In this document: positions 1 to 64,000 of the stretch, piece after piece | Position numbering within the stretch: the first letter of the stretch is position 1 | Layout: each line of letters begins with the position of its first letter | NCBI RefSeq assembly: GCF_003018255.1 | Contig: NZ_CP027440.1 | Source of the DNA: Escherichia coli | GTDB taxonomy: Bacteria; Pseudomonadota; Gammaproteobacteria; Enterobacterales; Enterobacteriaceae | DNA: 64,000 bases | Direction: 5' to 3' (one strand) | The notes under the pieces: model-generated | What the model was told of the DNA's origin: nothing | What the model saw: the letters and a program-made list of their open reading frames with translations, nothing else | Databases searched by the model: none | Position numbers and translations under genes: made by a program

Positions 1-67
1 AACTCCATTTTTATGCGTTTTGCCCTAATATTTATTCTTCTTGTCACGTTTTAATCACTGGATATCG

Positions 68-1450
68 ATGGAAAAGAAACTGGGACTGAGCGCACTCACC
101 GCGCTGGTATTAAGCTCAATGCTGGGCGCGGGTGTTTTCAGTCTGCCGCAAAATATGGCGGCAGTTGCCAGCCCGGCAGCACTGCTCATCGGCTGGGGCA
201 TTACTGGCGCTGGCATTTTATTGCTGGCCTTTGCCATGCTGATCCTCACGCGCATTCGTCCCGAACTTGACGGCGGTATCTTTACCTATGCCCGCGAAGG
301 GTTTGGCGAGCTAATCGGCTTTTGTTCCGCATGGGGATACTGGCTGTGCGCAGTCATCGCCAACGTCTCCTATCTGGTGATCGTTTTTTCCGCGTTAAGC
401 TTTTTTACGGACACGCCGGAATTGCGCCTGTTTGGCGATGGTAATACATGGCAATCGATCCTCGGTGCATCGGCTTTATTGTGGATTGTTCACTTTTTGA
501 TCCTGCGCGGAGTGCAAACCGCTGCCAGCATTAACCTGGTGGCGACACTGGCAAAATTGTTGCCGCTGGGTCTGTTTGTTGTGCTGGCGATGATGATGTT
601 CAAACTGGATACCTTCAAGCTCGACTTCACCGGACTTGCACTTGGCGTACCCGTTTGGGAACAGGTGAAAAACACCATGCTGATCACCCTGTGGGTTTTC
701 ATTGGTGTGGAAGGTGCCGTGGTTGTTTCTGCGCGTGCGCGTAATAAACGTGATGTTGGCAAAGCGACACTGCTGGCGGTTCTCTCCGCTCTGGGCGTTT
801 ACTTGCTGGTAACGCTGCTTTCGCTGGGCGTGGTGGCACGTCCTGAACTGGCTGAAATTCGTAACCCGTCAATGGCCGGACTGATGGTGGAAATGATGGG
901 ACCGTGGGGCGAAATCATCATCGCTGCCGGTTTGATCGTTTCCGTTTGCGGTGCGTACTTAAGCTGGACCATCATGGCGGCAGAAGTTCCGTTCCTGGCA
1001 GCCACTCATAAAGCATTCCCGCGCATTTTTGCGCGCCAGAACGCACAAGCTGCGCCATCCGCTTCACTGTGGCTGACCAATATCTGCGTGCAAATTTGTC
1101 TGGTACTCATCTGGCTGACCGGTTCCGATTACAACACATTGCTGACCATCGCCTCAGAAATGATTCTGGTGCCCTATTTCCTGGTCGGCGCGTTCTTGCT
1201 GAAAATCGCAACCCGTCCACTGCATAAAGCGGTAGGTGTCGGTGCCTGCATTTATGGCTTATGGTTATTGTACGCCTCTGGTCCAATGCACTTGCTGTTA
1301 TCCGTTGTTCTGTATGCACCGGGGCTGCTGGTTTTCCTGTACGCGCGTAAAACGCATACCCATGATAATGTACTGAATCGTCAGGAAATGGTGCTGATTG
1401 GCATGCTGTTAATTGCCTCAGTTCCGGCGACCTGGATGCTGGTGGGATAA
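68..1450 (+). CDS. ydgI: APC-family amino acid transporter (arginine:ornithine antiporter-like), 460 aa from ATG at 68 (ORF track opens at 41)
   Basis: ORF 41..1450; multi-TM hydrophobic protein recognised as YdgI; position upstream of folM. Confidence 0.85.
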   Translation: MEKKLGLSALTALVLSSMLGAGVFSLPQNMAAVASPAALLIGWGITGAGILLLAFAMLILTRIRPELDGGIFTYAREGFGELIGFCSAWGYWLCAVIANVSYLVIVFSALSFFTDTPELRLFGDGNTWQSILGASALLWIVHFLILRGVQTAASINLVATLAKLLPLGLFVVLAMMMFKLDTFKLDFTGLALGVPVWEQVKNTMLITLWVFIGVEGAVVVSARARNKRDVGKATLLAVLSALGVYLLVTLLSLGVVARPELAEIRNPSMAGLMVEMMGPWGEIIIAAGLIVSVCGAYLSWTIMAAEVPFLAATHKAFPRIFARQNAQAAPSASLWLTNICVQICLVLIWLTGSDYNTLLTIASEMILVPYFLVGAFLLKIATRPLHKAVGVGACIYGLWLLYASGPMHLLLSVVLYAPGLLVFLYARKTHTHDNVLNRQEMVLIGMLLIASVPATWMLVG

Positions 1451-1486
1451 CGTTCATCCCATCGTTGGATAGCAAAGGAGATAACG

Positions 1487-2209
1487 ATGGGTAAAGCCCA
1501 ACCCTTGCCAATATTAATTACTGGCGGAGGTCGTCGCATCGGCCTCGCCCTCGCCTGGCATTTCATTAATCAAAAGCAACCGGTGATTATCAGCTATCGG
1601 ACGCACTATCCCGCCATTGATGGACTGATTAACGCAGGTGCGCAGTGTATTCAGGCTGATTTTTCGACCAACGACGGTGTGATGGCGTTTGCCGATGAAG
1701 TACTAAAAAGCACCCATGGCCTGCGTGCTATTTTGCATAACGCCAGCGCGTGGATGGCAGAAAAACCAGGTACACCACTGACCGACGTTCTGGCTTGCAT
1801 GATGCAGATCCACGTTAATACCCCATACCTACTCAACCATGCACTGGAAAGATTACTGCGTGGGCACGGACACGCCGCCAGCGATATCATTCACTTTACC
1901 GATTATGTGGTGGAGCGCGGTAGCGACAAACATATTGCCTATGCTGCAAGCAAAGCGGCACTGGATAATATGACCCGCTCGTTTGCCCGCAAGCTGGCAC
2001 CGGAAGTGAAAGTGAATTCTATTGCGCCATCGCTGATCCTGTTTAATGAGCATGATGATGCCGAATACCGACAACAGGCGCTGAATAAATCACTGATGAA
2101 AACCGCGCCTGGCGAGAAAGAAGTGATCGACCTGGTCGATTACTTACTTACCAGCTGCTTTGTCACCGGACGCAGTTTCCCTCTTGATGGCGGTCGTCAT
2201 CTGCGTTAA
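1487..2209 (+). CDS. folM: dihydromonapterin reductase / alternative dihydrofolate reductase (SDR family)
   Basis: 240 aa ORF; N-terminal GGGRRIG Rossmann motif; recognised as FolM. Confidence 0.9.
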   Translation: MGKAQPLPILITGGGRRIGLALAWHFINQKQPVIISYRTHYPAIDGLINAGAQCIQADFSTNDGVMAFADEVLKSTHGLRAILHNASAWMAEKPGTPLTDVLACMMQIHVNTPYLLNHALERLLRGHGHAASDIIHFTDYVVERGSDKHIAYAASKAALDNMTRSFARKLAPEVKVNSIAPSLILFNEHDDAEYRQQALNKSLMKTAPGEKEVIDLVDYLLTSCFVTGRSFPLDGGRHLR

Positions 2210-2541
2210 TGCAGCTTTATCCAGCATATAATCAACACCCATGCGCTTATCCCCCAGCATGCAACAGAACCAACAAAAGCGGCGGGCAAGCGCATCATTC
2301 CGGTGAAATACCACAGCGACGCCAGGTAAACAAAATAGGGAATAATCGACCACATGCTAAAAATGATGGTTGCGCGTAAGGCTTCAATGCCGCGTTCGCT
2401 GGCAACAATATAATGCGCGATGAGCGCAAAGGTCGGGAAAAGTGGTATCAGCCCGGCGATATAATAATTTTTCGTTTTTGCTAAAACACCAATCAACAGC
2501 ACTACCAGCGCACCGAGCGCGGCTTTGATTACCAGCCCCAT
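2206..2541 (-). CDS. ydgC: GlpM-family inner membrane protein
   Basis: 111 aa hydrophobic ORF convergent with folM, 4-nt stop overlap. Confidence 0.8.
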   Translation of the reverse strand: MGLVIKAALGALVVLLIGVLAKTKNYYIAGLIPLFPTFALIAHYIVASERGIEALRATIIFSMWSIIPYFVYLASLWYFTGMMRLPAAFVGSVACWGISAWVLIICWIKLH

Positions 2542-2669
2542 CTTTTTACCTTAACACTTCCATAACAAGTTATCAGTAGAATACCTGATGAAACCTTGTT
2601 TAGAAACGATTGATAGTAAGTAAAAACAGCGCGGTGTATTGTGACGTTTTTATATCTACCGTGAATGTT

Positions 2670-3389
2670 ATGAACACTATCGTATTTGTGGAAGATGATG
2701 CGGAAGTCGGTTCACTGATTGCCGCGTACCTGGCAAAACATGATATGCAGGTTACCGTGGAACCGCGCGGCGACCGGGCCGAAGAAACTATTCTGCAAGA
2801 AAATCCGGATTTGGTGTTACTCGACATCATGCTACCAGGCAAGGACGGCATGACCATTTGTCGTGATTTACGCGCAAAGTGGTCCGGACCGATTGTTCTT
2901 CTAACCTCTCTCGATAGCGATATGAACCACATCCTGGCACTGGAAATGGGTGCCTGCGACTATATTCTCAAAACGACGCCCCCTGCTGTTTTGTTAGCGC
3001 GTTTACGTTTGCATTTGCGTCAGAATGAGCAAGCCACACTGAGCAAAGGTCTTCAGGAAACGTCTCTGACTCCCTACAAAGCCCTGCATTTCGGCACGTT
3101 GACCATCGATCCTATCAACCGCGTAGTCACCCTGGCTAACACTGAAATCTCGCTCTCGACAGCTGATTTCGAATTATTGTGGGAATTAGCTACCCATGCT
3201 GGGCAAATCATGGACCGCGATGCATTGCTGAAAAATTTACGCGGCGTCAGTTATGACGGACTGGATCGTAGCGTGGACGTGGCTATTTCGCGGTTAAGAA
3301 AAAAACTGCTCGATAACGCCGCAGAACCTTATCGCATTAAAACTGTGCGTAACAAAGGCTATCTTTTTGCGCCTCATGCATGGGAATAA
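2670..3389 (+). CDS. rstA: two-component response regulator RstA (OmpR family), 239 aa from ATG at 2670
   Basis: ORF 2610..3389; receiver domain (VLLDIMLPGKDG) plus winged-helix C-terminus; start MNTIVFVEDD. Confidence 0.9.
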   Translation: MNTIVFVEDDAEVGSLIAAYLAKHDMQVTVEPRGDRAEETILQENPDLVLLDIMLPGKDGMTICRDLRAKWSGPIVLLTSLDSDMNHILALEMGACDYILKTTPPAVLLARLRLHLRQNEQATLSKGLQETSLTPYKALHFGTLTIDPINRVVTLANTEISLSTADFELLWELATHAGQIMDRDALLKNLRGVSYDGLDRSVDVAISRLRKKLLDNAAEPYRIKTVRNKGYLFAPHAWE

Positions 3390-3392
3390 GCG

Positions 3393-4694
3393 ATGAAAAA
3401 ACTGTTTATCCAGTTTTACCTGTTATTGTTTGTCTGCTTCCTTGTGATGTCTCTGCTGGTTGGGCTGGTGTACAAATTTACCGCCGAACGCGCGGGCAAA
3501 CAGTCGCTGGATGATTTGATGAACAGTTCGCTGTATCTGATGCGCAGCGAATTGCGTGAGATCCCCCCACACGATTGGGGTAAGACGCTGAAGGAGATGG
3601 ATTTAAATCTCTCTTTCGATCTGCGAGTCGAGCCACTGAGTAAATACCATCTTGATGATATTTCCATGCACCGGCTGCGTGGCGGCGAAATTGTCGCCCT
3701 GGACGATCAGTACACTTTTTTGCAACGTATCCCGCGCAGCCACTACGTGCTGGCAGTTGGTCCTGTTCCTTATCTTTATTACCTCCATCAGATGCGATTA
3801 CTGGATATCGCCCTGATCGCTTTTATTGCCATTTCCCTCGCCTTTCCGGTGTTTATTTGGATGCGTCCGCACTGGCAGGATATGTTAAAACTGGAAGCAG
3901 CGGCGCAACGATTTGGCGATGGGCATCTCAATGAACGTATCCACTTTGATGAAGGTTCGAGCTTTGAACGACTTGGCGTCGCATTTAACCAGATGGCGGA
4001 CAATATCAACGCCTTGATTGCCAGCAAAAAACAGCTTATTGACGGTATCGCTCACGAACTGCGAACACCGTTAGTGCGCCTGCGTTATCGACTGGAGATG
4101 AGCGATAACCTGAGCGCCGCCGAATCCCAGGCGTTGAATCGCGATATCAGTCAACTTGAAGCTTTAATTGAAGAGCTGCTGACTTATGCCCGACTCGATC
4201 GCCCACAAAATGAGCTTCATCTTAGCGAGCCAGACCTGCCGTTGTGGCTGTCAACGCATCTGGCAGATATTCAGGCAGTAACGCCCGATAAAACGGTACG
4301 GATAAAAACGCTCGCGCAAGGCCATTATGCGGCGTTGGATATGCGCTTAATGGAGCGCGTGCTGGATAATTTGCTCAATAACGCCCTGCGCTACTGTCAC
4401 TCAACGGTTGAAACCAGCCTGCTACTGTCGGGGAATAGAGCGACATTAATTGTTGAGGATGATGGCCCAGGGATTGCCCCAGAAAACCGCGAACATATCT
4501 TTGAACCTTTTGTTCGCCTCGATCCCAGCCGGGATCGCTCAACCGGCGGCTGCGGGCTGGGGCTGGCCATTGTCCACTCTATAGCACTGGCAATGGGCGG
4601 TACGGTTAATTGTGACACCAGCGAACTGGGTGGTGCCCGCTTCTCGTTCAGCTGGCCGTTATGGCATAACATCCCGCAATTTACCTCTGCCTGA
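3393..4694 (+). CDS. rstB: sensor histidine kinase RstB
   Basis: 433 aa; two N-terminal TM segments, H-box (IAHELRTPL), G-box (GLGLAIV); 3 bp after rstA. Confidence 0.9.
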   Translation: MKKLFIQFYLLLFVCFLVMSLLVGLVYKFTAERAGKQSLDDLMNSSLYLMRSELREIPPHDWGKTLKEMDLNLSFDLRVEPLSKYHLDDISMHRLRGGEIVALDDQYTFLQRIPRSHYVLAVGPVPYLYYLHQMRLLDIALIAFIAISLAFPVFIWMRPHWQDMLKLEAAAQRFGDGHLNERIHFDEGSSFERLGVAFNQMADNINALIASKKQLIDGIAHELRTPLVRLRYRLEMSDNLSAAESQALNRDISQLEALIEELLTYARLDRPQNELHLSEPDLPLWLSTHLADIQAVTPDKTVRIKTLAQGHYAALDMRLMERVLDNLLNNALRYCHSTVETSLLLSGNRATLIVEDDGPGIAPENREHIFEPFVRLDPSRDRSTGGCGLGLAIVHSIALAMGGTVNCDTSELGGARFSFSWPLWHNIPQFTSA

Positions 4695-4736
4695 CACTAT
4701 GCGCACGGTGGTCAAGTCACCACCATTGTGCTATAA

Positions 4737-7099
<2,363 letters not shown>

Positions 7100-7212
7100 G
7101 GCCTGCTCCTCACCTGATTAATTTTTTCTTTCTGTTTTGCTTTCGTTAAGCAACTTTTAGCTCACTCATTATTTACCATTTGATAACAAACGTTTGGTCT
7201 TTCGTGCCATGT

Positions 7213-7236
7213 AAAAAAACCGCCCCGAAGGGCGGC
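7213..7236 (-). terminator. rho-independent terminator downstream of fumA
   Basis: On minus strand GCCGCCC-TTCG-GGGCGG hairpin followed by a run of 7 U, immediately after the fumA stop. Confidence 0.7.
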
Positions 7237-7241
7237 TCTGT

Positions 7242-8888
7242 TTATTTCACACAGCGGGTGCATTGTGTGAGTTGTATCTGCTGGAAGAAGTCATTTCCTT
7301 TATCATCCACAAGGATAAACGCCGGGAAATCTTCCACTTCAATTTTCCAGATGGCTTCCATTCCTAGTTCCGGATATTCAACACATTCCAGGCTCTTAAT
7401 ACTTCCCTGCGCCAATACAGCTGCCGGACCACCGATACTGCCGAGGTAGAAACCGCCGTGTTTTTTACAGGCATCTGTCACCTGCTGGCTGCGGTTGCCT
7501 TTCGCCAGCATGATCATACTTCCGCCCTGCGCTTGCAGTTGATCGACATAAGAATCCATCCGTCCGGCGGTCGTTGGGCCAAGAGAACCGGAGGCATAAC
7601 CTTCCGGCGTTTTGGCCGGACCCGCGTAGTAAATCGGATGATCTTTAATATACTGCGGCAGCCCTTCGCCGTTATCCATCCGCTCTTTCAGTTTGGCGTG
7701 AGCAATATCACGACCAACGATAATCGTGCCATTCAGCGATAAGCGTGTAGAAACGGGATACTGCGACAACTGTGCGAGGATCTCTTTCATCGGACGGTTA
7801 AGGTCAACGCGCACCGCTTCGCCTTCTCCCGCTTTACGCAGCTCTTCCGGGATATATTTGCCTGGATTATGTTCCAGTTTTTCGATCCAGATCCCCTGAC
7901 GGTTGATCTTCGCTTTGATATTACGGTCAGCAGAGCAGGAGACGCCCATACCGACCGGGCAGGATGCGCCGTGACGTGGCAGGCGAATCACGCGGATGTC
8001 GTGAGCGAAGTATTTACCACCAAACTGCGCACCCAGACCAAGATTTTGCGCTTCGATCAGCAATTCTTTTTCCAGTTCCACATCGCGGAACGCCTGTCCG
8101 TGCTCATTCCCTTCCGTTGGCAGTTCATCATAGTATTTAGCGGAAGCCAGTTTCACCGTTTTAAGGTTCGTTTCTGCAGAAGTTCCACCAATAACGAACG
8201 CAATATGATACGGAGGACAGGCCGCCGTACCCAGCGTGCGCATCTTCTCAACCAGGTAATTTTTCAGTTTCCCCGGCGTCAGTAACGCTTTGGTTTCCTG
8301 ATAGAGATACGTCTTGTTTGCCGAACCGCCACCTTTGGCGATACAGAGGAATTTGTACTCGTCACCATCAACGGCATAAAGATCGATCTGCGCTGGTAAG
8401 TTAGTGCCGGTATTCACCTCTTTATACATATCCAGCGGCGCGTTTTGCGAGTAGCGCAGATTATCCTCGATATAAGTGTTATAGACACCGCGCGCCAGCG
8501 CCGCTTCATCACCGCCACCGGTCCATACACGCTGCCCTTTTTTACCAACAATAATCGCGGTGCCGGTATCCTGACAGGTTGGCAGAACGCCTTTTGCGGC
8601 GATGTCGGAGTTACGCAGGAATTGCAGCGCCACATATTTATCATTTTCGCTGGCTTCAGGGTCACGCAGAATGTCGGCCACCTGTTGTTGGTGAGCCGGA
8701 CGCAGCATAAATGACGCATCATGAAACGCCTGACGCGCCAACAAAGTTAACGCTTCGGGTGCGACTTTCAAAATCTCCTGCCCTTCAAATTCAGATACGC
8801 TAACGTGTTCTCTGGTTAGCAGGTAATACTCAGTATCATCTTTTTTGAGTGGAAAAGGAGCCTGATAATGAAAGGGTTTGTTTGACAT
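7242..8888 (-). CDS. fumA: fumarate hydratase class I (fumarase A, Fe-S)
   Basis: 548 aa; recognised FumA sequence; upstream of fumC in same orientation. Confidence 0.93.
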
Positions 8889-9086
8889 TGTTCTCTCACT
8901 TACTGCCTGGTTTGGTTATGCTCTGGGCGGGTGTTCCGTTGCCCTGTTAAAAGCGAGTAACAATATCCTACACACTTTTTTAACAAAAACTGAGACTAGT
9001 ACGACTTTTTGCGGCTCCAGGTTACTTCCCGTAGGATTCTTGCTTTAATAGCGGGATTAATTTCCACATTAAAACAGGGATTGATC

Positions 9087-10262
9087 ATGCAAAAACTCAT
9101 TAACTCAGTGCAAAACTATGCCTGGGGCAGCAAAACGGCGTTGACTGAACTTTATGGTATGGAAAATCCATCCAGCCAGCCGATGGCCGAGCTGTGGATG
9201 GGCGCACATCCAAAAAGCAGTTCACGAGTGCAGAATGCCGCCGGAGATATCGTTTCACTGCGTGATGTGATTGAGAGTGATAAATCGACTCTGCTCGGAG
9301 AGGCCGTTGCCAAACGCTTTGGCGAACTGCCTTTCCTGTTCAAAGTATTATGCGCAGCACAGCCGCTCTCCATTCAGGTTCATCCAAACAAACGCAATTC
9401 TGAAATCGGTTTTGCCAAAGAAAATGCCGCAGGTATTCCGATGGATGCCGCCGAGCGTAACTATAAAGATCCTAACCACAAGCCGGAGCTGGTTTTTGCG
9501 CTGACGCCATTCCTTGCGATGAACGCGTTTCGTGAATTTTCCGAGATTGTCTCCCTGCTCCAGCCGGTCGCAGGTGCACATCCGGCGATTGCTCACTTTT
9601 TACAACAGCCTGATGCCGAACGTTTAAGCGAACTGTTCGCCAGCCTGTTGAATATGCAGGGGGAAGAAAAATCCCGCGCGCTGGCGATTTTAAAATCGGT
9701 GCTCGACAGTCAGCAGGGTGAACCGTGGCAAACGATTCGTTTAATTTCTGAATTTTACCCGGATGACAGCGGTCTGTTCTCCCCGCTGTTGCTGAATGTG
9801 GTGAAATTGAATCCTGGCGAAGCGATGTTCCTGTTCGCTGAAACACCGCACGCTTACCTGCAAGGCGTGGCGCTGGAAGTGATGGCGAACTCCGATAACG
9901 TGCTGCGTGCGGGTCTGACGCCTAAATACATTGATATTCCGGAACTGGTTGCCAATGTGAAGTTCGAAGCCAAACCGGCTAACCAGTTGTTGACCCAGCC
10001 GGTGAAACAAGGTGCAGAACTGGACTTCCCGATTCCTGTTGATGATTTTGCCTTCTCGCTGCATGACCTTAGTGATAAAGAAACCACCATCAGCCAGCAA
10101 AGTGCCGCCATTTTGTTCTGCGTCGAAGGCGATGCAACGCTGTGTAAAGGTTCTCAGCAGTTACAGCTTAAACCGGGTGAATCAGCGTTTATTGCCGCCA
10201 ACGAATCACCGGTGACTGTCAAAGGCCGCGGCCGTTTAGCGCGTGTTTACAACAAGCTGTAA
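9087..10262 (+). CDS. manA: mannose-6-phosphate isomerase, 391 aa from ATG at 9087
   Basis: ORF 9009..10262 opens at an upstream TTG; true start MQKLINSVQNYAWGSK. Confidence 0.93.
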   Translation: MQKLINSVQNYAWGSKTALTELYGMENPSSQPMAELWMGAHPKSSSRVQNAAGDIVSLRDVIESDKSTLLGEAVAKRFGELPFLFKVLCAAQPLSIQVHPNKRNSEIGFAKENAAGIPMDAAERNYKDPNHKPELVFALTPFLAMNAFREFSEIVSLLQPVAGAHPAIAHFLQQPDAERLSELFASLLNMQGEEKSRALAILKSVLDSQQGEPWQTIRLISEFYPDDSGLFSPLLLNVVKLNPGEAMFLFAETPHAYLQGVALEVMANSDNVLRAGLTPKYIDIPELVANVKFEAKPANQLLTQPVKQGAELDFPIPVDDFAFSLHDLSDKETTISQQSAAILFCVEGDATLCKGSQQLQLKPGESAFIAANESPVTVKGRGRLARVYNKL

Positions 10263-10319
10263 GAGCTTACTGAAAAAATTAACATCTCTTGCTAAGCTTA
10301 TTAAAGGCTTATAACACCT

Positions 10320-10350
10320 TCAGGCGGCCAGTCCGCCTGATTTCATTTTA
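10320..10350 (+). terminator. candidate terminator hairpin after manA
   Basis: TCAGGCGG-CCAGT-CCGCCTGA stem-loop followed by TTTCATTTTA. Confidence 0.5.
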
Positions 10351-10362
10351 TGGATAATCATT

Positions 10363-11871
10363 ATGAATAAATCGCTGGTAGCGGTAGGCGTCATTGTTGC
10401 GCTAGGCGTAGTCTGGACAGGCGGCGCATGGTATACAGGCAAGAAGATTGAAACCCATCTCGAAGACATGGTCGCGCAGGCGAACGCGCAACTCAAACTG
10501 ACCGCTCCTGAATCCAACCTGGAAGTGAGTTATCAAAACTATCATCGCGGCGTATTCAGCAGTCAGCTGCAACTGTTGGTGAAACCCATTGCCGGGAAAG
10601 AAAATCCGTGGATTAAAAGCGGTCAGAGCGTCATCTTCAACGAATCGGTTGATCATGGTCCCTTCCCCCTTGCCCAGCTAAAAAAACTGAACCTGATCCC
10701 GTCGATGGCATCAATTCAAACCACGCTGGTTAATAATGAAGTAAGCAAACCACTGTTTGATATGGCAAAAGGTGAAACGCCTTTTGAGATTAACTCCCGC
10801 ATTGGTTACAGCGGTGATTCCAGTTCCGATATTTCGCTCAAGCCGCTGAATTACGAGCAAAAGGATGAAAAAGTCGCCTTTAGCGGCGGCGAGTTCCAGT
10901 TAAATGCGGACAGAGACGGCAAAGCTATCTCCCTTTCCGGGGAGGCGCAAATTGGTCGGATAGACGCAGTTAACGAATACAACCAGAAAGTGCAGTTGAC
11001 CTTTAATAATCTGAAAACCGACGGTTCCAGCACGCTGGCAAGTTTTGGTGAGCGCGTAGGAAACCAAAAACTGTCACTGGAAAAAATGACCATTTCAGTG
11101 GAAGGCAAAGAACTGGCACTGCTGGAAGGCATGGAGATCAGCGGTAAATCGGATCTGGTCAATGACGGTAAAACGATCAATAGCCAACTGGATTACTCGC
11201 TAAACAGCCTGAAGGTACAGAATCAGGATCTGGGCAGCGGCAAGCTGACTTTAAAAGTCGGCCAGATTGATGGCGAAGCCTGGCATCAGTTTAGCCAGCA
11301 ATATAACGCGCAAACTCAGGCGCTGCTGGCACAGCCAGAAATTGCCAACAATCCCGAACTTTATCAGGAGAAAGTGACGGAAGCCTTCTTTAGCGCCCTG
11401 CCGCTGCTGCTGAAAGGCGATCCGGTGATTACTATCGCGCCACTAAGCTGGAAAAACAGTCAGGGTGAAAGTGCGCTGAATCTGTCGCTGTTCCTGAAAG
11501 ATCCGGCAACGACTAAAGAAGCGCCGCAAACGCTGGCGCAGGAAGTAGATCGTTCGGTTAAATCTCTGGATGCGAAACTGACCATTCCGGTGGATATGGC
11601 AACTGAGTTGATGACTCAGGTAGCGAAGCTGGAAGGTTATCAGGAAGATCAAGCGAAAAAACTGGCGAAACAGCAAGTTGAAGGTGCATCAGCAATGGGG
11701 CAGATGTTCCGTCTGACCACCTTGCAGGACAATACCATCACCACCAGCCTGCAATATGCTAACGGTCAGATCACGTTAAACGGGCAGAAAATGCCACTGG
11801 AAGATTTCGTTGGTATGTTTGCAATGCCGGCATTAAACGTTCCGGTCGTACCCGCTATTCCGCAGCAGTAA
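10363..11871 (+). CDS. ydgA: DUF945-family periplasmic/membrane protein
   Basis: 502 aa with N-terminal signal/TM; position between manA and uidC. Confidence 0.8.
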   Translation: MNKSLVAVGVIVALGVVWTGGAWYTGKKIETHLEDMVAQANAQLKLTAPESNLEVSYQNYHRGVFSSQLQLLVKPIAGKENPWIKSGQSVIFNESVDHGPFPLAQLKKLNLIPSMASIQTTLVNNEVSKPLFDMAKGETPFEINSRIGYSGDSSSDISLKPLNYEQKDEKVAFSGGEFQLNADRDGKAISLSGEAQIGRIDAVNEYNQKVQLTFNNLKTDGSSTLASFGERVGNQKLSLEKMTISVEGKELALLEGMEISGKSDLVNDGKTINSQLDYSLNSLKVQNQDLGSGKLTLKVGQIDGEAWHQFSQQYNAQTQALLAQPEIANNPELYQEKVTEAFFSALPLLLKGDPVITIAPLSWKNSQGESALNLSLFLKDPATTKEAPQTLAQEVDRSVKSLDAKLTIPVDMATELMTQVAKLEGYQEDQAKKLAKQQVEGASAMGQMFRLTTLQDNTITTSLQYANGQITLNGQKMPLEDFVGMFAMPALNVPVVPAIPQQ

Positions 11872-11880
11872 TTCACGGCC

Positions 11881-11912
11881 AAAACGCCGGAGGTTTTTCT
11901 CTCCGGCGTAAT
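11881..11912. terminator. bidirectional terminator between convergent ydgA and uidC
   Basis: CGCCGGAG-GTTTTTCT-CTCCGGCG perfect 8-bp stem, A/T runs on both sides. Confidence 0.6.
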
Positions 11913-11915
11913 TTC

Positions 11916-13181
11916 TTACTTCAGCATAAAGTCATACTGAATACTCATTTTCACATCCCAGTAATTCAGGCGATCGCCCAGCGCACTGCCATCTCGCTTT
12001 TCCTGCCCTTTATCGGCAGCAAGAAAGAAATTCATCCCTTGTAACGGCCCTTCGCTGACCCGATAGTTCATACCACCTAAGATACCCGCGCCTTCAATCC
12101 GCACATCTCGTTTACTGGATTCATAGCCGCGAGTCACAATCGGTGCAAATGTCAGTGTAAATTGCGGCGTTAAACGATAGTTGACGCCCAATTGCCAGGA
12201 CTGCATTCCTTCACGGTTACGATCAAGACTTAATGAAAAGGGATAGCCAATGTCGGTATCCACCACGGCACCATTCATTGCATGGCGCAAATAACCACCA
12301 CTGCCAAATACGCTTCCCCACGGCGCATTCCAGGTCAATTGTCCACTAACCAACGCCGTTTCATTGGGCTGCCTGGTATTACGACTTAAACCTTCGAGTT
12401 GCGCGTAAAAGCCGAGCAACTCCCCTTTCAACGTATAATTCGGGTCGAGCGGTATGCTTTTCTCGAGAATACTTTGTATCTGATTGGATACATCTTTCTG
12501 TACCGATGCCCCCAGAGAATAGCGACTGGTATCATCATGCCAACTGGCGGCTAAAAAAGAACGTGCGCGATGTTTATCGTATTTTCCCGTCTGGCTGTTA
12601 TACACCCCTTCATCACGAATACCGGTTGTTGAATCGGTCCATAAAAATACTCGTGACCGCCACATTCCCCACAGATCAATATTTGGCGTTAAAGCCCAAT
12701 AACCTAATGCTCCTTCAGAAACTGTCGGTAATGTACGTTGCGAACTGCCAGCCATTAACGGAATACGATAAGGTAAGCTACCATAACTATAATCCGTCCC
12801 GAAGCGACCTAATTTAAGCAGGCTATTTTCACTGGGTTTTATTTTTACTGCCCCCAGGGCAAAGCCAAAACTTTTATCACCATCAAGATACCACCGGGTA
12901 CTCATATCAGCACGAGCACCTAATTTATAAACATAATACGCCCCGCCTTCAACGCCAATAATATTGGAATAATAACCACTATTGAAATCGAGCAATCCTC
13001 CCTGTACCCATGCGTAAATATCTCTTCCCGTGCCAGCACTGGGCTTATCAGCCCTGCGTAATTCGTTTTTCAGTCTGATGCGTAGTCCCGCTTCATCGTC
13101 AGCCGGTTGCGCCGCATAAGCAGAGGTAAGGCCAGAGGCAGCCGTCAGGCAAATAACGGCCATGGCCACTATTTTTCTCAT
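11916..13181 (-). CDS. uidC: outer membrane porin-like protein of the glucuronide operon
   Basis: 421 aa with signal peptide, ends in aromatic residue context typical of beta-barrels; downstream of uidB. Confidence 0.85.
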   Translation of the reverse strand: MRKIVAMAVICLTAASGLTSAYAAQPADDEAGLRIRLKNELRRADKPSAGTGRDIYAWVQGGLLDFNSGYYSNIIGVEGGAYYVYKLGARADMSTRWYLDGDKSFGFALGAVKIKPSENSLLKLGRFGTDYSYGSLPYRIPLMAGSSQRTLPTVSEGALGYWALTPNIDLWGMWRSRVFLWTDSTTGIRDEGVYNSQTGKYDKHRARSFLAASWHDDTSRYSLGASVQKDVSNQIQSILEKSIPLDPNYTLKGELLGFYAQLEGLSRNTRQPNETALVSGQLTWNAPWGSVFGSGGYLRHAMNGAVVDTDIGYPFSLSLDRNREGMQSWQLGVNYRLTPQFTLTFAPIVTRGYESSKRDVRIEGAGILGGMNYRVSEGPLQGMNFFLAADKGQEKRDGSALGDRLNYWDVKMSIQYDFMLK

Positions 13182-13219
13182 AGTTGCACCTTTGATGTTC
13201 TGATTATTTTTATTGAATA

Positions 13220-16462
<3,243 letters not shown>

Positions 16463-16790
16463 CTGTGTTGCACACAGTTATCTGTGAGAAACCCATGGAA
16501 GAGAAATGGAAATAAAAAGAACTGACACCGGGATCAAAAAACCAAAAACTGCAATACCCACAGCGTGATATAGATCGCATTAATCTTTAAAACGGCGTTG
16601 ACAGAAGCCATAAAATAAGCAACCGAACGTTCGTTCGAGCATAATGGGAACGATAAACTCTCATGATATATTGCTACGATGAATATTTAGGTGGGATTCT
16701 CCGATCCCTGGGAGGATGATTTTTGCACAGAGAAATTACGATATGAAACGCGGGCTCAGTTGTCACCAGCCCGCGGAAAGAGAGAGAGGA

Positions 16791-17381
16791 TCAGGATACG
16801 GTTAAGATACCGCCAATCATCGCGCGTAATCCCTGAGCAAACGACGCTTCACGTGCCAGATCTTCCGCTTCGATATCGGCCAGTACACCGTAGGTCAGAT
16901 CCAGCAGTAAACGTGAAGTCATTGCCGTGTTGATGTCTGGGCTTATCTCGCCTTTTTGCTGGGCATCACGCATCCGCTGGGCAACAAATTCCGTGATCGT
17001 CATATGCTTATTTTTAAGCATGGCGGCGACCTGTGGGTTACGCATCCCTTCCGCCATAATTTCGACCACCAGCGCCCGTTGTCCAAAGGCTTCATGGGTG
17101 AGAGATACAATGGACTCGACCATATAGTCAACGAAATGAATCCCTTCAATCGGTTCCCGGAAACGGGCCAGCGCCCTCTCCTGGTCCTGTAAGATAATCG
17201 CCTGAATCAAGGCTTCTTTGGAGATGAAATGGTGATAGAGCGTCCCGGGACTAATGGCGCAAGATTTACAGATGGCTTTCATCGAGGCACTGTGAAATCC
17301 ATTTTCTGAAAAAATCTCTCTGGCAGCATTGAGGATCCGGGTCCGTGTCGGTTGTGCTTCAGTCTGCATGTTATCCATCAT
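16791..17381 (-). CDS. uidR: TetR-family repressor of the uid operon
   Basis: 196 aa; N-terminal TetR HTH; adjacent to uidA. Confidence 0.9.
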   Translation of the reverse strand: MMDNMQTEAQPTRTRILNAAREIFSENGFHSASMKAICKSCAISPGTLYHHFISKEALIQAIILQDQERALARFREPIEGIHFVDYMVESIVSLTHEAFGQRALVVEIMAEGMRNPQVAAMLKNKHMTITEFVAQRMRDAQQKGEISPDINTAMTSRLLLDLTYGVLADIEAEDLAREASFAQGLRAMIGGILTVS

Positions 17382-17484
17382 TAAACCATTATAGTTAGCG
17401 TGAATAACTAGTTTACCGCGTTGTCAGGTGAGCGCCTATCATTGCTGTTGAATAGTGCGAAGGCACACTCTATTCGTATACTTT

Positions 17485-17498
17485 TCACTCGGAAATTG
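17485..17498. promoter_or_regulatory. perfect 14-bp palindrome, candidate UidR/UxuR operator upstream of uidR
   Basis: ATTGGTTAACCAAT in the uidR 5' region. Confidence 0.45.
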
Positions 17499-17601
17499 GT
17501 TAACCAATAGCCGTAATTTGGCTGCCAGTTATTTAGCTGAGACGTTGATGAGTTTATCCCGGTAAACAACACGCACGGTTGTTTACCGGTCCGTTAGTGT
17601 A

Positions 17602-18369
17602 TTAATTGAGCTCCTGTACCCCACCACCGGAGACGGTGAGAATTTGTCCGCTTACCCAGCTGGCTGCAGGCGAGCAAAGGAACAGCGCCGCGTTAGCAAT
17701 ATCTTGCGGTTGGCCCAGACGTCTGATCGGCGTGTGCTGTAACATTTTTTGTTCAATTTCTGGTGTAATAACGGATTTCAGGGCATCGGTTAATATTGCC
17801 CCCGGCGCAATGCCATTCACCCGAATATTTTTTTCACCCAGGTCAAACGCCATATTTCTGACCAGATGACTGGCCGCAGCTTTAGATGATGCATAAGAAG
17901 TCATGTTTATATTTTTATTTTCTGCCGCCATAGAAGTGATGGTCAGAATAACGCCACCGCCATTTTTTTCCATTTCTGGCGCAACAAGTTGTGACAGATG
18001 GAAAAAAGAAAACACATTCAGTTCATAAGCACGGCGAAAATCTGCCATTGGCATATCAAACGGTTTAGGACCACCGCCACCGGCGTTGTTAACCAGGATA
18101 TCAACTTTACCCAGCTTACTGACGGCAAAGTCTGCCAGTGCAGAGAGTTCCTGTTCGGAAGTAATATCACAACGGCAGGCAAATGCCTGACCACCCAGTT
18201 GTTGAATTTCATCAACAACATGGTTAGCTGCGTCGGCGTTAATATCACTGACCACCACAGATGCGCCAGCTGTCGCGAATGTAATGGCAATTTCTTTACC
18301 AATACCTGCACCGGCACCTGTGATGATGGCACATTTTCCGTCGAGTCTCAGGTTGTCAGAATTAAACAC
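17602..18369 (-). CDS. hdhA: 7-alpha-hydroxysteroid dehydrogenase (SDR)
   Basis: 255 aa; GAGAGIG Rossmann motif and SDR catalytic Y-x3-K; recognised HdhA. Confidence 0.92.
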   Translation of the reverse strand: MFNSDNLRLDGKCAIITGAGAGIGKEIAITFATAGASVVVSDINADAANHVVDEIQQLGGQAFACRCDITSEQELSALADFAVSKLGKVDILVNNAGGGGPKPFDMPMADFRRAYELNVFSFFHLSQLVAPEMEKNGGGVILTITSMAAENKNINMTSYASSKAAASHLVRNMAFDLGEKNIRVNGIAPGAILTDALKSVITPEIEQKMLQHTPIRRLGQPQDIANAALFLCSPAASWVSGQILTVSGGGVQELN

Positions 18370-18392
18370 ATAAACCTCCTGTGAACTTCAGT

Positions 18393-18419
18393 AAAAATAA
18401 AAGGCACCGCCTGTGTGCC
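18393..18419 (-). terminator. candidate rho-independent terminator after malI
   Basis: Minus strand GGCAC-ACAGGCG-GTGCC hairpin followed by UUUUAUUUUU. Confidence 0.5.
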
Positions 18420-18480
18420 ACATTTTTTATCATTAACCTTGAGGAAAGGACACTACCAGGTATAGCAGATAAAGAGAGGA

Positions 18481-21282
<2,802 letters not shown>

Positions 21283-21291
21283 GGATAAGAT

Positions 21292-22464
21292 ATGTTCGAT
21301 TTTTCAAAGGTCGTGGATCGTCATGGCACATGGTGTACGCAGTGGGATTATGTCGCTGACCGTTTCGGCACTGCTGACCTGTTACCGTTCACGATTTCAG
21401 ACATGGATTTTGCCACTGCCCCCTGCATTATCGAGGCGCTGAATCAGCGCCTGATGCACGGCGTGTTTGGCTACAGCCGCTGGAAAAACGATGAGTTTCT
21501 CGCGGCTATTGCCCACTGGTTTTCCACCCAGCATTACACCGCCATCGATCCTCAGTCGGTGGTGTATGGCCCTTCTGTTATCTATATGGTTTCAGAACTG
21601 ATTCGTCAGTGGTCTGAAACAGGTGAAGGCGTGGTGATCCACACACCCGCCTATGACGCATTTTACAAGGCCATTGAAGGTAACCAGCGCACAGTAATGC
21701 CCGTCGCTTTAGAGAAGCGGGCTGACGGCTGGTTTTGCGATATGGGCAAGCTGGAAGCCGTGTTGGCGAAACCAGAATGTAAAATTATGCTCCTGTGTAG
21801 CCCACAGAATCCTACCGGGAAAGTGTGGACGTGCGATGAACTGGAGATCATGGCTGACCTGTGCGAGCGTCATGGTGTGCGGGTTATTTCCGATGAAATC
21901 CATATGGATATGGTTTGGGGCGAGCAGCCGCATATTCCCTGGAGTAATGTGGCGCGCGGAGACTGGGCATTGCTAACGTCGGGATCGAAAAGTTTCAATA
22001 TTCCCGCCCTGACCGGTGCTTACGGGATTATAGAAAATAGCAGCAGCCGTGATGCCTATTTATCGGCACTGAAAGGGCGTGATGGCCTTTCTTCCCCTTC
22101 AGTACTGGCGTTAACTGCCCATATCGCCGCCTATCAGCAAGGCGCGCCGTGGCTGGATGCCTTACGCGTCTATCTGAAAGATAACCTGACGTATATTGCA
22201 GATAAAATGAACGCCGCGTTCCCTGAACTCAACTGGCAGATCCCGCAATCCACTTATCTGGCCTGGCTTGATCTACGTCCATTGAACATTGACGACAACG
22301 CGTTGCAAAAAGCGCTTATCGAGCAAGAAAAGGTCGCGATCATGCCGGGATATACCTACGGTGAAGAAGGTCGTGGTTTTGTCCGACTCAATGCCGGGTG
22401 CCCGCGTTCGAAACTGGAAAAAGGTGTGGCTGGATTAATTAACGCCATCCGCGCTGTTCGTTAA
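21292..22464 (+). CDS. malY: PLP-dependent cystathionine beta-lyase / MalT regulation modulator MalY
   Basis: 390 aa; 9 bp after malX. Confidence 0.92.
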   Translation: MFDFSKVVDRHGTWCTQWDYVADRFGTADLLPFTISDMDFATAPCIIEALNQRLMHGVFGYSRWKNDEFLAAIAHWFSTQHYTAIDPQSVVYGPSVIYMVSELIRQWSETGEGVVIHTPAYDAFYKAIEGNQRTVMPVALEKRADGWFCDMGKLEAVLAKPECKIMLLCSPQNPTGKVWTCDELEIMADLCERHGVRVISDEIHMDMVWGEQPHIPWSNVARGDWALLTSGSKSFNIPALTGAYGIIENSSSRDAYLSALKGRDGLSSPSVLALTAHIAAYQQGAPWLDALRVYLKDNLTYIADKMNAAFPELNWQIPQSTYLAWLDLRPLNIDDNALQKALIEQEKVAIMPGYTYGEEGRGFVRLNAGCPRSKLEKGVAGLINAIRAVR

Positions 22465-22470
22465 CCCCAA

Positions 22471-22512
22471 TTGCGCAACGTAAAAAATCGTTGCGCAATC
22501 GTGGATTTTTAC
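22471..22512 (+). terminator. rho-independent terminator after malY
   Basis: TTGCGCAACG-TAAAAAAT-CGTTGCGCAA 10-bp stem, then TCGTGGATTTTTA. Confidence 0.6.
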
Positions 22513-22567
22513 CCTGCTTTGTTTTTATAATGGTGCGCACTTTTATATCCAGAAAAAGAGTGCGACC

Positions 22568-23569
22568 ATGATTGATACCACCCTGCCATTAACTGATATC
22601 CATCGCCACCTTGATGGCAACATTCGTCCCCAGACCATTCTTGAACTTGGCCGCCAGTATAATATCTCGCTTCCTGCACAATCCCTGGAAACACTGATTC
22701 CCCACGTTCAGGTCATTGCCAACGAACCCGATCTGGTGAGCTTTCTGACTAAACTTGACTGGGGCGTTAAAGTTCTCGCCTCTCTTGATGCCTGCCGCCG
22801 CGTGGCATTTGAAAACATTGAAGATGCAGCCCGTAACGGCCTGCACTATGTCGAGCTGCGTTTTTCACCGGGCTACATGGCAATGGCACATCAGCTGCCT
22901 GTAGCGGGTGTTGTCGAAGCGGTGATCGATGGCGTACGTGAAGGTTGCCGCACCTTTGGTGTGCAGGCGAAGCTTATCGGCATTATGAGCCGGACCTTCG
23001 GTGAAGCCGCCTGTCAGCAAGAACTGGAGGCCTTTTTAGCCCACCGTGACCAGATTACCGCACTTGATTTAGCCGGTGATGAACTTGGTTTCCCGGGAAG
23101 TCTGTTCCTTTCTCACTTCAACCGCGCGCGTGATGCGGGCTGGCATATTACCGTCCATGCAGGCGAAGCTGCCGGGCCGGAAAGCATCTGGCAGGCGATT
23201 CGTGAACTGGGGGCGGAACGTATTGGACATGGCGTAAAAGCCATTGAAGATCGGGCGCTGATGGATTTTCTCGCCGAGCAGGAAATTGGTATTGAATCCT
23301 GTCTGACCTCCAATATTCAGACCAGCACCGTGGCAGAGCTGGCGGCACATCCGCTGAAAACGTTCCTTGAGCATGGCATTCGTGCCAGCATTAACACGGA
23401 CGATCCCGGCGTACAGGGAGTGGATATCATTCACGAATATACCGTTGCCGCGCCGGCTGCTGGGTTATCCCGCGAGCAAATCCGCCAGGCGCAGATTAAT
23501 GGTCTGGAAATGGCTTTCCTCAGCGCAGAGGAAAAACGCGCACTGCGAGAAAAAGTCGCCGCGAAGTAA
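22568..23569 (+). CDS. add: adenosine deaminase
   Basis: 333 aa; metal-binding HxH motif near N-terminus (DIHRHLDG); recognised Add. Confidence 0.93.
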
Positions 23570-23576
23570 CAAAAAT

Positions 23577-23606
23577 GGATGGTGCTAATTGCACCATCCC
23601 CTTTTC
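23577..23606 (+). terminator. terminator hairpin between convergent add and ydgJ
   Basis: GGATGGTGC-TAATT-GCACCATCC 9-bp stem followed by CCTTTT; overlaps the ydgJ stop. Confidence 0.6.
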
Positions 23607-24645
23607 ACGCAAGGCACAAAGTCGCGCGATGTTTGGCGGATTCGATGCCCAGCTCAATCAACTCCATTACCTGGATTGCCTGACTTGCCGGAACCGGATT
23701 TTCACCATCGCCATTTAACGCATCACGAATAGCCGCATAGTAAGCCGGATAATTCCCTGGTACTGTCAACAGCGTTTCTTCGACACGTTCCTCACCTTCC
23801 ACGCGGGTAAGTACGCCATCACGCATATCGTAGCCCCAGTCTTCCTGCGGCAGACGCTCGCCATTTTTCAGACGTTCTTCCTGTGGATCGAGGCCATATT
23901 TCACATAACTGCCTCGGGATCCATGCACGATATAACGTGCTGAATCAGCGGCTGCCAGCATGGTGCCGTGTAAAATGACTCGCCGCTGCGGATAGGACAA
24001 GATGGCGTGGAAATAATCAGTCGACTGCGCTCCGGGCCGTAACTGTGCCAAATCTACCGTCATGCTAACCGGTAAACCAAATAGCGTAATGGCCTGATCA
24101 AGAAGATGCGGTGCTAAATCGTACCAGATACCGCTGCCAGGGCCGCCCTGTTCACGCCAACGATCGCGCACCTGCGGACGGAAGCGGTCAAAATGAGACT
24201 CAAAGTAAGCAACTTCCCCCAGCACGCCTTCCGTGAGCAAACCTTTTAGCGTCAGGAAATCGCTATCCCAGCGACGGTTATGGAATACAGACAGCACACG
24301 CCCCAGGCTTTTTGCCAGCGCTTCCAGCTCTCGCGCTTGTGACAGTGTCACGGTAAAGGGTTTATCAACGACCACATGTTTACCCGCCTCAAGCGCCGCT
24401 TTGGCTAACGGGAAATGGGTATCGTTGGGTGTAGGGATGACAATCAGGTCTATGTTGGGATCGTTAAACAGATGCTTCGGCTCAGAGACAACCGTAACCG
24501 TTGGCCAGTCGGCTTTTACTTTTGTTTCATCGCTGCTGGATATTACCGCCAGTTCCAGCCCGGGCGTGCCCGCAATCAGGGGCGCATGGAAGGTTTTGCT
24601 CGCATAACCATACCCAATCAACCCAACACGGATGTTGTCGCTCAT
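23605..24645 (-). CDS. ydgJ: Gfo/Idh/MocA-family oxidoreductase, 346 aa from ATG at 24645
   Basis: ORF 23605..24684; N-terminal Rossmann fold GLIGYGYASKTFH. Confidence 0.85.
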   Translation of the reverse strand: MSDNIRVGLIGYGYASKTFHAPLIAGTPGLELAVISSSDETKVKADWPTVTVVSEPKHLFNDPNIDLIVIPTPNDTHFPLAKAALEAGKHVVVDKPFTVTLSQARELEALAKSLGRVLSVFHNRRWDSDFLTLKGLLTEGVLGEVAYFESHFDRFRPQVRDRWREQGGPGSGIWYDLAPHLLDQAITLFGLPVSMTVDLAQLRPGAQSTDYFHAILSYPQRRVILHGTMLAAADSARYIVHGSRGSYVKYGLDPQEERLKNGERLPQEDWGYDMRDGVLTRVEGEERVEETLLTVPGNYPAYYAAIRDALNGDGENPVPASQAIQVMELIELGIESAKHRATLCLA

Positions 24646-24887
24646 GTCATTGCCTCTCATTGAAGTATGATGGCTATTTGACACTATCCTTTACCCTCGC
24701 TCAACAGTTTAATAACCTGCCAGCAATAAGGGATGTTGTTTAACTTAAGTCAAAAAAATAGCGAATTTTCCAACGACAAAAGCTAAATATCGCAAAAACC
24801 TCAGTAAAAATCTTGCTGGAGCTATTATTGCTAAGTAACATTTACCCCCTGAAGTTAATGGATCAATCAACAGAGATGTGGGCTGTA

Positions 24888-25013
24888 ATGAATCGTCTTA
24901 TTGAATTAACAGGTTGGATCGTTCTTGTCGTTTCAGTCATTCTTCTTGGCGTGGCGAGTCACATTGACAACTATCAGCCACCTGAACAGAGTACTACGGT
25001 ACAACACAAGTAA
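24888..25013 (+). CDS. blr: small membrane protein Blr (41 aa)
   Basis: MNRLIELTGWIVLVVSVILLGVASHIDNYQPPEQS... single TM; lies inside the 66-aa ORF 24813..25013. Confidence 0.8.
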   Translation: MNRLIELTGWIVLVVSVILLGVASHIDNYQPPEQSTTVQHK

Positions 25014-25285
25014 GCTCTGCGCTTGTAGAGCGACATGCTGGCCGACCGGGTGCATGTTTTAACTTGTCGGATATTAAACCAGGAATTTATTATCTTGTTC
25101 GATGTTGTTGGTGATTGTCAGAGATAGTAAAGCGCGTTACTCTTTTCAGAGCAGTTTTTCATCCCTGAATATTTGCCATCAGCGCATTCTTATTATTGTA
25201 ATAACACAAGCGTTCACTTTTGGTGAAATTTTATCATCACTAATAATACCTACCCCTTTGGTATTAATTATTTTATGGACCTTTT

Positions 25286-25501
25286 ATGACTGTTCAGGAC
25301 TACTTATTAAAATTTCGCAAAATCAGTTCACTCGAAAGTTTGGAAAAACTCTACGACCATCTTAATTACACCCTGACGGACGATCAGGAACTGATCAATA
25401 TGTATCGTGCTGCCGATCACCGTCGCGCAGAGCTGGTTTCTGGCGGGCGTTTGTTTGACCTCGGCCAGGTACCGAAGTCCGTCTGGCACTATGTCCAATA
25501 A
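25286..25501 (+). CDS. cnu: Hha-family H-NS-binding modulator Cnu (YdgT)
   Basis: 71 aa; recognised Cnu sequence. Confidence 0.92.
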
Positions 25502-25586
25502 AGAAAGTAGCGATCGGTTATAAAAGCCTTATAATAACGCCCCTAAAATTAGATTTGCCTGTTTGCGTCGCTATTCTGGAGAACCT

Positions 25587-26027
25587 ATGACCACCACAAC
25601 GCCACAACGTATTGGAGGCTGGTTGCTTGGCCCATTGGCCTGGCTTTTAGTCGCTCTGTTAAGTACGACGCTGGCGTTGTTGCTGTATACCGCTGCGTTA
25701 TCTTCTCCGCAAACATTTCAAACGCTCGGCGAACAAGCACTGACGACACAAATCTTATGGGGCGTTTCTTTTATTACCGCTATCGCCATGTGGTATTACA
25801 CACTGTGGTTGACCATCGCTTTCTTTAAACGTCGGCGTTGTGTTCCTAAACACTATATTATCTGGCTGCTTATTTCCGTATTGCTGGCAGTAAAAGCGTT
25901 CGCTTTTTCACCCGTGGAAGATGGCATAGCCGTTCGCCAGTTACTGTTTACTTTGTTGGCAACCGCATTGATCGTCCCCTATTTTAAACGCTCGTCGCGG
26001 GTGAAAGCGACGTTTGTGAATCCGTAA
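25587..26027 (+). CDS. ydgK: inner membrane protein YdgK, 146 aa from ATG at 25587
   Basis: ORF 25563..26027; four predicted TM segments; upstream of rsxA. Confidence 0.8.
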   Translation: MTTTTPQRIGGWLLGPLAWLLVALLSTTLALLLYTAALSSPQTFQTLGEQALTTQILWGVSFITAIAMWYYTLWLTIAFFKRRRCVPKHYIIWLLISVLLAVKAFAFSPVEDGIAVRQLLFTLLATALIVPYFKRSSRVKATFVNP

Positions 26028-26103
26028 TAACCTTACAGTTAACCTGTTGTCGCCTGCTCTGGATTAACGGATAATAGGCGGCTTTTTTATTTCAGGCCGA
26101 AAA

Positions 26104-26684
26104 ATGACTGACTACCTGTTACTGTTTGTCGGAACTGTACTGGTCAATAACTTTGTACTGGTCAAGTTTCTCGGTCTCTGTCCGTTTATGGGGGTTTCCA
26201 AAAAGCTGGAAACCGCGATGGGCATGGGGCTGGCAACAACGTTTGTGATGACGCTGGCGTCTATTTGCGCCTGGCTTATCGATACGTGGATTTTGATCCC
26301 ACTTAATCTGATTTACCTGCGCACCCTGGCATTTATTCTGGTGATTGCTGTGGTCGTGCAGTTCACCGAGATGGTGGTGCGCAAAACCAGCCCGGTGCTT
26401 TACCGTCTGCTGGGGATTTTTTTGCCGCTTATCACCACCAACTGTGCAGTGCTCGGCGTGGCGTTGCTGAATATCAATCTCGGGCACAATTTCTTGCAGT
26501 CGGCGCTGTACGGTTTTTCCGCCGCTGTCGGTTTTTCGCTGGTGATGGTTCTCTTCGCAGCTATCCGCGAACGCCTTGCTGTGGCTGATGTCCCGGCACC
26601 TTTTCGCGGTAATGCCATTGCGTTAATTACCGCAGGTCTTATGTCTCTGGCCTTTATGGGCTTTAGTGGTTTGGTGAAGTTGTA

Positions 26685-26685
<1 letters not shown>
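26104..26685 (+). CDS. rsxA: Rsx/Rnf complex subunit A
   Basis: 193 aa polytopic membrane protein; first gene of the rsxABCDGE cluster. Confidence 0.92.
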
Positions 26686-29382
<2,697 letters not shown>

Positions 29383-30440
29383 ATGGTATTCAGAATAGCT
29401 AGCTCCCCTTATACCCATAACCAGCGCCAGACATCGCGTATTATGCTGTTGGTGTTGCTCGCAGCCGTGCCAGGAATCGCAGCGCAACTGTGGTTTTTTG
29501 GTTGGGGTACTCTCGTTCAGATCCTGTTGGCGTCGGTCAGTGCTCTGTTAGCCGAAGCTCTCGTACTCAAACTACGCAAGCAGTCGGTAGCCGCAACGTT
29601 GAAAGATAACTCAGCATTGCTGACAGGCTTATTGCTGGCGGTAAGTATTCCCCCCTCGCGCCATGGTGGATGGTCGTGCTGGGTACGGTGTTTGCGGTGA
29701 TCATCGCTAAACAGTTGTATGGCGGTCTGGGGCAAAACCCGTTTAATCCGGCAATGATTGGTTATGTGGTCTTACTGATCTCCTTCCCAGTGCAGATGAC
29801 CAGCTGGTTACCGCCACATGACATTGCGGTCAACATCCCTGGTTTTATCGACGCCATACAGGTTATTTTCAGCGGACATACCGCCAGTGGTGGTGATATG
29901 AACACACTACGCTTAGGTATTGATGGCATTAGTCAGGCGACACCGCTGGATACATTTAAAACCTCTGTGCGTGCCGGTCATTCGGTTGAACAGATTATGC
30001 AATATCCGATCTACAGCGGTATTCTGGCGGGCGCTGGTTGGCAATGGGTAAATCTCGCCTGGCTGGCTGGCGGCGTGTGGTTGCTATGGCAGAAAGCGAT
30101 TCGCTGGCATATTCCCCTCAGCTTCTTAGTAACGCTGGCGTTATGCGCAACGTTGGGCTGGTTGTTCTCACCAGAAACACTGGCATCACCGCAAATTCAT
30201 CTGCTGTCTGGTGCGACTATGCTCGGCGCATTCTTTATTTTGACTGACCCGGTTACTGCTTCTACGACCAATCGTGGTCGTCTTATTTTCGGCGCGCTGG
30301 CGGGTATATTAGTCTGGTTGATCCGCAGTTTCGGCGGCTATCCTGACGGCGTGGCTTTTGCCGTCCTGCTGGCGAACATCACGGTTCCTCTGATCGATTA
30401 CTACACGCGTCCGCGCGTCTACGGCCATCGCAAAGGGTAA
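29383..30440 (+). pseudogene. rsxD: rsxD (Rsx/Rnf subunit D) interrupted by an apparent -1 frameshift; fragments 29383..29700 and 29670..30440
   Basis: Two ORFs in different frames are colinear with one RnfD-type protein; the frame switch maps to a C6 run at 29650-29655. Confidence 0.8.
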
Positions 30441-30443
30441 ACC

Positions 30444-31064
30444 ATGCTGAAAACTATCCGAAAACACGGCATTACACTGGCACTATTTGCAGCGGGTTCT
30501 ACAGGGTTAACTGCGGCCATCAACCAGATGACCAAAACGACAATTGCTGAACAGGCCAGTCTGCAACAAAAGGCGTTATTTGATCAGGTGCTGCCAGCCG
30601 AACGCTATAACAATGCGCTGGCACAGAGTTGCTATCTGGTCACTGCGCCAGAGTTAGGTAAAGGTGAGCATCGGGTTTACATCGCCAAACAGGATGACAA
30701 ACCGGTAGCCGCCGTTCTGGAAGCAACCGCGCCAGATGGCTATTCTGGTGCGATTCAGCTGCTGGTGGGAGCCGATTTTAACGGCACGGTACTAGGCACG
30801 CGCGTGACAGAGCACCACGAAACGCCAGGGCTTGGCGATAAAATCGAACTGCGCCTTTCTGACTGGATCACCCATTTTGCGGGTAAAAAAATCAGTGGTG
30901 CGGATGATGCGCACTGGGCGGTGAAGAAAGATGGTGGTGATTTCGACCAGTTCACCGGCGCGACGATTACTCCCCGCGCGGTGGTAAATGCGGTAAAACG
31001 CGCCGGATTGTACGCTCAGACGTTACCGGCACAACTTTCTCAACTTCCTGCCTGTGGAGAATAA
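30444..31064 (+). CDS. rsxG: Rsx/Rnf complex subunit G (FMN-binding)
   Basis: 206 aa; N-terminal TM; operon position. Confidence 0.9.
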
Positions 31065-31067
31065 AGC

Positions 31068-31763
31068 ATGAGCGAAATTAAAGACGTTATTGTTCAGGGG
31101 TTGTGGAAAAACAACTCTGCGCTGGTCCAGTTGCTCGGCCTTTGTCCGCTGCTGGCGGTCACGTCCACTGCCACCAACGCCCTGGGTTTAGGACTTGCGA
31201 CTACGCTGGTACTGACGCTGACCAACTTGACCATTTCGACGCTGCGTCACTGGACGCCAGCCGAGATCCGCATTCCCATTTACGTGATGATCATCGCCTC
31301 GGTGGTCAGCGCTGTCCAGATGCTGATCAACGCCTACGCCTTTGGCCTGTATCAATCATTAGGGATTTTTATTCCGCTGATTGTCACTAACTGTATCGTT
31401 GTGGGCCGCGCTGAAGCCTTCGCCGCCAAAAAAGGTCCGGCGCTTTCGGCACTGGACGGTTTTTCAATTGGTATGGGCGCAACCTGCGCCATGTTCGTGC
31501 TGGGTTCACTACGCGAAATTATCGGCAATGGCACGTTGTTTGACGGTGCAGATGCGCTGTTAGGTAGCTGGGCAAAAGTATTACGCGTGGAAATTTTCCA
31601 CACCGACTCCCCTTTCCTGCTGGCGATGCTGCCACCAGGTGCATTTATTGGCCTGGGACTGATGCTGGCAGGAAAATACCTGATTGATGAAAGAATGAAA
31701 AAGCGCCGTGCTGAAGCAACTGCCGAACGTGCATTGCCAAACGGTGAAACAGGGAATGTCTGA
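31068..31763 (+). CDS. rsxE: Rsx/Rnf complex subunit E
   Basis: 231 aa polytopic membrane protein, paralogous to rsxA. Confidence 0.9.
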
Positions 31764-32398
31764 TGAACAAAGCAAAACGCCTGGAGATCCTCACTCGCCT
31801 GCGTGAGAACAATCCTCATCCCACCACCGAGCTTAATTTCAGTTCGCCTTTTGAATTGCTGATTGCCGTACTGCTTTCCGCTCAGGCGACCGATGTCAGT
31901 GTTAATAAGGCGACGGCGAAACTCTACCCGGTGGCTAATAAACCTGCAGCGATGCTTGAACTGGGCGTCGAAGGGGTGAAAACCTATATCAAAACCATTG
32001 GGCTTTATAACAGCAAAGCAGAAAATATCATCAAAACCTGCCGTATCTTACTGGAACAACATAATGGCGAGGTTCCGGAAGATCGTGCTGCGCTTGAAGC
32101 CCTACCTGGCGTAGGTCGTAAAACAGCCAACGTCGTATTAAACACTGCATTCGGCTGGCCGACTATTGCTGTCGATACGCACATTTTCCGCGTTTGTAAT
32201 CGTACTCAATTTGCGCCGGGGAAAAACGTCGAACAGGTAGAAGAAAAGCTACTGAAAGTGGTTCCGGCAGAGTTTAAAGTCGACTGCCACCATTGGTTGA
32301 TCCTGCACGGGCGTTATACCTGCATTGCCCGCAAGCCCCGCTGTGGCTCTTGTATTATTGAAGATCTTTGTGAATACAAAGAGAAAGTTGACATCTAA
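31763..32398 (+). CDS. nth: endonuclease III (DNA glycosylase/AP lyase)
   Basis: 211 aa; HhH motif and C-terminal Cx6CxxCx5C Fe-S cluster; 1-nt overlap with rsxE stop. Confidence 0.93.
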   Translation: MNKAKRLEILTRLRENNPHPTTELNFSSPFELLIAVLLSAQATDVSVNKATAKLYPVANKPAAMLELGVEGVKTYIKTIGLYNSKAENIIKTCRILLEQHNGEVPEDRAALEALPGVGRKTANVVLNTAFGWPTIAVDTHIFRVCNRTQFAPGKNVEQVEEKLLKVVPAEFKVDCHHWLILHGRYTCIARKPRCGSCIIEDLCEYKEKVDI

Positions 32399-32404
32399 TG
32401 ATAA

Positions 32405-32424
32405 GGGGTAACACCGATTACCCC
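32405..32424 (+). terminator. candidate hairpin after nth
   Basis: GGGGTAA-CACCGA-TTACCCC 7-bp stem 7 nt after the nth stop, T-rich downstream but no immediate U-run. Confidence 0.35.
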
Positions 32425-33008
32425 ATTGATAACCTTTCTTTATCCTCTTTTAAAACATCTTTTTAACGTCAATGATGCCATTGCTTAGCGTTATCATCAG
32501 GTAATCCGTTTGCGGATAACCAAAAATGCAGGTTAATTGTTTTTTTAATAGCGAAATTTTCTATTCATTCGTGATCAAGATCACGATGCTGTGGCAATGT
32601 AAAAACATTGCAAGAACTAGGTTAAAATCATTTAAATTTACACACGCAACAAATATTGACCTACAAAACATTACACTGGCTATTTTTCAGAAACTGGACT
32701 ATCTCACTAGGAAAAACGCTAAATAGCAGAACATATCGCCGTTAAGCCATCATCCCCCTCTCAGGGTAGTGAAAAAATCTGCCGTTACGTTTTTTGAAAA
32801 ATTTAACGCTGGATAACATTTCCCGGAATGGTTGAATTCCCCGCCTCAGTTATATGTAACAGATTATTACAAAGGACTTGTCTGAAAATGCAAGATAGTG
32901 AACATTACCTGCCGTTTCCCCTCCCACTATAACAATTGCGCGTATGTTTTTTAGGCATAACGCGAGAAAGCACCCCCGTTAATATGGGATGTAAAAAAAG
33001 AGGTAAAA

Positions 33009-34511
33009 GTGTCCACTGCAAACCAAAAACCAACTGAAAGCGTCAGTTTGAACGCTTTCAAACAACCGAAGGCGTTCTATCTCATCTTCTCGATTGAGTT
33101 ATGGGAACGTTTTGGTTATTACGGCCTACAAGGAATTATGGCTGTTTACCTGGTTAAACAACTGGGTATGTCTGAAGCGGATTCAATCACCCTTTTCTCT
33201 TCCTTTAGTGCCCTGGTTTATGGTCTGGTCGCTATCGGCGGCTGGTTAGGTGACAAGGTACTGGGTACTAAACGCGTAATTATGCTTGGCGCTATTGTGC
33301 TGGCGATTGGTTATGCTCTGGTTGCCTGGTCTGGTCACGACGCCGGTATCGTTTATATGGGTATGGCGGCTATTGCGGTCGGTAACGGCCTGTTTAAAGC
33401 TAACCCGTCTTCTCTGCTTTCTACATGCTATGAGAAAAACGACCCGCGTCTGGACGGTGCATTCACCATGTACTACATGTCCGTCAACATCGGCTCTTTC
33501 TTCTCTATGATCGCCACCCCGTGGCTGGCCGCGAAATACGGCTGGAGTGTTGCGTTTGCGTTGAGCGTTGTAGGCCTGCTGATCACTATCGTTAACTTCG
33601 CCTTCTGCCAACGCTGGGTTAAACAGTACGGTTCAAAACCAGACTTCGAGCCTATCAACTACCGTAACCTGCTGCTGACCATTATTGGTGTTGTGGCACT
33701 GATCGCTATCGCCACCTGGCTGCTGCACAATCAGGAAGTTGCGCGTATGGCGCTGGGCGTTGTTGCCTTCGGTATTGTGGTTATCTTCGGTAAAGAAGCT
33801 TTCGCGATGAAAGGTGCTGCGCGTCGTAAAATGATCGTTGCCTTCATCCTGATGCTCGAAGCAATCATCTTCTTCGTGCTGTACAGCCAGATGCCAACGT
33901 CACTGAACTTCTTTGCGATTCGTAACGTTGAACACACCATTCTGGGCCTGGCCGTAGAACCTGAGCAGTATCAGGCACTGAACCCGTTCTGGATCATCAT
34001 TGGTAGCCCGATTCTGGCCGCTATCTATAACAAGATGGGCGATACCCTGCCGATGCCAACTAAGTTTGCAATCGGTATGGTGATGTGTTCTGGTGCGTTC
34101 CTGATTCTGCCGCTGGGTGCAAAATTCGCGTCTGACGCAGGTATCGTGTCTGTAAGCTGGCTGGTCGCAAGCTATGGCCTGCAGAGTATCGGGGAACTTA
34201 TGATCTCTGGTCTGGGTCTGGCAATGGTTGCACAACTCGTTCCGCAGCGTCTGATGGGCTTCATTATGGGTAGCTGGTTCCTGACCACTGCCGGTGCAAA
34301 CCTGATTGGTGGTTATGTTGCGGGTATGATGGCTGTGCCGGATAACGTTACCGATCCACTGATGTCACTGGAAGTCTATGGTCGCGTATTCTTGCAGATT
34401 GGTGTCGCTACTGCCGTTATTGCAGTACTGATGCTGCTGACCGCGCCGAAACTGCACCGCATGACGCAGGATGACGCTGCAGACAAAGCGGCGAAAGCAG
34501 CCGTAGCGTAA
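33009..34511 (+). CDS. dtpA: proton-dependent di/tripeptide permease (POT family), GTG start
   Basis: 500 aa; POT/PTR2 motifs; recognised DtpA (TppB/YdgR). Confidence 0.92.
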
Positions 34512-34532
34512 AATTCAGGGAAACTCTTTTAC

Positions 34533-34568
34533 AAGCCGCTAACTTTTCGTTAGCGGCTTTTTTTTTTG
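34533..34568 (+). terminator. strong rho-independent terminator after dtpA
   Basis: AAGCCGCTAA-CTTTTCG-TTAGCGGCTT stem followed by about 10 T. Confidence 0.85.
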
Positions 34569-34617
34569 TTCAGCAACGCACTACCATACTTTAAACCACA
34601 GACAAAAGGAGTTACCG

Positions 34618-35223
34618 ATGAAATTGTTCTACAAACCGGGTGCCTGCTCTCTCGCTTCCCATATCACCCTGCGTGAGAGCGGAAAGGATTTTACGCTCGT
34701 CAGTGTGGATTTAATGAAAAAACGTCTCGAAAACGGTGACGATTACTTTGCCGTTAACCCTAAGGGACAGGTACCTGCATTGCTGCTGGACGATGGTACT
34801 TTGCTGACGGAAGGCGTAGCGATTATGCAGTATCTTGCCGACAGCGTCCCCGACCGCCAGTTGCTGGCACCGGTAAACAGTATTTCCCGCTATAAAACCA
34901 TCGAATGGCTGAATTACATCGCCACCGAGCTGCATAAAGGTTTCACACCTCTGTTTCGCCCTGATACACCGGAAGAGTACAAATCGACAGTTCGCGCGCA
35001 GCTGGAGAAGAAGCTGCAATATGTGAACGAGGCACTGAAGGATGAGCACTGGATCTGCGGGCAACGATTTACAATTGCTGATGCCTATCTGTTTACGGTT
35101 CTGCGCTGGGCATACGCGGTGAAACTGAATCTGGAAGGGTTAGAGCACATTGCGGCATTTATGCAACGTATGGCTGAACGTCCGGAAGTACAAGACGCGC
35201 TGTCAGCGGAAGGCTTAAAGTAA
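34618..35223 (+). CDS. gstA: glutathione S-transferase
   Basis: 201 aa; recognised GstA. Confidence 0.92.
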
Positions 35224-35231
35224 TAGCCATC

Positions 35232-35253
35232 GGCCCACAGGTCGTTGTGGGCC
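35232..35253. other. GC-rich hairpin between convergent gstA and pdxY
   Basis: GGCCCACA-GGTCGT-TGTGGGCC 8-bp stem; no adjacent U-tract on either strand. Confidence 0.35.
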
Positions 35254-35266
35254 GAAATGAGATATT

Positions 35267-36130
35267 TCAGAGCTTTGTTGCGCTGAAATAATGTTCTGGT
35301 TTGGCAATACGATCCTGAGCAGCAACCACTTGCAGCTCATATTCCTGCATTGCTTTGGTGGTCACCATGATTTCGTATACTGCAGCGGTCACATGTTCCA
35401 GAGCCTCCTGCAGCGTTGCCCCCTGAAGCAGTTTCACCAGCAGTAAACCGCTCGTCACATCACCAACACCTACCGGCTGGCGCATACCAAAATCCACCAG
35501 CGGACGGCTGATATGCCAGGCTTCATCGGCGGTAACCAGCAGCATTTCAAAACGGTCACGGCTGTAGCCAGCCCGCGCCAGGTGTTTAACCAACACAATT
35601 TGTGGCCCTTGCGCAATGAGTTCACGCGCTGCCAGAACCGCTTCTTCGACGTTATTTACCGCATGCTCACAGAGTATTTCCAGCTCAACCAGATTCGGCG
35701 CAATGATATCGCTGGCAGGCAAACCGTGCCGCACATGAAACTCTGCGACACCCGGTGCAACGATACAGCCTTTTTCCGGATGACCCATTACCGGATCGCA
35801 AAAATATTTCGCCTGCGGATTCGCTGCTTTCACCTGACGAACGATACCGAGAATATGTTCACCCTGCTCCGCCGAACCCAGATAGCCACTTAATACGGCA
35901 TCACAGGTGTGTAATTTATCAATGGCGGCAATGCCTTGCACAATTTCGGTTAAATGGCTGGGCGGCATCACGCAGCCAGTCCATTTGCCGTATTGAGTGT
36001 GATTAGAAAATTGAACGGTGTTCAGCGGCCAGACGTTCGCGCCCAGGCGGCGCATCGGAAACTCTGCCGCACTGTTACCCGCATGACCATAAACAACGTG
36101 AGACTGGATAGCGAGAATATTTTTCATCAT
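35267..36130 (-). CDS. pdxY: pyridoxal kinase 2
   Basis: 287 aa ribokinase-fold; immediately downstream of tyrS. Confidence 0.9.
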
Positions 36131-36188
36131 GTTCCCTGTATAAAAACCAGGGGGAGTGATTTCTCACTCCCCCTTTCCACTTAATGCA

Positions 36189-37463
36189 TTATTTCCAGCA
36201 AATCAGACAGTAATTCTTTTTGCCGCGACGCAATAAGGTAAAACGACCAAACAGACGATCTTCTTCTTTAAAGAAGTATTCAGGATCGGACTGTTTTTCA
36301 CCGTTAATGGTGATGGCATTGGAGGCGATAGTTTTACGCGCCTGACCACGGGAAGGTTGCAGTTCAGAATCGACCAGCGCCTGCATCAGGTCTGCGCCCT
36401 TCTCCATCTCAACCATCGGTACGCCGTCCTGCGCCAGCTGTTCGAAGTCCGCTTCACTCAGCGCACTCAAGGAACCGCTGAACAGGCATTCGGTAATACG
36501 TTTTGCCGCCTGCAAACCGTCTTCACCATGCACCAGACGTGTCACCTGTTCTGCAAGCACATACTGGGCGCGCGGTGCTTTACCGCTGTTTTTATCTTCT
36601 TCTTCCAGGGCGTTGATCTCTTCAATGCTCATGAAGGTGAAGAACTTCAGGAAGCGGTAAACGTCGGCATCCGCAGTGTTGATCCAGAACTGGTAGAATT
36701 TGTACGGGCTGGTTTTCTTCGGATCCAACCAGACTGCGCCGCCTTCAGTTTTACCAAATTTGGTGCCGTCTGCTTTGGTGATCAGCGGAACGGTCAAGCC
36801 AAACACCTGATTCTGATGCAGACGACGGGTCAGGTCGATACCAGAAGTGATGTTACCCCACTGGTCAGAACCACCGATTTGCAGCACCACACCGTACTGT
36901 TTGTTCAGACAGGCGAAGTCATAACCCTGCAACAGGTTGTAGGAAAACTCAGTGAACGAAATCCCCTGATCTTCACGGTTGAGACGCTGCTTAACCGCTT
37001 CTTTGTTGATCATCTGGTTAACGGAGAAGTGTTTGCCAATATCGCGCAGGAAGGTCAGCACATTCATATTGCCGAACCAGTCATAGTTGTTCGCCGCGAT
37101 AGCAGAGTTTTCTCCACAGTCGAAATCGAGGAACGGGGCAACCTGCTTGCGGATTTTGTCCACCCACTCCTGAACAGTTTCTTCAGTGTTCAGCTTACGC
37201 TCGGCAGCTTTGAAGCTCGGGTCGCCAATCAGACCCGTCGCGCCGCCTACCAGCGCAACCGGCTTGTGGCCCGCCTGCTGGAAGCGTTTCAGGCATAACA
37301 ATGGAACAAGATGCCCCAAATGCAAGCTGTCAGCGGTAGGATCGAAGCCGCAATAGAGCGCGATCGGGCCTTGCGCCAGTCGCTCTGCTAACGCTTCCTC
37401 GTCCGTCACCTGGGCTACCAGCCCCCGCTCTTGCAATTGTTTAATCAAGTTACTGCTTGCCAT
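36189..37463 (-). CDS. tyrS: tyrosyl-tRNA synthetase, 424 aa from ATG at 37463
   Basis: ORF 36189..37475; class I HIGH (HLGH) and KMSKS-type (KFGKT) motifs. Confidence 0.95.
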
Positions 37464-37591
37464 CAAAATCTCCATGTATATAACGACTGCACCTTTGCCG
37501 GTACACGACTTTTCGCCAGATGCGAAAGAGACATAGAATAAAGTGCCAGAATCAGGAGTACCAGCGATTAAAGCAAGATTTTTGCATCTTT

Positions 37592-38248
37592 TCAGGGTGC
37601 AAGACGATCAATCTTCCACGCATCATTTTCACGCTGGTACAAAAAGCGGTCATGCAGGCGATGCTCACCGCCCTGCCAGAACTCAATCTGTTCAAGGCTG
37701 ACGCGAAAACCGCCCCAAAAACTCGGCAATGGCACTTCGCCCTGTTGAAACTTCTGCTTCAGCTCCAGGAATTTACTTTCAAGGATACCGCGGGCAGAAA
37801 TGCGACTGGACTGCTTCGAAACCCATGCACCAATCTGGCTATCACGTGGGCGACTATGAAAATATTTCATCACTTCGAGAGTCGAAAGTCGTTCCGCTTT
37901 ACCGATCACCATCACCTGGCGCTCAAGGGTATGCCACGGGAACAGCAGGCTAACGCGCGGATTATTTTCGATTTGATGTGCTTTACGGCTGCCGAGGTTG
38001 GTGTAAAACACCATGCCTTTTTCGTCGTAATGTTTGAGTAAAACGATGCGCTGATAAGGCTGACCATGTTCATCCACGGTAGCGACCACCATCGCGGTAG
38101 GGTCCGCCAGTTTGGCTTCACACGCCTGAGAGAGCCAGCGTTCAAAAAGGGTTAATGGATCGGCGGGAAGATCGCGGCGGCGTAATCCGCCTTTGGTGTA
38201 TTCACGGCGCAGATGCGCGATTTGCTGCAATTCGTCGTTATCAGACAT
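37592..38248 (-). CDS. pdxH: pyridoxine/pyridoxamine 5'-phosphate oxidase
   Basis: 218 aa; recognised PdxH; upstream of tyrS. Confidence 0.93.
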
Positions 38249-38306
38249 GGTTTTCTTTACGGATTGTCAGTGGGTGACGCTATTGTGCGCCGCCCCTGGA
38301 AAAATC

Positions 38307-38636
38307 TCAACGCTGTGGATTTTGTAACTGACAGTTATTCAAGACGATGCGGTCGCGTTTATAGACAGTCGCTTCCTCGCCTTTCGACCAGAAAACATAG
38401 ATCCCGTCGGTGTAACGTGCACCAGACGCAGAAATGCCCTGTTTGAGATGCAGTAGTTGATTATCGTAAACAAAACTGACTTCCTGGCGCGGATTATTCA
38501 GTTTGACCGTCAACGGTTTTTCATCACACTGGTATTCCAGCGTATCGGTTTGCATGCGCTCAAACAGTTGATTGAACGCGCTACAGTCGGTGAGAAGGAC
38601 CGGCAAACAGATCAGTAACAGTTTTTTCATAGACAT
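38307..38636 (-). CDS. mliC: membrane-bound lysozyme inhibitor of C-type lysozyme (lipoprotein)
   Basis: 109 aa; lipoprotein signal with lipobox LTDC. Confidence 0.85.
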
Positions 38637-38733
38637 ATCCCGAAGACTTTCCTGGTCTGGAGGGCAATACGCCCTCCCTAACGTTCCAAGTGTAACGGCA
38701 GACGCGGTAAGAAAAATTCAGTTAACTCTGATA

Positions 38734-39843
38734 TCACGGGTTAGCGGGGAAAATAGCCCCGAGTACCGTCTCCTGGCTTGCGCCAGTGACGGAAGGCAGA
38801 TTTCCTGGTAATCCCGCAAGCGTCCGCCAGGCAAGCCAGGCGAAAGCCAATGCTTCCATGTCATCGCCACTAATGCCAACGGCATCAGTGGTGGTGACTT
38901 CTGTGCCTGGCAGTAATGCCGCCAGACGCGCCATGAGTAGCGGATTACGACTTCCTCCACCACATACCATCAATCGTTCACAGCCACCGCTCAACAAAAC
39001 TTGTTCAGAAATGGTCACGGCGGTGAGTTCTGCCAGTGTGGCCTGCACATCACGGGGATCAACACCCGGAAAATGGCGCAAATGGCGCTCCAGCCAGCCG
39101 TAGTTAAAGTATTCGCGTCCGGTGCTTTTCGGTGCGGGTTGCGAGAAATACGGGTCGCTGAGCATATTTTGCAGCAGTGGGAGAATAACTTTACCCGCCC
39201 GTGCCCACTCGGCATCTTTATCGTAAGGTTTACCGGCCTGACGCCAGATCCAGGCATCCATCAGCATGTTACCAGGACCGGTATCGTAGCCCCCAACCGG
39301 CTGCCCAGGAATGAGCAGTGACAGATTGGCGATGCCGCCAATATTGAGCACCATTCGTCGCTCGGTTGGGTGAGCCAGCAGCGCATGATGGAACGCAGGT
39401 ACCAGCGGTGCGCCTTGTCCTCCCAAGGCAATATCGCGACGGCGAAAATCACCGACAACCGTAATTCCGGTGCGTGCCACAATTTGATTGTTATCGCCAA
39501 TCTGTAAAGTGTGTGGTGCCACGCCCGTCGGTTCATGCCAGACGGTTTGACCGTGACAGCCGATCGCAACGATATCTCTCGCCTGCAGGTTTTGTTCCTT
39601 AAGCAAGGCATTGACCGCATCAGCAAAAAGTCGCCCGAGTTGAGTATCAAGCTGTCCAAACTGAGAAAGTGTAAGCTGCTGGCCCTGGCAAATATCCAGT
39701 ACAGCCTGTTTCAGAGACACCGGGATCGGCCAGCTCAAACTTGCCAGCTGTGCGACCCGGTGTTCATCAATTGTCGCCAACACAACATCAACACCATCAA
39801 GGCTGGTGCCTGACATAACGCCAATAAAGCGGCCCGATTTCAT
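38734..39843 (-). CDS. anmK: anhydro-N-acetylmuramic acid kinase
   Basis: 369 aa; recognised AnmK (YdhH). Confidence 0.9.
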
Positions 39844-39976
39844 AGTTCATCCTTTTTCAATCTGACGTTTGCGCACCACTCAAACATAAACTTTTCGTGA
39901 ATACCATGCGGAATGACCGATTTTTACCGTTGGTAGTAAAACATTATCTTCAAATCAATAATCATCATGAATGTTT

Positions 39977-39993
39977 TGTTTATAATTGGTTGA
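39977..39993 (+). promoter_or_regulatory. candidate PhoP box upstream of slyB
   Basis: TGTTTA-TAATT-GGTTGA, direct repeat with 5-bp spacer about 125 bp upstream of slyB ATG. Confidence 0.4.
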
Positions 39994-40116
39994 TCCTACT
40001 TTCATTATGATTTGCTCATATTTGGTAGAACATGTAACCATGGATTCACATATGCCATATACTTTGACCATGAGGGATGCTTGCGTGGCGTTTCATGGTG
40101 AACAGGAGATTTTTCA

Positions 40117-40584
40117 ATGATTAAACGCGTATTGGTTGTTTCAATGGTAGGTCTGTCTCTTGTCGGTTGTGTTAATAACGACACCCTGTCAGGGGATGTT
40201 TATACCGCTTCTGAAGCGAAACAAGTACAGAATGTCAGCTATGGCACCATCGTTAACGTACGTCCGGTACAGATTCAGGGCGGTGATGATTCCAACGTTA
40301 TCGGCGCAATTGGCGGTGCTGTTCTTGGTGGTTTCCTGGGGAATACTGTTGGTGGCGGAACCGGGCGTTCTCTGGCTACTGCTGCAGGCGCTGTTGCAGG
40401 TGGCGTAGCCGGTCAGGGCGTACAGAGTGCAATGAACAAAACGCAGGGTGTCGAGCTGGAAATTCGTAAAGACGATGGTAATACCATCATGGTGGTACAG
40501 AAACAAGGCAACACTCGTTTCTCTCCGGGCCAACGTGTCGTACTGGCCAGCAATGGCAGTCAGGTGACCGTTTCCCCGCGCTAA
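40117..40584 (+). CDS. slyB: outer membrane lipoprotein SlyB (glycine-zipper)
   Basis: 155 aa; lipobox LVGC; Gly-rich GxxxG repeats. Confidence 0.92.
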   Translation: MIKRVLVVSMVGLSLVGCVNNDTLSGDVYTASEAKQVQNVSYGTIVNVRPVQIQGGDDSNVIGAIGGAVLGGFLGNTVGGGTGRSLATAAGAVAGGVAGQGVQSAMNKTQGVELEIRKDDGNTIMVVQKQGNTRFSPGQRVVLASNGSQVTVSPR

Positions 40585-40592
40585 ATAAGTTT

Positions 40593-40620
40593 GCGTGTGG
40601 TCAGGTTACTGACCACACGC
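40593..40620. terminator. bidirectional terminator hairpin between slyB and slyA
   Basis: GCGTGTGGTCAG-GTTA-CTGACCACACGC perfect 12-bp stem. Confidence 0.6.
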
Positions 40621-40630
40621 CCCCTTCATT

Positions 40631-41071
40631 TCACCCTTTGGCCTGTAACTCAATGATATTATGCTCAAGTTTTGCGATGAGCTTAATCAGTTGTTCCAGT
40701 TCCTCTGCGGAGATGCCATGTAAAATTTCCGCGCGGGTTTTGTTAATAACAGCTTCCATTTCGCTGATCAGCGGCTCTGCCTTTTCCGTCAGTTTAATAC
40801 GTTTAGCCCGACGATCGCTGGCACAAGTTTGACGCGAAATTAACCCTTTTTCTTCCAGTTGGTCCAGAGTACGGACCAGTGATGGCTGCTCGATGCCAAT
40901 CGCTTTTGCCAGTTGAATTTGCGACTGGTCTGGAGGTAACTGATGGATATTGTGTAACGTAACCCAATGGGTTTGTGTTAACTCCAGCGGTTTCAGGCGA
41001 TGGTCTATCAGAGCACGCCATATGCGCACCAACCGTGCCAGATCAGAACCTAGTGGCGATTCCAATTTCAT
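40631..41071 (-). CDS. slyA: MarR-family transcriptional regulator SlyA
   Basis: ATG-initiated ORF of 146 aa; the commonly annotated 144-aa form would start at TTG 41065. Confidence 0.92.
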
Positions 41072-41081
41072 CTCCTTATAA

Positions 41082-41093
41082 TTAGCTTGCTAA
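41082..41093. promoter_or_regulatory. SlyA binding site in the slyA leader
   Basis: Minus-strand TTAGCAAGCTAA, matching the SlyA consensus as I recall it; just upstream of the slyA SD (AAGGAG). Confidence 0.6.
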
Positions 41094-41265
41094 GATATTA
41101 TGCGGCTTTTAGAATAGTGTGCAGCAATTGTATTGCTAAAACAAATGTATTGCTGCATTTGGTTACCGTCAGACATATTTTTCAGAAATTGCGCGTAAAT
41201 TTTTCGCACTTAAAGAATATTTATTAATCTAACGCAATATATTCGGTCGTAAAGGAATCTACTTT

Positions 41266-41502
41266 GTGAAGTTTATGCTCAATGCAACAGGATTGCCCTT
41301 ACAAGATCTGGTGTTCGGTGCGTCCGTCTACTTTCCTCCGTTTTTCAAAGCCTTCGCGTTTGGATTCGTCATCTGGCTTGTCGTACACCGCCTGCTTCGT
41401 GGCTGGATCTACGCCGGTGACATCTGGCATCCCTTGTTAATGGATTTATCGCTGTTTGCGATTTGCGTTTGCCTTTCCCTGGCAATACTGATTGCGTGGT
41501 AA
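41266..41502 (+). CDS. ydhI: small inner membrane protein (DUF1656), GTG start
   Basis: 78 aa, two predicted TM segments; first gene of ydhIJK, divergent from slyA. Confidence 0.8.
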
Positions 41503-41504
41503 CT

Positions 41505-42362
41505 ATGTCAATTAAAACAATTAAGTATTTCTCAACAATCATTGTAGCGGTAGTTGCGGTTCTTGCCGGATGGTGGCTGTGGAATTATTACATGCAATCT
41601 CCGTGGACACGCGACGGGAAAATACGCGCAGAACAGGTTTCTATCACCCCTCAGGTGTCGGGACGTATTGTTGAGCTGAATATAAAAGACAACCAACTGG
41701 TTAACGCGGGGGATCTTCTGCTCACGATCGATAAAACGCCCTTTCAGATCGCCGAGCTGAACGCACAGGCTCAGTTGGCGAAAGCGCAATCTGACCTCGC
41801 AAAAGCCAATAACGAAGCGAATCGTCGTCGTCATCTCTCACAAAATTTTATTTCTGCCGAAGAACTCGATACCGCTAACCTCAATGTTAAAGCGATGCAG
41901 GCCAGTGTTGATGCCGCACAGGCGACGCTGAAACAGGCACAATGGCAACTGGCGCAAACGGAAATTCGCGCCCCGGTGAGTGGATGGGTGACTAACCTCA
42001 CTACCCGCATCGGCGATTACGCTGACACCGGGAAACCGCTGTTTGCCCTTGTCGACAGCCACTCGTTTTACGTCATTGGTTATTTTGAAGAAACCAAGTT
42101 GCGCCATATCCGCGAAGGTGCACCAGCACAAATTACCCTCTATAGTGATAACAAAACGTTACAGGGTCACGTTTCCAGTATCGGTCGGGCGATTTATGAT
42201 CAGAGCGTTGAAAGTGACTCAAACCTTATTCCGGATGTGAAACCTAACGTCCCCTGGGTTCGCCTCGCCCAACGAGTTCCCGTCCGCTTTGCGCTGGATA
42301 AAGTCCCAGGCGATGTCACGCTGGTGTCGGGCACCACCTGTAGTATTGCCGTAGGTCAATAA
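41505..42362 (+). CDS. ydhJ: HlyD-family membrane fusion protein, 285 aa from ATG at 41505
   Basis: ORF 41463..42362; N-terminal TM then coiled-coil periplasmic adaptor. Confidence 0.85.
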
Positions 42363-44374
42363 TGAACGCATCGTCATGGTCCTTGCGCAATTTGCCCTGG
42401 TTCAGGGCCACGCTGGCGCAATGGCGTTATGCGTTACGCAATACCATTGCCATGTGTCTGGCGCTGACGGTTGCCTATTATTTAAATCTGGATGAACCCT
42501 ATTGGGCGATGACCTCGGCTGCCGTGGTTAGCTTTCCCACCGTTGGAGGTGTCATCAGCAAAAGCCTCGGACGCATCGCTGGCAGTTTGCTCGGAGCCAT
42601 TGCGGCACTGCTTCTTGCCGGACATACGCTCAATGAGCCGTGGTTTTTTCTTTTGAGCATGGCGGCGTGGCTTGGCTTTTGTACCTGGGCCTGTGCGCAC
42701 TTCACGAATAATGTCGCGTATGCATTTCAACTGGCGGGCTACACAGCTGCCATCATCGCCTTTCCGATGGTTAATATTACTGAGGCCAGCCAGCTGTGGG
42801 ATATCGCTCAGGCGCGCGTTTGCGAGGTGATTGTCGGTATTTTGTGCGGCGGCATGATGATGATGATCCTGCCGAGCAGTTCCGATGCTACAGCCCTTTT
42901 AACCGCATTGAAAAACATGCACGCCCGATTACTGGAACATGCCAGTTTACTCTGGCAGCCTGAAACAACCGATGCCATTCGTGCAGCACATGAGGGGGTG
43001 ATTGGACAGATACTGACCATGAATTTGCTCCGTATCCAGGCTTTCTGGAGCCACTATCGTTTTCGCCAGCAAAACGCACGCCTTAATGCGCTGCTCCACC
43101 AGCAATTACGTATGACCAGTGTCATCTCCAGCCTGCGACGTATGTTGCTCAACTGGCCCTCACCGCCATGTGCCACACGAGAAATTCTCGAACAGCTGCT
43201 GACGGCGCTCGCCAGTTCGCAAACAGATGTTTACACCGTCGCACGTATTATCGCCCCGCTACGCCCGACCAACGTCGCCGACTATCGGCACGTCGCCTTC
43301 TGGCAGCGACTACGTTATTTTTGCCGCCTTTATCTGCAAAGTAGTCAGGAATTACAACATCTGCAAAGCGGTGTGGATGATCATACCAGACTTCCACGGA
43401 CATCCGGCCTGGCTCGTCATACCGATAACGCCGAAGCTATGTGGAGCGGACTGCGTACATTTTGTACGTTGATGATGATTGGCGCATGGAGTATTGCTTC
43501 GCAATGGGATGCCGGTTCCAATGCATTAACGCTGGCAGCAATTAGCTGCGTACTCTACTCCGCCGTCGCAGCACCGTTTAAGTCGTTGTCACTGCTGATG
43601 CGCACGCTGGTGTTACTTTCGCTATTCAGCTTTGTGGTCAAATTTGGCCTGATGGTCCAGATTAGCGATCTGTGGCAATTTTTACTGTTTCTCTTTCCAC
43701 TGCTGGCGACGATGCAGCTTCTTAAATTGCAGATGCCCAAATTTGCCGCATTGTGGGGGCAACTGATTGTTTTTATGGGTTCGTTTATCGCTGTCACTAA
43801 TCCCCCGGTGTATGATTTTGCTGATTTTCTTAACGATAATCTGGCAAAAATCGTTGGCGTTGCGCTGGCGTGGTTAGCGTTCGCCATTTTGCGTCCAGGG
43901 TCGGATGCTCGTAAAAGCCGTCGTCATATTCGCGCGCTGCGCCGGGATTTTGTCGATCAACTTAGCCGCCATCCAACACTGAGTGAAAGCGAATTTGAAT
44001 CGCTCACTTATCATCACGTCAGTCAGTTGAGTAACAGCCAGGATGCGCTGGCTCGCCGTTGGTTATTACGCTGGGGTGTAGTGCTGCTGAACTGTTCTCA
44101 TGTTGTCTGGCAATTGCGCGACTGGGAATCGCGTTCCGATCCGTTATCGCGAGTACGGGATAACTGTATTTCACTGTTGCGGGGAGTGATGAGTGAGCGT
44201 GGCGTTCAGCAAAAATCACTGGCGGCCACACTTGAAGAATTACAGCGGATTTGCGACAGCCTTGCTCGTCATCATCAACCTGCCGCCCGAGAGCTGGCGG
44301 CAATTGTCTGGCGGCTGTACTGCTCGCTTTCGCAACTTGAGCAAGCACCGCCGCAAGGTACGCTGGCTTCTTAA
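42362..44374 (+). CDS. ydhK: FUSC/AaeB-family putative efflux membrane protein
   Basis: 670 aa with two multi-TM blocks; 1-nt overlap with ydhJ. Confidence 0.85.
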
Positions 44375-44896
44375 TTACTTAATTACACCACAGGCATAGC
44401 GTTCACCGCCACCGCCCAGCGGTTTAGGTTGATCGGACATATTATCGCCGCCAACGTGGACCATCAGTGCTTTGTCTTTGACTTCATCCAGTGATTTCAG
44501 ACGAGGCGCGATGACGGCATCGGTAGCTTTGCCGTCATTATTGACGACCAGTGCAGGCAGATCGCCTAAATGCCCGGCACCTTCTGGCCCTTCATGTTTA
44601 CCGGTATTTTGTGGATCAAGATGCCCGCCTGCGGATTCTGCGGCGCTGGCTTTGCCATCTTTGGTGGCTGGCTGGCAGCTTCCTTTGGCATGAATATGGA
44701 AGCCATGTTCACCGGGAGGTAATGCTTTCAGATCGGGCGAAAACTCCAGACCTTTATCGGTTTCAGTAATGGTGACGCTACCAATTGACTGCCCAACCCC
44801 TTGCGACGTGACGAGGTTCATCTCGACTTTTTCACTGGCAGCTTGTGCGCCGGTCGCAACAACCAGCGCCAGAATGGCCAGACTAAAACGTTTCAT
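44375..44896 (-). CDS. sodC: periplasmic Cu,Zn superoxide dismutase, 173 aa from ATG at 44896
   Basis: ORF 44375..44947; signal peptide; His-rich Cu/Zn ligand motifs (HGFHIHAKG); GGAGG SD before ATG 44896. Confidence 0.92.
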   Translation of the reverse strand: MKRFSLAILALVVATGAQAASEKVEMNLVTSQGVGQSIGSVTITETDKGLEFSPDLKALPPGEHGFHIHAKGSCQPATKDGKASAAESAGGHLDPQNTGKHEGPEGAGHLGDLPALVVNNDGKATDAVIAPRLKSLDEVKDKALMVHVGGDNMSDQPKPLGGGGERYACGVIK

Positions 44897-44976
44897 AAGA
44901 CCTCCGTTCATTGTGCATTCCTGAATAAGTGTAAACCAGTGACACATTTTTGAACGGCAGCTATTCCTAAAAGTGC

Positions 44977-45873
44977 TTACGGTACGTCGTAACCTAGTGC
45001 CGCTTTACGGATACGGAACCATTGTTGACGGGTCATTTTCAGTGTTTCTGCTTCGACTGCTGCCCGTACGCGCTCAATTTTACCTGAGCCGATAATTGGC
45101 AGCGGCTGCGACGGTAAACGTAATACCCAGGCGTAAACCACCTGTTCAATCGAGCCCGCGTTTAACTCCTCTGCCACCACAGCCAGTTCATCACGCAGCG
45201 GCTGGAAATAATCATCATTAAACAGACGACCACCACCAAGGCAGGACCACGCCATCGGACGAACACGCAGTTGTTGCAGTTGGTCGAGCGTGCCATCCAG
45301 CAGTAACGGCTGATGTACCGGGGATATTTCCACCTGATTAGTGGCAAGGGTAAACGGCAGGCGTGATTGCAAAAGCGCAAATTGCACAGGCGTAAAGTTC
45401 GATACGCCAAAATGACGCACTTTGCCGCTCTGATGCAGATGTTTAAACGCGTCCGCCACTTCATCGGCATCCATTAACGGGTCTGGTCGGTGGATTAACA
45501 GCAGATCCAGATGATCGGTCGCGAGATTAATTAGCGACTGTTCGGCGCTCTTAATGATGTGATCGCGGTCAGTGATGTAATGACCAATGACGTTTTCTTC
45601 ACGCGCGGTCGTCGCGATACCGCATTTACTGACGATTTCCATCCGTTCACGCAGGTGAGGTGCCAGTTTCAACGCCTCGCCAAACGCCGCTTCGCACTGA
45701 TAGCCACCATAAATATCAGCATGGTCCACGGTGGTCACGCCGAAATCCAGATGCTCTTCAATAAAACTGACCAGCTGGCGGGCGGACATATTCCAGTCCA
45801 TCAATCGCCAGTAGCCCATCACAAAACGGGAAAACTCCGGGCCTTGCGGCGCAATAGTAATACGCTGAACCAT
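44977..45873 (-). CDS. ydhF: aldo/keto reductase family oxidoreductase
   Basis: 298 aa. Confidence 0.85.
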   Translation of the reverse strand: MVQRITIAPQGPEFSRFVMGYWRLMDWNMSARQLVSFIEEHLDFGVTTVDHADIYGGYQCEAAFGEALKLAPHLRERMEIVSKCGIATTAREENVIGHYITDRDHIIKSAEQSLINLATDHLDLLLIHRPDPLMDADEVADAFKHLHQSGKVRHFGVSNFTPVQFALLQSRLPFTLATNQVEISPVHQPLLLDGTLDQLQQLRVRPMAWSCLGGGRLFNDDYFQPLRDELAVVAEELNAGSIEQVVYAWVLRLPSQPLPIIGSGKIERVRAAVEAETLKMTRQQWFRIRKAALGYDVP

Positions 45874-45921
45874 AATCGCTTCCTCTTATCAGATATGAGA
45901 GGAGTATACGCAAGATTAGGC

Positions 45922-46161
45922 TCAAAAGAGTGATGGTTGCTCCGGTTCGTCTGATGACGCTGGCTTATTTGCGCGTAATTTGCGCATTAATCGCTGCCGA
46001 CAAAGGCGCAGCACCTCTTGTTTTTCGCCATCGCTCATTTTATTCCAGTTAAAACGCTCATCCCGACTACGAAAACAGCCGCGACAAAACCCGCGTTCGT
46101 CAGACTGGCAAATTCCCCGGCACGGGCTCTGGACGGGAAAGAACTCTAATTGCTCCGCCAC
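45922..46161 (-). CDS. ydhL: DUF1289-family Cys-rich small protein, GTG start, 79 aa
   Basis: ORF 45922..46332 is over-extended; GTG at 46161 is preceded by GAGGAGGG SD; CxxxC...CxxC motifs. Confidence 0.75.
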   Translation of the reverse strand: MAEQLEFFPVQSPCRGICQSDERGFCRGCFRSRDERFNWNKMSDGEKQEVLRLCRQRLMRKLRANKPASSDEPEQPSLF

Positions 46162-46233
46162 TTCGCCCTCCTCAAATAAGATTATTACCATTATTGAAGC
46201 TGTTAATGCCCAAAGTAGCAACTTTGCTTGCAC

Positions 46234-46249
46234 TAGACCGACTGGTCTA
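46234..46249. promoter_or_regulatory. NemR operator (NemR box)
   Basis: TAGACC-GACT-GGTCTA inverted repeat 15 bp upstream of nemR ATG. Confidence 0.6.
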
Positions 46250-46263
46250 CTACACTCCAACGC

Positions 46264-46863
46264 ATGAACAAACACACCGAACATGATACTCGCGAACATC
46301 TCCTGGCGACGGGCGAGCAACTTTGCCTGCAACGTGGATTCACCGGGATGGGGCTAAGCGAATTACTAAAAACCGCTGAAGTGCCGAAAGGGTCCTTCTA
46401 TCACTACTTTCGCTCTAAAGAAGCGTTTGGCGTTGCCATGCTTGAGCGCCATTACGCCACATATCACCAACGACTGACTGAGTTGCTGCAATCCGGCGAA
46501 GGTAACTACCGCGACCGCATACTGGCTTATTACCAGCAAACACTGAACCAGTTTTGCCAACATGGAACCATCAGTGGTTGCCTGACAGTAAAACTCTCTG
46601 CCGAAGTGTGCGATCTGTCAGAAGATATGCGTAGCGCGATGGATAAAGGCGCTCGCGGCGTGATCGCCCTGCTCTCGCAGGCGCTGGAAAATGGCCGTGA
46701 TAGCCATTGTTTAACCTTTTGTGGCGAACCGCTGCAACAGGCACAAGTGCTTTACGCACTATGGCTGGGTGCGAATCTGCAGGCCAAAATTTCGCGCAGT
46801 TTCGAGCCACTGGAAAACGCGCTGGCACATGTAAAAACCATTATTGCGACGCCTGCCGTTTAG
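46264..46863 (+). CDS. nemR: TetR-family electrophile-sensing repressor NemR
   Basis: 199 aa; N-terminal TetR HTH; upstream of nemA-gloA. Confidence 0.9.
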   Translation: MNKHTEHDTREHLLATGEQLCLQRGFTGMGLSELLKTAEVPKGSFYHYFRSKEAFGVAMLERHYATYHQRLTELLQSGEGNYRDRILAYYQQTLNQFCQHGTISGCLTVKLSAEVCDLSEDMRSAMDKGARGVIALLSQALENGRDSHCLTFCGEPLQQAQVLYALWLGANLQAKISRSFEPLENALAHVKTIIATPAV

Positions 46864-46899
46864 CAGGCATTTTTTATCACCAGACGACCGGGAGCCTTT

Positions 46900-47997
46900 A
46901 TGTCATCTGAAAAACTGTATTCCCCACTGAAAGTGGGCGCGATCACGGCGGCAAACCGTATTTTTATGGCACCGCTGACGCGTCTGCGCAGTATTGAACC
47001 GGGTGACATCCCTACCCCGTTGATGGCGGAATACTATCGCCAACGTGCCAGTGCCGGTTTGATTATTAGCGAAGCCACGCAAATTTCTGCCCAGGCAAAA
47101 GGGTATGCTGGTGCACCTGGCATCCATAGTCCGGAACAAATTGCCGCATGGAAAAAAATTACCGCTGGCGTTCATGCTGAAAATGGTCATATGGCCGTAC
47201 AGCTGTGGCACACCGGACGCATTTCTCACGCCAGCCTGCAACCTGGCGGTCAGGCACCGGTAGCGCCTTCCGCACTTAGCGCGGGAACACGTACTTCTCT
47301 GCGCGATGAAAATGGTCAGGCGATCCGTGTTGAAACATCCATGCCGCGTGCGCTTGAACTGGAAGAGATTCCGGGTATCGTCAATGATTTCCGTCAGGCC
47401 ATTGCTAACGCGCGTGAAGCCGGTTTTGATCTGGTAGAGCTCCACTCTGCTCATGGTTATTTGCTGCATCAGTTCCTTTCTCCTTCTTCAAACCATCGTA
47501 CCGATCAGTACGGCGGCAGCGTGGAAAATCGCGCACGTCTGGTGCTGGAAGTGGTCGATGCCGGGATTGAAGAATGGGGTGCCGATCGCATTGGCATTCG
47601 CGTTTCGCCAATCGGTACTTTCCAGAACACAGATAACGGCCCGAATGAAGAAGCCGATGCACTGTATCTGATAGAACAACTGGGTAAACGCGGCATTGCT
47701 TATCTGCATATGTCAGAACCAGATTGGGCGGGGGGTGAACCGTATACTGATGCGTTCCGCGAAAAAGTACGCGCCCGTTTCCACGGTCCGATTATCGGCG
47801 CAGGTGCATACACGGTAGAAAAAGCCGAAACGCTGATCGGCAAAGGGTTAATTGATGCGGTGGCATTTGGTCGTGACTGGATTGCGAACCCGGATCTGGT
47901 CGCCCGCTTGCAACGCAAAGCTGAGCTTAACCCACAGCGTGCCGAAAGTTTTTACGGTGGCGGCGCGGAAGGCTACACTGATTACCCGACGCTGTAA
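46900..47997 (+). CDS. nemA: N-ethylmaleimide reductase (Old Yellow Enzyme family, FMN)
   Basis: 365 aa; recognised NemA. Confidence 0.93.
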
Positions 47998-48077
47998 TCC
48001 AACATTGCGAGCGGCGCAAAGCCGCCGCTATACTAAAACAACATTTTGAATCTGTTAGCCATTTTGAGGATATAAAG

Positions 48078-48485
48078 ATGCGTCTTCTTCATACCATGCT
48101 GCGCGTTGGCGATCTGCAACGCTCCATCGATTTTTATACCAAAGTACTGGGCATGAAACTGCTGCGTACCAGCGAAAACCCGGAATACAAATACTCACTG
48201 GCGTTTGTTGGCTACGGCCCGGAAACCGAAGAAGCGGTGATTGAACTGACCTACAACTGGGGCGTGGATAAATACGAACTCGGCACTGCTTATGGTCACA
48301 TCGCGCTTAGCGTAGATAACGCCGCTGAAGCGTGCGAAAAAATCCGTCAGAACGGCGGTAACGTCACCCGTGAAGCGGGTCCGGTAAAAGGCGGCACTAC
48401 GGTTATCGCGTTTGTGGAAGATCCGGACGGTTACAAAATTGAGTTAATCGAAGAGAAAGACGCCGGTCGCGGTCTGGGCAACTAA
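48078..48485 (+). CDS. gloA: glyoxalase I (lactoylglutathione lyase)
   Basis: 135 aa; recognised GloA ([26 protein letters not shown]...). Confidence 0.95.
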
Positions 48486-48587
48486 TCTCCTGCCGGGCGT
48501 GAACTCATCGCGCCCGCATCTTTACTGCATCGACAAGTAATATTTGTCATAATGCGCGCTGCAATTTATCCGTATTAAGAGAATCAG

Positions 48588-49235
48588 ATGTCCGATAACG
48601 CTCAACTTACCGGTCTGTGCGACCGTTTTCGTGGTTTTTATCCTGTTGTGATCGATGTTGAAACAGCTGGATTTAACGCCAAAACCGATGCGCTGCTTGA
48701 GATTGCCGCCATCACCCTGAAAATGGATGAACAAGGCTGGCTGATGCCGGACACCACATTACATTTCCACGTCGAACCATTTGTCGGCGCAAATTTGCAG
48801 CCAGAGGCCCTCGCCTTCAACGGCATTGACCCGAACGATCCCGATCGCGGCGCGGTCAGCGAATACGAGGCGCTGCACGAAATTTTTAAAGTTGTGCGTA
48901 AAGGTATTAAAGCGAGCGGTTGTAACCGCGCCATTATGGTGGCGCACAACGCCAATTTCGATCACAGCTTTATGATGGCCGCCGCAGAACGCGCCTCACT
49001 GAAACGTAACCCGTTCCACCCTTTCGCCACTTTTGACACTGCTGCACTGGCCGGGCTGGCACTCGGACAAACCGTATTGTCAAAGGCTTGCCAGACCGCT
49101 GGCATGGACTTCGACAGCACCCAGGCGCACTCCGCGCTGTACGACACCGAACGCACTGCTGTGCTGTTTTGTGAAATCGTCAACCGCTGGAAACGTCTGG
49201 GAGGCTGGCCGCTACCTGCCGCCGAAGAGGTGTAA
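48588..49235 (+). CDS. rnt: ribonuclease T (DEDDh exonuclease)
   Basis: 215 aa; DVETAG exonuclease motif. Confidence 0.93.
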
Positions 49236-49327
49236 TCGAGTCGATGCCTGATGACATGCAATGATTCAGGCATCTATAGTGAGGCTATTCCACGCATCAT
49301 GCATGATATTCACGGGGAATAGCGTTA

Positions 49328-52300
49328 ATGGCAGATAATCCAAACCTTTCATCGCCCCTGCCGGACGTGTTTTCACCGGCAACCCGCGACTGGTTTCTTC
49401 GCGCCTTTAAACAGCCGACCGCTGTCCAGTCGCAAACATGGCATGTGACGGCGCGAGGCGAACATGCGCTGGTGATTGCACCGACCGGCTCCGGGAAAAC
49501 GCTGGCAGCATTTCTCTACGCCCTCGATCAGCTCTTCCGCGAAGGCGGCGAAGATACCCGCGAGGCGCATAAACGTAAAACCTCACGCATCCTCTATATT
49601 TCACCGATAAAAGCCCTTGGCACCGACGTTCAGCGCAACTTGCAGATCCCGTTACAGGGTATTGCCGATGAACGGCGGCGGCGCGGCGAAACGGAAGTCA
49701 ATCTTCGCGTGGGGATCCGTACTGGCGATACGCCCGCACAGGAACGCAGCAAACTCACCCGTAATCCGCCGGATATTCTGATCACCACACCCGAATCACT
49801 CTATCTGATGCTGACCTCCCGCGCGCGCGAAACGCTACGCGGCGTCGAAACGGTAATTATTGATGAAGTCCACGCGGTAGCAGGCAGTAAACGTGGTGCG
49901 CATCTGGCGTTAAGTCTGGAGCGGCTCGATGCGCTGCTCCACACCTCAGCACAGCGAATTGGCCTTTCTGCCACTGTGCGTTCAGCCAGCGATGTGGCAG
50001 CATTTCTTGGTGGCGATCGCCCGGTTACGGTAGTCAACCCGCCCGCAATGCGCCATCCGCAGATACGGATTGTCGTACCGGTCGCCAATATGGATGATGT
50101 CTCATCGGTCGCCAGCGGCACCGGCGAAGACAGCCATGCCGGCCGGGAAGGCTCCATCTGGCCATATATTGAAACGGGTATCCTTGATGAAGTTTTGCGC
50201 CATCGCTCGACCATTGTCTTTACTAATTCACGCGGGCTGGCGGAAAAACTGACGGCACGATTAAATGAGCTTTACGCCGCACGCTTACAGCGTTCCCCAT
50301 CTATCGCCGTTGATGCGGCCCATTTCGAGTCGACCTCCGGCGCAACCTCTAACCGTGTACAAAGTAGCGACATTTTTATTGCCCGCTCACACCACGGCTC
50401 CGTCTCTAAAGAACAACGAGCAATCACCGAACAGGCGCTGAAATCGGGTGAATTACGCTGTGTGGTTGCAACCTCCAGTCTCGAACTGGGGATTGATATG
50501 GGCGCGGTGGATCTGGTGATTCAGGTGGCAACGCCGCTTTCTGTTGCCAGTGGGTTACAACGCATTGGACGTGCCGGACACCAGGTAGGTGGTATCTCCA
50601 AAGGGCTTTTTTTCCCCCGAACCAGGCGTGACTTAGTCGATTCCGCAGTCATTGTTGAGTGTATGTTCGCAGGCAGGCTGGAAAACCTGACACCACCGCA
50701 TAATCCACTCGACGTCCTTGCGCAGCAAACCGTTGCCGCCGCGGCGATGGATGCATTACAGGCAGACGAATGGTACTCCCGCGTACGCCGTGCCGCACCG
50801 TGGAAAGATCTGCCAAGACGTGTTTTTGACGTCACGCTGGATATGCTTTCCGGGCGCTATCCCTCTGGCGATTTTTCTGCTTTTCGACCAAAACTGGTCT
50901 GGAACAGGGAGACCGGGATATTGACCGCCCGACCTGGCGCTCAGCTGTTGGCGGTTACCAGCGGTGGCACCATTCCGGATCGTGGCATGTATAGCGTGTT
51001 ATTACCCGAAGGTGAAGAACAGGCCGGTTCGCGGCGGGTGGGTGAACTGGATGAGGAGATGGTATATGAGTCGCGGGTGAACGACATTATCACTCTCGGC
51101 GCTACCTCATGGCGGATCCAGCAAATCACCCGCGATCAGGTGATTGTGACTCCTGCTCCAGGTCGTTCTGCCCGCCTTCCCTTCTGGCGTGGTGAAGGTA
51201 ACGGACGTCCGGCAGAATTAGGCGAGATGATCGGCGATTTTCTCCATTTACTGGCGGATGGCGCGTTCTTTTCCGGGACTATTCCCCCGTGGTTGGCAGA
51301 AGAAAATACGATCGCCAATATTCAGGGGTTGATTGACGAGCAGCGCAACGCGACGGGCATCGTTCCGGGGAGTCGTCATCTGGTCCTCGAACGGTGCCGT
51401 GATGAAATTGGTGACTGGCGTATTATTTTGCACTCTCCCTATGGAAGACGGGTGCATGAACCCTGGGCGCTGGCGATTGCCGGGCGAATACATGCACTAT
51501 GGGGCGCTGACGCGTCTGTGGTTGCCAGTGATGACGGCATTGTTGCGCGCATTCCTGACACCGATGGTAAATTGCCTGATGCCGCGATTTTTTTGTTTGA
51601 ACCAGAAAAGTTGCTGCAAATTGTCCGCGAGGCGGTAGGCAGCTCGGCACTTTTCGCCGCCCGTTTTCGCGAATGCGCCGCGCGGACATTATTAATGCCG
51701 GGCCGCACGCCGGGCCATCGCACCCCGCTCTGGCAACAACGGCTGCGCGCCAGTCAGTTGCTGGAAATCGCTCAGGGATATCCAGATTTTCCGGTCATTC
51801 TCGAAACCCTACGCGAATGTCTGCAAGATGTTTATGATCTTCCCGCGCTGGAACGTTTGATGCGTCGCCTGAACGGTGGCGAAATTCAAATATCCGATGT
51901 AACGACCACTACGCCTTCGCCTTTCGCCGCCAGTTTATTGTTCGGCTATGTCGCGGAATTTATGTACCAGAGCGACGCCCCGCTGGCAGAGCGCCGGGCA
52001 TCCGTACTGTCGCTGGACAGCGAGTTACTGCGCAATCTACTCGGACAGGTCGATCCGGGGGAATTACTCGACCCACAGGTCATTCGCCAGGTGGAAGAAG
52101 AGTTGCAACGACTGGCTCCTGGCAGAAGAGCGAAAGGTGAAGAAGGATTGTTCGACCTGCTGCGCGAACTGGGGCCAATGACCGTTGAAGACCTGGCGCA
52201 ACGACATACAGGCAGCAGTGAAGAGATTGCGTCGTATCTGGAAAATCTTCTTGCAGTAAAACGAATCTTCCCGACCATGATTAGCGGGCAGGAGCGTCTT

Positions 52301-53944
52301 GCCTGTATGGATGATGCCGCCAGGCTGCGCGATGCTCTCGGCGTACGACTACCAGAGTCACTGCCAGAGATTTATTTGCACCGAGTCAGTTACCCGCTTC
52401 GCGACCTCTTTCTGCGCTATCTCCGGGCTCATGCTCTGGTCACGTCTGAACAACTGGCTCATGAGTTTAGTCTCGGTATTGCCATTGTCGAAGAGCAACT
52501 TCAGCAACTGCGCGAACAGGGGCTGGTGATGAATCTGCAACAAGACATCTGGGTGAGCGATGAAGTATTTCGTCGTCTGCGTTTGCGCTCGCTGCAAGCC
52601 GCCAGAGAAGCGACGCGTCCCGTTGCGGCCACGACCTATGCGCGATTGCTGCTGGAACGTCAGGGCGTATTACCCGCCACCGATGGTAGCCCGGCACTCT
52701 TTGCCTCAACATCGCCAGGCGTTTATGAGGGCGTGGATGGCGTCATGCGGGTGATCGAACAGCTTGCCGGAGTCGGTTTACCCGCCTCACTCTGGGAAAG
52801 CCAGATCCTGCCTGCCCGCGTACGCGACTATTCGCCAGAAATGCTCGATGAATTACTGGCAACCGGTGCGGTTATCTGGTCGGGGCAAAAAAAGCTGGGT
52901 GAAGATGACGGTCTGGTGGCACTGCATCTACAGGAATATGCCGCAGAATCGTTCACTCCCGCCGAAGCGAATCAGGCGAATAGTTCGGCGCTGCAGCAAG
53001 CGATAGTCACGGTTCTGGCTGACGGAGGAGCCTGGTTTGCACAACAAATCAGCCAACGGATACGCGATAAAATCGGCGAATCGGTTGATCCCTCAGCCAT
53101 GCAAGAGGCGTTATGGGCGCTGGTCTGGCAAGGCGTCATCACCAGCGACATTTGGGCACCGTTACGCGCCCTCACCCGCAGCAGTACCAACACACGCACC
53201 TCAACTCGCCGCAGTCACCGGGCTCGTCGTGGACGTCCTGTCTATGCGCAACCCGTCTCGCCGCTGGTATCTTACAACACACCAAAGCTTGCTGGACGCT
53301 GGTCGTTATTGCAGGTGGAGCCACTAAACGATACCGAAAGGATGCTGGCGCTGGCGGAAAATATGCTCGACCGCTACGGCATCATCAGTCGTCAGGCGGT
53401 GATAGCCGAAAATATCCCTGGCGGGTTTCCATCGATGCAAACGCTTTGTCGAAGTATGGAAGACTCCGGGCGAATTATGCGAGGTCGTTTTGTAGAAGGT
53501 CTGGGTGGCGCGCAATTCGCTGAACGTCTGACTATTGACCGATTGCGCGATCTGGCGACACAAGCCACGCAAACGCGCCACTATACACCAGTGGCGCTCT
53601 CTGCCAACGATCCGGCTAATGCATGGGGAAATCTTCTGCCCTGGCCTGCACATCCGGCAACGCTGATACCAACGCGTCGGGCGGGTGCGCTGGTGGTCGT
53701 TTCTGGCGGCAAATTGTTACTCTATCTGGCGCAAGGTGGCAAAAAAATGCTGGTCTGGCAGGAAAAAGAGGAATTACTCGCCCCAGAGATTTTCCACGCG
53801 CTGACTACCGCACTGCGTCGCGAACCACGGCTGCGCTTTACGCTAACAGAAGTGAATGACCTACCGGTCCGGCAAACGCCGATGTTTACGCTGCTGCGTG
53901 AGGCGGGATTTTCAAGTTCGCCACAAGGGCTGGATTGGGGATAG
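49328..53944 (+). CDS. lhr: large ATP-dependent helicase Lhr (superfamily 2)
   Basis: 1538 aa; Walker A (APTGSGKT), DEVH box, helicase C domain. Confidence 0.93.
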   Translation: MADNPNLSSPLPDVFSPATRDWFLRAFKQPTAVQSQTWHVTARGEHALVIAPTGSGKTLAAFLYALDQLFREGGEDTREAHKRKTSRILYISPIKALGTDVQRNLQIPLQGIADERRRRGETEVNLRVGIRTGDTPAQERSKLTRNPPDILITTPESLYLMLTSRARETLRGVETVIIDEVHAVAGSKRGAHLALSLERLDALLHTSAQRIGLSATVRSASDVAAFLGGDRPVTVVNPPAMRHPQIRIVVPVANMDDVSSVASGTGEDSHAGREGSIWPYIETGILDEVLRHRSTIVFTNSRGLAEKLTARLNELYAARLQRSPSIAVDAAHFESTSGATSNRVQSSDIFIARSHHGSVSKEQRAITEQALKSGELRCVVATSSLELGIDMGAVDLVIQVATPLSVASGLQRIGRAGHQVGGISKGLFFPRTRRDLVDSAVIVECMFAGRLENLTPPHNPLDVLAQQTVAAAAMDALQADEWYSRVRRAAPWKDLPRRVFDVTLDMLSGRYPSGDFSAFRPKLVWNRETGILTARPGAQLLAVTSGGTIPDRGMYSVLLPEGEEQAGSRRVGELDEEMVYESRVNDIITLGATSWRIQQITRDQVIVTPAPGRSARLPFWRGEGNGRPAELGEMIGDFLHLLADGAFFSGTIPPWLAEENTIANIQGLIDEQRNATGIVPGSRHLVLERCRDEIGDWRIILHSPYGRRVHEPWALAIAGRIHALWGADASVVASDDGIVARIPDTDGKLPDAAIFLFEPEKLLQIVREAVGSSALFAARFRECAARTLLMPGRTPGHRTPLWQQRLRASQLLEIAQGYPDFPVILETLRECLQDVYDLPALERLMRRLNGGEIQISDVTTTTPSPFAASLLFGYVAEFMYQSDAPLAERRASVLSLDSELLRNLLGQVDPGELLDPQVIRQVEEELQRLAPGRRAKGEEGLFDLLRELGPMTVEDLAQRHTGSSEEIASYLENLLAVKRIFPTMISGQERLACMDDAARLRDALGVRLPESLPEIYLHRVSYPLRDLFLRYLRAHALVTSEQLAHEFSLGIAIVEEQLQQLREQGLVMNLQQDIWVSDEVFRRLRLRSLQAAREATRPVAATTYARLLLERQGVLPATDGSPALFASTSPGVYEGVDGVMRVIEQLAGVGLPASLWESQILPARVRDYSPEMLDELLATGAVIWSGQKKLGEDDGLVALHLQEYAAESFTPAEANQANSSALQQAIVTVLADGGAWFAQQISQRIRDKIGESVDPSAMQEALWALVWQGVITSDIWAPLRALTRSSTNTRTSTRRSHRARRGRPVYAQPVSPLVSYNTPKLAGRWSLLQVEPLNDTERMLALAENMLDRYGIISRQAVIAENIPGGFPSMQTLCRSMEDSGRIMRGRFVEGLGGAQFAERLTIDRLRDLATQATQTRHYTPVALSANDPANAWGNLLPWPAHPATLIPTRRAGALVVVSGGKLLLYLAQGGKKMLVWQEKEELLAPEIFHALTTALRREPRLRFTLTEVNDLPVRQTPMFTLLREAGFSSSPQGLDWG

Positions 53945-53994
53945 AGAAAGGACTGACGAATGCCCGTTCGCATCCGTCAGTATTGCAGGACGGA

Positions 53995-54342
53995 TTATTC
54001 AGCGTCCGGCTCTTCAGACTTGTATTTAGCGGCAGTTTCTTTGATCAGCTGCTGCAGTTCGCCACGCTGATACATTTCGATCACGATATCACAACCGCCG
54101 ACCAGCTCGCCGTCAACCCACAGTTGCGGGAAGGTCGGCCAGTTAGCATATTTCGGCAGTTCCGCACGAATGTCCGGATTCTGCAGGATATCAACATAGG
54201 CAAAACGTTCGCCACATGCGGCAAGCGCCTGGACTGCCTGGGCAGAGAAACCGCAGCTCGGCAGTTTCGGTGAACCTTTCATGTACAGCAGGATCGGGTT
54301 TTCAGCAATCTGGCGTTGGATTTTTTCGATAGTGGTGCTCAT
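53995..54342 (-). CDS. grxD: monothiol glutaredoxin Grx4
   Basis: 115 aa; CGFS active-site motif (PKLPSCGFS). Confidence 0.93.
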   Translation of the reverse strand: MSTTIEKIQRQIAENPILLYMKGSPKLPSCGFSAQAVQALAACGERFAYVDILQNPDIRAELPKYANWPTFPQLWVDGELVGGCDIVIEMYQRGELQQLIKETAAKYKSEEPDAE

Positions 54343-54676
54343 TGTCTTGCTTCCTCAAACTTCTTTACGGCAGTAATCTGACATTGTAGCGGGTCAGTGC
54401 GGCATCGGAAAATAACATTTTCATCACGCTTTTGCTATTTTATCCCTTTGCTCTATTTGTTGCATTTCAAATATTCGTTTCTTCCCTGACGCACGGCAAA
54501 CTGGCGTATTTATAACCATTTTTAGCTTTCACTGCTGCATTTTTTTGCGCTCGCCAACGAAACGTATTTTTTAACAATAAAAGCTATTAACTTTCTCTTC
54601 TTCTATGCATTAGAATCATCAAGTTTTGTAAATCAGACGCAGGCATGATAGACCTGCCTTAACAGAGGGACGCTCA

Positions 54677-55504
54677 GTGGCGCGGATAAACCGTATTTCG
54701 ATCACGCTCTGTGCTTTACTTTTTACCACCCTGCCTTTAACGCCTATGGCCCATGCTTCAAAGCAAGCCAGGGAGAGTTCTGCTACTACTCATATCACCA
54801 AAAAAGCAGATAAAAAGAAAAGCACGGCAACCACCAAAAAGACCCAGAAAGCCAGCCAGAAAACAGCGAAAAAAGCCGCCAGTAAAAGTACGACCAAAAG
54901 CAAAACCGCTTCTTCCGTTAAAAAATCTTCCATTACCGCTTCTAAAAACGCCAAAACTCGCAGCAAACATGCCGTCAATAAAACGGCCTCAGCCAACTTT
55001 ACCGAAAAGTGTACCAAACGTAAGGGCTATAAATCGCATTGTGTGAAAGTCAAAAATGCCGCGTCAGGAACCCTTGCCGACGCGCACAAAGCGAAGGTGC
55101 AAAAAGCCACGAAAGTGGCAATGAATAAACTGATGCAACAAATTGGTAAGCCATATCGTTGGGGCGGCAGCTCACCGCGTACCGGTTTTGATTGCAGCGG
55201 CCTGGTTTATTACGCTTATAAAGATTTGGTGAAAATTCGTATTCCGCGTACGGCGAATGAAATGTATCACCTGCGTGATGCAGCACCTATCGAACGTAGT
55301 GAACTGAAAAACGGCGACCTGGTCTTCTTCCGTACTCAGGGACGCGGTACAGCCGATCATGTCGGCGTGTATGTCGGCAACGGCAAATTTATTCAGTCAC
55401 CGCGCACGGGCCAAGAAATTCAAATCACTTCTCTCAGTGAAGACTACTGGCAGCGCCACTATGTTGGCGCTCGTCGGGTAATGACCCCAAAAACACTTCG
55501 CTAA
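54677..55504 (+). CDS. mepH: NlpC/P60-family peptidoglycan DD-endopeptidase, GTG start
   Basis: Signal peptide, Lys/Thr/Ser-rich linker, C-terminal NlpC/P60 domain with catalytic Cys (FDCSGLV) and His. Confidence 0.88.
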   Translation: MARINRISITLCALLFTTLPLTPMAHASKQARESSATTHITKKADKKKSTATTKKTQKASQKTAKKAASKSTTKSKTASSVKKSSITASKNAKTRSKHAVNKTASANFTEKCTKRKGYKSHCVKVKNAASGTLADAHKAKVQKATKVAMNKLMQQIGKPYRWGGSSPRTGFDCSGLVYYAYKDLVKIRIPRTANEMYHLRDAAPIERSELKNGDLVFFRTQGRGTADHVGVYVGNGKFIQSPRTGQEIQITSLSEDYWQRHYVGARRVMTPKTLR

Positions 55505-55631
55505 AACTTTACCCTGTTGTTACGGCAACAGGGTAAGTTCATCTTTTGTCTCACCTTTTAATTTGCTACCCTATCCATACGCACAATAAGGCTATTGTAC
55601 GTATGCAAATTAATAATAAAGGAGAGTAGCA

Positions 55632-56213
55632 ATGTCATTCGAATTACCTGCACTACCATATGCTAAAGATGCTCTGGCACCGCACATTTCTGCGGAAACC
55701 ATCGAGTATCACTATGGCAAGCATCATCAGACTTATGTCACTAACCTGAACAACCTGATTAAAGGTACCGCGTTTGAAGGTAAATCACTGGAAGAGATTA
55801 TTCGCAGCTCTGAAGGTGGCGTATTCAACAACGCAGCTCAGGTCTGGAACCATACTTTCTACTGGAACTGCCTGGCACCGAACGCGGGTGGCGAACCGAC
55901 TGGAAAAGTCGCTGAAGCTATCGCCGCATCTTTTGGCAGCTTTGCCGATTTCAAAGCACAGTTTACTGATGCAGCAATCAAAAACTTTGGTTCTGGCTGG
56001 ACCTGGCTGGTGAAAAACAGCGATGGCAAACTGGCTATCGTTTCAACCTCTAACGCGGGTACTCCGCTGACCACCGATGCGACTCCGCTGCTGACCGTTG
56101 ATGTCTGGGAACACGCTTATTACATCGACTATCGCAATGCACGTCCTGGCTATCTGGAGCACTTCTGGGCGCTGGTGAACTGGGAATTCGTAGCGAAAAA
56201 TCTCGCTGCATAA
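55632..56213 (+). CDS. sodB: Fe superoxide dismutase
   Basis: 193 aa; recognised SodB ([36 protein letters not shown]...). Confidence 0.96.
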
Positions 56214-56262
56214 TAACTGATGGCAAATGCAACATTGCCTGATGCACTTCGCTTACCATGCC

Positions 56263-56295
56263 AACTCGGATGAAGCGTTAACACCGCATCCGGCA
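56263..56295 (-). repeat. degenerate REP-like element downstream of sodB
   Basis: Minus-strand GCCGGATGCGGTGTTAACGCTTCATCCG resembles the REP consensus GCCGGATGCGGCGTAAACGCCTTATCCG as I recall it. Confidence 0.45.
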
Positions 56296-56324
56296 AGATA
56301 AATCGCACGTTGCCAGCAACTGTA

Positions 56325-56353
56325 ACGCAGAAGGTTATCCTTCTGCGTTTTTG
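56325..56353 (+). terminator. rho-independent terminator of sodB
   Basis: ACGCAGAAGG-TTAT-CCTTCTGCGT 10-bp stem followed by TTTTT. Confidence 0.8.
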
Positions 56354-56358
56354 TGTAA

Positions 56359-57528
56359 TTAGCTGTTGGCAACGCAAACTGCCTCAGGTTGTTTTCTGGC
56401 TGACATAAACACCAGCAATAATGCCAGTCCCGCGACAATCGCCCCCATCACCGGCACAAAGCTGTATCCCAGCCCAGCGGAAATTACCGCACCACCAGCA
56501 GCAGCTCCCAGCGCATTTCCAAGATTAAAGGCACCAATATTGACTGATGAAGACAGACCAGGCGCTTCACTGGCGACACGCATCACGCGCATCTGTAACG
56601 GCGGTACGACCGCAAAGGTTGCAGCTCCCCACACCACCATGCTAATAGCTGCGCCGAACTCATTGCGGGCCAGGAACGGGATTGCTAGCATAATCACCAT
56701 CAGCAGCAACAAAAAGCCTTTCAACGTGCCGTTAACTGAACGATCTGCCAGTTTGCCGCCGAGATAGTTACCGATAGAGAATCCGACACCAATCAGCACC
56801 AGCATTGCCGTAACGAACACCGGCGTTGCGTGGGTAATACTTTGCAGTACCGGAGAGATATAGGTGTAGAGGGTAAACATTGCACCAGCTCCCAGTACCG
56901 TCGTCAGCAATGCAGACAGCACCTGCGGACGCATTAATACCGCCAGCTCTTTTTTCACTTCAGGTCGCGCCCCTGCGCCACCTTTAGGTAATGAGAAGAA
57001 CAGACTTACCATTGAAATCACGCCCAGCCCCGCCGTTGCCAGAAATGACATCCGCCAGCCGATGGTTTCGCCCAACCAGGTCGCTGCCGGAACGCCACCG
57101 ATATTTGCCAGGGTTAACCCCATAAACATAGTGGCAACTGCGCTGGCCTGTTTATGTTTTGGCACCACGCTTGCGGCCACAACTGAACCCAAACCAAAAA
57201 ATGCTCCGTGATTCAGGCTGGTCAAAATGCGTGAAAGCATCAGCGTCATATAATCCGGCGCGATGGCGGAAAGTACGTTGCCGAGCGTGAAAATCGCCAT
57301 CAGGAAAATCAACGCACTGCGGCGAGCACGATGAGAAAGTAGAAGCGTCATCAGCGGCGCGCCAACCATTACGCCAACTGCATAGGCACTGATTAACATT
57401 CCGGCAGCGGGAATCGAGACATCCACACCGCGCGCAATGACGGGCAATAAGCCCATTGGCGAGAACTCCGTTGTCCCGATACCAAACGCGCCAATCGCCA
57501 GCGCCAGCAACGGATAGTTAATTTTCAT
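56359..57528 (-). CDS. ydhP: MFS transporter (12-TM)
   Basis: 389 aa. Confidence 0.85.
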   Translation of the reverse strand: MKINYPLLALAIGAFGIGTTEFSPMGLLPVIARGVDVSIPAAGMLISAYAVGVMVGAPLMTLLLSHRARRSALIFLMAIFTLGNVLSAIAPDYMTLMLSRILTSLNHGAFFGLGSVVAASVVPKHKQASAVATMFMGLTLANIGGVPAATWLGETIGWRMSFLATAGLGVISMVSLFFSLPKGGAGARPEVKKELAVLMRPQVLSALLTTVLGAGAMFTLYTYISPVLQSITHATPVFVTAMLVLIGVGFSIGNYLGGKLADRSVNGTLKGFLLLLMVIMLAIPFLARNEFGAAISMVVWGAATFAVVPPLQMRVMRVASEAPGLSSSVNIGAFNLGNALGAAAGGAVISAGLGYSFVPVMGAIVAGLALLLVFMSARKQPEAVCVANS

Positions 57529-57663
57529 GCCTTATCTCCACCTCTTCGCGTCATTACGCGATATTCATTAAAGTGGCGAAAGCATGACAGCAATCACAAA
57601 AAAATGAAAATAACAAAAAGAGAAAACACTTTTGCCATTTTGCTAACAAACAGGAAGGAGATG

Positions 57664-57685
57664 CGAGGGAGAACGCGCTCCCTCG
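57664..57685 (-). terminator. candidate hairpin downstream of ynhF
   Basis: CGAGGGAG-AACGCG-CTCCCTCG 8-bp stem; downstream U-rich but not a clean U-run. Confidence 0.35.
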
Positions 57686-57693
57686 AGAGGAAA

Positions 57694-57783
57694 TCAGTGC
57701 AGCGCGGCAGTCAAACCCACGGCCACGATCAAACCGAGGACGATAATCGTTGTTACCAGTGAAAATTTAAGGTCGGTGCTCAT
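57694..57783 (-). CDS. ynhF: 29-aa single-TM small protein
   Basis: Minus-strand ORF MSTDLKFSLVTTIIVLGLIVAVGLTAALH with AAGGAG SD 8 nt upstream; below the ORF-track size cutoff. Confidence 0.7.
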   Translation of the reverse strand: MSTDLKFSLVTTIIVLGLIVAVGLTAALH

Positions 57784-58021
57784 CAAGTTTTCTCCTTTTT
57801 TATTACCACACAAAAAGTGATATTACGCATTTTTACACACTGTGATGAAAAAATCTCCCGTCATTTATAATGATAAGTGTTTTTACCACTTCCCCTTTTC
57901 GTCAAGATCGGCCAAAATTCCACGCTTACACTATTTGCGTACTGGCCATTGACCCCTTCCTGACGCTCCGTGTCGTTTTTCCGGCGTACCGCAACACTTT
58001 TGTTGTGCGTAAGGTGTGTAA

Positions 58022-58037
58022 AGGCAAACGTTTAGCT
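58022..58037. promoter_or_regulatory. PurR operator O1 (PUR box) in the purR leader
   Basis: AGGCAAACGTTTAGCT contains the PUR box core GCAAACGTTT, about 45 bp upstream of purR ATG. Confidence 0.6.
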
Positions 58038-58081
58038 TGCGATTTTGCAGGAGCTGAAGTTAGGGTCTGGAGTGAAATGGA

Positions 58082-59107
58082 ATGGCAACAATAAAAGATG
58101 TAGCGAAACGAGCAAACGTTTCCACTACAACTGTGTCACACGTGATCAACAAAACACGTTTCGTCGCTGAAGAAACGCGCAACGCCGTGTGGGCAGCGAT
58201 TAAAGAATTACACTACTCCCCTAGCGCGGTGGCGCGTAGCCTGAAGGTTAACCACACCAAGTCTATCGGTTTGCTGGCGACCAGCAGCGAAGCGGCCTAT
58301 TTTGCCGAGATCATTGAAGCGGTTGAAAAAAATTGCTTCCAGAAAGGTTACACCCTGATTCTGGGCAATGCGTGGAACAATCTTGAGAAACAGCGGGCTT
58401 ATCTGTCGATGATGGCGCAAAAACGCGTCGATGGTCTGCTGGTGATGTGTTCTGAGTACCCAGAGCCGTTGCTGGCGATGCTGGAAGAGTATCGCCATAT
58501 CCCAATGGTGGTGATGGACTGGGGTGAAGCAAAAGCTGACTTCACCGATGCGGTCATTGATAACGCATTCGAAGGCGGCTACATGGCCGGGCGTTATCTG
58601 ATTGAACGCGGTCATCGCGAAATCGGCGTTATCCCTGGCCCGCTGGAACGTAACACCGGCGCAGGCCGCCTTGCCGGTTTTATGAAGGCGATGGAAGAAG
58701 CGATGATCAAAGTGCCGGAAAGCTGGATTGTACAGGGTGACTTTGAACCTGAATCCGGTTATCGCGCCATGCAGCAAATACTGTCGCAACCGCATCGCCC
58801 TACTGCCGTCTTCTGTGGTGGCGATATCATGGCAATGGGCGCACTTTGTGCTGCTGATGAAATGGGTCTGCGCGTGCCGCAGGATGTTTCGCTGATCGGT
58901 TATGATAACGTGCGCAACGCCCGCTATTTTACGCCAGCGCTGACCACGATCCATCAGCCAAAAGATTCGCTGGGCGAAACGGCGTTCAACATGCTGTTGG
59001 ATCGTATCGTCAATAAACGCGAAGAACCGCAGTCCATTGAAGTGCATCCGCGCTTGATTGAACGCCGCTCCGTGGCTGACGGCCCGTTCCGCGACTATCG
59101 TCGTTAA
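58082..59107 (+). CDS. purR: purine repressor PurR (LacI family)
   Basis: 341 aa; recognised PurR ([33 protein letters not shown]...). Confidence 0.96.
58109..58124. promoter_or_regulatory. PurR operator O2 (PUR box) inside purR codons 10-14
   Basis: CGAGCAAACGTTTCCA contains GCAAACGTTTCC. Confidence 0.6.
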
Positions 59108-60036
59108 TCACCCGTTGCGGGAGTCTCTTCCGGCTCCCGCAGCCACTCCTTATTCAGCGTCTCACTATCGCCGAGATACTCAAGCAACCAGGTTAACGCA
59201 GGCGACATATCATTTTGCTGCCATGTCAGACAACATGCCGAATCCGGGAAGGGGTTTTCCAGTTCTAGTGCTACCCACTTCCCCTCATTAAGCCACGGTT
59301 TGGCGAAATGTGTTGGCACCATCCCTATGCATAATCCTGCCGAGATACAGGTTGCCGATGATTCCCAGTCAGGCACGACAAGTCTTTTTTGGTTATCCAG
59401 CAACCAGGTAATACGTTTAGGTAGCGTTCGCGAGGTGTCTTCGCGCACCAACGACGGCCAGTTGCGCAACGTATCATCGCTGAACGGGCCATCCATCAAC
59501 GCCAGCGGGTGGTGGCTGGCAACAACGCAACTCCAGCTTAGCATCCCCATATCGCGGAAGGCATAACGACCGCCTACCGGAATCGCGCGTGTTGCGCCAA
59601 TCGCCAGTTCCACGCGCCCGTCGGAAAGCGCATCCCAGACACCGTTGAACACTTCCTGAAAGACAAGAAGTTCGACATCATCAAAATGGCGATAAAAATC
59701 AACGATCATCTGCCGTGTACGTTCTGGCCTGACAATATTATCCACTGCGATAGCTAACTGACCGCGCCAGCCGTTCGCTATCTGCTGACATTGCTGCCGG
59801 GTGATCTGCATTTTTTTGACAACAGAGCGCCCTTCTTTGAGAAACCACGCCCCGGCAGCGGTCAGTTCCACATCACGGTGACGTCGTTCAAACAGCGGCA
59901 CCGCCAGCCACTCTTCCAGCTGACGCACGGTATAGCTGACCGCAGAAGGAACGCGATGCAACTCCTGTGCCGCAGCGCTAAAACTACCATTACGCGCTAC
60001 CGCATCAACAACTTCGAGTGAATATTCTGACCACAT
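59104..60036 (-). CDS. punR: LysR-family transcriptional regulator
   Basis: 310 aa; N-terminal LysR HTH; divergent from punC; 4-nt stop overlap with purR. Confidence 0.88.
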
Positions 60037-60148
60037 AGTCTGCCTGCAAAATTTTTGAAACCAGTCATCAAATATTACCGTTTCACAACACTAATTTCAC
60101 TCCCTACACTTTGCGGCGGTGTTTAATTGAGAGATTTAGAGAATATAC

Positions 60149-61360
60149 ATGCAACCTGGGAAAAGATTTTTAGTCTGGCTGGCGGGTTTGAGCGTACTCG
60201 GTTTTCTGGCAACCGATATGTATCTGCCTGCTTTCGCCGCCATACAGGCCGACCTGCAAACGCCTGCGTCTGCTGTCAGTGCCAGCCTTAGTCTGTTCCT
60301 TGCCGGTTTTGCCGCAGCCCAGCTTCTGTGGGGGCCGCTCTCCGACCGTTATGGTCGTAAACCGGTATTATTAATCGGCCTGACAATTTTTGCGTTAGGT
60401 AGTCTGGGGATGCTGTGGGTAGAAAACGCCGCTACGCTGCTGGTATTGCGTTTTGTACAGGCTGTGGGTGTCTGCGCCGCGGCAGTTATCTGGCAAGCGT
60501 TAGTGACGGATTATTATCCTTCACAGAAAGTTAACCGTATTTTTGCGACCATCATGCCGCTGGTGGGTCTATCTCCGGCACTGGCTCCTCTGTTAGGAAG
60601 CTGGCTGCTGGTCCATTTTTCCTGGCAGGCGATTTTCGCCACCCTGTTTGCCATTACCGTGGTGCTGATTCTGCCTATTTTCTGGCTCAAACCCACGACG
60701 AAGGCCCGTAACAATAGTCAGGATGGTCTGACCTTTACCGACCTGCTACGTTCTAAAACCTATCGCGGCAACGTGCTGATATATGCGGCCTGTTCAGCCA
60801 GTTTTTTTGCATGGCTGACCGGCTCACCGTTCATCCTTAGTGAAATGGGCTACAGCCCGGCAGTTATTGGTTTAAGTTATGTCCCGCAAACTATCGCGTT
60901 TCTGATTGGTGGTTATGGCTGTCGCGCCGCACTGCAGAAATGGCAAGGCAAGCAGTTATTACCGTGGTTGCTGGTACTGTTTGCTGTCAGCGTCATTGCG
61001 ACCTGGGCTGCGGGCTTCATTAGCCATGTGTCGCTAGTCGAAATCCTGATCCCATTCTGTGTGATGGCGATTGCCAATGGCGCGATCTACCCGATTGTTG
61101 TCGCCCAGGCGCTGCGTCCCTTCCCACATGCAACTGGTCGCGCCGCAGCGTTGCAGAACACTCTACAACTGGGTCTGTGCTTCCTCGCAAGTCTGGTAGT
61201 TTCCTGGCTTATCAGTATCAGCACGCCATTGCTCACCACCACCAGCGTGATGTTATCAACAGTAGTGCTGGTCGCTCTGGGTTACATGATGCAACGTTGT
61301 GAAGAAGTAGACTGTCAGAATCATGGCAATGCCGAAGTCGCTCATAGCGAATCACACTGA
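60149..61360 (+). CDS. punC: MFS (Bcr/CflA-type) transporter, purine nucleoside transport
   Basis: 403 aa, 12 TM. Confidence 0.88.
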
Positions 61361-61650
61361 TCTATATCGATATGATTATACTTAGGCTGCTAACAAAATT
61401 TTGTTGTATGATTGAAATTAGCGGCCTATACTAATTTCGAGTTGTTAAAGCTACGATAAATATTATGTTTTTACGGGGACAGGATCGTTCCCGACTCACT
61501 ATGGATGGTCATTTCGGCAAGGGTTCCTCCTTTCCCTCTGTTCTACGTCGGATTATAGACTCGCGGTTTTTTCTGCGAGATTTCTCACAAAGCCCAAAAA
61601 GCGTCTACGCTGTTTTAAGGTTCTGATCACCGACCAGTGATGGAGAAACT

Positions 61651-62799
61651 ATGAGTTCATCGTGTATAGAAGAAGTCAGTGTACCGGATGACAACTGGTA
61701 CCGTATCGCCAACGAATTACTTAGCCGTGCCGGTATAGCCATTAACGGTTCTGCCCCGGCGGATATTCGTGTGAAAAACCCCGATTTTTTTAAACGCGTT
61801 CTGCAGGAAGGATCGTTGGGGTTAGGCGAAAGTTATATGGATGGCTGGTGGGAATGTGACCGACTGGATATGTTTTTTAGCAAAGTCTTACGCGCAGGTC
61901 TCGAGAACCAACTCCCCCATCATTTCAAAGACACGCTGCGTATTGCCGGCGCTCGTCTCTTCAATCTGCAGAGTAAAAAACGTGCCTGGATAGTCGGCAA
62001 AGAGCATTACGATTTGGGTAATGACTTGTTCAGCCGCATGCTTGATCCCTTCATGCAATATTCCTGCGCTTACTGGAAAGATGCCGATAATCTGGAATCT
62101 GCCCAGCAGGCGAAGCTCAAAATGATTTGTGAAAAATTGCAGTTAAAACCAGGGATGCGCGTACTGGATATTGGCTGCGGCTGGGGCGGACTGGCGCACT
62201 ACATGGCATCTAATTATGACGTAAGCGTGGTTGGCGTCACCATTTCTGCCGAACAGCAAAAAATGGCTCAGGAACGCTGTGAAGGCCTGGATGTCACCAT
62301 TTTGCTGCAAGATTATCGTGACCTGAACGACCAGTTTGATCGTATTGTTTCTGTGGGGATGTTCGAGCACGTCGGACCGAAAAATTACGATACCTATTTT
62401 GCGGTGGTGGATCGTAATTTGAAACCGGAAGGCATATTCCTGCTCCATACTATCGGTTCGAAAAAAACCGATCTGAATGTTGATCCCTGGATTAATAAAT
62501 ATATTTTTCCGAACGGTTGCCTGCCCTCTGTACGCCAGATTGCTCAGTCCAGCGAACCCCACTTTGTGATGGAAGACTGGCATAACTTCGGTGCTGATTA
62601 CGATACTACGTTGATGGCGTGGTATGAACGATTCCTCGCCGCATGGCCAGAAATTGCGGATAACTACAGTGAACGCTTTAAACGGATGTTTACCTATTAT
62701 CTGAATGCCTGTGCAGGTGCTTTCCGCGCCCGTGATATTCAGCTCTGGCAGGTGGTGTTCTCACGCGGTGTTGAAAACGGCCTTCGAGTCGCTCGCTAA
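61651..62799 (+). CDS. cfa: cyclopropane-fatty-acyl-phospholipid synthase (SAM-dependent)
   Basis: 382 aa; SAM-binding motif VLDIGCGWGG; recognised Cfa. Confidence 0.95.
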   Translation: MSSSCIEEVSVPDDNWYRIANELLSRAGIAINGSAPADIRVKNPDFFKRVLQEGSLGLGESYMDGWWECDRLDMFFSKVLRAGLENQLPHHFKDTLRIAGARLFNLQSKKRAWIVGKEHYDLGNDLFSRMLDPFMQYSCAYWKDADNLESAQQAKLKMICEKLQLKPGMRVLDIGCGWGGLAHYMASNYDVSVVGVTISAEQQKMAQERCEGLDVTILLQDYRDLNDQFDRIVSVGMFEHVGPKNYDTYFAVVDRNLKPEGIFLLHTIGSKKTDLNVDPWINKYIFPNGCLPSVRQIAQSSEPHFVMEDWHNFGADYDTTLMAWYERFLAAWPEIADNYSERFKRMFTYYLNACAGAFRARDIQLWQVVFSRGVENGLRVAR

Positions 62800-62809
62800 A
62801 GGCTATTCT

Positions 62810-62835
62810 ATCGCCCCCTCTCCGGGGGCGATTTC
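62810..62835. terminator. bidirectional terminator hairpin between cfa and ribC
   Basis: ATCGCCCCC-TCTCC-GGGGGCGAT 9-bp stem. Confidence 0.55.
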
Positions 62836-62838
62836 AGA

Positions 62839-63480
62839 TCAGGCTTCTGTACCTGGTTGATTCATGGCATTTTCTCGTGCTGCCAGCACACGTTCTACGG
62901 TATCTACCACTGCCTGAGTTTGTGGATCAATTTCAATGTTGACGCGTGCGCCGAGTTTTTTCTTCCCAAGAGTCGTGCGTTCCAGGGTTTCCGGAATTAA
63001 ATGGACGCAAAAACGCGTTGGCGTGACTTCGCCGACGGTCAGGCTAATACCGTCGATGCCAATAAATCCTTTGTACAGAATATATTTCATCAACTGACTA
63101 TCCTGGACTTTAAACCAGATCTGGCGATTATTTTCCGAGGTTAATATTTTCGCCACTTCAGCGGTGGTCATAATATGACCTGACATTAAGTGTCCGCCAA
63201 TTTCATCACTGAATTTCGCCGCACGCTCAACGTTTACCCAATCCCCCACTTTTAAATCGCCAAGATTGGTAATGCGTAACGTTTCTTTCATCAGGTCAAA
63301 ACTGACATGGTTGCCGTTAATTTCCGTCACGGTCAGGCAGCAACCGTTATGCGCCACGGACGCACCGGTTTCCAGGCCCTCCAGCATGTGGTCGGGTAAC
63401 TCCACCACATGCGTACGAAAATTTGGTTTCTCGTCAATCGACACCAGTTTTGCGGTGCCCTGTACAATCCCCGTAAACAT
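62839..63480 (-). CDS. ribC: riboflavin synthase (alpha subunit)
   Basis: 213 aa; N-terminal [10 protein letters not shown]; internally duplicated lumazine-binding halves. Confidence 0.93.
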
Positions 63481-63673
63481 ACTTACAACTCCTGAAATCA
63501 GTTAAGACATTCTGTTCAGCACAATAGCAGGTGGCAAACGCCCTTACCAGTGAAGGGGTAAGAATGACTATTTTTTCACTGGAGAATTAATAAATCCTCG
63601 CTACAATAGACTGAATTTCCCCTGCTTCTTCTTTTTGCTGCCCATTCAGGCGGCTTTTTAGTCTCTCATATAA

Positions 63674-64000
<327 letters not shown>

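Follow-up and report, generated by a model that had tools for sequence, protein, structure and literature searches.

The 64,000-nucleotide stretch of DNA analysed here (the window) comes from Escherichia coli and contains the convergent genes sodB and ydhP, which are separated by an intergenic region of 145 bp. The sodB stop codon (TAA, 56211-56213) is followed directly by a second in-frame TAA (56214-56216), forming a tandem TAATAA, and the ydhP stop codon lies 9 nt from the hairpin of an intrinsic terminator. A first-pass annotation had flagged 56263-56353, a stretch 100% identical to strain 104, as a degenerate repetitive extragenic palindrome (REP) preceding the sodB terminator. The features of the locus are as follows.

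55632-56213, plus strand: sodB coding sequence (Fe superoxide dismutase), from the ORF list and the RefSeq annotation of identical DNA
56216-56236, plus strand: left outer motif of a composite BIME, ACTGATGGCAAATGCAACATT, from its alignment with canonical elements at their left end
56237-56265, plus strand: decayed z-type (short form) REP, GCCTGATGCACTTCGCTTACCATGCCAAC, matched to the z consensus
56261-56294 (core 56267-56294), minus strand: decayed y-type REP, with a consensus match above shuffle maxima
56295-56321, plus strand: right outer motif of the composite BIME, AAGATAAATCGCACGTTGCCAGCAACT, from alignment and an nhmmer match ending at 56321
56324-56352, plus strand: sodB intrinsic terminator, from a terminator scan, folding and K-12 Term-seq
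56359-57528, minus strand: ydhP coding sequence (MFS transporter), convergent with sodB, from the ORF list and RefSeq annotation

An Rfam scan of 55400-56600 (E≤10) returned no match in the intergenic region. Upstream, the scan region contains a sub-threshold match to the SodB 5′-UTR thermometer (RF02775; 55557-55661, plus strand; 31.4 bits, E=0.0014; gathering score 98) that covers the sodB leader and start codon, and a 13-bp terminator-like hairpin lies 3′ of mepH (55508-55537, plus strand), just upstream of the sodB promoter region. In strain A30, one TAA of the sodB tandem stop is gone through a 3-bp deletion in the repeat (window 56211-56216; L098:362-367). The K-12 RefSeq record shows no repeat feature at sodB, which is uninformative, as that record carries no REP features anywhere; the K-12 REP at 5565-5596, between yaaX and yaaA, is likewise without one.

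A decayed composite BIME downstream of sodB

On the minus strand, positions 56294 to 56261 read GCCGGATGCGGTGTTAACGCTTCATCCGAGTTGG, identical at 25 of 34 positions to the y-type REP GCCGGATGCGGCGTAAACGCCTTATCCGGCCTAC and, over the core (56267-56294), at 24 of 28 positions to the consensus. This match is the top score in the 64-kb window on both strands and exceeds the maxima reached in 100 composition-preserving block-shuffles (23 for the 34-mer, 21 for the core); the y consensus, TGCCGGATGCGGCGTAAACGCCTTATCCGGCCTAC, is used as quoted in PMC11208160 and occurs verbatim in K-12. Compared with canonical K-12 REPs, the remnant matches at 26 of 29 positions. The first-pass description of a degenerate inverted REP on the minus strand was therefore sound, and “degenerate” is a fair word, since the foot GGCCTAC has been lost: the sequence reads ...ATCCGAGTTGG where the canonical repeat has ...ATCCGGCCTAC, and GTAG (CTAC on the other strand) is absent. 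At the same locus GTAG is intact in K-12 and in a four-REP allele described below. A typical REP is an imperfect palindrome of 30-40 nt that can fold into a stable hairpin; the y remnant gives a weak 7-bp hairpin only (-8.2 kcal/mol, z = -1.1; equalled by 28 of 200 shuffles). Its tail and the adjacent z-type REP share 5 nt, so that no linker separates the two. Elsewhere in the window, a minus-strand ORF of 603 aa contains a weak y-REP-like match at 14861-14896 on the plus strand (24/34 to the consensus; profile E=0.0098); considered as a second element, this match was set aside as probably due to chance.

The z-type partner, which the first-pass annotation missed, matches the consensus GCCTGATGCGCTACGCTTATCAGGCCTAC at 24 of 29 positions (56237-56265), with a shuffle maximum of 21. 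Its foot has changed from CTAC to CAAC, and its own hairpin is lost (-1.7 kcal/mol alone, z = 0.16); in the K-12 and four-REP alleles its orthologue is the canonical REP1. The z REP on the plus strand and the y REP on the minus strand thus form an inverse, tail-to-tail, extragenic pair between the sodB stop codon and the terminator.

The pair is embedded in a larger element. Canonical composite elements run in the order left motif (ACTGATGGCAAA.GCAA...), z REP ending in CTAC, a linker of ~33 nt, then GTAG and the y REP, and a right motif (...AACAAAGCGCAC.TTGTCA.CAATCTG). Eight canonical copies, drawn from six other loci, align with both outer flanks of the sodB element, and a profile HMM built from these copies, sodB not being among them, matches window positions 56216-56321 over model positions 1-147 (E=3.5e-16, 54 bits), with a central gap of ~40 positions at the linker and GTAG. 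The left motif aligns at the dppA-dppB, yddM-fdnI, yhaC, yeeZ-hisL and rhlE-ybiA elements, and the right motif is a rough inverted repeat of it; we take these flanks to be the motifs called “A” and “B” in the literature. A 36-nt query covering the left motif (56211-56246) occurs at a median of 6 places per E. coli genome, the other places being composite elements at dppA-dppB, yddM-fdnI, downstream of yhaC, yeeZ-hisL, rhlE-ybiA and one further locus. The region 56216-56321 is one decayed composite BIME that accounts for nearly all of the sequence from the tandem stop to the terminator. Alignment to the REP/BIME family, a check that the first-pass annotation had proposed, is thus significant, and textbook REPs with CTAC/GTAG occupy the same site in other strains. 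As to extent, that annotation saw the y REP and began too late, at 56263, so that it covered about one third of the element.

An AACTG...AACTG pair around the insert was considered as a target-site duplication and rejected, the bases being the element's own conserved terminal motifs, and no direct repeats of at least 14 nt were found flanking the sodB insert. On either side of the canonical composite BIMEs at yddM-fdnI and one further locus, a terminator-like hairpin is present as a direct repeat (34 nt, 82-91% identical, L102:565-598 and 743-776 and L100:1465-1498 and 1643-1676; 18 nt, 83%, L104:580-597 and 751-768). The flanking hairpin sequence differs by locus and looks like a duplication of a target hairpin upon insertion, not like part of the element; the sodB copy is without such a duplication. 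Several PLSDB records encountered in these comparisons (NZ_CP141089.1, NZ_CP134663.1, NZ_OL790696.1 and NZ_CP069933.1) have the size of a chromosome (4.8-4.9 Mb) or contain pieces of the E. coli chromosome, for which mislabelling or contamination is the probable explanation. A 24.8-kb linear “Klebsiella oxytoca plasmid”, for example, carries dppA-dppB with E. coli protein accessions.

Three alleles in E. coli

The sodB-ydhP intergenic region exists as three alleles in E. coli, all of which lack the long linker. Their counts refer to 5,425 complete E. coli genomes.

Window allele: two decayed REPs, abutting without a linker; 145-bp intergenic region; ~3,560-3,600 genomes (~66%)
Four-REP allele: four REPs; 234-bp intergenic region; 1,345 genomes (~25%)
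K-12 allele: two canonical REPs joined as CTAC-12 nt-GTAG; 161-bp intergenic region; roughly 350-520 genomes (~7-10%)

The window and K-12 sequences are 89.5% identical over the 271 nt compared. Because E. albertii has the same layout as the window, that layout is presumably ancestral; the four-REP allele would then have gained ~89 bp inside the z REP, and the K-12 allele would have arisen when 73 bp were deleted between the two y REPs. Variation of BIME copy number between strains is a described property of these elements (PMC3333891).

The REP identity of the locus is independently certified by a mobile element. IS621 targets ATCAGGCCTAC in REPs, with a CT core (PMC11208160), and in K99B and at least four other genomes it is inserted exactly at ATCAGGCCT^AC of REP1 at sodB, making the four-REP allele a proven IS621 target. 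IS621 is a bridge-RNA-guided element of the IS110 family. In K99B it occupies L097:1645-2920 in the sodB-ydhP intergenic region of the four-REP allele, and the same junction is found in KO11FL, HBUT-L, hubt-sl and ST2350; the query that matches this junction also matches IS621 beside related BIME copies at other loci in ~1,250 genomes. At the corresponding position the window allele reads ACCATGCCAAC, with 3 mismatches that include the CT core. TnpA_REP, for its part, needs GTAG/CTAC and a stem mismatch (PMC3333891), and the GTAG/CTAC is absent from the window allele.

The sodB element can be set against described systems. The K-12 copy downstream of sodB is catalogued as REPv128ab (PMC10100675, Table 2); it shares its locus, outer motifs and terminator with the window allele but consists of two canonical REPs and a 12-nt linker within 161 bp, whereas the window copy is decayed and linkerless within 145 bp. 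The BIME-1/RIP layout comprises a z REP, a long L linker that often carries an IHF site, and a y REP (PMC3333891). With elements of this type (dppA-dppB, yddM-fdnI and rhlE-ybiA) the window copy shares the outer motifs, the order and orientation of z and y, and the palindromic layout, but it lacks the ~33-nt linker, GTAG and the IHF consensus. BIME-2 elements are tandem arrays of z and y REPs with a short S linker; their copy number differs from strain to strain, and they are gyrase targets. With BIME-2 and atypical BIMEs the locus shares a copy-number polymorphism (2 or 4 REPs), and the K-12 allele also shares the short linker; the window allele, by contrast, is linkerless, forms no tandem array and has its y REP in decayed form.

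An older terminator and a diverging insert

The strong stem-loop and T-run that the first-pass annotation placed after the REP is present at 56324-56352. Its GC-rich stem of 11 bp (56324-56334 paired with 56339-56349) closes a TTAT loop and is followed by five Us (56348-56352) and then G; the free energy of the fold, -17.8 kcal/mol (z = -6.9), is equalled by 0 of 200 shuffles. With its 11 bp, 4-nt loop and 5 Us, this is a typical Rho-independent terminator and has nothing unusual about it. The mapping of the sodB 3′ end that the annotation had suggested exists in published form: three entries of a K-12 Term-seq dataset (PMC7815308, supplementary file 1) place a plus-strand 3′ end at position 1736114, the last U of the terminator run, equivalent to window 56352 and beyond the REPs. 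Inside the K-12 REP interval that dataset has no curated 3′ end. It follows from the position of this end that the BIME is transcribed within the sodB 3′ UTR and that the terminator sets the 3′ end. The K-12 hairpin and five-T run are identical to those of the window, and the tails differ from three bases past the T-run (window, TTTTTGTG; K-12, TTTTTGTT); the RNA 3′ end in the window strain should likewise lie at 56352.

No terminator-like site was found on the ydhP strand across window 56324-56358, where the hairpin is without a U-run, and in the window strain the sodB hairpin is probably not an efficient bidirectional terminator. In relatives that lack the insert, an A-rich stretch before the hairpin would give a U-run on the ydhP strand and thus a possible bidirectional terminator; in Escherichia this stretch has been replaced by the insert. 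Adams et al. report a Rho-dependent termination region within ydhP (K-12 1736788, minus strand).

Among the matches listed, the insert at sodB is present in E. coli and in E. albertii, with the same size and layout as in the window, and no REPs occur at sodB in Citrobacter (two species), Enterobacter, Kluyvera, Pseudocitrobacter or Superficieibacter. All six of the insert-free taxa carry the same hairpin, ACGCAGAAGG-loop-CCTTCTGCGT, 3′ of the sodB stop codon, at a distance of 2-8 nt in five and of 33 nt in Kluyvera. Across eight Enterobacteriaceae taxa the hairpin, of 12 pairs in this alignment, is kept, with 8 of 12 pairs invariant and 3 of 12 showing compensatory changes. Since the insert-free relatives keep the hairpin and the hairpin is conserved, sequence comparison indicates that the terminator is ancestral and that the BIME was inserted before it in the ancestor of E. 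coli and E. albertii; Salmonella and E. fergusonii are absent from the matches listed, and the insertion is dated no more finely than this.

The two parts of the intergenic region have since evolved differently. Listed below are differences from E. albertii, together with pi calculated from 8 window-type E. coli sequences that were sampled non-randomly.

z REP remnant: 7/29 differences; pi 0.034
y REP remnant: 7/29 differences; pi 0.063
sodB third codon positions: 38/193 differences (19.7%); pi 0.026
Terminator: 0/22 differences in the stems, 3/4 in the loop; pi 0.007

The REP parts are thus 24% different from E. albertii. The REP pair diverges at about the synonymous rate and would then be neutral or nearly so; selection and function, we conclude, reside in the terminator. 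The left outer motif (window 56214-56236) departs from this pattern, having 1 change in 23 positions relative to E. albertii against the ~4.5 expected at the synonymous rate. The right motif (56295-56321) shows 10/28 differences from E. albertii, where its changes have shifted the register in which it pairs with the left motif.

Roles considered for the remnant

We posit, at a probability of roughly three in four, that the sodB element is a decayed BIME lying between the stop codon and an older terminator, co-transcribed with sodB and largely an inert fossil. A composite of z and y REPs was inserted between the sodB stop codon and the pre-existing terminator in a common ancestor of E. coli and E. 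albertii and has since lost its central linker and its GTAG/CTAC feet. Transcription of sodB would read through the element and end at the hairpin and U-run at 56324-56352, leaving the REP pair in the sodB 3′ UTR, where it could form a long imperfect hairpin. The targets of REP-acting factors, namely GTAG and the bulged stem (TnpA_REP), ATCAGGCCTAC (IS621) and the L linker (IHF), are gone, and the terminator would be the functional element that both defines and protects the 3′ end. The remnant probably alters the decay of sodB mRNA to a minor degree at most. Counted against the fossil reading are the fold of the insert, which is above most shuffles, the conserved left motif, and the appearance of K-12 sodB in a list of REP-containing transcripts. 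We found nothing in the literature on an sRNA from the sodB 3′ UTR or on a function of this 3′ UTR.

The strongest competitor, which we consider unlikely but worth keeping in view, is that the REP pair is a working mRNA stabiliser: a long hairpin would block the 3′→5′ exonucleases PNPase and RNase II after they had got past the terminator hairpin, the half-life of sodB mRNA would rise, and the three alleles would tune SodB differently. REPs are classic 3′ stabilisers whose decay needs RhlB and PAP I (PMC10100675), and that study of REP-dependent mRNA stabilisation places K-12 sodB, with REPv128ab, among its fluoride-responsive REP-containing transcripts. The insert is predicted to fold at -30.3 kcal/mol in the window (z = -2.3; 5 of 200 shuffles as good) and at -44.1 kcal/mol in K-12, the z REP, y REP and outer motifs being able to pair into one long imperfect hairpin that is predicted to be formable in all seven haplotypes compared. 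The conservation of the left motif, this hairpin and the K-12 listing together keep a modest stabilising role alive. Against them, the terminator hairpin already provides a 3′ barrier and is retained by insert-free relatives, the curated Term-seq ends in K-12 do not fall at the REPs, and the REP parts change at or above the synonymous rate. The long hairpin also lacks compensatory covariation (term +0.19, with a two-sided change in 1 of 33 pairs). A related suggestion, that the decayed BIME has been co-opted as a structured 3′-UTR module in which the left motif and long hairpin modulate sodB decay or RNase access, so that the three alleles give heritable differences in SodB among E. coli lineages, strikes us as distinctly improbable.

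Little room is left for a role at the DNA level, in which a gyrase site (BIME-2 type) or an IHF site (BIME-1/RIP type) would relieve supercoiling between the convergent sodB and ydhP genes. The setting is suitable, between convergent genes and downstream of the highly expressed sodB; gyrase cleavage is reported in the literature to be enriched in a subset of BIME-2, mainly at y REPs, and related elements carry a long linker, often with an IHF site. The sodB copy, however, has few of the parts required: the long linker is absent from all three alleles, the intergenic region contains no match to the IHF consensus WATCARNNNNTTR, the y REP is without its foot and retains little of its stem, and neither sodB nor ydhP is named in the gyrase Topo-seq supplements. 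The gyrase- and IHF-associated functions that the first-pass annotation had entertained for such remnants are therefore mostly unsupported for this copy, in which the gyrase-preferred y REP is decayed and both the IHF linker and the IHF consensus are missing.

It is very doubtful, too, that ribosomes terminating on sodB are held back by a structured element just past the stop codon and that less SodB is made as a result. According to Liang et al. 2015, as reported in a citing paper, REPs lying ≤15 nt from a stop codon attenuate translation, and the outer stem of the predicted long hairpin begins 5 nt past the sodB stop, at 56218. That outer stem is short and interrupted, however, and translational attenuation is unlikely because the REP proper begins 23 nt past the stop (56237 as against 56213), beyond the 15-nt limit; the tandem TAATAA and the high abundance of SodB would also argue against strong attenuation. 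Finally, the notion that the REP resemblance is fortuitous and the stretch a unique spacer upstream of the terminator might draw on the degeneracy of the repeats (9/34 and 5/29 mismatches) and on the failure of the z copy to fold, but it is refuted by REP matches that both lie above all shuffles, by the profile match, by orthologous canonical REPs at the same site in other strains and by the REP-specific IS inserted at the locus.

Much of what surrounds the fossil reading is established: the presence of REPs and BIMEs in 3′ UTRs, their variation between strains, the sodB terminator and the name of the K-12 copy were already known. The new details, namely the extent of the element, its family assignment and the frequencies of its alleles, are of little importance alone. 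They do show an element three times larger than the stretch that was flagged and belonging to a composite family with outer motifs, and they identify the K-12 allele as a minority form; since the decayed version is found in about two thirds of complete E. coli genomes, REP annotation based on K-12 is not directly transferable to them. The sodB locus offers, moreover, a natural allelic series in which the REP content of a 3′ UTR can be set against the expression of an abundant enzyme.

Follow-up and report, generated by a model that had tools for sequence, protein, structure and literature searches.

A fourth, unexpected single-helix subunit of about 3 kDa was found by Thesseling et al. in 2019 in the cryo-EM map of Escherichia coli cytochrome bd-I, identified in the purified oxidase as YnhF by mass spectrometry, and given the proposed name CydY (PMC6853902). 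The ynhF gene was placed between ydhP and purR, outside cydABX, and earlier work, as it is cited in that paper, described YnhF as a protein made at low oxygen that retains its N-formyl-Met (PMC6853902). The YnhF helix, also called CydH, was modelled as blocking the spacious O2 entry route to heme b595 that is used in the Geobacillus enzyme (PMC6853902). Since CydH occludes this route, the published structures have O2 in E. coli bd-I travelling to heme d by another path, a narrow hydrophobic channel that begins in CydB. In CydA, the cleft that accommodates CydH lies between TM1 and TM9 (reviewed in PMC8951039), on the side opposite CydX in these structures. Bd-II and the mycobacterial enzymes have no CydH-like subunit, and CydH homologues coincide with the long-Q-loop (L-subfamily) proteobacterial oxidases (PMC8951039). 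Another review agreed on CydH in bd-I (PMC12648545), and structures from 2026 again resolved a CydA-CydB-CydX-CydH heterotetramer, with cydH outside the cyd operon (PMC13189123). For laboratory strains of E. coli, cryo-EM and mass spectrometry have demonstrated both that CydH is made and that it binds CydA (PMC6853902, PMC8951039, PMC13189123).

The most similar subunits are CydX, AppX and CydS, which, like CydH, are very small one-helix proteins with hydrophobic contacts to CydA (or AppC). However, CydX (37 aa) is produced from the cydABX operon, lies near TM1, 5 and 6 of CydA on the opposite side and is needed for assembly and stability, whereas the gene for CydH is located outside this operon, and CydH itself occupies the site between TM1 and TM9 and is a proposed gate for O2 access. 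Our literature search revealed no report of a cydH deletion phenotype, nor of oxidase kinetics without CydH; thus, the channel-gating role is still one inferred from structure.

The cydH gene of the window

Here we analyzed a 64,000-nt stretch of E. coli DNA (contig NZ_CP027440.1 of assembly GCF_003018255.1; hereafter the window), in which an initial annotation, made from the sequence alone, had described a 29-codon gene for a small single-TM protein, named it ynhF and located it between ydhP and purR. We found this description to be accurate. The ORF occupies positions 57694-57783 of the minus strand and consists of an ATG (57783-57781), 28 further sense codons and a TGA stop (57696-57694); its translation is MSTDLKFSLVTTIIVLGLIVAVGLTAALH, exactly the peptide that had been given. 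The AAGGAG Shine-Dalgarno (SD) sequence that had been noted 8 nt 5' of the ATG was found on the same strand at 57792-57797, and the best 19-residue Kyte-Doolittle mean of the peptide, 2.53, agreed with a single transmembrane helix. Both neighbors were also confirmed: ydhP (56359-57528, minus strand) lies 165 nt downstream, and purR (58082-59107, plus strand) is divergent from cydH and begins 298 nt upstream.

Comparison with databases left little doubt about the identity of the gene. First, all 29 residues (100%) were identical to chain H of PDB entry 6RKO (6rko_H), which is named 'Uncharacterized protein YnhF / Cytochrome bd-I ubiquinol oxidase CydH' and whose sequence occurs in eight PDB entries. 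Second, the peptide matched the NCBIfam equivalog NF033411 (small_mem_YnhF, cytochrome bd-I oxidase subunit CydH) with 50.2 bits against a cut-off of 30 and over its full length, residues 1-29 aligning to profile positions 1-29. This was the sole NCBIfam match at E <= 10 and no CydX family was among the matches, which, together with purR and ydhP as neighbors, places the protein outside CydX/AppX; in Pfam, no family was matched by the peptide. Finally, RefSeq labels the locus between ydhP and purR as cydH, among the matches listed. It is therefore almost certain that the 29-codon ORF is cydH (ynhF/cydY), the gene for the fourth subunit of cytochrome bd-I, a role that the initial annotation had left out even though the name ynhF was right. 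The gene is the same as that of CydH/CydY/YnhF of E. coli bd-I (6RKO chain H; NF033411; UniProt A5A618), with identical 29 aa, the same position between ydhP and purR and a single TM helix. The protein is no different from CydH of the solved structures, although these were solved with other strains, given that identity between the window and its closest complete E. coli genome is only 99.6%.

Among complete E. coli genomes, the 801-bp neighborhood of cydH was found in 5,425 of 5,426 and the ORF itself in about 5,424 of 5,426; in 5,388 of them the ORF together with its SD region was at least 99% identical. A plasmid of one E. coli genome bore an additional copy of the region, and the region was absent from one or two complete genomes.

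A mechanical ORF list places the start of the cydH frame further upstream, at a TTG (57813), for a product of 39 aa. This extension contains the SD sequence, and the solved chain begins with MSTDL; thus, ATG 57783, and not TTG 57813, is the true start. An ORF of this size is by itself not unusual, as the window contains 547 ATG ORFs of 20-50 codons. However, a strong SD core 5-12 nt upstream was present in just three of these 547, and cydH alone among the three has TM-grade hydrophobicity. The remaining two, at 26663-26746 (minus strand, 27 aa) and 286-357 (minus strand, 23 aa), are not hydrophobic. The gene had been described as missed by the ORF track. It was indeed hidden there, and the reason was the 60-aa display cutoff only; there is no annotation gap, since RefSeq has cydH. 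The more general remark that size-filtered ORF tables overlook small membrane proteins is valid, if not new.

A GC-rich hairpin (GAGGGAGC...CUCCCUCG; 57664-57685, minus strand) begins 9 nt past the cydH stop and has no U-tract. The 71-nt region containing it had a predicted fold of -17.6 kcal/mol (z = -1.8), and its arms were moderately conserved whereas the surrounding downstream sequence was not. Our terminator scan made no call at this hairpin, nor at any other relevant place on the cydH strand. The hairpin could act as a weak terminator or as a stem that stabilizes the mRNA.

Conservation and synteny of cydH

We searched 1.84 billion cluster representatives exhaustively with phmmer, taking as query a natural translation of 30 aa in which the Leu codon before the ATG is included, and recovered 28 clusters at E <= 1e-3, all of which share a core of roughly 29 aa. 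Many of the database homologues were longer (P0002, P0004, P0007, P0015, P0023, P0027 and others), with read-through or frameshifted tails or miscalled upstream starts, which shows that gene callers treat the 29-codon cydH inconsistently.

An alignment-based locus scan with one genome per species yielded 80 cydH loci in Enterobacteriaceae and Erwiniaceae, in genera including Escherichia, Citrobacter, Salmonella, Klebsiella, Raoultella, Enterobacter, Leclercia, Lelliottia, Kosakonia, Phytobacter, Pluralibacter, Atlantibacter, Erwinia, Pantoea and Enterobacillus. As the scan pattern, M[SD][TAY][DN]LKFSL, fixed CydH residues 1-9, this distribution is a lower bound and the invariance of the N-terminus is due to the way in which loci were selected. 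All 80 loci had an ATG start followed by exactly 29 codons and a stop (59 TGA, 20 TAA and 1 TAG), and in nearly all of them an SD core (AAGGAG, AGGAG or GGGGG) was located at an equal distance from the gene. These loci comprised 77 distinct nucleotide versions, in all of which the coding frame was open, whereas the +1 frame was open in none. Over codons 10-29, which lie outside the scan pattern, the summed entropies of the three codon positions were 13.1, 7.3 and 28.3, respectively; variation was therefore mostly at third positions. The pN/pS ratio was 0.19 against E. coli, where pS was nearly saturated at 0.71, and 0.30 when all pairs were taken. Conservation across Enterobacteriaceae, which had been suggested as a check on the ORF, was thus clearly present. 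Taken together, cydH is a translated gene under purifying selection whose reading frame, length and location have been maintained in both Enterobacteriaceae and Erwiniaceae. In a permutation test, the CydH helix showed no significant tendency to have one conserved face (the observed moment was reached in 4,514 of 20,000 permutations), which is not surprising for a helix that sits in a cleft and is flanked by lipid.

With regard to gene order, in the window as well as in all 80 loci cydH was found beside purR, which was divergent and upstream in every case, in keeping with the published position of the gene outside the cyd operon. The distance between the two start codons was nearly fixed in Enterobacteriaceae (about 286-303 nt, usually about 298) and ranged from 278 to 399 nt in Erwiniaceae and related loci. 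On the other side, ydhP was downstream of cydH in 66 of the 80 loci and was absent from Salmonella arizonae, a Pluralibacter MAG and all Erwinia/Pantoea-type loci (L030, L004, L071-L081). Thus, the conserved partner of cydH is purR and not ydhP.

The purR-cydH intergenic region and the STnc550 family

The intergenic region was as conserved as the cydH coding sequence, with sequences averaging about 0.75-0.77 identity to the window, compared with 0.58-0.60 downstream of the stop codon, and its conservation came in discrete blocks. One of these blocks, TGTGyAAAAATG (57839-57828), was nearly invariant across 34 Enterobacteriaceae sequences and contains a candidate extended -10 element, TGTGTAAAAAT (TGnAAAAAT; 57829-57839, minus strand). 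Judged by this conservation, it is plausible that the block is the extended -10 of cydH, in which case transcription would start here, about 50 nt 5' of the ATG. A strict sigma-70 scan of the relevant region predicted no promoter for the cydH strand.

Another block, at 58022-58037, is the PurR/GalR operator O1. The GalR ChIP site reported for 'ynhF/purR' (PMC5110547) equals O1 of the window except for a substitution at 58035, where the window reads AGGCAAACGTTTAGC; the base here is C in MG1655 (PMC5110547) and in every one of the 5,424 complete E. coli genomes that contain the region. This substitution sits at a nearly invariant operator position; private SNPs are expected here, because the window is only 99.6% identical (over 20 kb) to the nearest complete genome. 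Besides the GalR peaks in E. coli, MarA/RamA peaks have been reported in the purR-cydH intergenic region in Salmonella. We also observed a hairpin of 5-8 bp, at about 57985-58006, that recurs in most genera at the same place (columns 78-98 of alignment A2) with differing stems (CAACA/TGTTG, GCAAC/GTTGC, GCAAT/ATTGC and CAATG/CATTG) and differs little in stability between the two strands. This hairpin may be part of the purR 5' UTR or a protein-binding palindrome.

FNR occupancy of the locus was reported by Myers et al. (2013), whose FNR ChIP-seq and ChIP-chip data both showed a peak at 'ynhF/purR' (PMC3688515, Tables S5 and S9). The motif score of this site was weak (PWM ln p -6.77 vs -13.45 for cydA), and no target was assigned since ynhF and purR were 'indistinguishable' (PMC3688515). 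In the window, the best sequence resembling an FNR box, TTGATGAGCACCGA (57773-57786, minus strand), has two mismatches to TTGATnnnnATCAA and overlaps the cydH start codon, making it a candidate site; the centres of the FNR peaks map to about 57756 and 57789 and therefore bracket it. This mapping relies on what we take to be the position of purR in U00096.2, and the U00096.3 offset was checked against the GalR site. A second FNR-like box with three mismatches was observed at 57864-57877, within a conserved block. Based on the reported occupancy, FNR bound at the locus may contribute to the low-oxygen induction that has been described for cydH. Regarding ArcA, the supplements of a genome-wide study mentioned neither ynhF nor purR, and our search of main texts found no paper naming cydH/ynhF together with ArcA or FNR.

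The region also matched an RNA family. Rfam RF02081 ('STnc550', Enterobacterial sRNA) covered 57691-58081 of the minus strand with 388 bits against a gathering score of 48 and over the complete model (1-388 of 388). Model positions of about 299-388 correspond to the cydH coding sequence and are all unpaired, and the remainder is the whole 298-nt purR-cydH intergenic region, with the 5' end abutting the purR start codon. Elsewhere in the window, just upstream of sodB, a sub-threshold match to the SodB 5' UTR thermometer (RF02775; 55557-55661, plus strand; 31 bits vs gathering score 98) was observed. The STnc550 entry covers the same DNA as the cydH region but is labelled as a non-coding gene, whereas here its 3' quarter is a translated coding sequence under selection and the rest is the control region between purR and cydH. 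We consider it the most economical reading that STnc550 represents the cydH mRNA region plus purR control DNA, and not a structured sRNA. Our literature search found no paper mentioning STnc550.

The extent of this match, over the whole region from cydH to the purR start codon, might point to a transcript with two functions, in which cydH transcription starts far upstream and produces a long leader antisense to the purR 5' UTR and O1, so that cydH and purR interfere with each other. The divergent arrangement in 80 of 80 genomes, its near-fixed spacing even where ydhP is missing, and an intergenic region no less conserved than the coding sequence would fit such a transcript, as would an RNase G study in which 5' processing of ynhF mRNA was located less than 200 nt from the transcription start (PMC4191395). 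However, the purR promoter, the operators and the reported binding of GalR, Fur, FNR and MarA/RamA suffice to account for the intergenic conservation, and the best-conserved promoter-like element of cydH lies only about 50 nt upstream of the ATG. Moreover, no strand-specific structure signal was found: with RNAalifold on 34 diverse sequences, the energies were -58.3 kcal/mol on the minus strand and -53.9 kcal/mol on the plus strand, the changes were almost all one-sided, and the 298-nt region upstream of cydH showed neither a strand preference nor compensatory (two-sided) covariation. A dual-function transcript therefore appears unlikely. We hold it to be similarly improbable that the fixed pairing of cydH and purR reflects a shared control region in which cydH transcription, possibly as a long STnc550 RNA running antisense to O1 and the purR leader, and purR autoregulation influence each other. 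If this were true, shared control would link a respiratory-oxidase subunit to the level of the purine repressor at low oxygen, perhaps via the reported FNR occupancy.

Proposed role of CydH and implications

Our preferred reading is that the 29-residue inner-membrane CydH, expressed from a free-standing gene, would serve in this strain as the fourth subunit of the quinol oxidase CydA-CydB-CydX-CydH, where, according to the published structures, its helix in the TM1/TM9 cleft of CydA would occlude the wide O2 route to heme b595. Alternatively, bd-I might be only a secondary site of CydH, whose main activity would then be that of a small, general stress protein of the membrane, with RNase E among its possible partners. 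The gene does lie outside the cydABX operon, the protein was first described as a stress-associated small protein, and full-length CydH was recovered with RNase E in a two-hybrid screen (PMC13232886). However, the authors of that screen ascribed the signal to generic contacts between TM helices (PMC13232886), and independent groups have found CydH to be stoichiometric at a specific site of CydA, in the eight PDB entries mentioned above. We regard this alternative as very unlikely.

Even less probable, to the point of being scarcely tenable, is the view that the locus encodes the non-coding sRNA STnc550 and that the 29-codon ORF is incidental. The full-length, high-scoring match to RF02081 speaks for it, but the ORF is a part of the model without base pairs, variation within the ORF is specific to codon position with a low pN/pS, and CydH has been detected as a protein, both by mass spectrometry and in solved structures. 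In addition, folding energies were similar on both strands without two-sided covariation, the clearest hairpin of the model (positions 47-62) is the palindromic operator O1, and the 5' end at the purR start codon looks like an intergenic boundary and not like a mapped RNA end. STnc550 as a purely non-coding RNA is effectively refuted by coding selection and the observed protein. Readings as a chance ORF or an antisense ORF were ruled out because of the match to the PDB structure and the frame-specific selection.

The assignment of this ORF to cydH is thus correct but ordinary: the gene, its protein, the structure and the proposed role were published between 2008 and 2019, and the NCBI pipeline annotates the gene routinely. 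Its value is methodological. The combination of a strong SD sequence, a TM-grade stretch and conservation of the reading frame across genera isolated cydH from 547 ORFs of similar size in the window. An Rfam 'sRNA' family can actually consist of the mRNA of a small protein and the control region of the adjacent gene. Finally, a 60-aa cutoff on ORFs conceals real, functionally important membrane microproteins, such as this subunit of a respiratory oxidase.

Follow-up and report, generated by a model that had tools for sequence, protein, structure and literature searches.

Organization of the purR locus

The window, i.e., the whole 64,000-nucleotide (64-kb) stretch of Escherichia coli DNA that was analyzed, aligns to positions 1679763-1743762 of strain MG1655 with ~98% identity. 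Its nearest relative in the collection of complete E. coli genomes used for comparison, of which this strain is not a member, shares 99.7% identity across 16 kb. The open reading frame (ORF) at 58082-59107 matches the annotated purR gene of MG1655 and of ~5,400 E. coli genomes. Its product was recognized by the PurR equivalog model NF007979 (NCBIfam) with a score of 711 bits (cut-off 501), while the next-best model, RbsR, remained below its own cut-off. The protein is near-identical to the purine repressor chains in PDB, e.g., 1pnr and 1qpz, and there are zero amino-acid differences between it and PurR of K-12. The main features of the region are listed in Table 1.

The stop codons of purR (+ strand) and punR (- strand) overlap at 59104-59107 (TTAA), the same as in K-12; the neighboring genes punR and punC specify a transporter of purine nucleosides together with its activator. 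Some observations were also made in more distant parts of the window. Positions 28912-29335 showed BLAST self-similarity at an offset of ~96 bp when compared with the MG1655 equivalent, which indicates a tandem repeat region, located by its position in rsxC, and the arrangement of the repeat copies may differ from that of K-12. The alignment with MG1655 is broken at about 11880-11910, with a shift of ~90 bp, and positions 1-273 did not align to the MG1655 stretch starting at 1679763, which may be a mere coordinate offset.

Table 1. Features identified at the purR locus, in coordinates of the window
Feature	Position	Strand	Basis and remarks
cydH (ynhF) mRNA, Rfam STnc550, 5' UTR of ~298 nt	57691-58081	-	antisense to the purR upstream region; contains O1
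cydH (ynhF) CDS, 29 aa, cytochrome bd-I accessory subunit	57694-57783	-	RefSeq annotation of the MG1655 equivalent
hairpin CGCAACA-CTTT-TGTTG(TG)CG	57990-58009		just 5' of O1; 23 Enterobacteriaceae upstream regions aligned
O1, 16-bp PUR box AGGCAAACGTTTAGCT	58022-58037	+	45-60 nt 5' of the purR ATG; core 58024-58033
C-to-G substitution, O1 box position 14	58035	+	sole difference from MG1655 in 401 bp
purR CDS, 341 aa, purine repressor, LacI/GalR family	58082-59107	+	ORF, RefSeq annotation of matching genomes, NCBIfam
candidate cydH promoter	58088-58115	-	-10 TATTGT (58093 to 58088), 16-bp spacer, -35 TTGCTC (58115 to 58110)
putative marbox equivalent GCTCGTTTCGCTACA	58098-58112	-	similarity to the Salmonella site; overlaps the first O2 bases
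O2, 16-bp PUR box GAGCAAACGTTTCCAC	58110-58125	+	codon 10 base 2 to codon 15 base 2 of purR; core 58112-58121

Two PUR boxes flank the purR start codon

A pattern search of both strands of the window revealed two copies of GCAAACGTTT, at 58024-58033 and 58112-58121, both on the + strand; a third copy is absent from either strand of the entire 64 kb. The original prediction had placed one core in the 5' leader of purR and the other within the gene, and both positions proved to be exact. It had also assigned the second core to codons 10-14. The location within the coding sequence is correct and the codon numbers are not, as the 10-mer begins at codon 11 and ends with the first base of codon 14 (A11 N12 V13 S14).

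In shuffled sequence, 0.35 copies of GCAAACGTTT were expected per window, and at least two copies were obtained in 6 of 100 shuffles. The two copies found here are, moreover, only 88 bp apart and lie on either side of one start codon, which is far rarer than the presence of two copies anywhere: from the shuffle rate, the chance that a second copy lies no more than ~100 bp from the first can be calculated as ~1e-3. Each core is embedded in a longer box, designated O1 in the leader and O2 in the coding sequence. Both are PUR boxes, i.e., imperfect 16-bp palindromes with a central CpG (ACGCAAACGTTTGCGT). Each has more than three mismatches relative to a perfect palindrome, which is usual for natural sites.

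The two boxes were then compared with the published K-12 sites. In the ChIP-chip study of Cho et al. 2011 (PMC3159470, Table 1), a PurR-bound region at purR was seen only with adenine, and the motif reported for it, AGGTAAACGTTTGCCT, located 45-60 nt 5' of the ATG, is the reverse complement of K-12 O1. A study of GalR (PMC5110547, Table 4) lists GAGCAAACGTTTCCAC at 1737872-1737887 in purR, together with AGGCAAACGTTTACC at 1737791, and notes an overlap of these sequences with the PurR operators described by Rolfes & Zalkin 1990. After coordinate conversion, the motifs of both studies coincide with O1 and O2. The proposal that the cores correspond to the known two-operator autoregulation of purR was thereby supported, as was the expected agreement with published site coordinates. 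The view that O1 and O2 are the long-known operator pair of purR, already described by Rolfes & Zalkin 1990, is supported; PurR binding and its purine dependence are taken here from the published work.

The purR operators have been placed downstream of the promoter, as stated in the title of Rolfes & Zalkin 1990 (J Bacteriol 172:5758) and in PMC3159470, and, according to the latter, PurR binds within the open reading frame of both purB and purR and blocks elongation. A scan for the sigma-70 consensus between 57750 and 59250 found no promoter, and no confident placement of the purR promoter was possible by eye. The location of O1 downstream of the promoter is therefore given according to the literature, while O2 is downstream of the purR transcription start because it lies inside the coding sequence.

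Site strength estimated with a weight matrix

A PurR weight matrix was constructed from 27 ChIP-supported sites of Cho et al. 2011 (PMC3159470, Table 1), with purR left out. The training sites scored between 11.9 and 24.9 bits. O1 of the analyzed strain obtained 17.9 bits, the top score in the window and inside the range of the supported sites, and the K-12 form of O1, AGGCAAACGTTTACCT, obtained 21.2 bits, also within the range of validated sites. O2 was borderline, with 11.2-11.9 bits (6th to 10th in the window), at the bottom edge of the supported-site range. By sequence alone, O2 is no better than several probably chance matches in the window, and with such a low rank it could not have been called in this way; its standing derives from its position, its conservation and the published experiments. 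The scores are consistent with O1 being a strong site and O2 a weak one.

A third PUR-like sequence, CAAAACACGTTTCGTC at 58150-58165, was rejected with a score of -5 bits. The second-best match in the window, GCGCAATCGCTGGCGT at 4965-4980 (~16 bits), is apparently located inside tus, as judged from the MG1655 alignment. It lacks the AAACGTTT core and is probably a chance match. The other matrix matches across the window lie within unrelated genes, lack the GCAAACGTTT core and are also probably due to chance.

O2 is conserved at the DNA level

The conservation of O2 was analyzed in orthologues retrieved from one genome per species with a degenerate N-terminus pattern, in which codons 11 onward were unconstrained. 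At least 120 loci were obtained, and those listed include 85 Enterobacterales PurR orthologues and 32 unrelated LacI-family genes; the sampled taxa leave out genera such as Klebsiella. Among the loci listed, GCAAACGTTTCC is present at codons 11-14 (GCA AAC GTT TCC) in all 44 Enterobacteriaceae orthologues, and the codons flanking this block vary across the same 44 species. The other Enterobacterales families were sampled via Serratia, Yersinia, Pectobacterium, Dickeya, Pantoea, Erwinia, Hafnia, Edwardsiella, Providencia, Xenorhabdus and others. Their orthologues encode Ala-Gly-Val-Ser by freely varying codons and have no O2 box.

The main test of synonymous variation was performed with 38 full-length orthologues, for which PurR protein identity of at least 86% was the sole criterion of inclusion. 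A set picked via the O2 12-mer, which is circular with respect to O2, gave the same result. Codon usage was invariant at 8 of the 273 usable purR codons, and four of these eight are the consecutive codons 11-14, which represent the gene-wide minimum of synonymous diversity in a 4-codon window. A run of at least four invariant codons appeared in 1e-4 of shuffles. Synonymous variation does occur at base 3 of codon 10 and of codon 15, which directly border the conserved core. The invariance of O2 is meaningful despite shared descent, because the neighboring synonymous sites are near saturation.

These results provide direct evidence of selection maintaining O2 as DNA, beyond that acting on the protein sequence. 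The claim that this coding region carries an embedded regulatory site is supported. The O2 16-mer has been published as overlapping a PurR operator (PMC5110547). The antisense cydH promoter or GalR, both considered below, could account for part of the constraint.

Codon 12 (58115-58117) is AAC in the Enterobacteriaceae, encoding Asn12 in the turn of the helix-turn-helix, and GGN, encoding Gly, elsewhere in the Enterobacterales sampled. Gly12 is also present in most of the unrelated LacI-family genes from the ortholog scan. The box needs AAC at codon 12, and O2 is therefore found only where PurR has Asn12. Asn12 is tolerated without the operator: in two loci from outside the Enterobacteriaceae, Acerihabitans (L010) and a MAG (L120), it occurs in the context GCT AAC GTA TCR, and neither O2 nor O1 is present. 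A literature search found no earlier discussion of synonymous constraint, intragenic selection or coupling to Asn12 at purR.

O1 across species and a private allele

The left half of O1, AGGCAAACG, is invariant. In nearly all of the 85 Enterobacterales orthologues among the loci listed, the box lies 57-63 nt 5' of the ATG. In an alignment of upstream regions covering 23 genera, the O1 core was the sole fully conserved block of the leader. The core Enterobacteriaceae have O1 in the form AGGCAAACGTTTACCT, which scores 20.8 bits. In Cedecea, Mangrovibacter and Dryocola (basal Enterobacteriaceae), as well as in other families, O1 ends with ...TTAACA or ...ATTAACA and scores 11-13 bits. The basal Enterobacteriaceae genera pair this weak O1 with O2, and the stronger O1 therefore seems to have arisen later. 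The likely order of events would be an old weak O1, followed by the gain of O2 and then by the strengthening of O1. The spacing between O1 and O2 differs by 1-2 bp among genera (offsets of -58 to -60), which speaks against a strict helical phase and is consistent with each site being bound independently.

O1 of the analyzed strain differs from this pattern at box position 14, which is C in K-12 and every other genome examined, or A in distant genera. The 60-mer containing the O1 of the window had an exact match in none of the 5,424 E. coli genomes, compared with 4,385 for the K-12 60-mer. A 34-nt query centered on the G at 58035 returned no match, and G at position 14 was found in none of the cross-species orthologues sampled. 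In a metagenome scan, the G allele had 0 matches and the K-12 allele only 5, which leaves this comparison without power.

The substitution at 58035 lowers the matrix score of O1 by 3.3-4.4 bits. Position 14 of the PUR box (mirror position 3) is a specificity-determining position (PMC2577325), and its mirror is G in 24 of the 27 sites of Cho et al., the three exceptions being poorly enriched (PMC3159470 data). The private G would weaken O1 and loosen autoregulation somewhat, although a sequencing error is possible.

An antisense cydH transcript overlaps the purR upstream region

The cydH gene (translation: MSTDLKFSLVTTIIVLGLIVAVGLTAALH) is divergent from purR in most of the Enterobacterales sampled. 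The same arrangement is found in those without O2, and the cydH/purR organization is therefore older than O2. The region between the two genes, together with cydH, produced a full-length match to the Rfam family RF02081, STnc550 (388 bits, gathering score 48, E = 3e-101, model positions 1-388 of 388). STnc550 holds the cydH CDS and therefore represents the mRNA of cydH, including a ~298-nt leader. The 5' end of the model adjoins the purR ATG here, in Salmonella and in Cedecea, and lies no more than 2 nt from it in Pantoea.

The hairpin located just 5' of O1 is conserved across the Enterobacteriaceae aligned and belongs to the consensus structure of STnc550 in Rfam. Compensatory changes were observed in it between genera, e.g., CACAATC/GATTGTG in Kluyvera and TCCC/GGGA in Phytobacter. 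RNAalifold run on the alignment of the upstream hairpin gave no consensus structure, the alignment being probably poor.

The position of the STnc550 5' end at 58081 implies an antisense promoter in purR codons 1-15, and a plausible candidate in this region would have its -35 hexamer inside the O2 box. This raises the question of whether O2 is mainly, or additionally, an operator of the antisense cydH/STnc550 promoter, which would make a cytochrome bd-I subunit responsive to purine status. We consider this rather unlikely. It is favored by the full-length match to STnc550, a model whose 5' end adjoins the purR ATG here as well as in Salmonella and Cedecea, and by the plausible -10 and -35 hexamers separated by a 16-bp spacer. 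O1 would lie at about +45 to +60 of the STnc550 RNA. At the equivalent place in Salmonella, a MarA/RamA site, GCCCGTTTCGCTACA, was detected by ChIP-seq at purR<>ynhF (PMC10268841), and the putative marbox of the window was recognized by similarity to it. In addition, sites over the -35/-10 region are the usual geometry for PurR (14 of 32 promoters; PMC3159470), and PurR control of cydH via O2 would be geometrically reasonable.

However, the predicted promoter is weak and its -10 differs between genera. The frozen positions fit the PUR box (58112-58125) better than the 6-bp -35 hexamer or the marbox, in which synonymous sites vary. In the literature searched, PurR-dependent expression of cydH is not reported, STnc550 is not mentioned, and a tie between STnc550 and PurR control is not described. 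A role of O2 at the antisense promoter would also be compatible with the known role in autoregulation, and would not have to replace it.

Role of O1 and O2 in purR autoregulation

Taken together with the published data, O1 and O2 are very probably the operators through which PurR represses its own gene. In the 1990 work, O1 was reportedly bound about six-fold tighter than O2, the binding to O1 and O2 is said to have been non-cooperative, and the two- to three-fold autoregulation reportedly needed both sites. Each 16-bp PUR box would be occupied by a PurR dimer carrying hypoxanthine or guanine, with O1 acting as the strong site and O2 as the weak site. Because the literature places both sites 3' of the promoter, repression would affect a polymerase already engaged in transcription, by a roadblock like that demonstrated for purB, the promoter itself not being hidden. 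The resulting autoregulation would be only a few-fold.

It is very unlikely that the sites are primarily operators of GalR or shared LacI-family operators. A GalR ChIP-chip peak was indeed found at ynhF/purR, with both boxes as inferred sites, and was validated by ChIP-qPCR (PMC5110547). The minus strand of O2, GTGGAAACGTTTGCTC, compared by eye with GTGnAAnCGnTTnCAC, has a perfect GalR-type left half, GTGGAAAC. However, the same study (PMC5110547) found that GalR regulates these genes little or not at all, while O1 is an excellent PurR box with adenine-dependent PurR occupancy (PMC3159470). Binding of GalR would add to PurR control and not replace it.

Hardly credible is the explanation that the intragenic motif is a mere by-product of coding for Ala-Asn-Val-Ser in the helix-turn-helix, without a regulatory role: the N-terminal helix-turn-helix is strongly conserved as protein, the matrix score of O2 is weak, like that of chance matches, and Acerihabitans and the MAG encode the same four residues by other codons without a box, but the synonymous-site test largely refutes this explanation, with four third positions invariant in 44 species and the same residues encoded elsewhere by two to four codons, and O2 is regarded as a PurR operator in the literature.

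With autoregulation by PurR as the preferred role of both sites, a broader scenario for their history can be put forward tentatively, as one possibility. O2 would be kept as DNA, and making it would have required a change in the DNA-binding domain of PurR itself, after which all synonymous bases of the box would have stayed frozen. The gain of O2 may have put CydH under purine control, and the stronger O1 would have come later, to be partly undone by the private SNP in the analyzed strain.

The two-operator finding alone re-identifies a textbook case of 1990. What is added to that work is (i) the synonymous freezing tied to Asn12, (ii) the private O1 variant, and (iii) the overlap of O2 with the putative antisense cydH promoter. 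The purR gene is a clean example of a regulatory site in a coding region, with four codons that show no synonymous change in dozens of species and one helix-turn-helix residue, Asn12, bound up with the operator sequence.

Comparison with known systems

The operators purRo1 and purRo2 of K-12 (Rolfes & Zalkin 1990) share with the analyzed locus the gene, the positions relative to the ATG, the O2 sequence and the PurR protein. They differ in purRo1, which is AGGCAAACGTTTACCT in K-12 and AGGCAAACGTTTAGCT here (15 of 16 bases are the same), the latter allele being present in 0 of about 5,400 complete E. coli genomes.

The purB operator (He & Zalkin 1992, cited in PMC6524683 and PMC3159470) is similar to purR in that a PUR box in the coding region acts on elongating polymerase. 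However, the single purB site lies far inside the gene, whereas purR has one site in the leader and another in codons 10-15, and these regulate the gene of their own repressor. Intragenic positions account for less than 1% of the sites of LacI-family regulators (PMC4052901). The RF02081 STnc550 RNA, the enterobacterial cydH/ynhF transcript, is encoded here in full length on the opposite strand, where it covers O1 and ends at the purR ATG.

The standard pur operators (purF, purT, purHD and others) consist of the same 16-bp palindrome, bound by the same corepressor-dependent repressor, as the purR sites. They overlap the -35/-10 region, repress by occluding the promoter and reach 20-25 bits, whereas a position 3' of the promoter is reported for the purR sites, O2 being a far weaker site.

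What the first reader, a model, noticed from the sequence alone, without database searches (positions are those of the whole stretch)
61361..61650. Long structured leader upstream of cfa
A 290-bp spacer separates punC and cfa and contains several short stem-loops (for example CTCGC-GGTTTTTTCT-GCGAG near 61563-61583). cfa is known to have a long 5' UTR targeted by small RNAs and an RpoS-dependent proximal promoter, so these structures are probably functional in post-transcriptional control.
Basis: partly seen in the sequence, partly recalled or inferred. Interest (0 to 1): 0.2.

Follow-up and report, generated by a model that had tools for sequence, protein, structure and literature searches.

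The report
Known regulatory leader of E. coli cfa

Summary
punC ends at 61360 and cfa starts at 61651, a 290-bp spacer. The quoted stem-loop exists but lies at 61560-61579 and is 7 bp with a U6 loop.

The window is E. coli, 100% identical to strain 042. Promoter plus leader are at least 99% identical in 5407 of 5424 complete genomes and differ from K-12 by one base.

Every published element maps exactly:
- sigma70 promoter, start at 61439 (212-nt UTR)
- Hfq site
- CpxQ-site stem-loop and CU-rich rut tract
- RydC/ArrS site
- RNase E site GG|AUUAU
- sigmaS promoter, start at 61617 (34-nt UTR)

The leader as a whole folds no better than shuffles (z = -0.58). The experimentally characterised functional stem-loop is a third, weaker one at 61516-61535. 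The main known mechanism is sRNA control of Rho-dependent termination.

Verdict: already known, low interest.

Side lead: a palindrome at 61382-61393, just upstream of the sigma70 -35, is conserved across genera and matches the SlyA consensus. No paper I could search links SlyA to cfa.

The parts
61382..61393 (.). Conserved palindrome TTAGGCTGCTAA (TTAG-N3-GCTAA), centred at -51.5 from the sigma70 start. It is a candidate operator that matches the SlyA consensus TTAGCAAGCTAA.
   Evidence: The half-sites are invariant in at least 78 of 80 species; 9 species match the consensus exactly and 40 have one mismatch. The only other TTAGNNNGCTAA in the window is the perfect consensus next to slyA at 41082-41093. 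The consensus comes from PMC5797941. Binding was not tested.
61404..61432 (+). Distal sigma70 promoter P1: -35 TTGTAT (61404-61409), 17-bp spacer, -10 TATACT (61427-61432). The start site is G at 61439.
   Evidence: The published 212-nt UTR (PMC6755755) places the start at 61651-212 = 61439. TTG of the -35 and CCTATACT are invariant or nearly so in 80 species. The sequence is identical to K-12. The simple scan missed it because the -35 matches only 3 of 6.
61439..61650 (+). Long cfa 5' UTR, 212 nt (+1..+212).
   Evidence: Mapped from PMC6755755 and PMC12691595. There is one base difference from K-12, at 61507. The region 61376-61650 is at least 99% identical in 5407 of 5424 E. coli genomes.
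61456..61490 (+). Hfq-binding region (-195..-161), including the U run UGUUUUUAC at 61466-61474.
   Evidence: Coordinates are converted from PMC6755755 (Salmonella CLIP-seq site; the E. coli H4 mutant of the U run loses CpxQ regulation). The sequence is present.
61474..61493 (+). Hairpin A (+36..+55): CGGGGAC-AGGAUC-GUUCCCG. Conserved RNA hairpin with GGA in the loop.
   Evidence: dG -11.2 kcal/mol, z = -2.7. 6 of 7 pairs carry compensatory changes and 93% of cells are paired. Recovered by RNAalifold. The loop keeps GGA in 66 of 80 species, and the tail is U-rich in 54 of 80. A 3' end at +59 is reported in K-12 (PMC12691595, citing PMC7815308).
61516..61535 (+). Published stem-loop +78..+97 (GGCAAGG-GUUCCU-CCUUUCC). 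The 5' arm is the CpxQ site (61516-61523); the loop and 3' arm are part of the rut tract.
   Evidence: G78, G79 and C80 of PMC12691595 correspond to 61516-61518. CpxQ nucleotides 4-11 pair with 61516-61523 at -14.1 kcal/mol, and C11 pairs with G-135 as published. The stem is weak on its own (-6.3 kcal/mol, z = -0.9) and mostly invariant, so covariation is uninformative.
61524..61539 (+). CU-rich tract UUCCUCCUUUCCCUCU (+86..+101), the core of the Rho utilisation site.
   Evidence: Position and requirement for Rho-dependent regulation are from PMC12691595. The sequence is present. 61524-61559 is 31% C, 14% G and 42% U. Strongly conserved.
61542..61556 (+). Pairing sites of the activating sRNAs: RydC at 61542-61552 (-109..-99) and ArrS at 61547-61556 (-104..-95).
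   Evidence: Seed duplexes with the K-12 sRNAs: RydC nucleotides 3-13, -17.7 kcal/mol, 1 of 500 shuffled seeds as good; ArrS nucleotides 1-10, -12.8 kcal/mol, 2 of 500. UCUACGUCGG is invariant or nearly so in 80 species. The sites were validated genetically in PMC6755755.
61550..61556 (+). RNase E site GG|AUUAU, cut between 61551 (-100) and 61552 (-99).
   Evidence: PMC6755755 (primer extension; G3 mutant). PMC12691595 shows that the G3 mutation also abolishes Rho dependence. The sequence is present.
61560..61579 (+). Hairpin B (+122..+141): CUCGCGG-UUUUUU-CUGCGAG. It is a conserved RNA hairpin with no assigned role in the papers I could read.
   Evidence: dG -11.1 kcal/mol, z = -3.3. Pairing probability is about 0.99. 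4 of 7 pairs carry compensatory changes and 98% of cells are paired; 60 cells are G-U and only 10 are non-pairs, which fits RNA on the + strand. Loop length and sequence vary, 3-7 nt. Recovered by RNAalifold.
61605..61617 (+). Proximal sigmaS promoter P2: extended -10 CTACGCT (61605-61611), start A at 61617.
   Evidence: The published 34-nt UTR (PMC6755755) gives 61651-34 = 61617. GCGTCTACGCTGTTTTAAGG is nearly invariant in 80 species. Reading it as matching the sigmaS -10 pattern with C at -13 rests on my own knowledge.
61617..61650 (+). Short 34-nt 5' UTR, with the Shine-Dalgarno GGAG at 61642-61645 and a weak stem AUCAC/GUGAU (61626-61630/61637-61641).
   Evidence: PMC6755755 gives the isoform. 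The fold is -7.9 kcal/mol, z = -1.2. The stem is invariant, with no covariation.
61651..62799 (+). cfa coding sequence (382 aa).
   Evidence: ORF. Annotated as cyclopropane fatty acyl phospholipid synthase in strain 042 and K-12.

Best explanation
The interval is the native regulatory region of E. coli cfa and works as published for K-12 and Salmonella.

1. A constitutive sigma70 promoter (-35 at 61404-09, -10 at 61427-32) starts at 61439 and makes an mRNA with a 212-nt leader. A sigmaS promoter (-10 at 61605-11) starts at 61617 and makes a 34-nt leader that escapes all leader-based control.
2. Within the long leader, a CU-rich tract (61524-39) plus the sequence just downstream form a Rho utilisation site that causes premature termination.
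3. A weak stem-loop (61516-35) partly hides that tract. CpxQ pairs with its 5' arm (61516-23), opens it and increases termination.
4. RydC and ArrS pair just downstream (61542-56). They cover the other part of the rut site and the RNase E site GG|AUUAU, which reduces termination and, to a lesser degree, decay.
5. An upstream Hfq site (61456-90) is needed for CpxQ action.

Shown versus inferred. The mechanism is shown experimentally in the literature for K-12 and Salmonella. That it applies to this sequence is inferred from near identity.

Their roles are inferred only:
- A is most likely the structured part of the Hfq-binding module. It is also the likely stop or protection point that yields the reported +59 3' end.
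- B is most likely a structural boundary or pause element at the 3' edge of the rut region. It lies in the +118..+138 segment that the published truncations show is needed for Rho dependence.
For: Identity and conservation:
- 100% identity to E. coli 042, flanked by annotated punC and cfa.
- One SNP against K-12 across 296 nt.
- At least 99% identity in 5407 of 5424 genomes.

Published positions fall on the expected bases:
- G-135 = 61516 and G-101 = 61550.
- GG|AUUAU at 61550-56.
- G78, G79, C80 at 61516-18.
- The 16-nt CU tract at 61524-39 (PMC6755755, PMC12691595).

sRNA pairing. K-12 RydC, ArrS and CpxQ seeds find their published sites as the best duplex in the leader, better than nearly all shuffled seeds.

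Cross-genus conservation. Promoter hexamers, rut tract, RydC site and the P2 region are invariant or nearly so in 80 genera and species.

Hairpins A and B. Local z-scores of -2.7 and -3.3, compensatory pairs 6 of 7 and 4 of 7, independent RNAalifold recovery, and a G-U excess over non-pairs for B.

Rho dependence of the cfa leader was found independently in PMC7815308.
Against: - No transcript data exist for this strain, so start sites are transferred from K-12 by sequence identity.
- The simple sigma70 scan found no promoter in 61200-61800, because the -35 matches only 3 of 6.
- The leader as a whole is not more stable than shuffles (z = -0.58).
- The key published stem-loop is thermodynamically weak and shows no informative covariation.
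- The roles proposed for hairpins A and B have no direct support. In a thermodynamic model, breaking B changes the accessibility of the rut and RydC sites by at most 0.15. No 3' end near B is reported in the papers read.
- The relative weight of Rho versus RNase E differs between the 2019 and 2025 papers.
Confidence: 0.9

Rival explanations
1. The inverted repeat at 61560-61579 acts as DNA rather than RNA: a palindromic operator for a dimeric regulator located at -57..-38 of the sigmaS promoter P2.
For: It lies at a typical activator distance upstream of P2 (start at 61617). The stem sequence is fairly conserved while the centre varies. The flanking ATTTCTCAC is invariant and overlaps the P2 -35 region.
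Against: Departures from Watson-Crick symmetry are almost all G-U on the + strand: 60 cells against 10 non-pairs. On the - strand those positions would be A.C mismatches, and for a protein they would simply be a loss of half-site symmetry. Four pairs switch by double changes (G-C to A-U), which keeps pairing but not base identity. The spacer length varies from 3 to 7 nt, which a rigid dimer site would not tolerate.
Confidence: 0.08
2. CsrA binds the long leader at conserved GGA motifs and contributes to repression or to Rho access, as it does on pgaA. The motifs are the hairpin A loop at 61482-84, AUGGAUGG at 61503-05, and the Shine-Dalgarno GGAG at 61642-45.
For: GGA sits in the hairpin A loop in 66 of 80 species, and a second GGA about 20 nt downstream is kept in 79 of 80. 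The E. coli loop context ACAGGAUC resembles the CsrA SELEX core (my own knowledge). Ribosome profiling in Salmonella reported that CsrA represses cfa translation in mLPM medium (PMC6347204).
Against: An EMSA with a cfa 5' UTR fragment from EPEC showed no CsrA binding, and the authors concluded the effect is indirect (PMC6333774); I could not determine the extent of that fragment. The same segment overlaps the Hfq CLIP site and the region where GcvB is said to bind (PMC6755755, PMC12691595), either of which could explain the conservation.
Confidence: 0.12
3. The stem-loops are incidental. The spacer is conserved only because of promoters and sRNA pairing sites, and the hairpins have no function of their own.
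For: The whole-leader folding energy is indistinguishable from shuffles. Published models explain regulation without hairpins A or B (PMC12691595). Breaking B in silico barely changes the accessibility of neighbouring sites.
Against: Compensatory double changes occur in 10 of the 14 pairs of A and B, with 93-98% pairing across 80 species. All five measures exceed 500 of 500 shuffles and all slid registers. RNAalifold picks out exactly these two helices. The shuffle control does not correct for phylogeny, so this evidence is strong but not absolute.
Confidence: 0.1
4. The leader encodes a small protein or regulatory upstream ORF: the 53-codon ATG ORF at 61465-61626.
For: The ORF is listed mechanically.
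Against: The aligned start codon is kept in only 35 of 80 species, and in 29 of those the frame stops after 1-2 codons. Indels in the region are not multiples of three.
Confidence: 0.02

Closest known systems
E. coli K-12 / Salmonella cfa promoter region and long 5' UTR (two promoters; RydC, ArrS, CpxQ, Hfq, RNase E, Rho)
   Same: It is the same locus. It differs by one base from K-12 over 296 nt, and every mapped element is present at the expected position (PMC6755755, PMC12691595, PMC7815308).
   Different: Nothing of substance. 61507 is G where K-12 has A (+69), and G is the state shared with other genera. Hairpins A and B and the upstream palindrome are present in K-12 too, but they are not discussed as elements in the papers I could read.
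rpoS 5' UTR (sRNA-mediated anti-termination of Rho in a long leader)
   Same: A long leader in which Hfq-dependent sRNAs pair far from the ribosome binding site and counteract premature Rho-dependent termination (as summarised in PMC12691595).
   Different: In rpoS the sRNAs also open a translation-inhibitory hairpin. In cfa the effects are independent of translation, and one sRNA (CpxQ) increases termination by opening a stem that hides the rut tract.
pgaA leader (CsrA remodels structure to expose a rut site)
   Same: A stem that sequesters a rut site is opened by a trans-acting factor, which increases Rho termination. PMC12691595 draws this comparison itself.
   Different: The factor is a protein (CsrA) rather than an sRNA. 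CsrA binding to cfa is unproven, and one EMSA contradicts it (PMC6333774).
SlyA operator of the slyA promoter (TTAGCAAGCTAA)
   Same: The palindrome at 61382-93 shares both half-sites (TTAG/GCTAA). In 9 other species it is identical to the consensus found at 41082-93 next to slyA in this same window (PMC5797941).
   Different: The E. coli copy has two central mismatches. At up to 2 mismatches such sites are as frequent as chance in the window. No binding or regulation data were found.

Membership tests
cfa long-isoform regulatory leader (E. coli/Salmonella) | Located directly upstream of the cfa coding sequence, downstream of punC (ydhC). | tested here: met
   ORFs and RefSeq annotation.
cfa long-isoform regulatory leader (E. 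coli/Salmonella) | Distal sigma70 promoter giving a 212-nt 5' UTR. | tested here: met
   The sequence is identical to K-12 around -212. -35 TTGTAT and -10 TATACT have a 17-bp spacer and are conserved in 80 species. This is met at sequence level only.
cfa long-isoform regulatory leader (E. coli/Salmonella) | Actual transcription initiation at -212 and -34 in this strain. | not testable with these tools
   This needs 5' RACE or dRNA-seq. It is inferred from identity with K-12, where both starts were seen by primer extension (PMC6755755).
cfa long-isoform regulatory leader (E. coli/Salmonella) | Proximal sigmaS promoter giving a 34-nt 5' UTR. | tested here: met
   CTACGCT at 61605-11, 6 nt before 61617. 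Invariant in the alignment and identical to K-12.
cfa long-isoform regulatory leader (E. coli/Salmonella) | RydC/ArrS seed-complementary site next to the RNase E site GG|AUUAU. | tested here: met
   Duplexes at 61542-52 (-17.7 kcal/mol) and 61547-56 (-12.8 kcal/mol); 1 and 2 of 500 shuffled seeds do as well. GGAUUAU lies at 61550-56.
cfa long-isoform regulatory leader (E. coli/Salmonella) | CpxQ site forming the 5' arm of a stem-loop that sequesters a CU-rich rut tract. | tested here: met
   CpxQ nucleotides 4-11 pair with 61516-23. The stem 61516-22/61529-35, with the published C80.U95 mismatch, appears in the MFE fold. The CU tract is at 61524-39.
cfa long-isoform regulatory leader (E. coli/Salmonella) | Rho-dependent premature termination modulated by the sRNAs. 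| not testable with these tools
   Shown for K-12 and for a Salmonella fusion (PMC12691595, PMC7815308). Transferred here by sequence identity.
Rfam-curated cis-regulatory RNA family | Match to any Rfam covariance model. | tested here: not met
   The only hit was a spurious snoRNA match of 16 bits, E = 4.6, against a gathering score of 40. The leader is not a member of any curated family.
Intrinsic (Rho-independent) terminator/attenuator | G+C-rich hairpin followed immediately by a run of at least 5 U. | tested here: not met
   No terminator-like site was found in 61200-61800. The tail of hairpin B is AUUUCU. The tail of hairpin A is ACUCAC in E. coli and UUUC/UUUU in 54 of 80 other species.
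SlyA (MarR-family) operator | Palindrome close to TTAGCAAGCTAA (relaxed form TTA-N6-TAA). | tested here: met
   TTAGGCTGCTAA has 2 mismatches and both half-sites intact. 49 of 80 orthologous sites have at most 1 mismatch.
SlyA (MarR-family) operator | SlyA binding and SlyA-dependent change in transcription. | not testable with these tools
   No report was found in the searchable library.

The most novel reading that the evidence does not exclude
The published cfa model may be missing three conserved elements that lie inside this interval:
1. A palindrome matching the SlyA consensus at -57..-46 of the sigma70 promoter (61382-93). This would give the 'constitutive' promoter a SlyA (possibly H-NS-antagonising) transcriptional input.
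2. Hairpin B (61560-79), a structure-dependent component of the Rho termination zone, acting as a pause or boundary element.
3. Hairpin A (61474-93), whose loop GGA together with a second GGA could form a protein-binding module (Hfq is known to bind there; CsrA is possible) and which defines the +59 3' end.

The probability given is that at least one of these proves to be a real, separable regulatory input.
Probability: 0.35. Interest if true: 0.35.

Novelty: already known. Interest (0 to 1): 0.15.

Why it matters
cfa controls cyclopropanation of membrane lipids and acid resistance. Its leader is a textbook hub where several sRNAs converge, and it is the first reported case of an sRNA that increases Rho-dependent termination.

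Re-finding it in a genome scan adds nothing new. It does show that the scan recognises real regulatory leaders.

The modest added value here has four parts:
- A coordinate-exact map of all published elements onto this sequence.
- Evidence that only two of the hairpins, neither of them the experimentally characterised one, are maintained by compensatory evolution across 80 Enterobacteriaceae species.
- The observation that those two hairpins have no assigned role in the papers I could read.
- A conserved SlyA-type palindrome upstream of the sigma70 promoter, which could connect cfa to a regulator of envelope and virulence genes. This is cheap to test.

Tried and rejected
- **Rfam scan at E up to 10.** Only a spurious snoRNA hit.
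- **Consensus promoter/terminator scan.** Nothing found. This is uninformative, because the known P1 has a 3-of-6 -35 and P2 is sigmaS-type.
- **Full-length sRNA-leader duplexfold.** It gave long, meaningless duplexes no better than shuffles. I replaced it with seed-only duplexes.
- **'Insulator' idea, that hairpin B keeps the rut and RydC sites single-stranded.** Breaking either arm in silico changes mean unpaired probability by at most 0.15, and the compensatory mutant equals wild type. Not supported.
- **Alternative pairing of hairpin B's 3' arm with the invariant CUCAC at 61584-88 (a possible switch).** Only -3.4 kcal/mol in E. coli with one mismatch. All columns are invariant, so there is no covariation either way. 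Left open but unsupported.
- **Hairpin sequestering the Shine-Dalgarno sequence in the short UTR.** Weak (z = -1.2) and without covariation.
- **The 11-bp inverted repeat 61383-93/61418-28 as a punC terminator or RNA hairpin.** It is stable in E. coli (-17.1 kcal/mol, z = -3.1), but only 75% of cells pair across species and it lacks a U tail. Its left arm is better explained as the SlyA-type palindrome.
- **53-codon ORF in the leader.** Not conserved.
- **Literature gaps.**
  - The original RydC-cfa paper (PMC3831309) is not held.
  - No supplementary tables mentioning cfa could be found for the SlyA papers.
  - I did not find the extent of the EPEC CsrA EMSA fragment.
- **Numbering note.** In my duplex RydC C4 pairs with G-100 and C5 with G-101, whereas PMC6755755 pairs the C4G mutant with G101C. 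This is a one-nucleotide ambiguity of no consequence.

Full report
**What is in the sequence**

A 421-nt query around the spacer is 100% identical to E. coli 042 and is present in 5424 of 5426 complete E. coli genomes, flanked by genes annotated punC and cfa. The 275 nt that hold the promoter and leader are at least 99% identical in 5407 of those genomes, and RefSeq annotates no feature there. Over 296 nt the window differs from K-12 MG1655 by one base: 61507 is G where K-12 has A. G is the state shared with other genera.

**The quoted stem-loop**

CTCGC-GGTTTTTTCT-GCGAG is real but sits at 61560-61579, 3-4 nt left of the stated position. It extends to a 7-bp stem (CUCGCGG/CUGCGAG) with a U6 loop. 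Its energy is -11.1 kcal/mol, z = -3.3 against dinucleotide shuffles. It forms with probability of about 0.99 in model transcripts of 152, 212 and 322 nt.

A second hairpin of equal strength lies at 61474-61493 (CGGGGAC-AGGAUC-GUUCCCG; -11.2 kcal/mol, z = -2.7). The leader as a whole is no more stable than shuffled sequence (z = -0.58). 'Structured leader' is therefore true locally, not globally.

**Mapping the literature onto the window**

cfa has two promoters. The sigma70 promoter gives a 212-nt 5' UTR and the sigmaS promoter gives a 34-nt 5' UTR. Only the long isoform responds to sRNAs (PMC6755755). These distances place the starts at 61439 and 61617.

- **P1.** Upstream of 61439 are TTGTAT (61404-09), a 17-bp spacer and TATACT (61427-32).
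- **P2.** Upstream of 61617 is CTACGCT (61605-11). Reading this as a sigmaS-type -10 with C at -13 rests on my own knowledge.
- **Hfq.** The Hfq site at -195..-161 is 61456-61490 and includes the U run UGUUUUUAC.
- **CpxQ stem-loop.** G78, G79 and C80 of the +78..+97 stem-loop are 61516-18, and the stem-loop spans 61516-61535.
- **rut tract.** The 16-nt CU-rich tract (+86..+101) is 61524-39.
- **RNase E.** The site GG|AUUAU is 61550-56, cut between -100 and -99 (PMC6755755, PMC12691595).

I took RydC, ArrS and CpxQ from the K-12 record and asked where their 5' seeds pair best in the leader.
- RydC nucleotides 3-13 pair with 61542-52 at -17.7 kcal/mol; 1 of 500 shuffled seeds does as well.
- ArrS nucleotides 1-10 pair with 61547-56 at -12.8 kcal/mol; 2 of 500.
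- CpxQ nucleotides 4-11 pair with 61516-23 at -14.1 kcal/mol; 11 of 500. C11 lies opposite G-135, as in the published compensatory mutants.

So all defining sequence features of the known leader are present.

**How it works (from the literature, transferred by identity)**

Rho terminates the long isoform prematurely. The CU-rich tract plus sequence up to about +138 is required for this. The +78..+97 stem partly hides the tract. CpxQ opens the stem and increases termination. RydC and ArrS bind just downstream and decrease termination. RNase E turnover at GG|AUUAU plays a lesser part (PMC12691595). Rho dependence of the cfa leader was seen independently (PMC7815308). The short isoform bypasses all of this (PMC6755755).

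**Comparative test of the structures**

A scan of one genome per species with the Cfa protein returned 80 Enterobacteriaceae loci, including Escherichia, Citrobacter, Salmonella, Klebsiella, Enterobacter, Kluyvera, Kosakonia and Cedecea. I aligned the upstream regions.

Promoter hexamers, the rut tract, the RydC site (UCUACGUCGG) and the whole P2-to-ATG segment are invariant or nearly so.

Pair counts on named helices:
- Hairpin A: 6 of 7 pairs with changes on both sides, 93% of cells paired.
- Hairpin B: 4 of 7 pairs, 98% paired.
- The published CpxQ stem and the Shine-Dalgarno-proximal stem are essentially invariant, so covariation says nothing about them.

For the five helices tested together, all five measures exceed 500 of 500 shuffles and all slid registers. 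That control does not correct for phylogeny.

RNAalifold, run without my structure, recovers exactly hairpins A and B as the helices with compensatory pairs.

In hairpin B, departures from Watson-Crick pairing are G-U in 60 cells and non-pairs in only 10. Its loop varies in length (3-7 nt) and in sequence. That pattern fits selection on a + strand RNA helix, not on a DNA operator.

**What the two conserved hairpins might do (inference)**

*Hairpin A.* It overlaps the Hfq CLIP site. It ends at +55, four nucleotides before a 3' end reported at +59 (PMC12691595, citing PMC7815308). In 54 of 80 species it is followed by a short U run, though not in E. coli. It is most simply the structured half of an Hfq-binding module and the point where a short 5' fragment ends.

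*Hairpin B.* It begins 8 nt after the RNase E cut. It lies in the +118..+138 interval whose inclusion makes truncated fusions Rho-dependent (PMC12691595). I favour a role as a boundary or pause element of the termination zone, but nothing I could run supports a specific mechanism.
- Breaking it in silico barely alters the accessibility of the rut and RydC sites.
- Its tail, AUUUCU, is not a terminator.
- The alternative pairing of its 3' arm with the invariant CUCAC at 61584-88 is weak and untestable by covariation.
- Neither hairpin is discussed as an element in the main texts I could read. The original 2013 paper was not available.

**Other readings excluded or down-weighted**

- The 53-codon ORF in the leader is not conserved.
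- No Rfam family matches.
- CsrA binding is suggested by conserved GGA motifs (66 of 80 in the hairpin A loop; 79 of 80 about 20 nt downstream) and by a Salmonella ribosome-profiling result (PMC6347204). An EPEC EMSA found no binding to a cfa 5' UTR fragment (PMC6333774).

**Side observation inside the interval**

The first 78 bp of the spacer are promoter, not leader. They contain TTAGGCTGCTAA at 61382-93, ten bp upstream of the -35.

- The pattern TTAGNNNGCTAA occurs at only one other place in the 64-kb window (three matches counting both strands, against 0.33 expected). That place is the perfect SlyA consensus TTAGCAAGCTAA at 41082-93, 11 bp upstream of the slyA ORF (consensus from PMC5797941).
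- At the cfa site the two half-sites are invariant in at least 78 of 80 species. Nine species carry the exact consensus and 40 are one mismatch away.
- The E. coli copy on its own, at 2 mismatches, is not statistically unusual. Its weight comes from conservation.
- No paper in the searchable library links SlyA to cfa.

This is a lead, not a finding.

**Verdict**

The feature is already known and of low interest. The residual novelty lies in two unassigned but evolutionarily maintained hairpins and a candidate SlyA operator.

Noticed in passing
window 61382-61393 (and 41082-41093): A palindrome TTAGGCTGCTAA lies 10 bp upstream of the -35 of the cfa sigma70 promoter and matches the SlyA consensus TTAGCAAGCTAA. 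The half-sites are invariant in at least 78 of 80 Enterobacteriaceae species, and 9 species carry the exact consensus. The only other TTAGNNNGCTAA in the window is the perfect consensus beside slyA itself (ORF 40631-41071, - strand). I found no literature linking SlyA and cfa.
   Followed up: partly
window 61474-61493: A conserved hairpin at +36..+55 of the long leader has 6 of 7 covarying pairs. GGA sits in its loop in 66 of 80 species, and a second GGA at 61503-05 is kept in 79 of 80. The hairpin overlaps the published Hfq site and ends 4 nt before the reported +59 3' end. In most other genera it is followed by UUUC/UUUU, in E. coli by ACUCAC. It could be a CsrA or Hfq module or a weak attenuator.
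   Followed up: partly
window 61383-61393 with 61418-61428: An 11-bp inverted repeat (TAGGCTGCTAA / TTAGCGGCCTA) spans the cfa P1 -35 region and reaches into the -10. As RNA it folds at -17.1 kcal/mol (z = -3.1). It is a perfect 12 bp with compensatory differences in Kluyvera but is absent in Citrobacter, Salmonella and Enterobacter (75% of cells paired overall). No canonical punC terminator is predicted, so punC read-through into cfa is possible.
   Followed up: partly
window 61575-61588: The 3' arm of hairpin B (GUGAG in most species) is complementary to the invariant CUCAC four nucleotides downstream. This gives a possible mutually exclusive pairing that repeats the 5' arm sequence CUCAC. 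It is weak in E. coli (one mismatch, -3.4 kcal/mol), all columns are invariant, and it overlaps the P2 -35 region.
   Followed up: partly
window 61507: This is the only difference from K-12 MG1655 in the 296 nt upstream of and into cfa: G here, A in K-12 (+69 of the long leader). G is the state in other genera, so the K-12 allele looks derived. It lies outside all mapped elements but inside the conserved AUGGAUGG motif.
   Followed up: no
window 61364-61373: A perfect 10-bp palindrome ATATCGATAT lies immediately after the punC stop codon. The segment is poorly conserved across genera.
   Followed up: no
locus L030, aligned to window ~61536-61545: The Pluralibacter MAG carries a 10-nt insertion that duplicates CTGTTCTACG. 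This creates a partial second copy of the RydC-site sequence (UCUACG, then C in place of U) upstream of the intact site.
   Followed up: no
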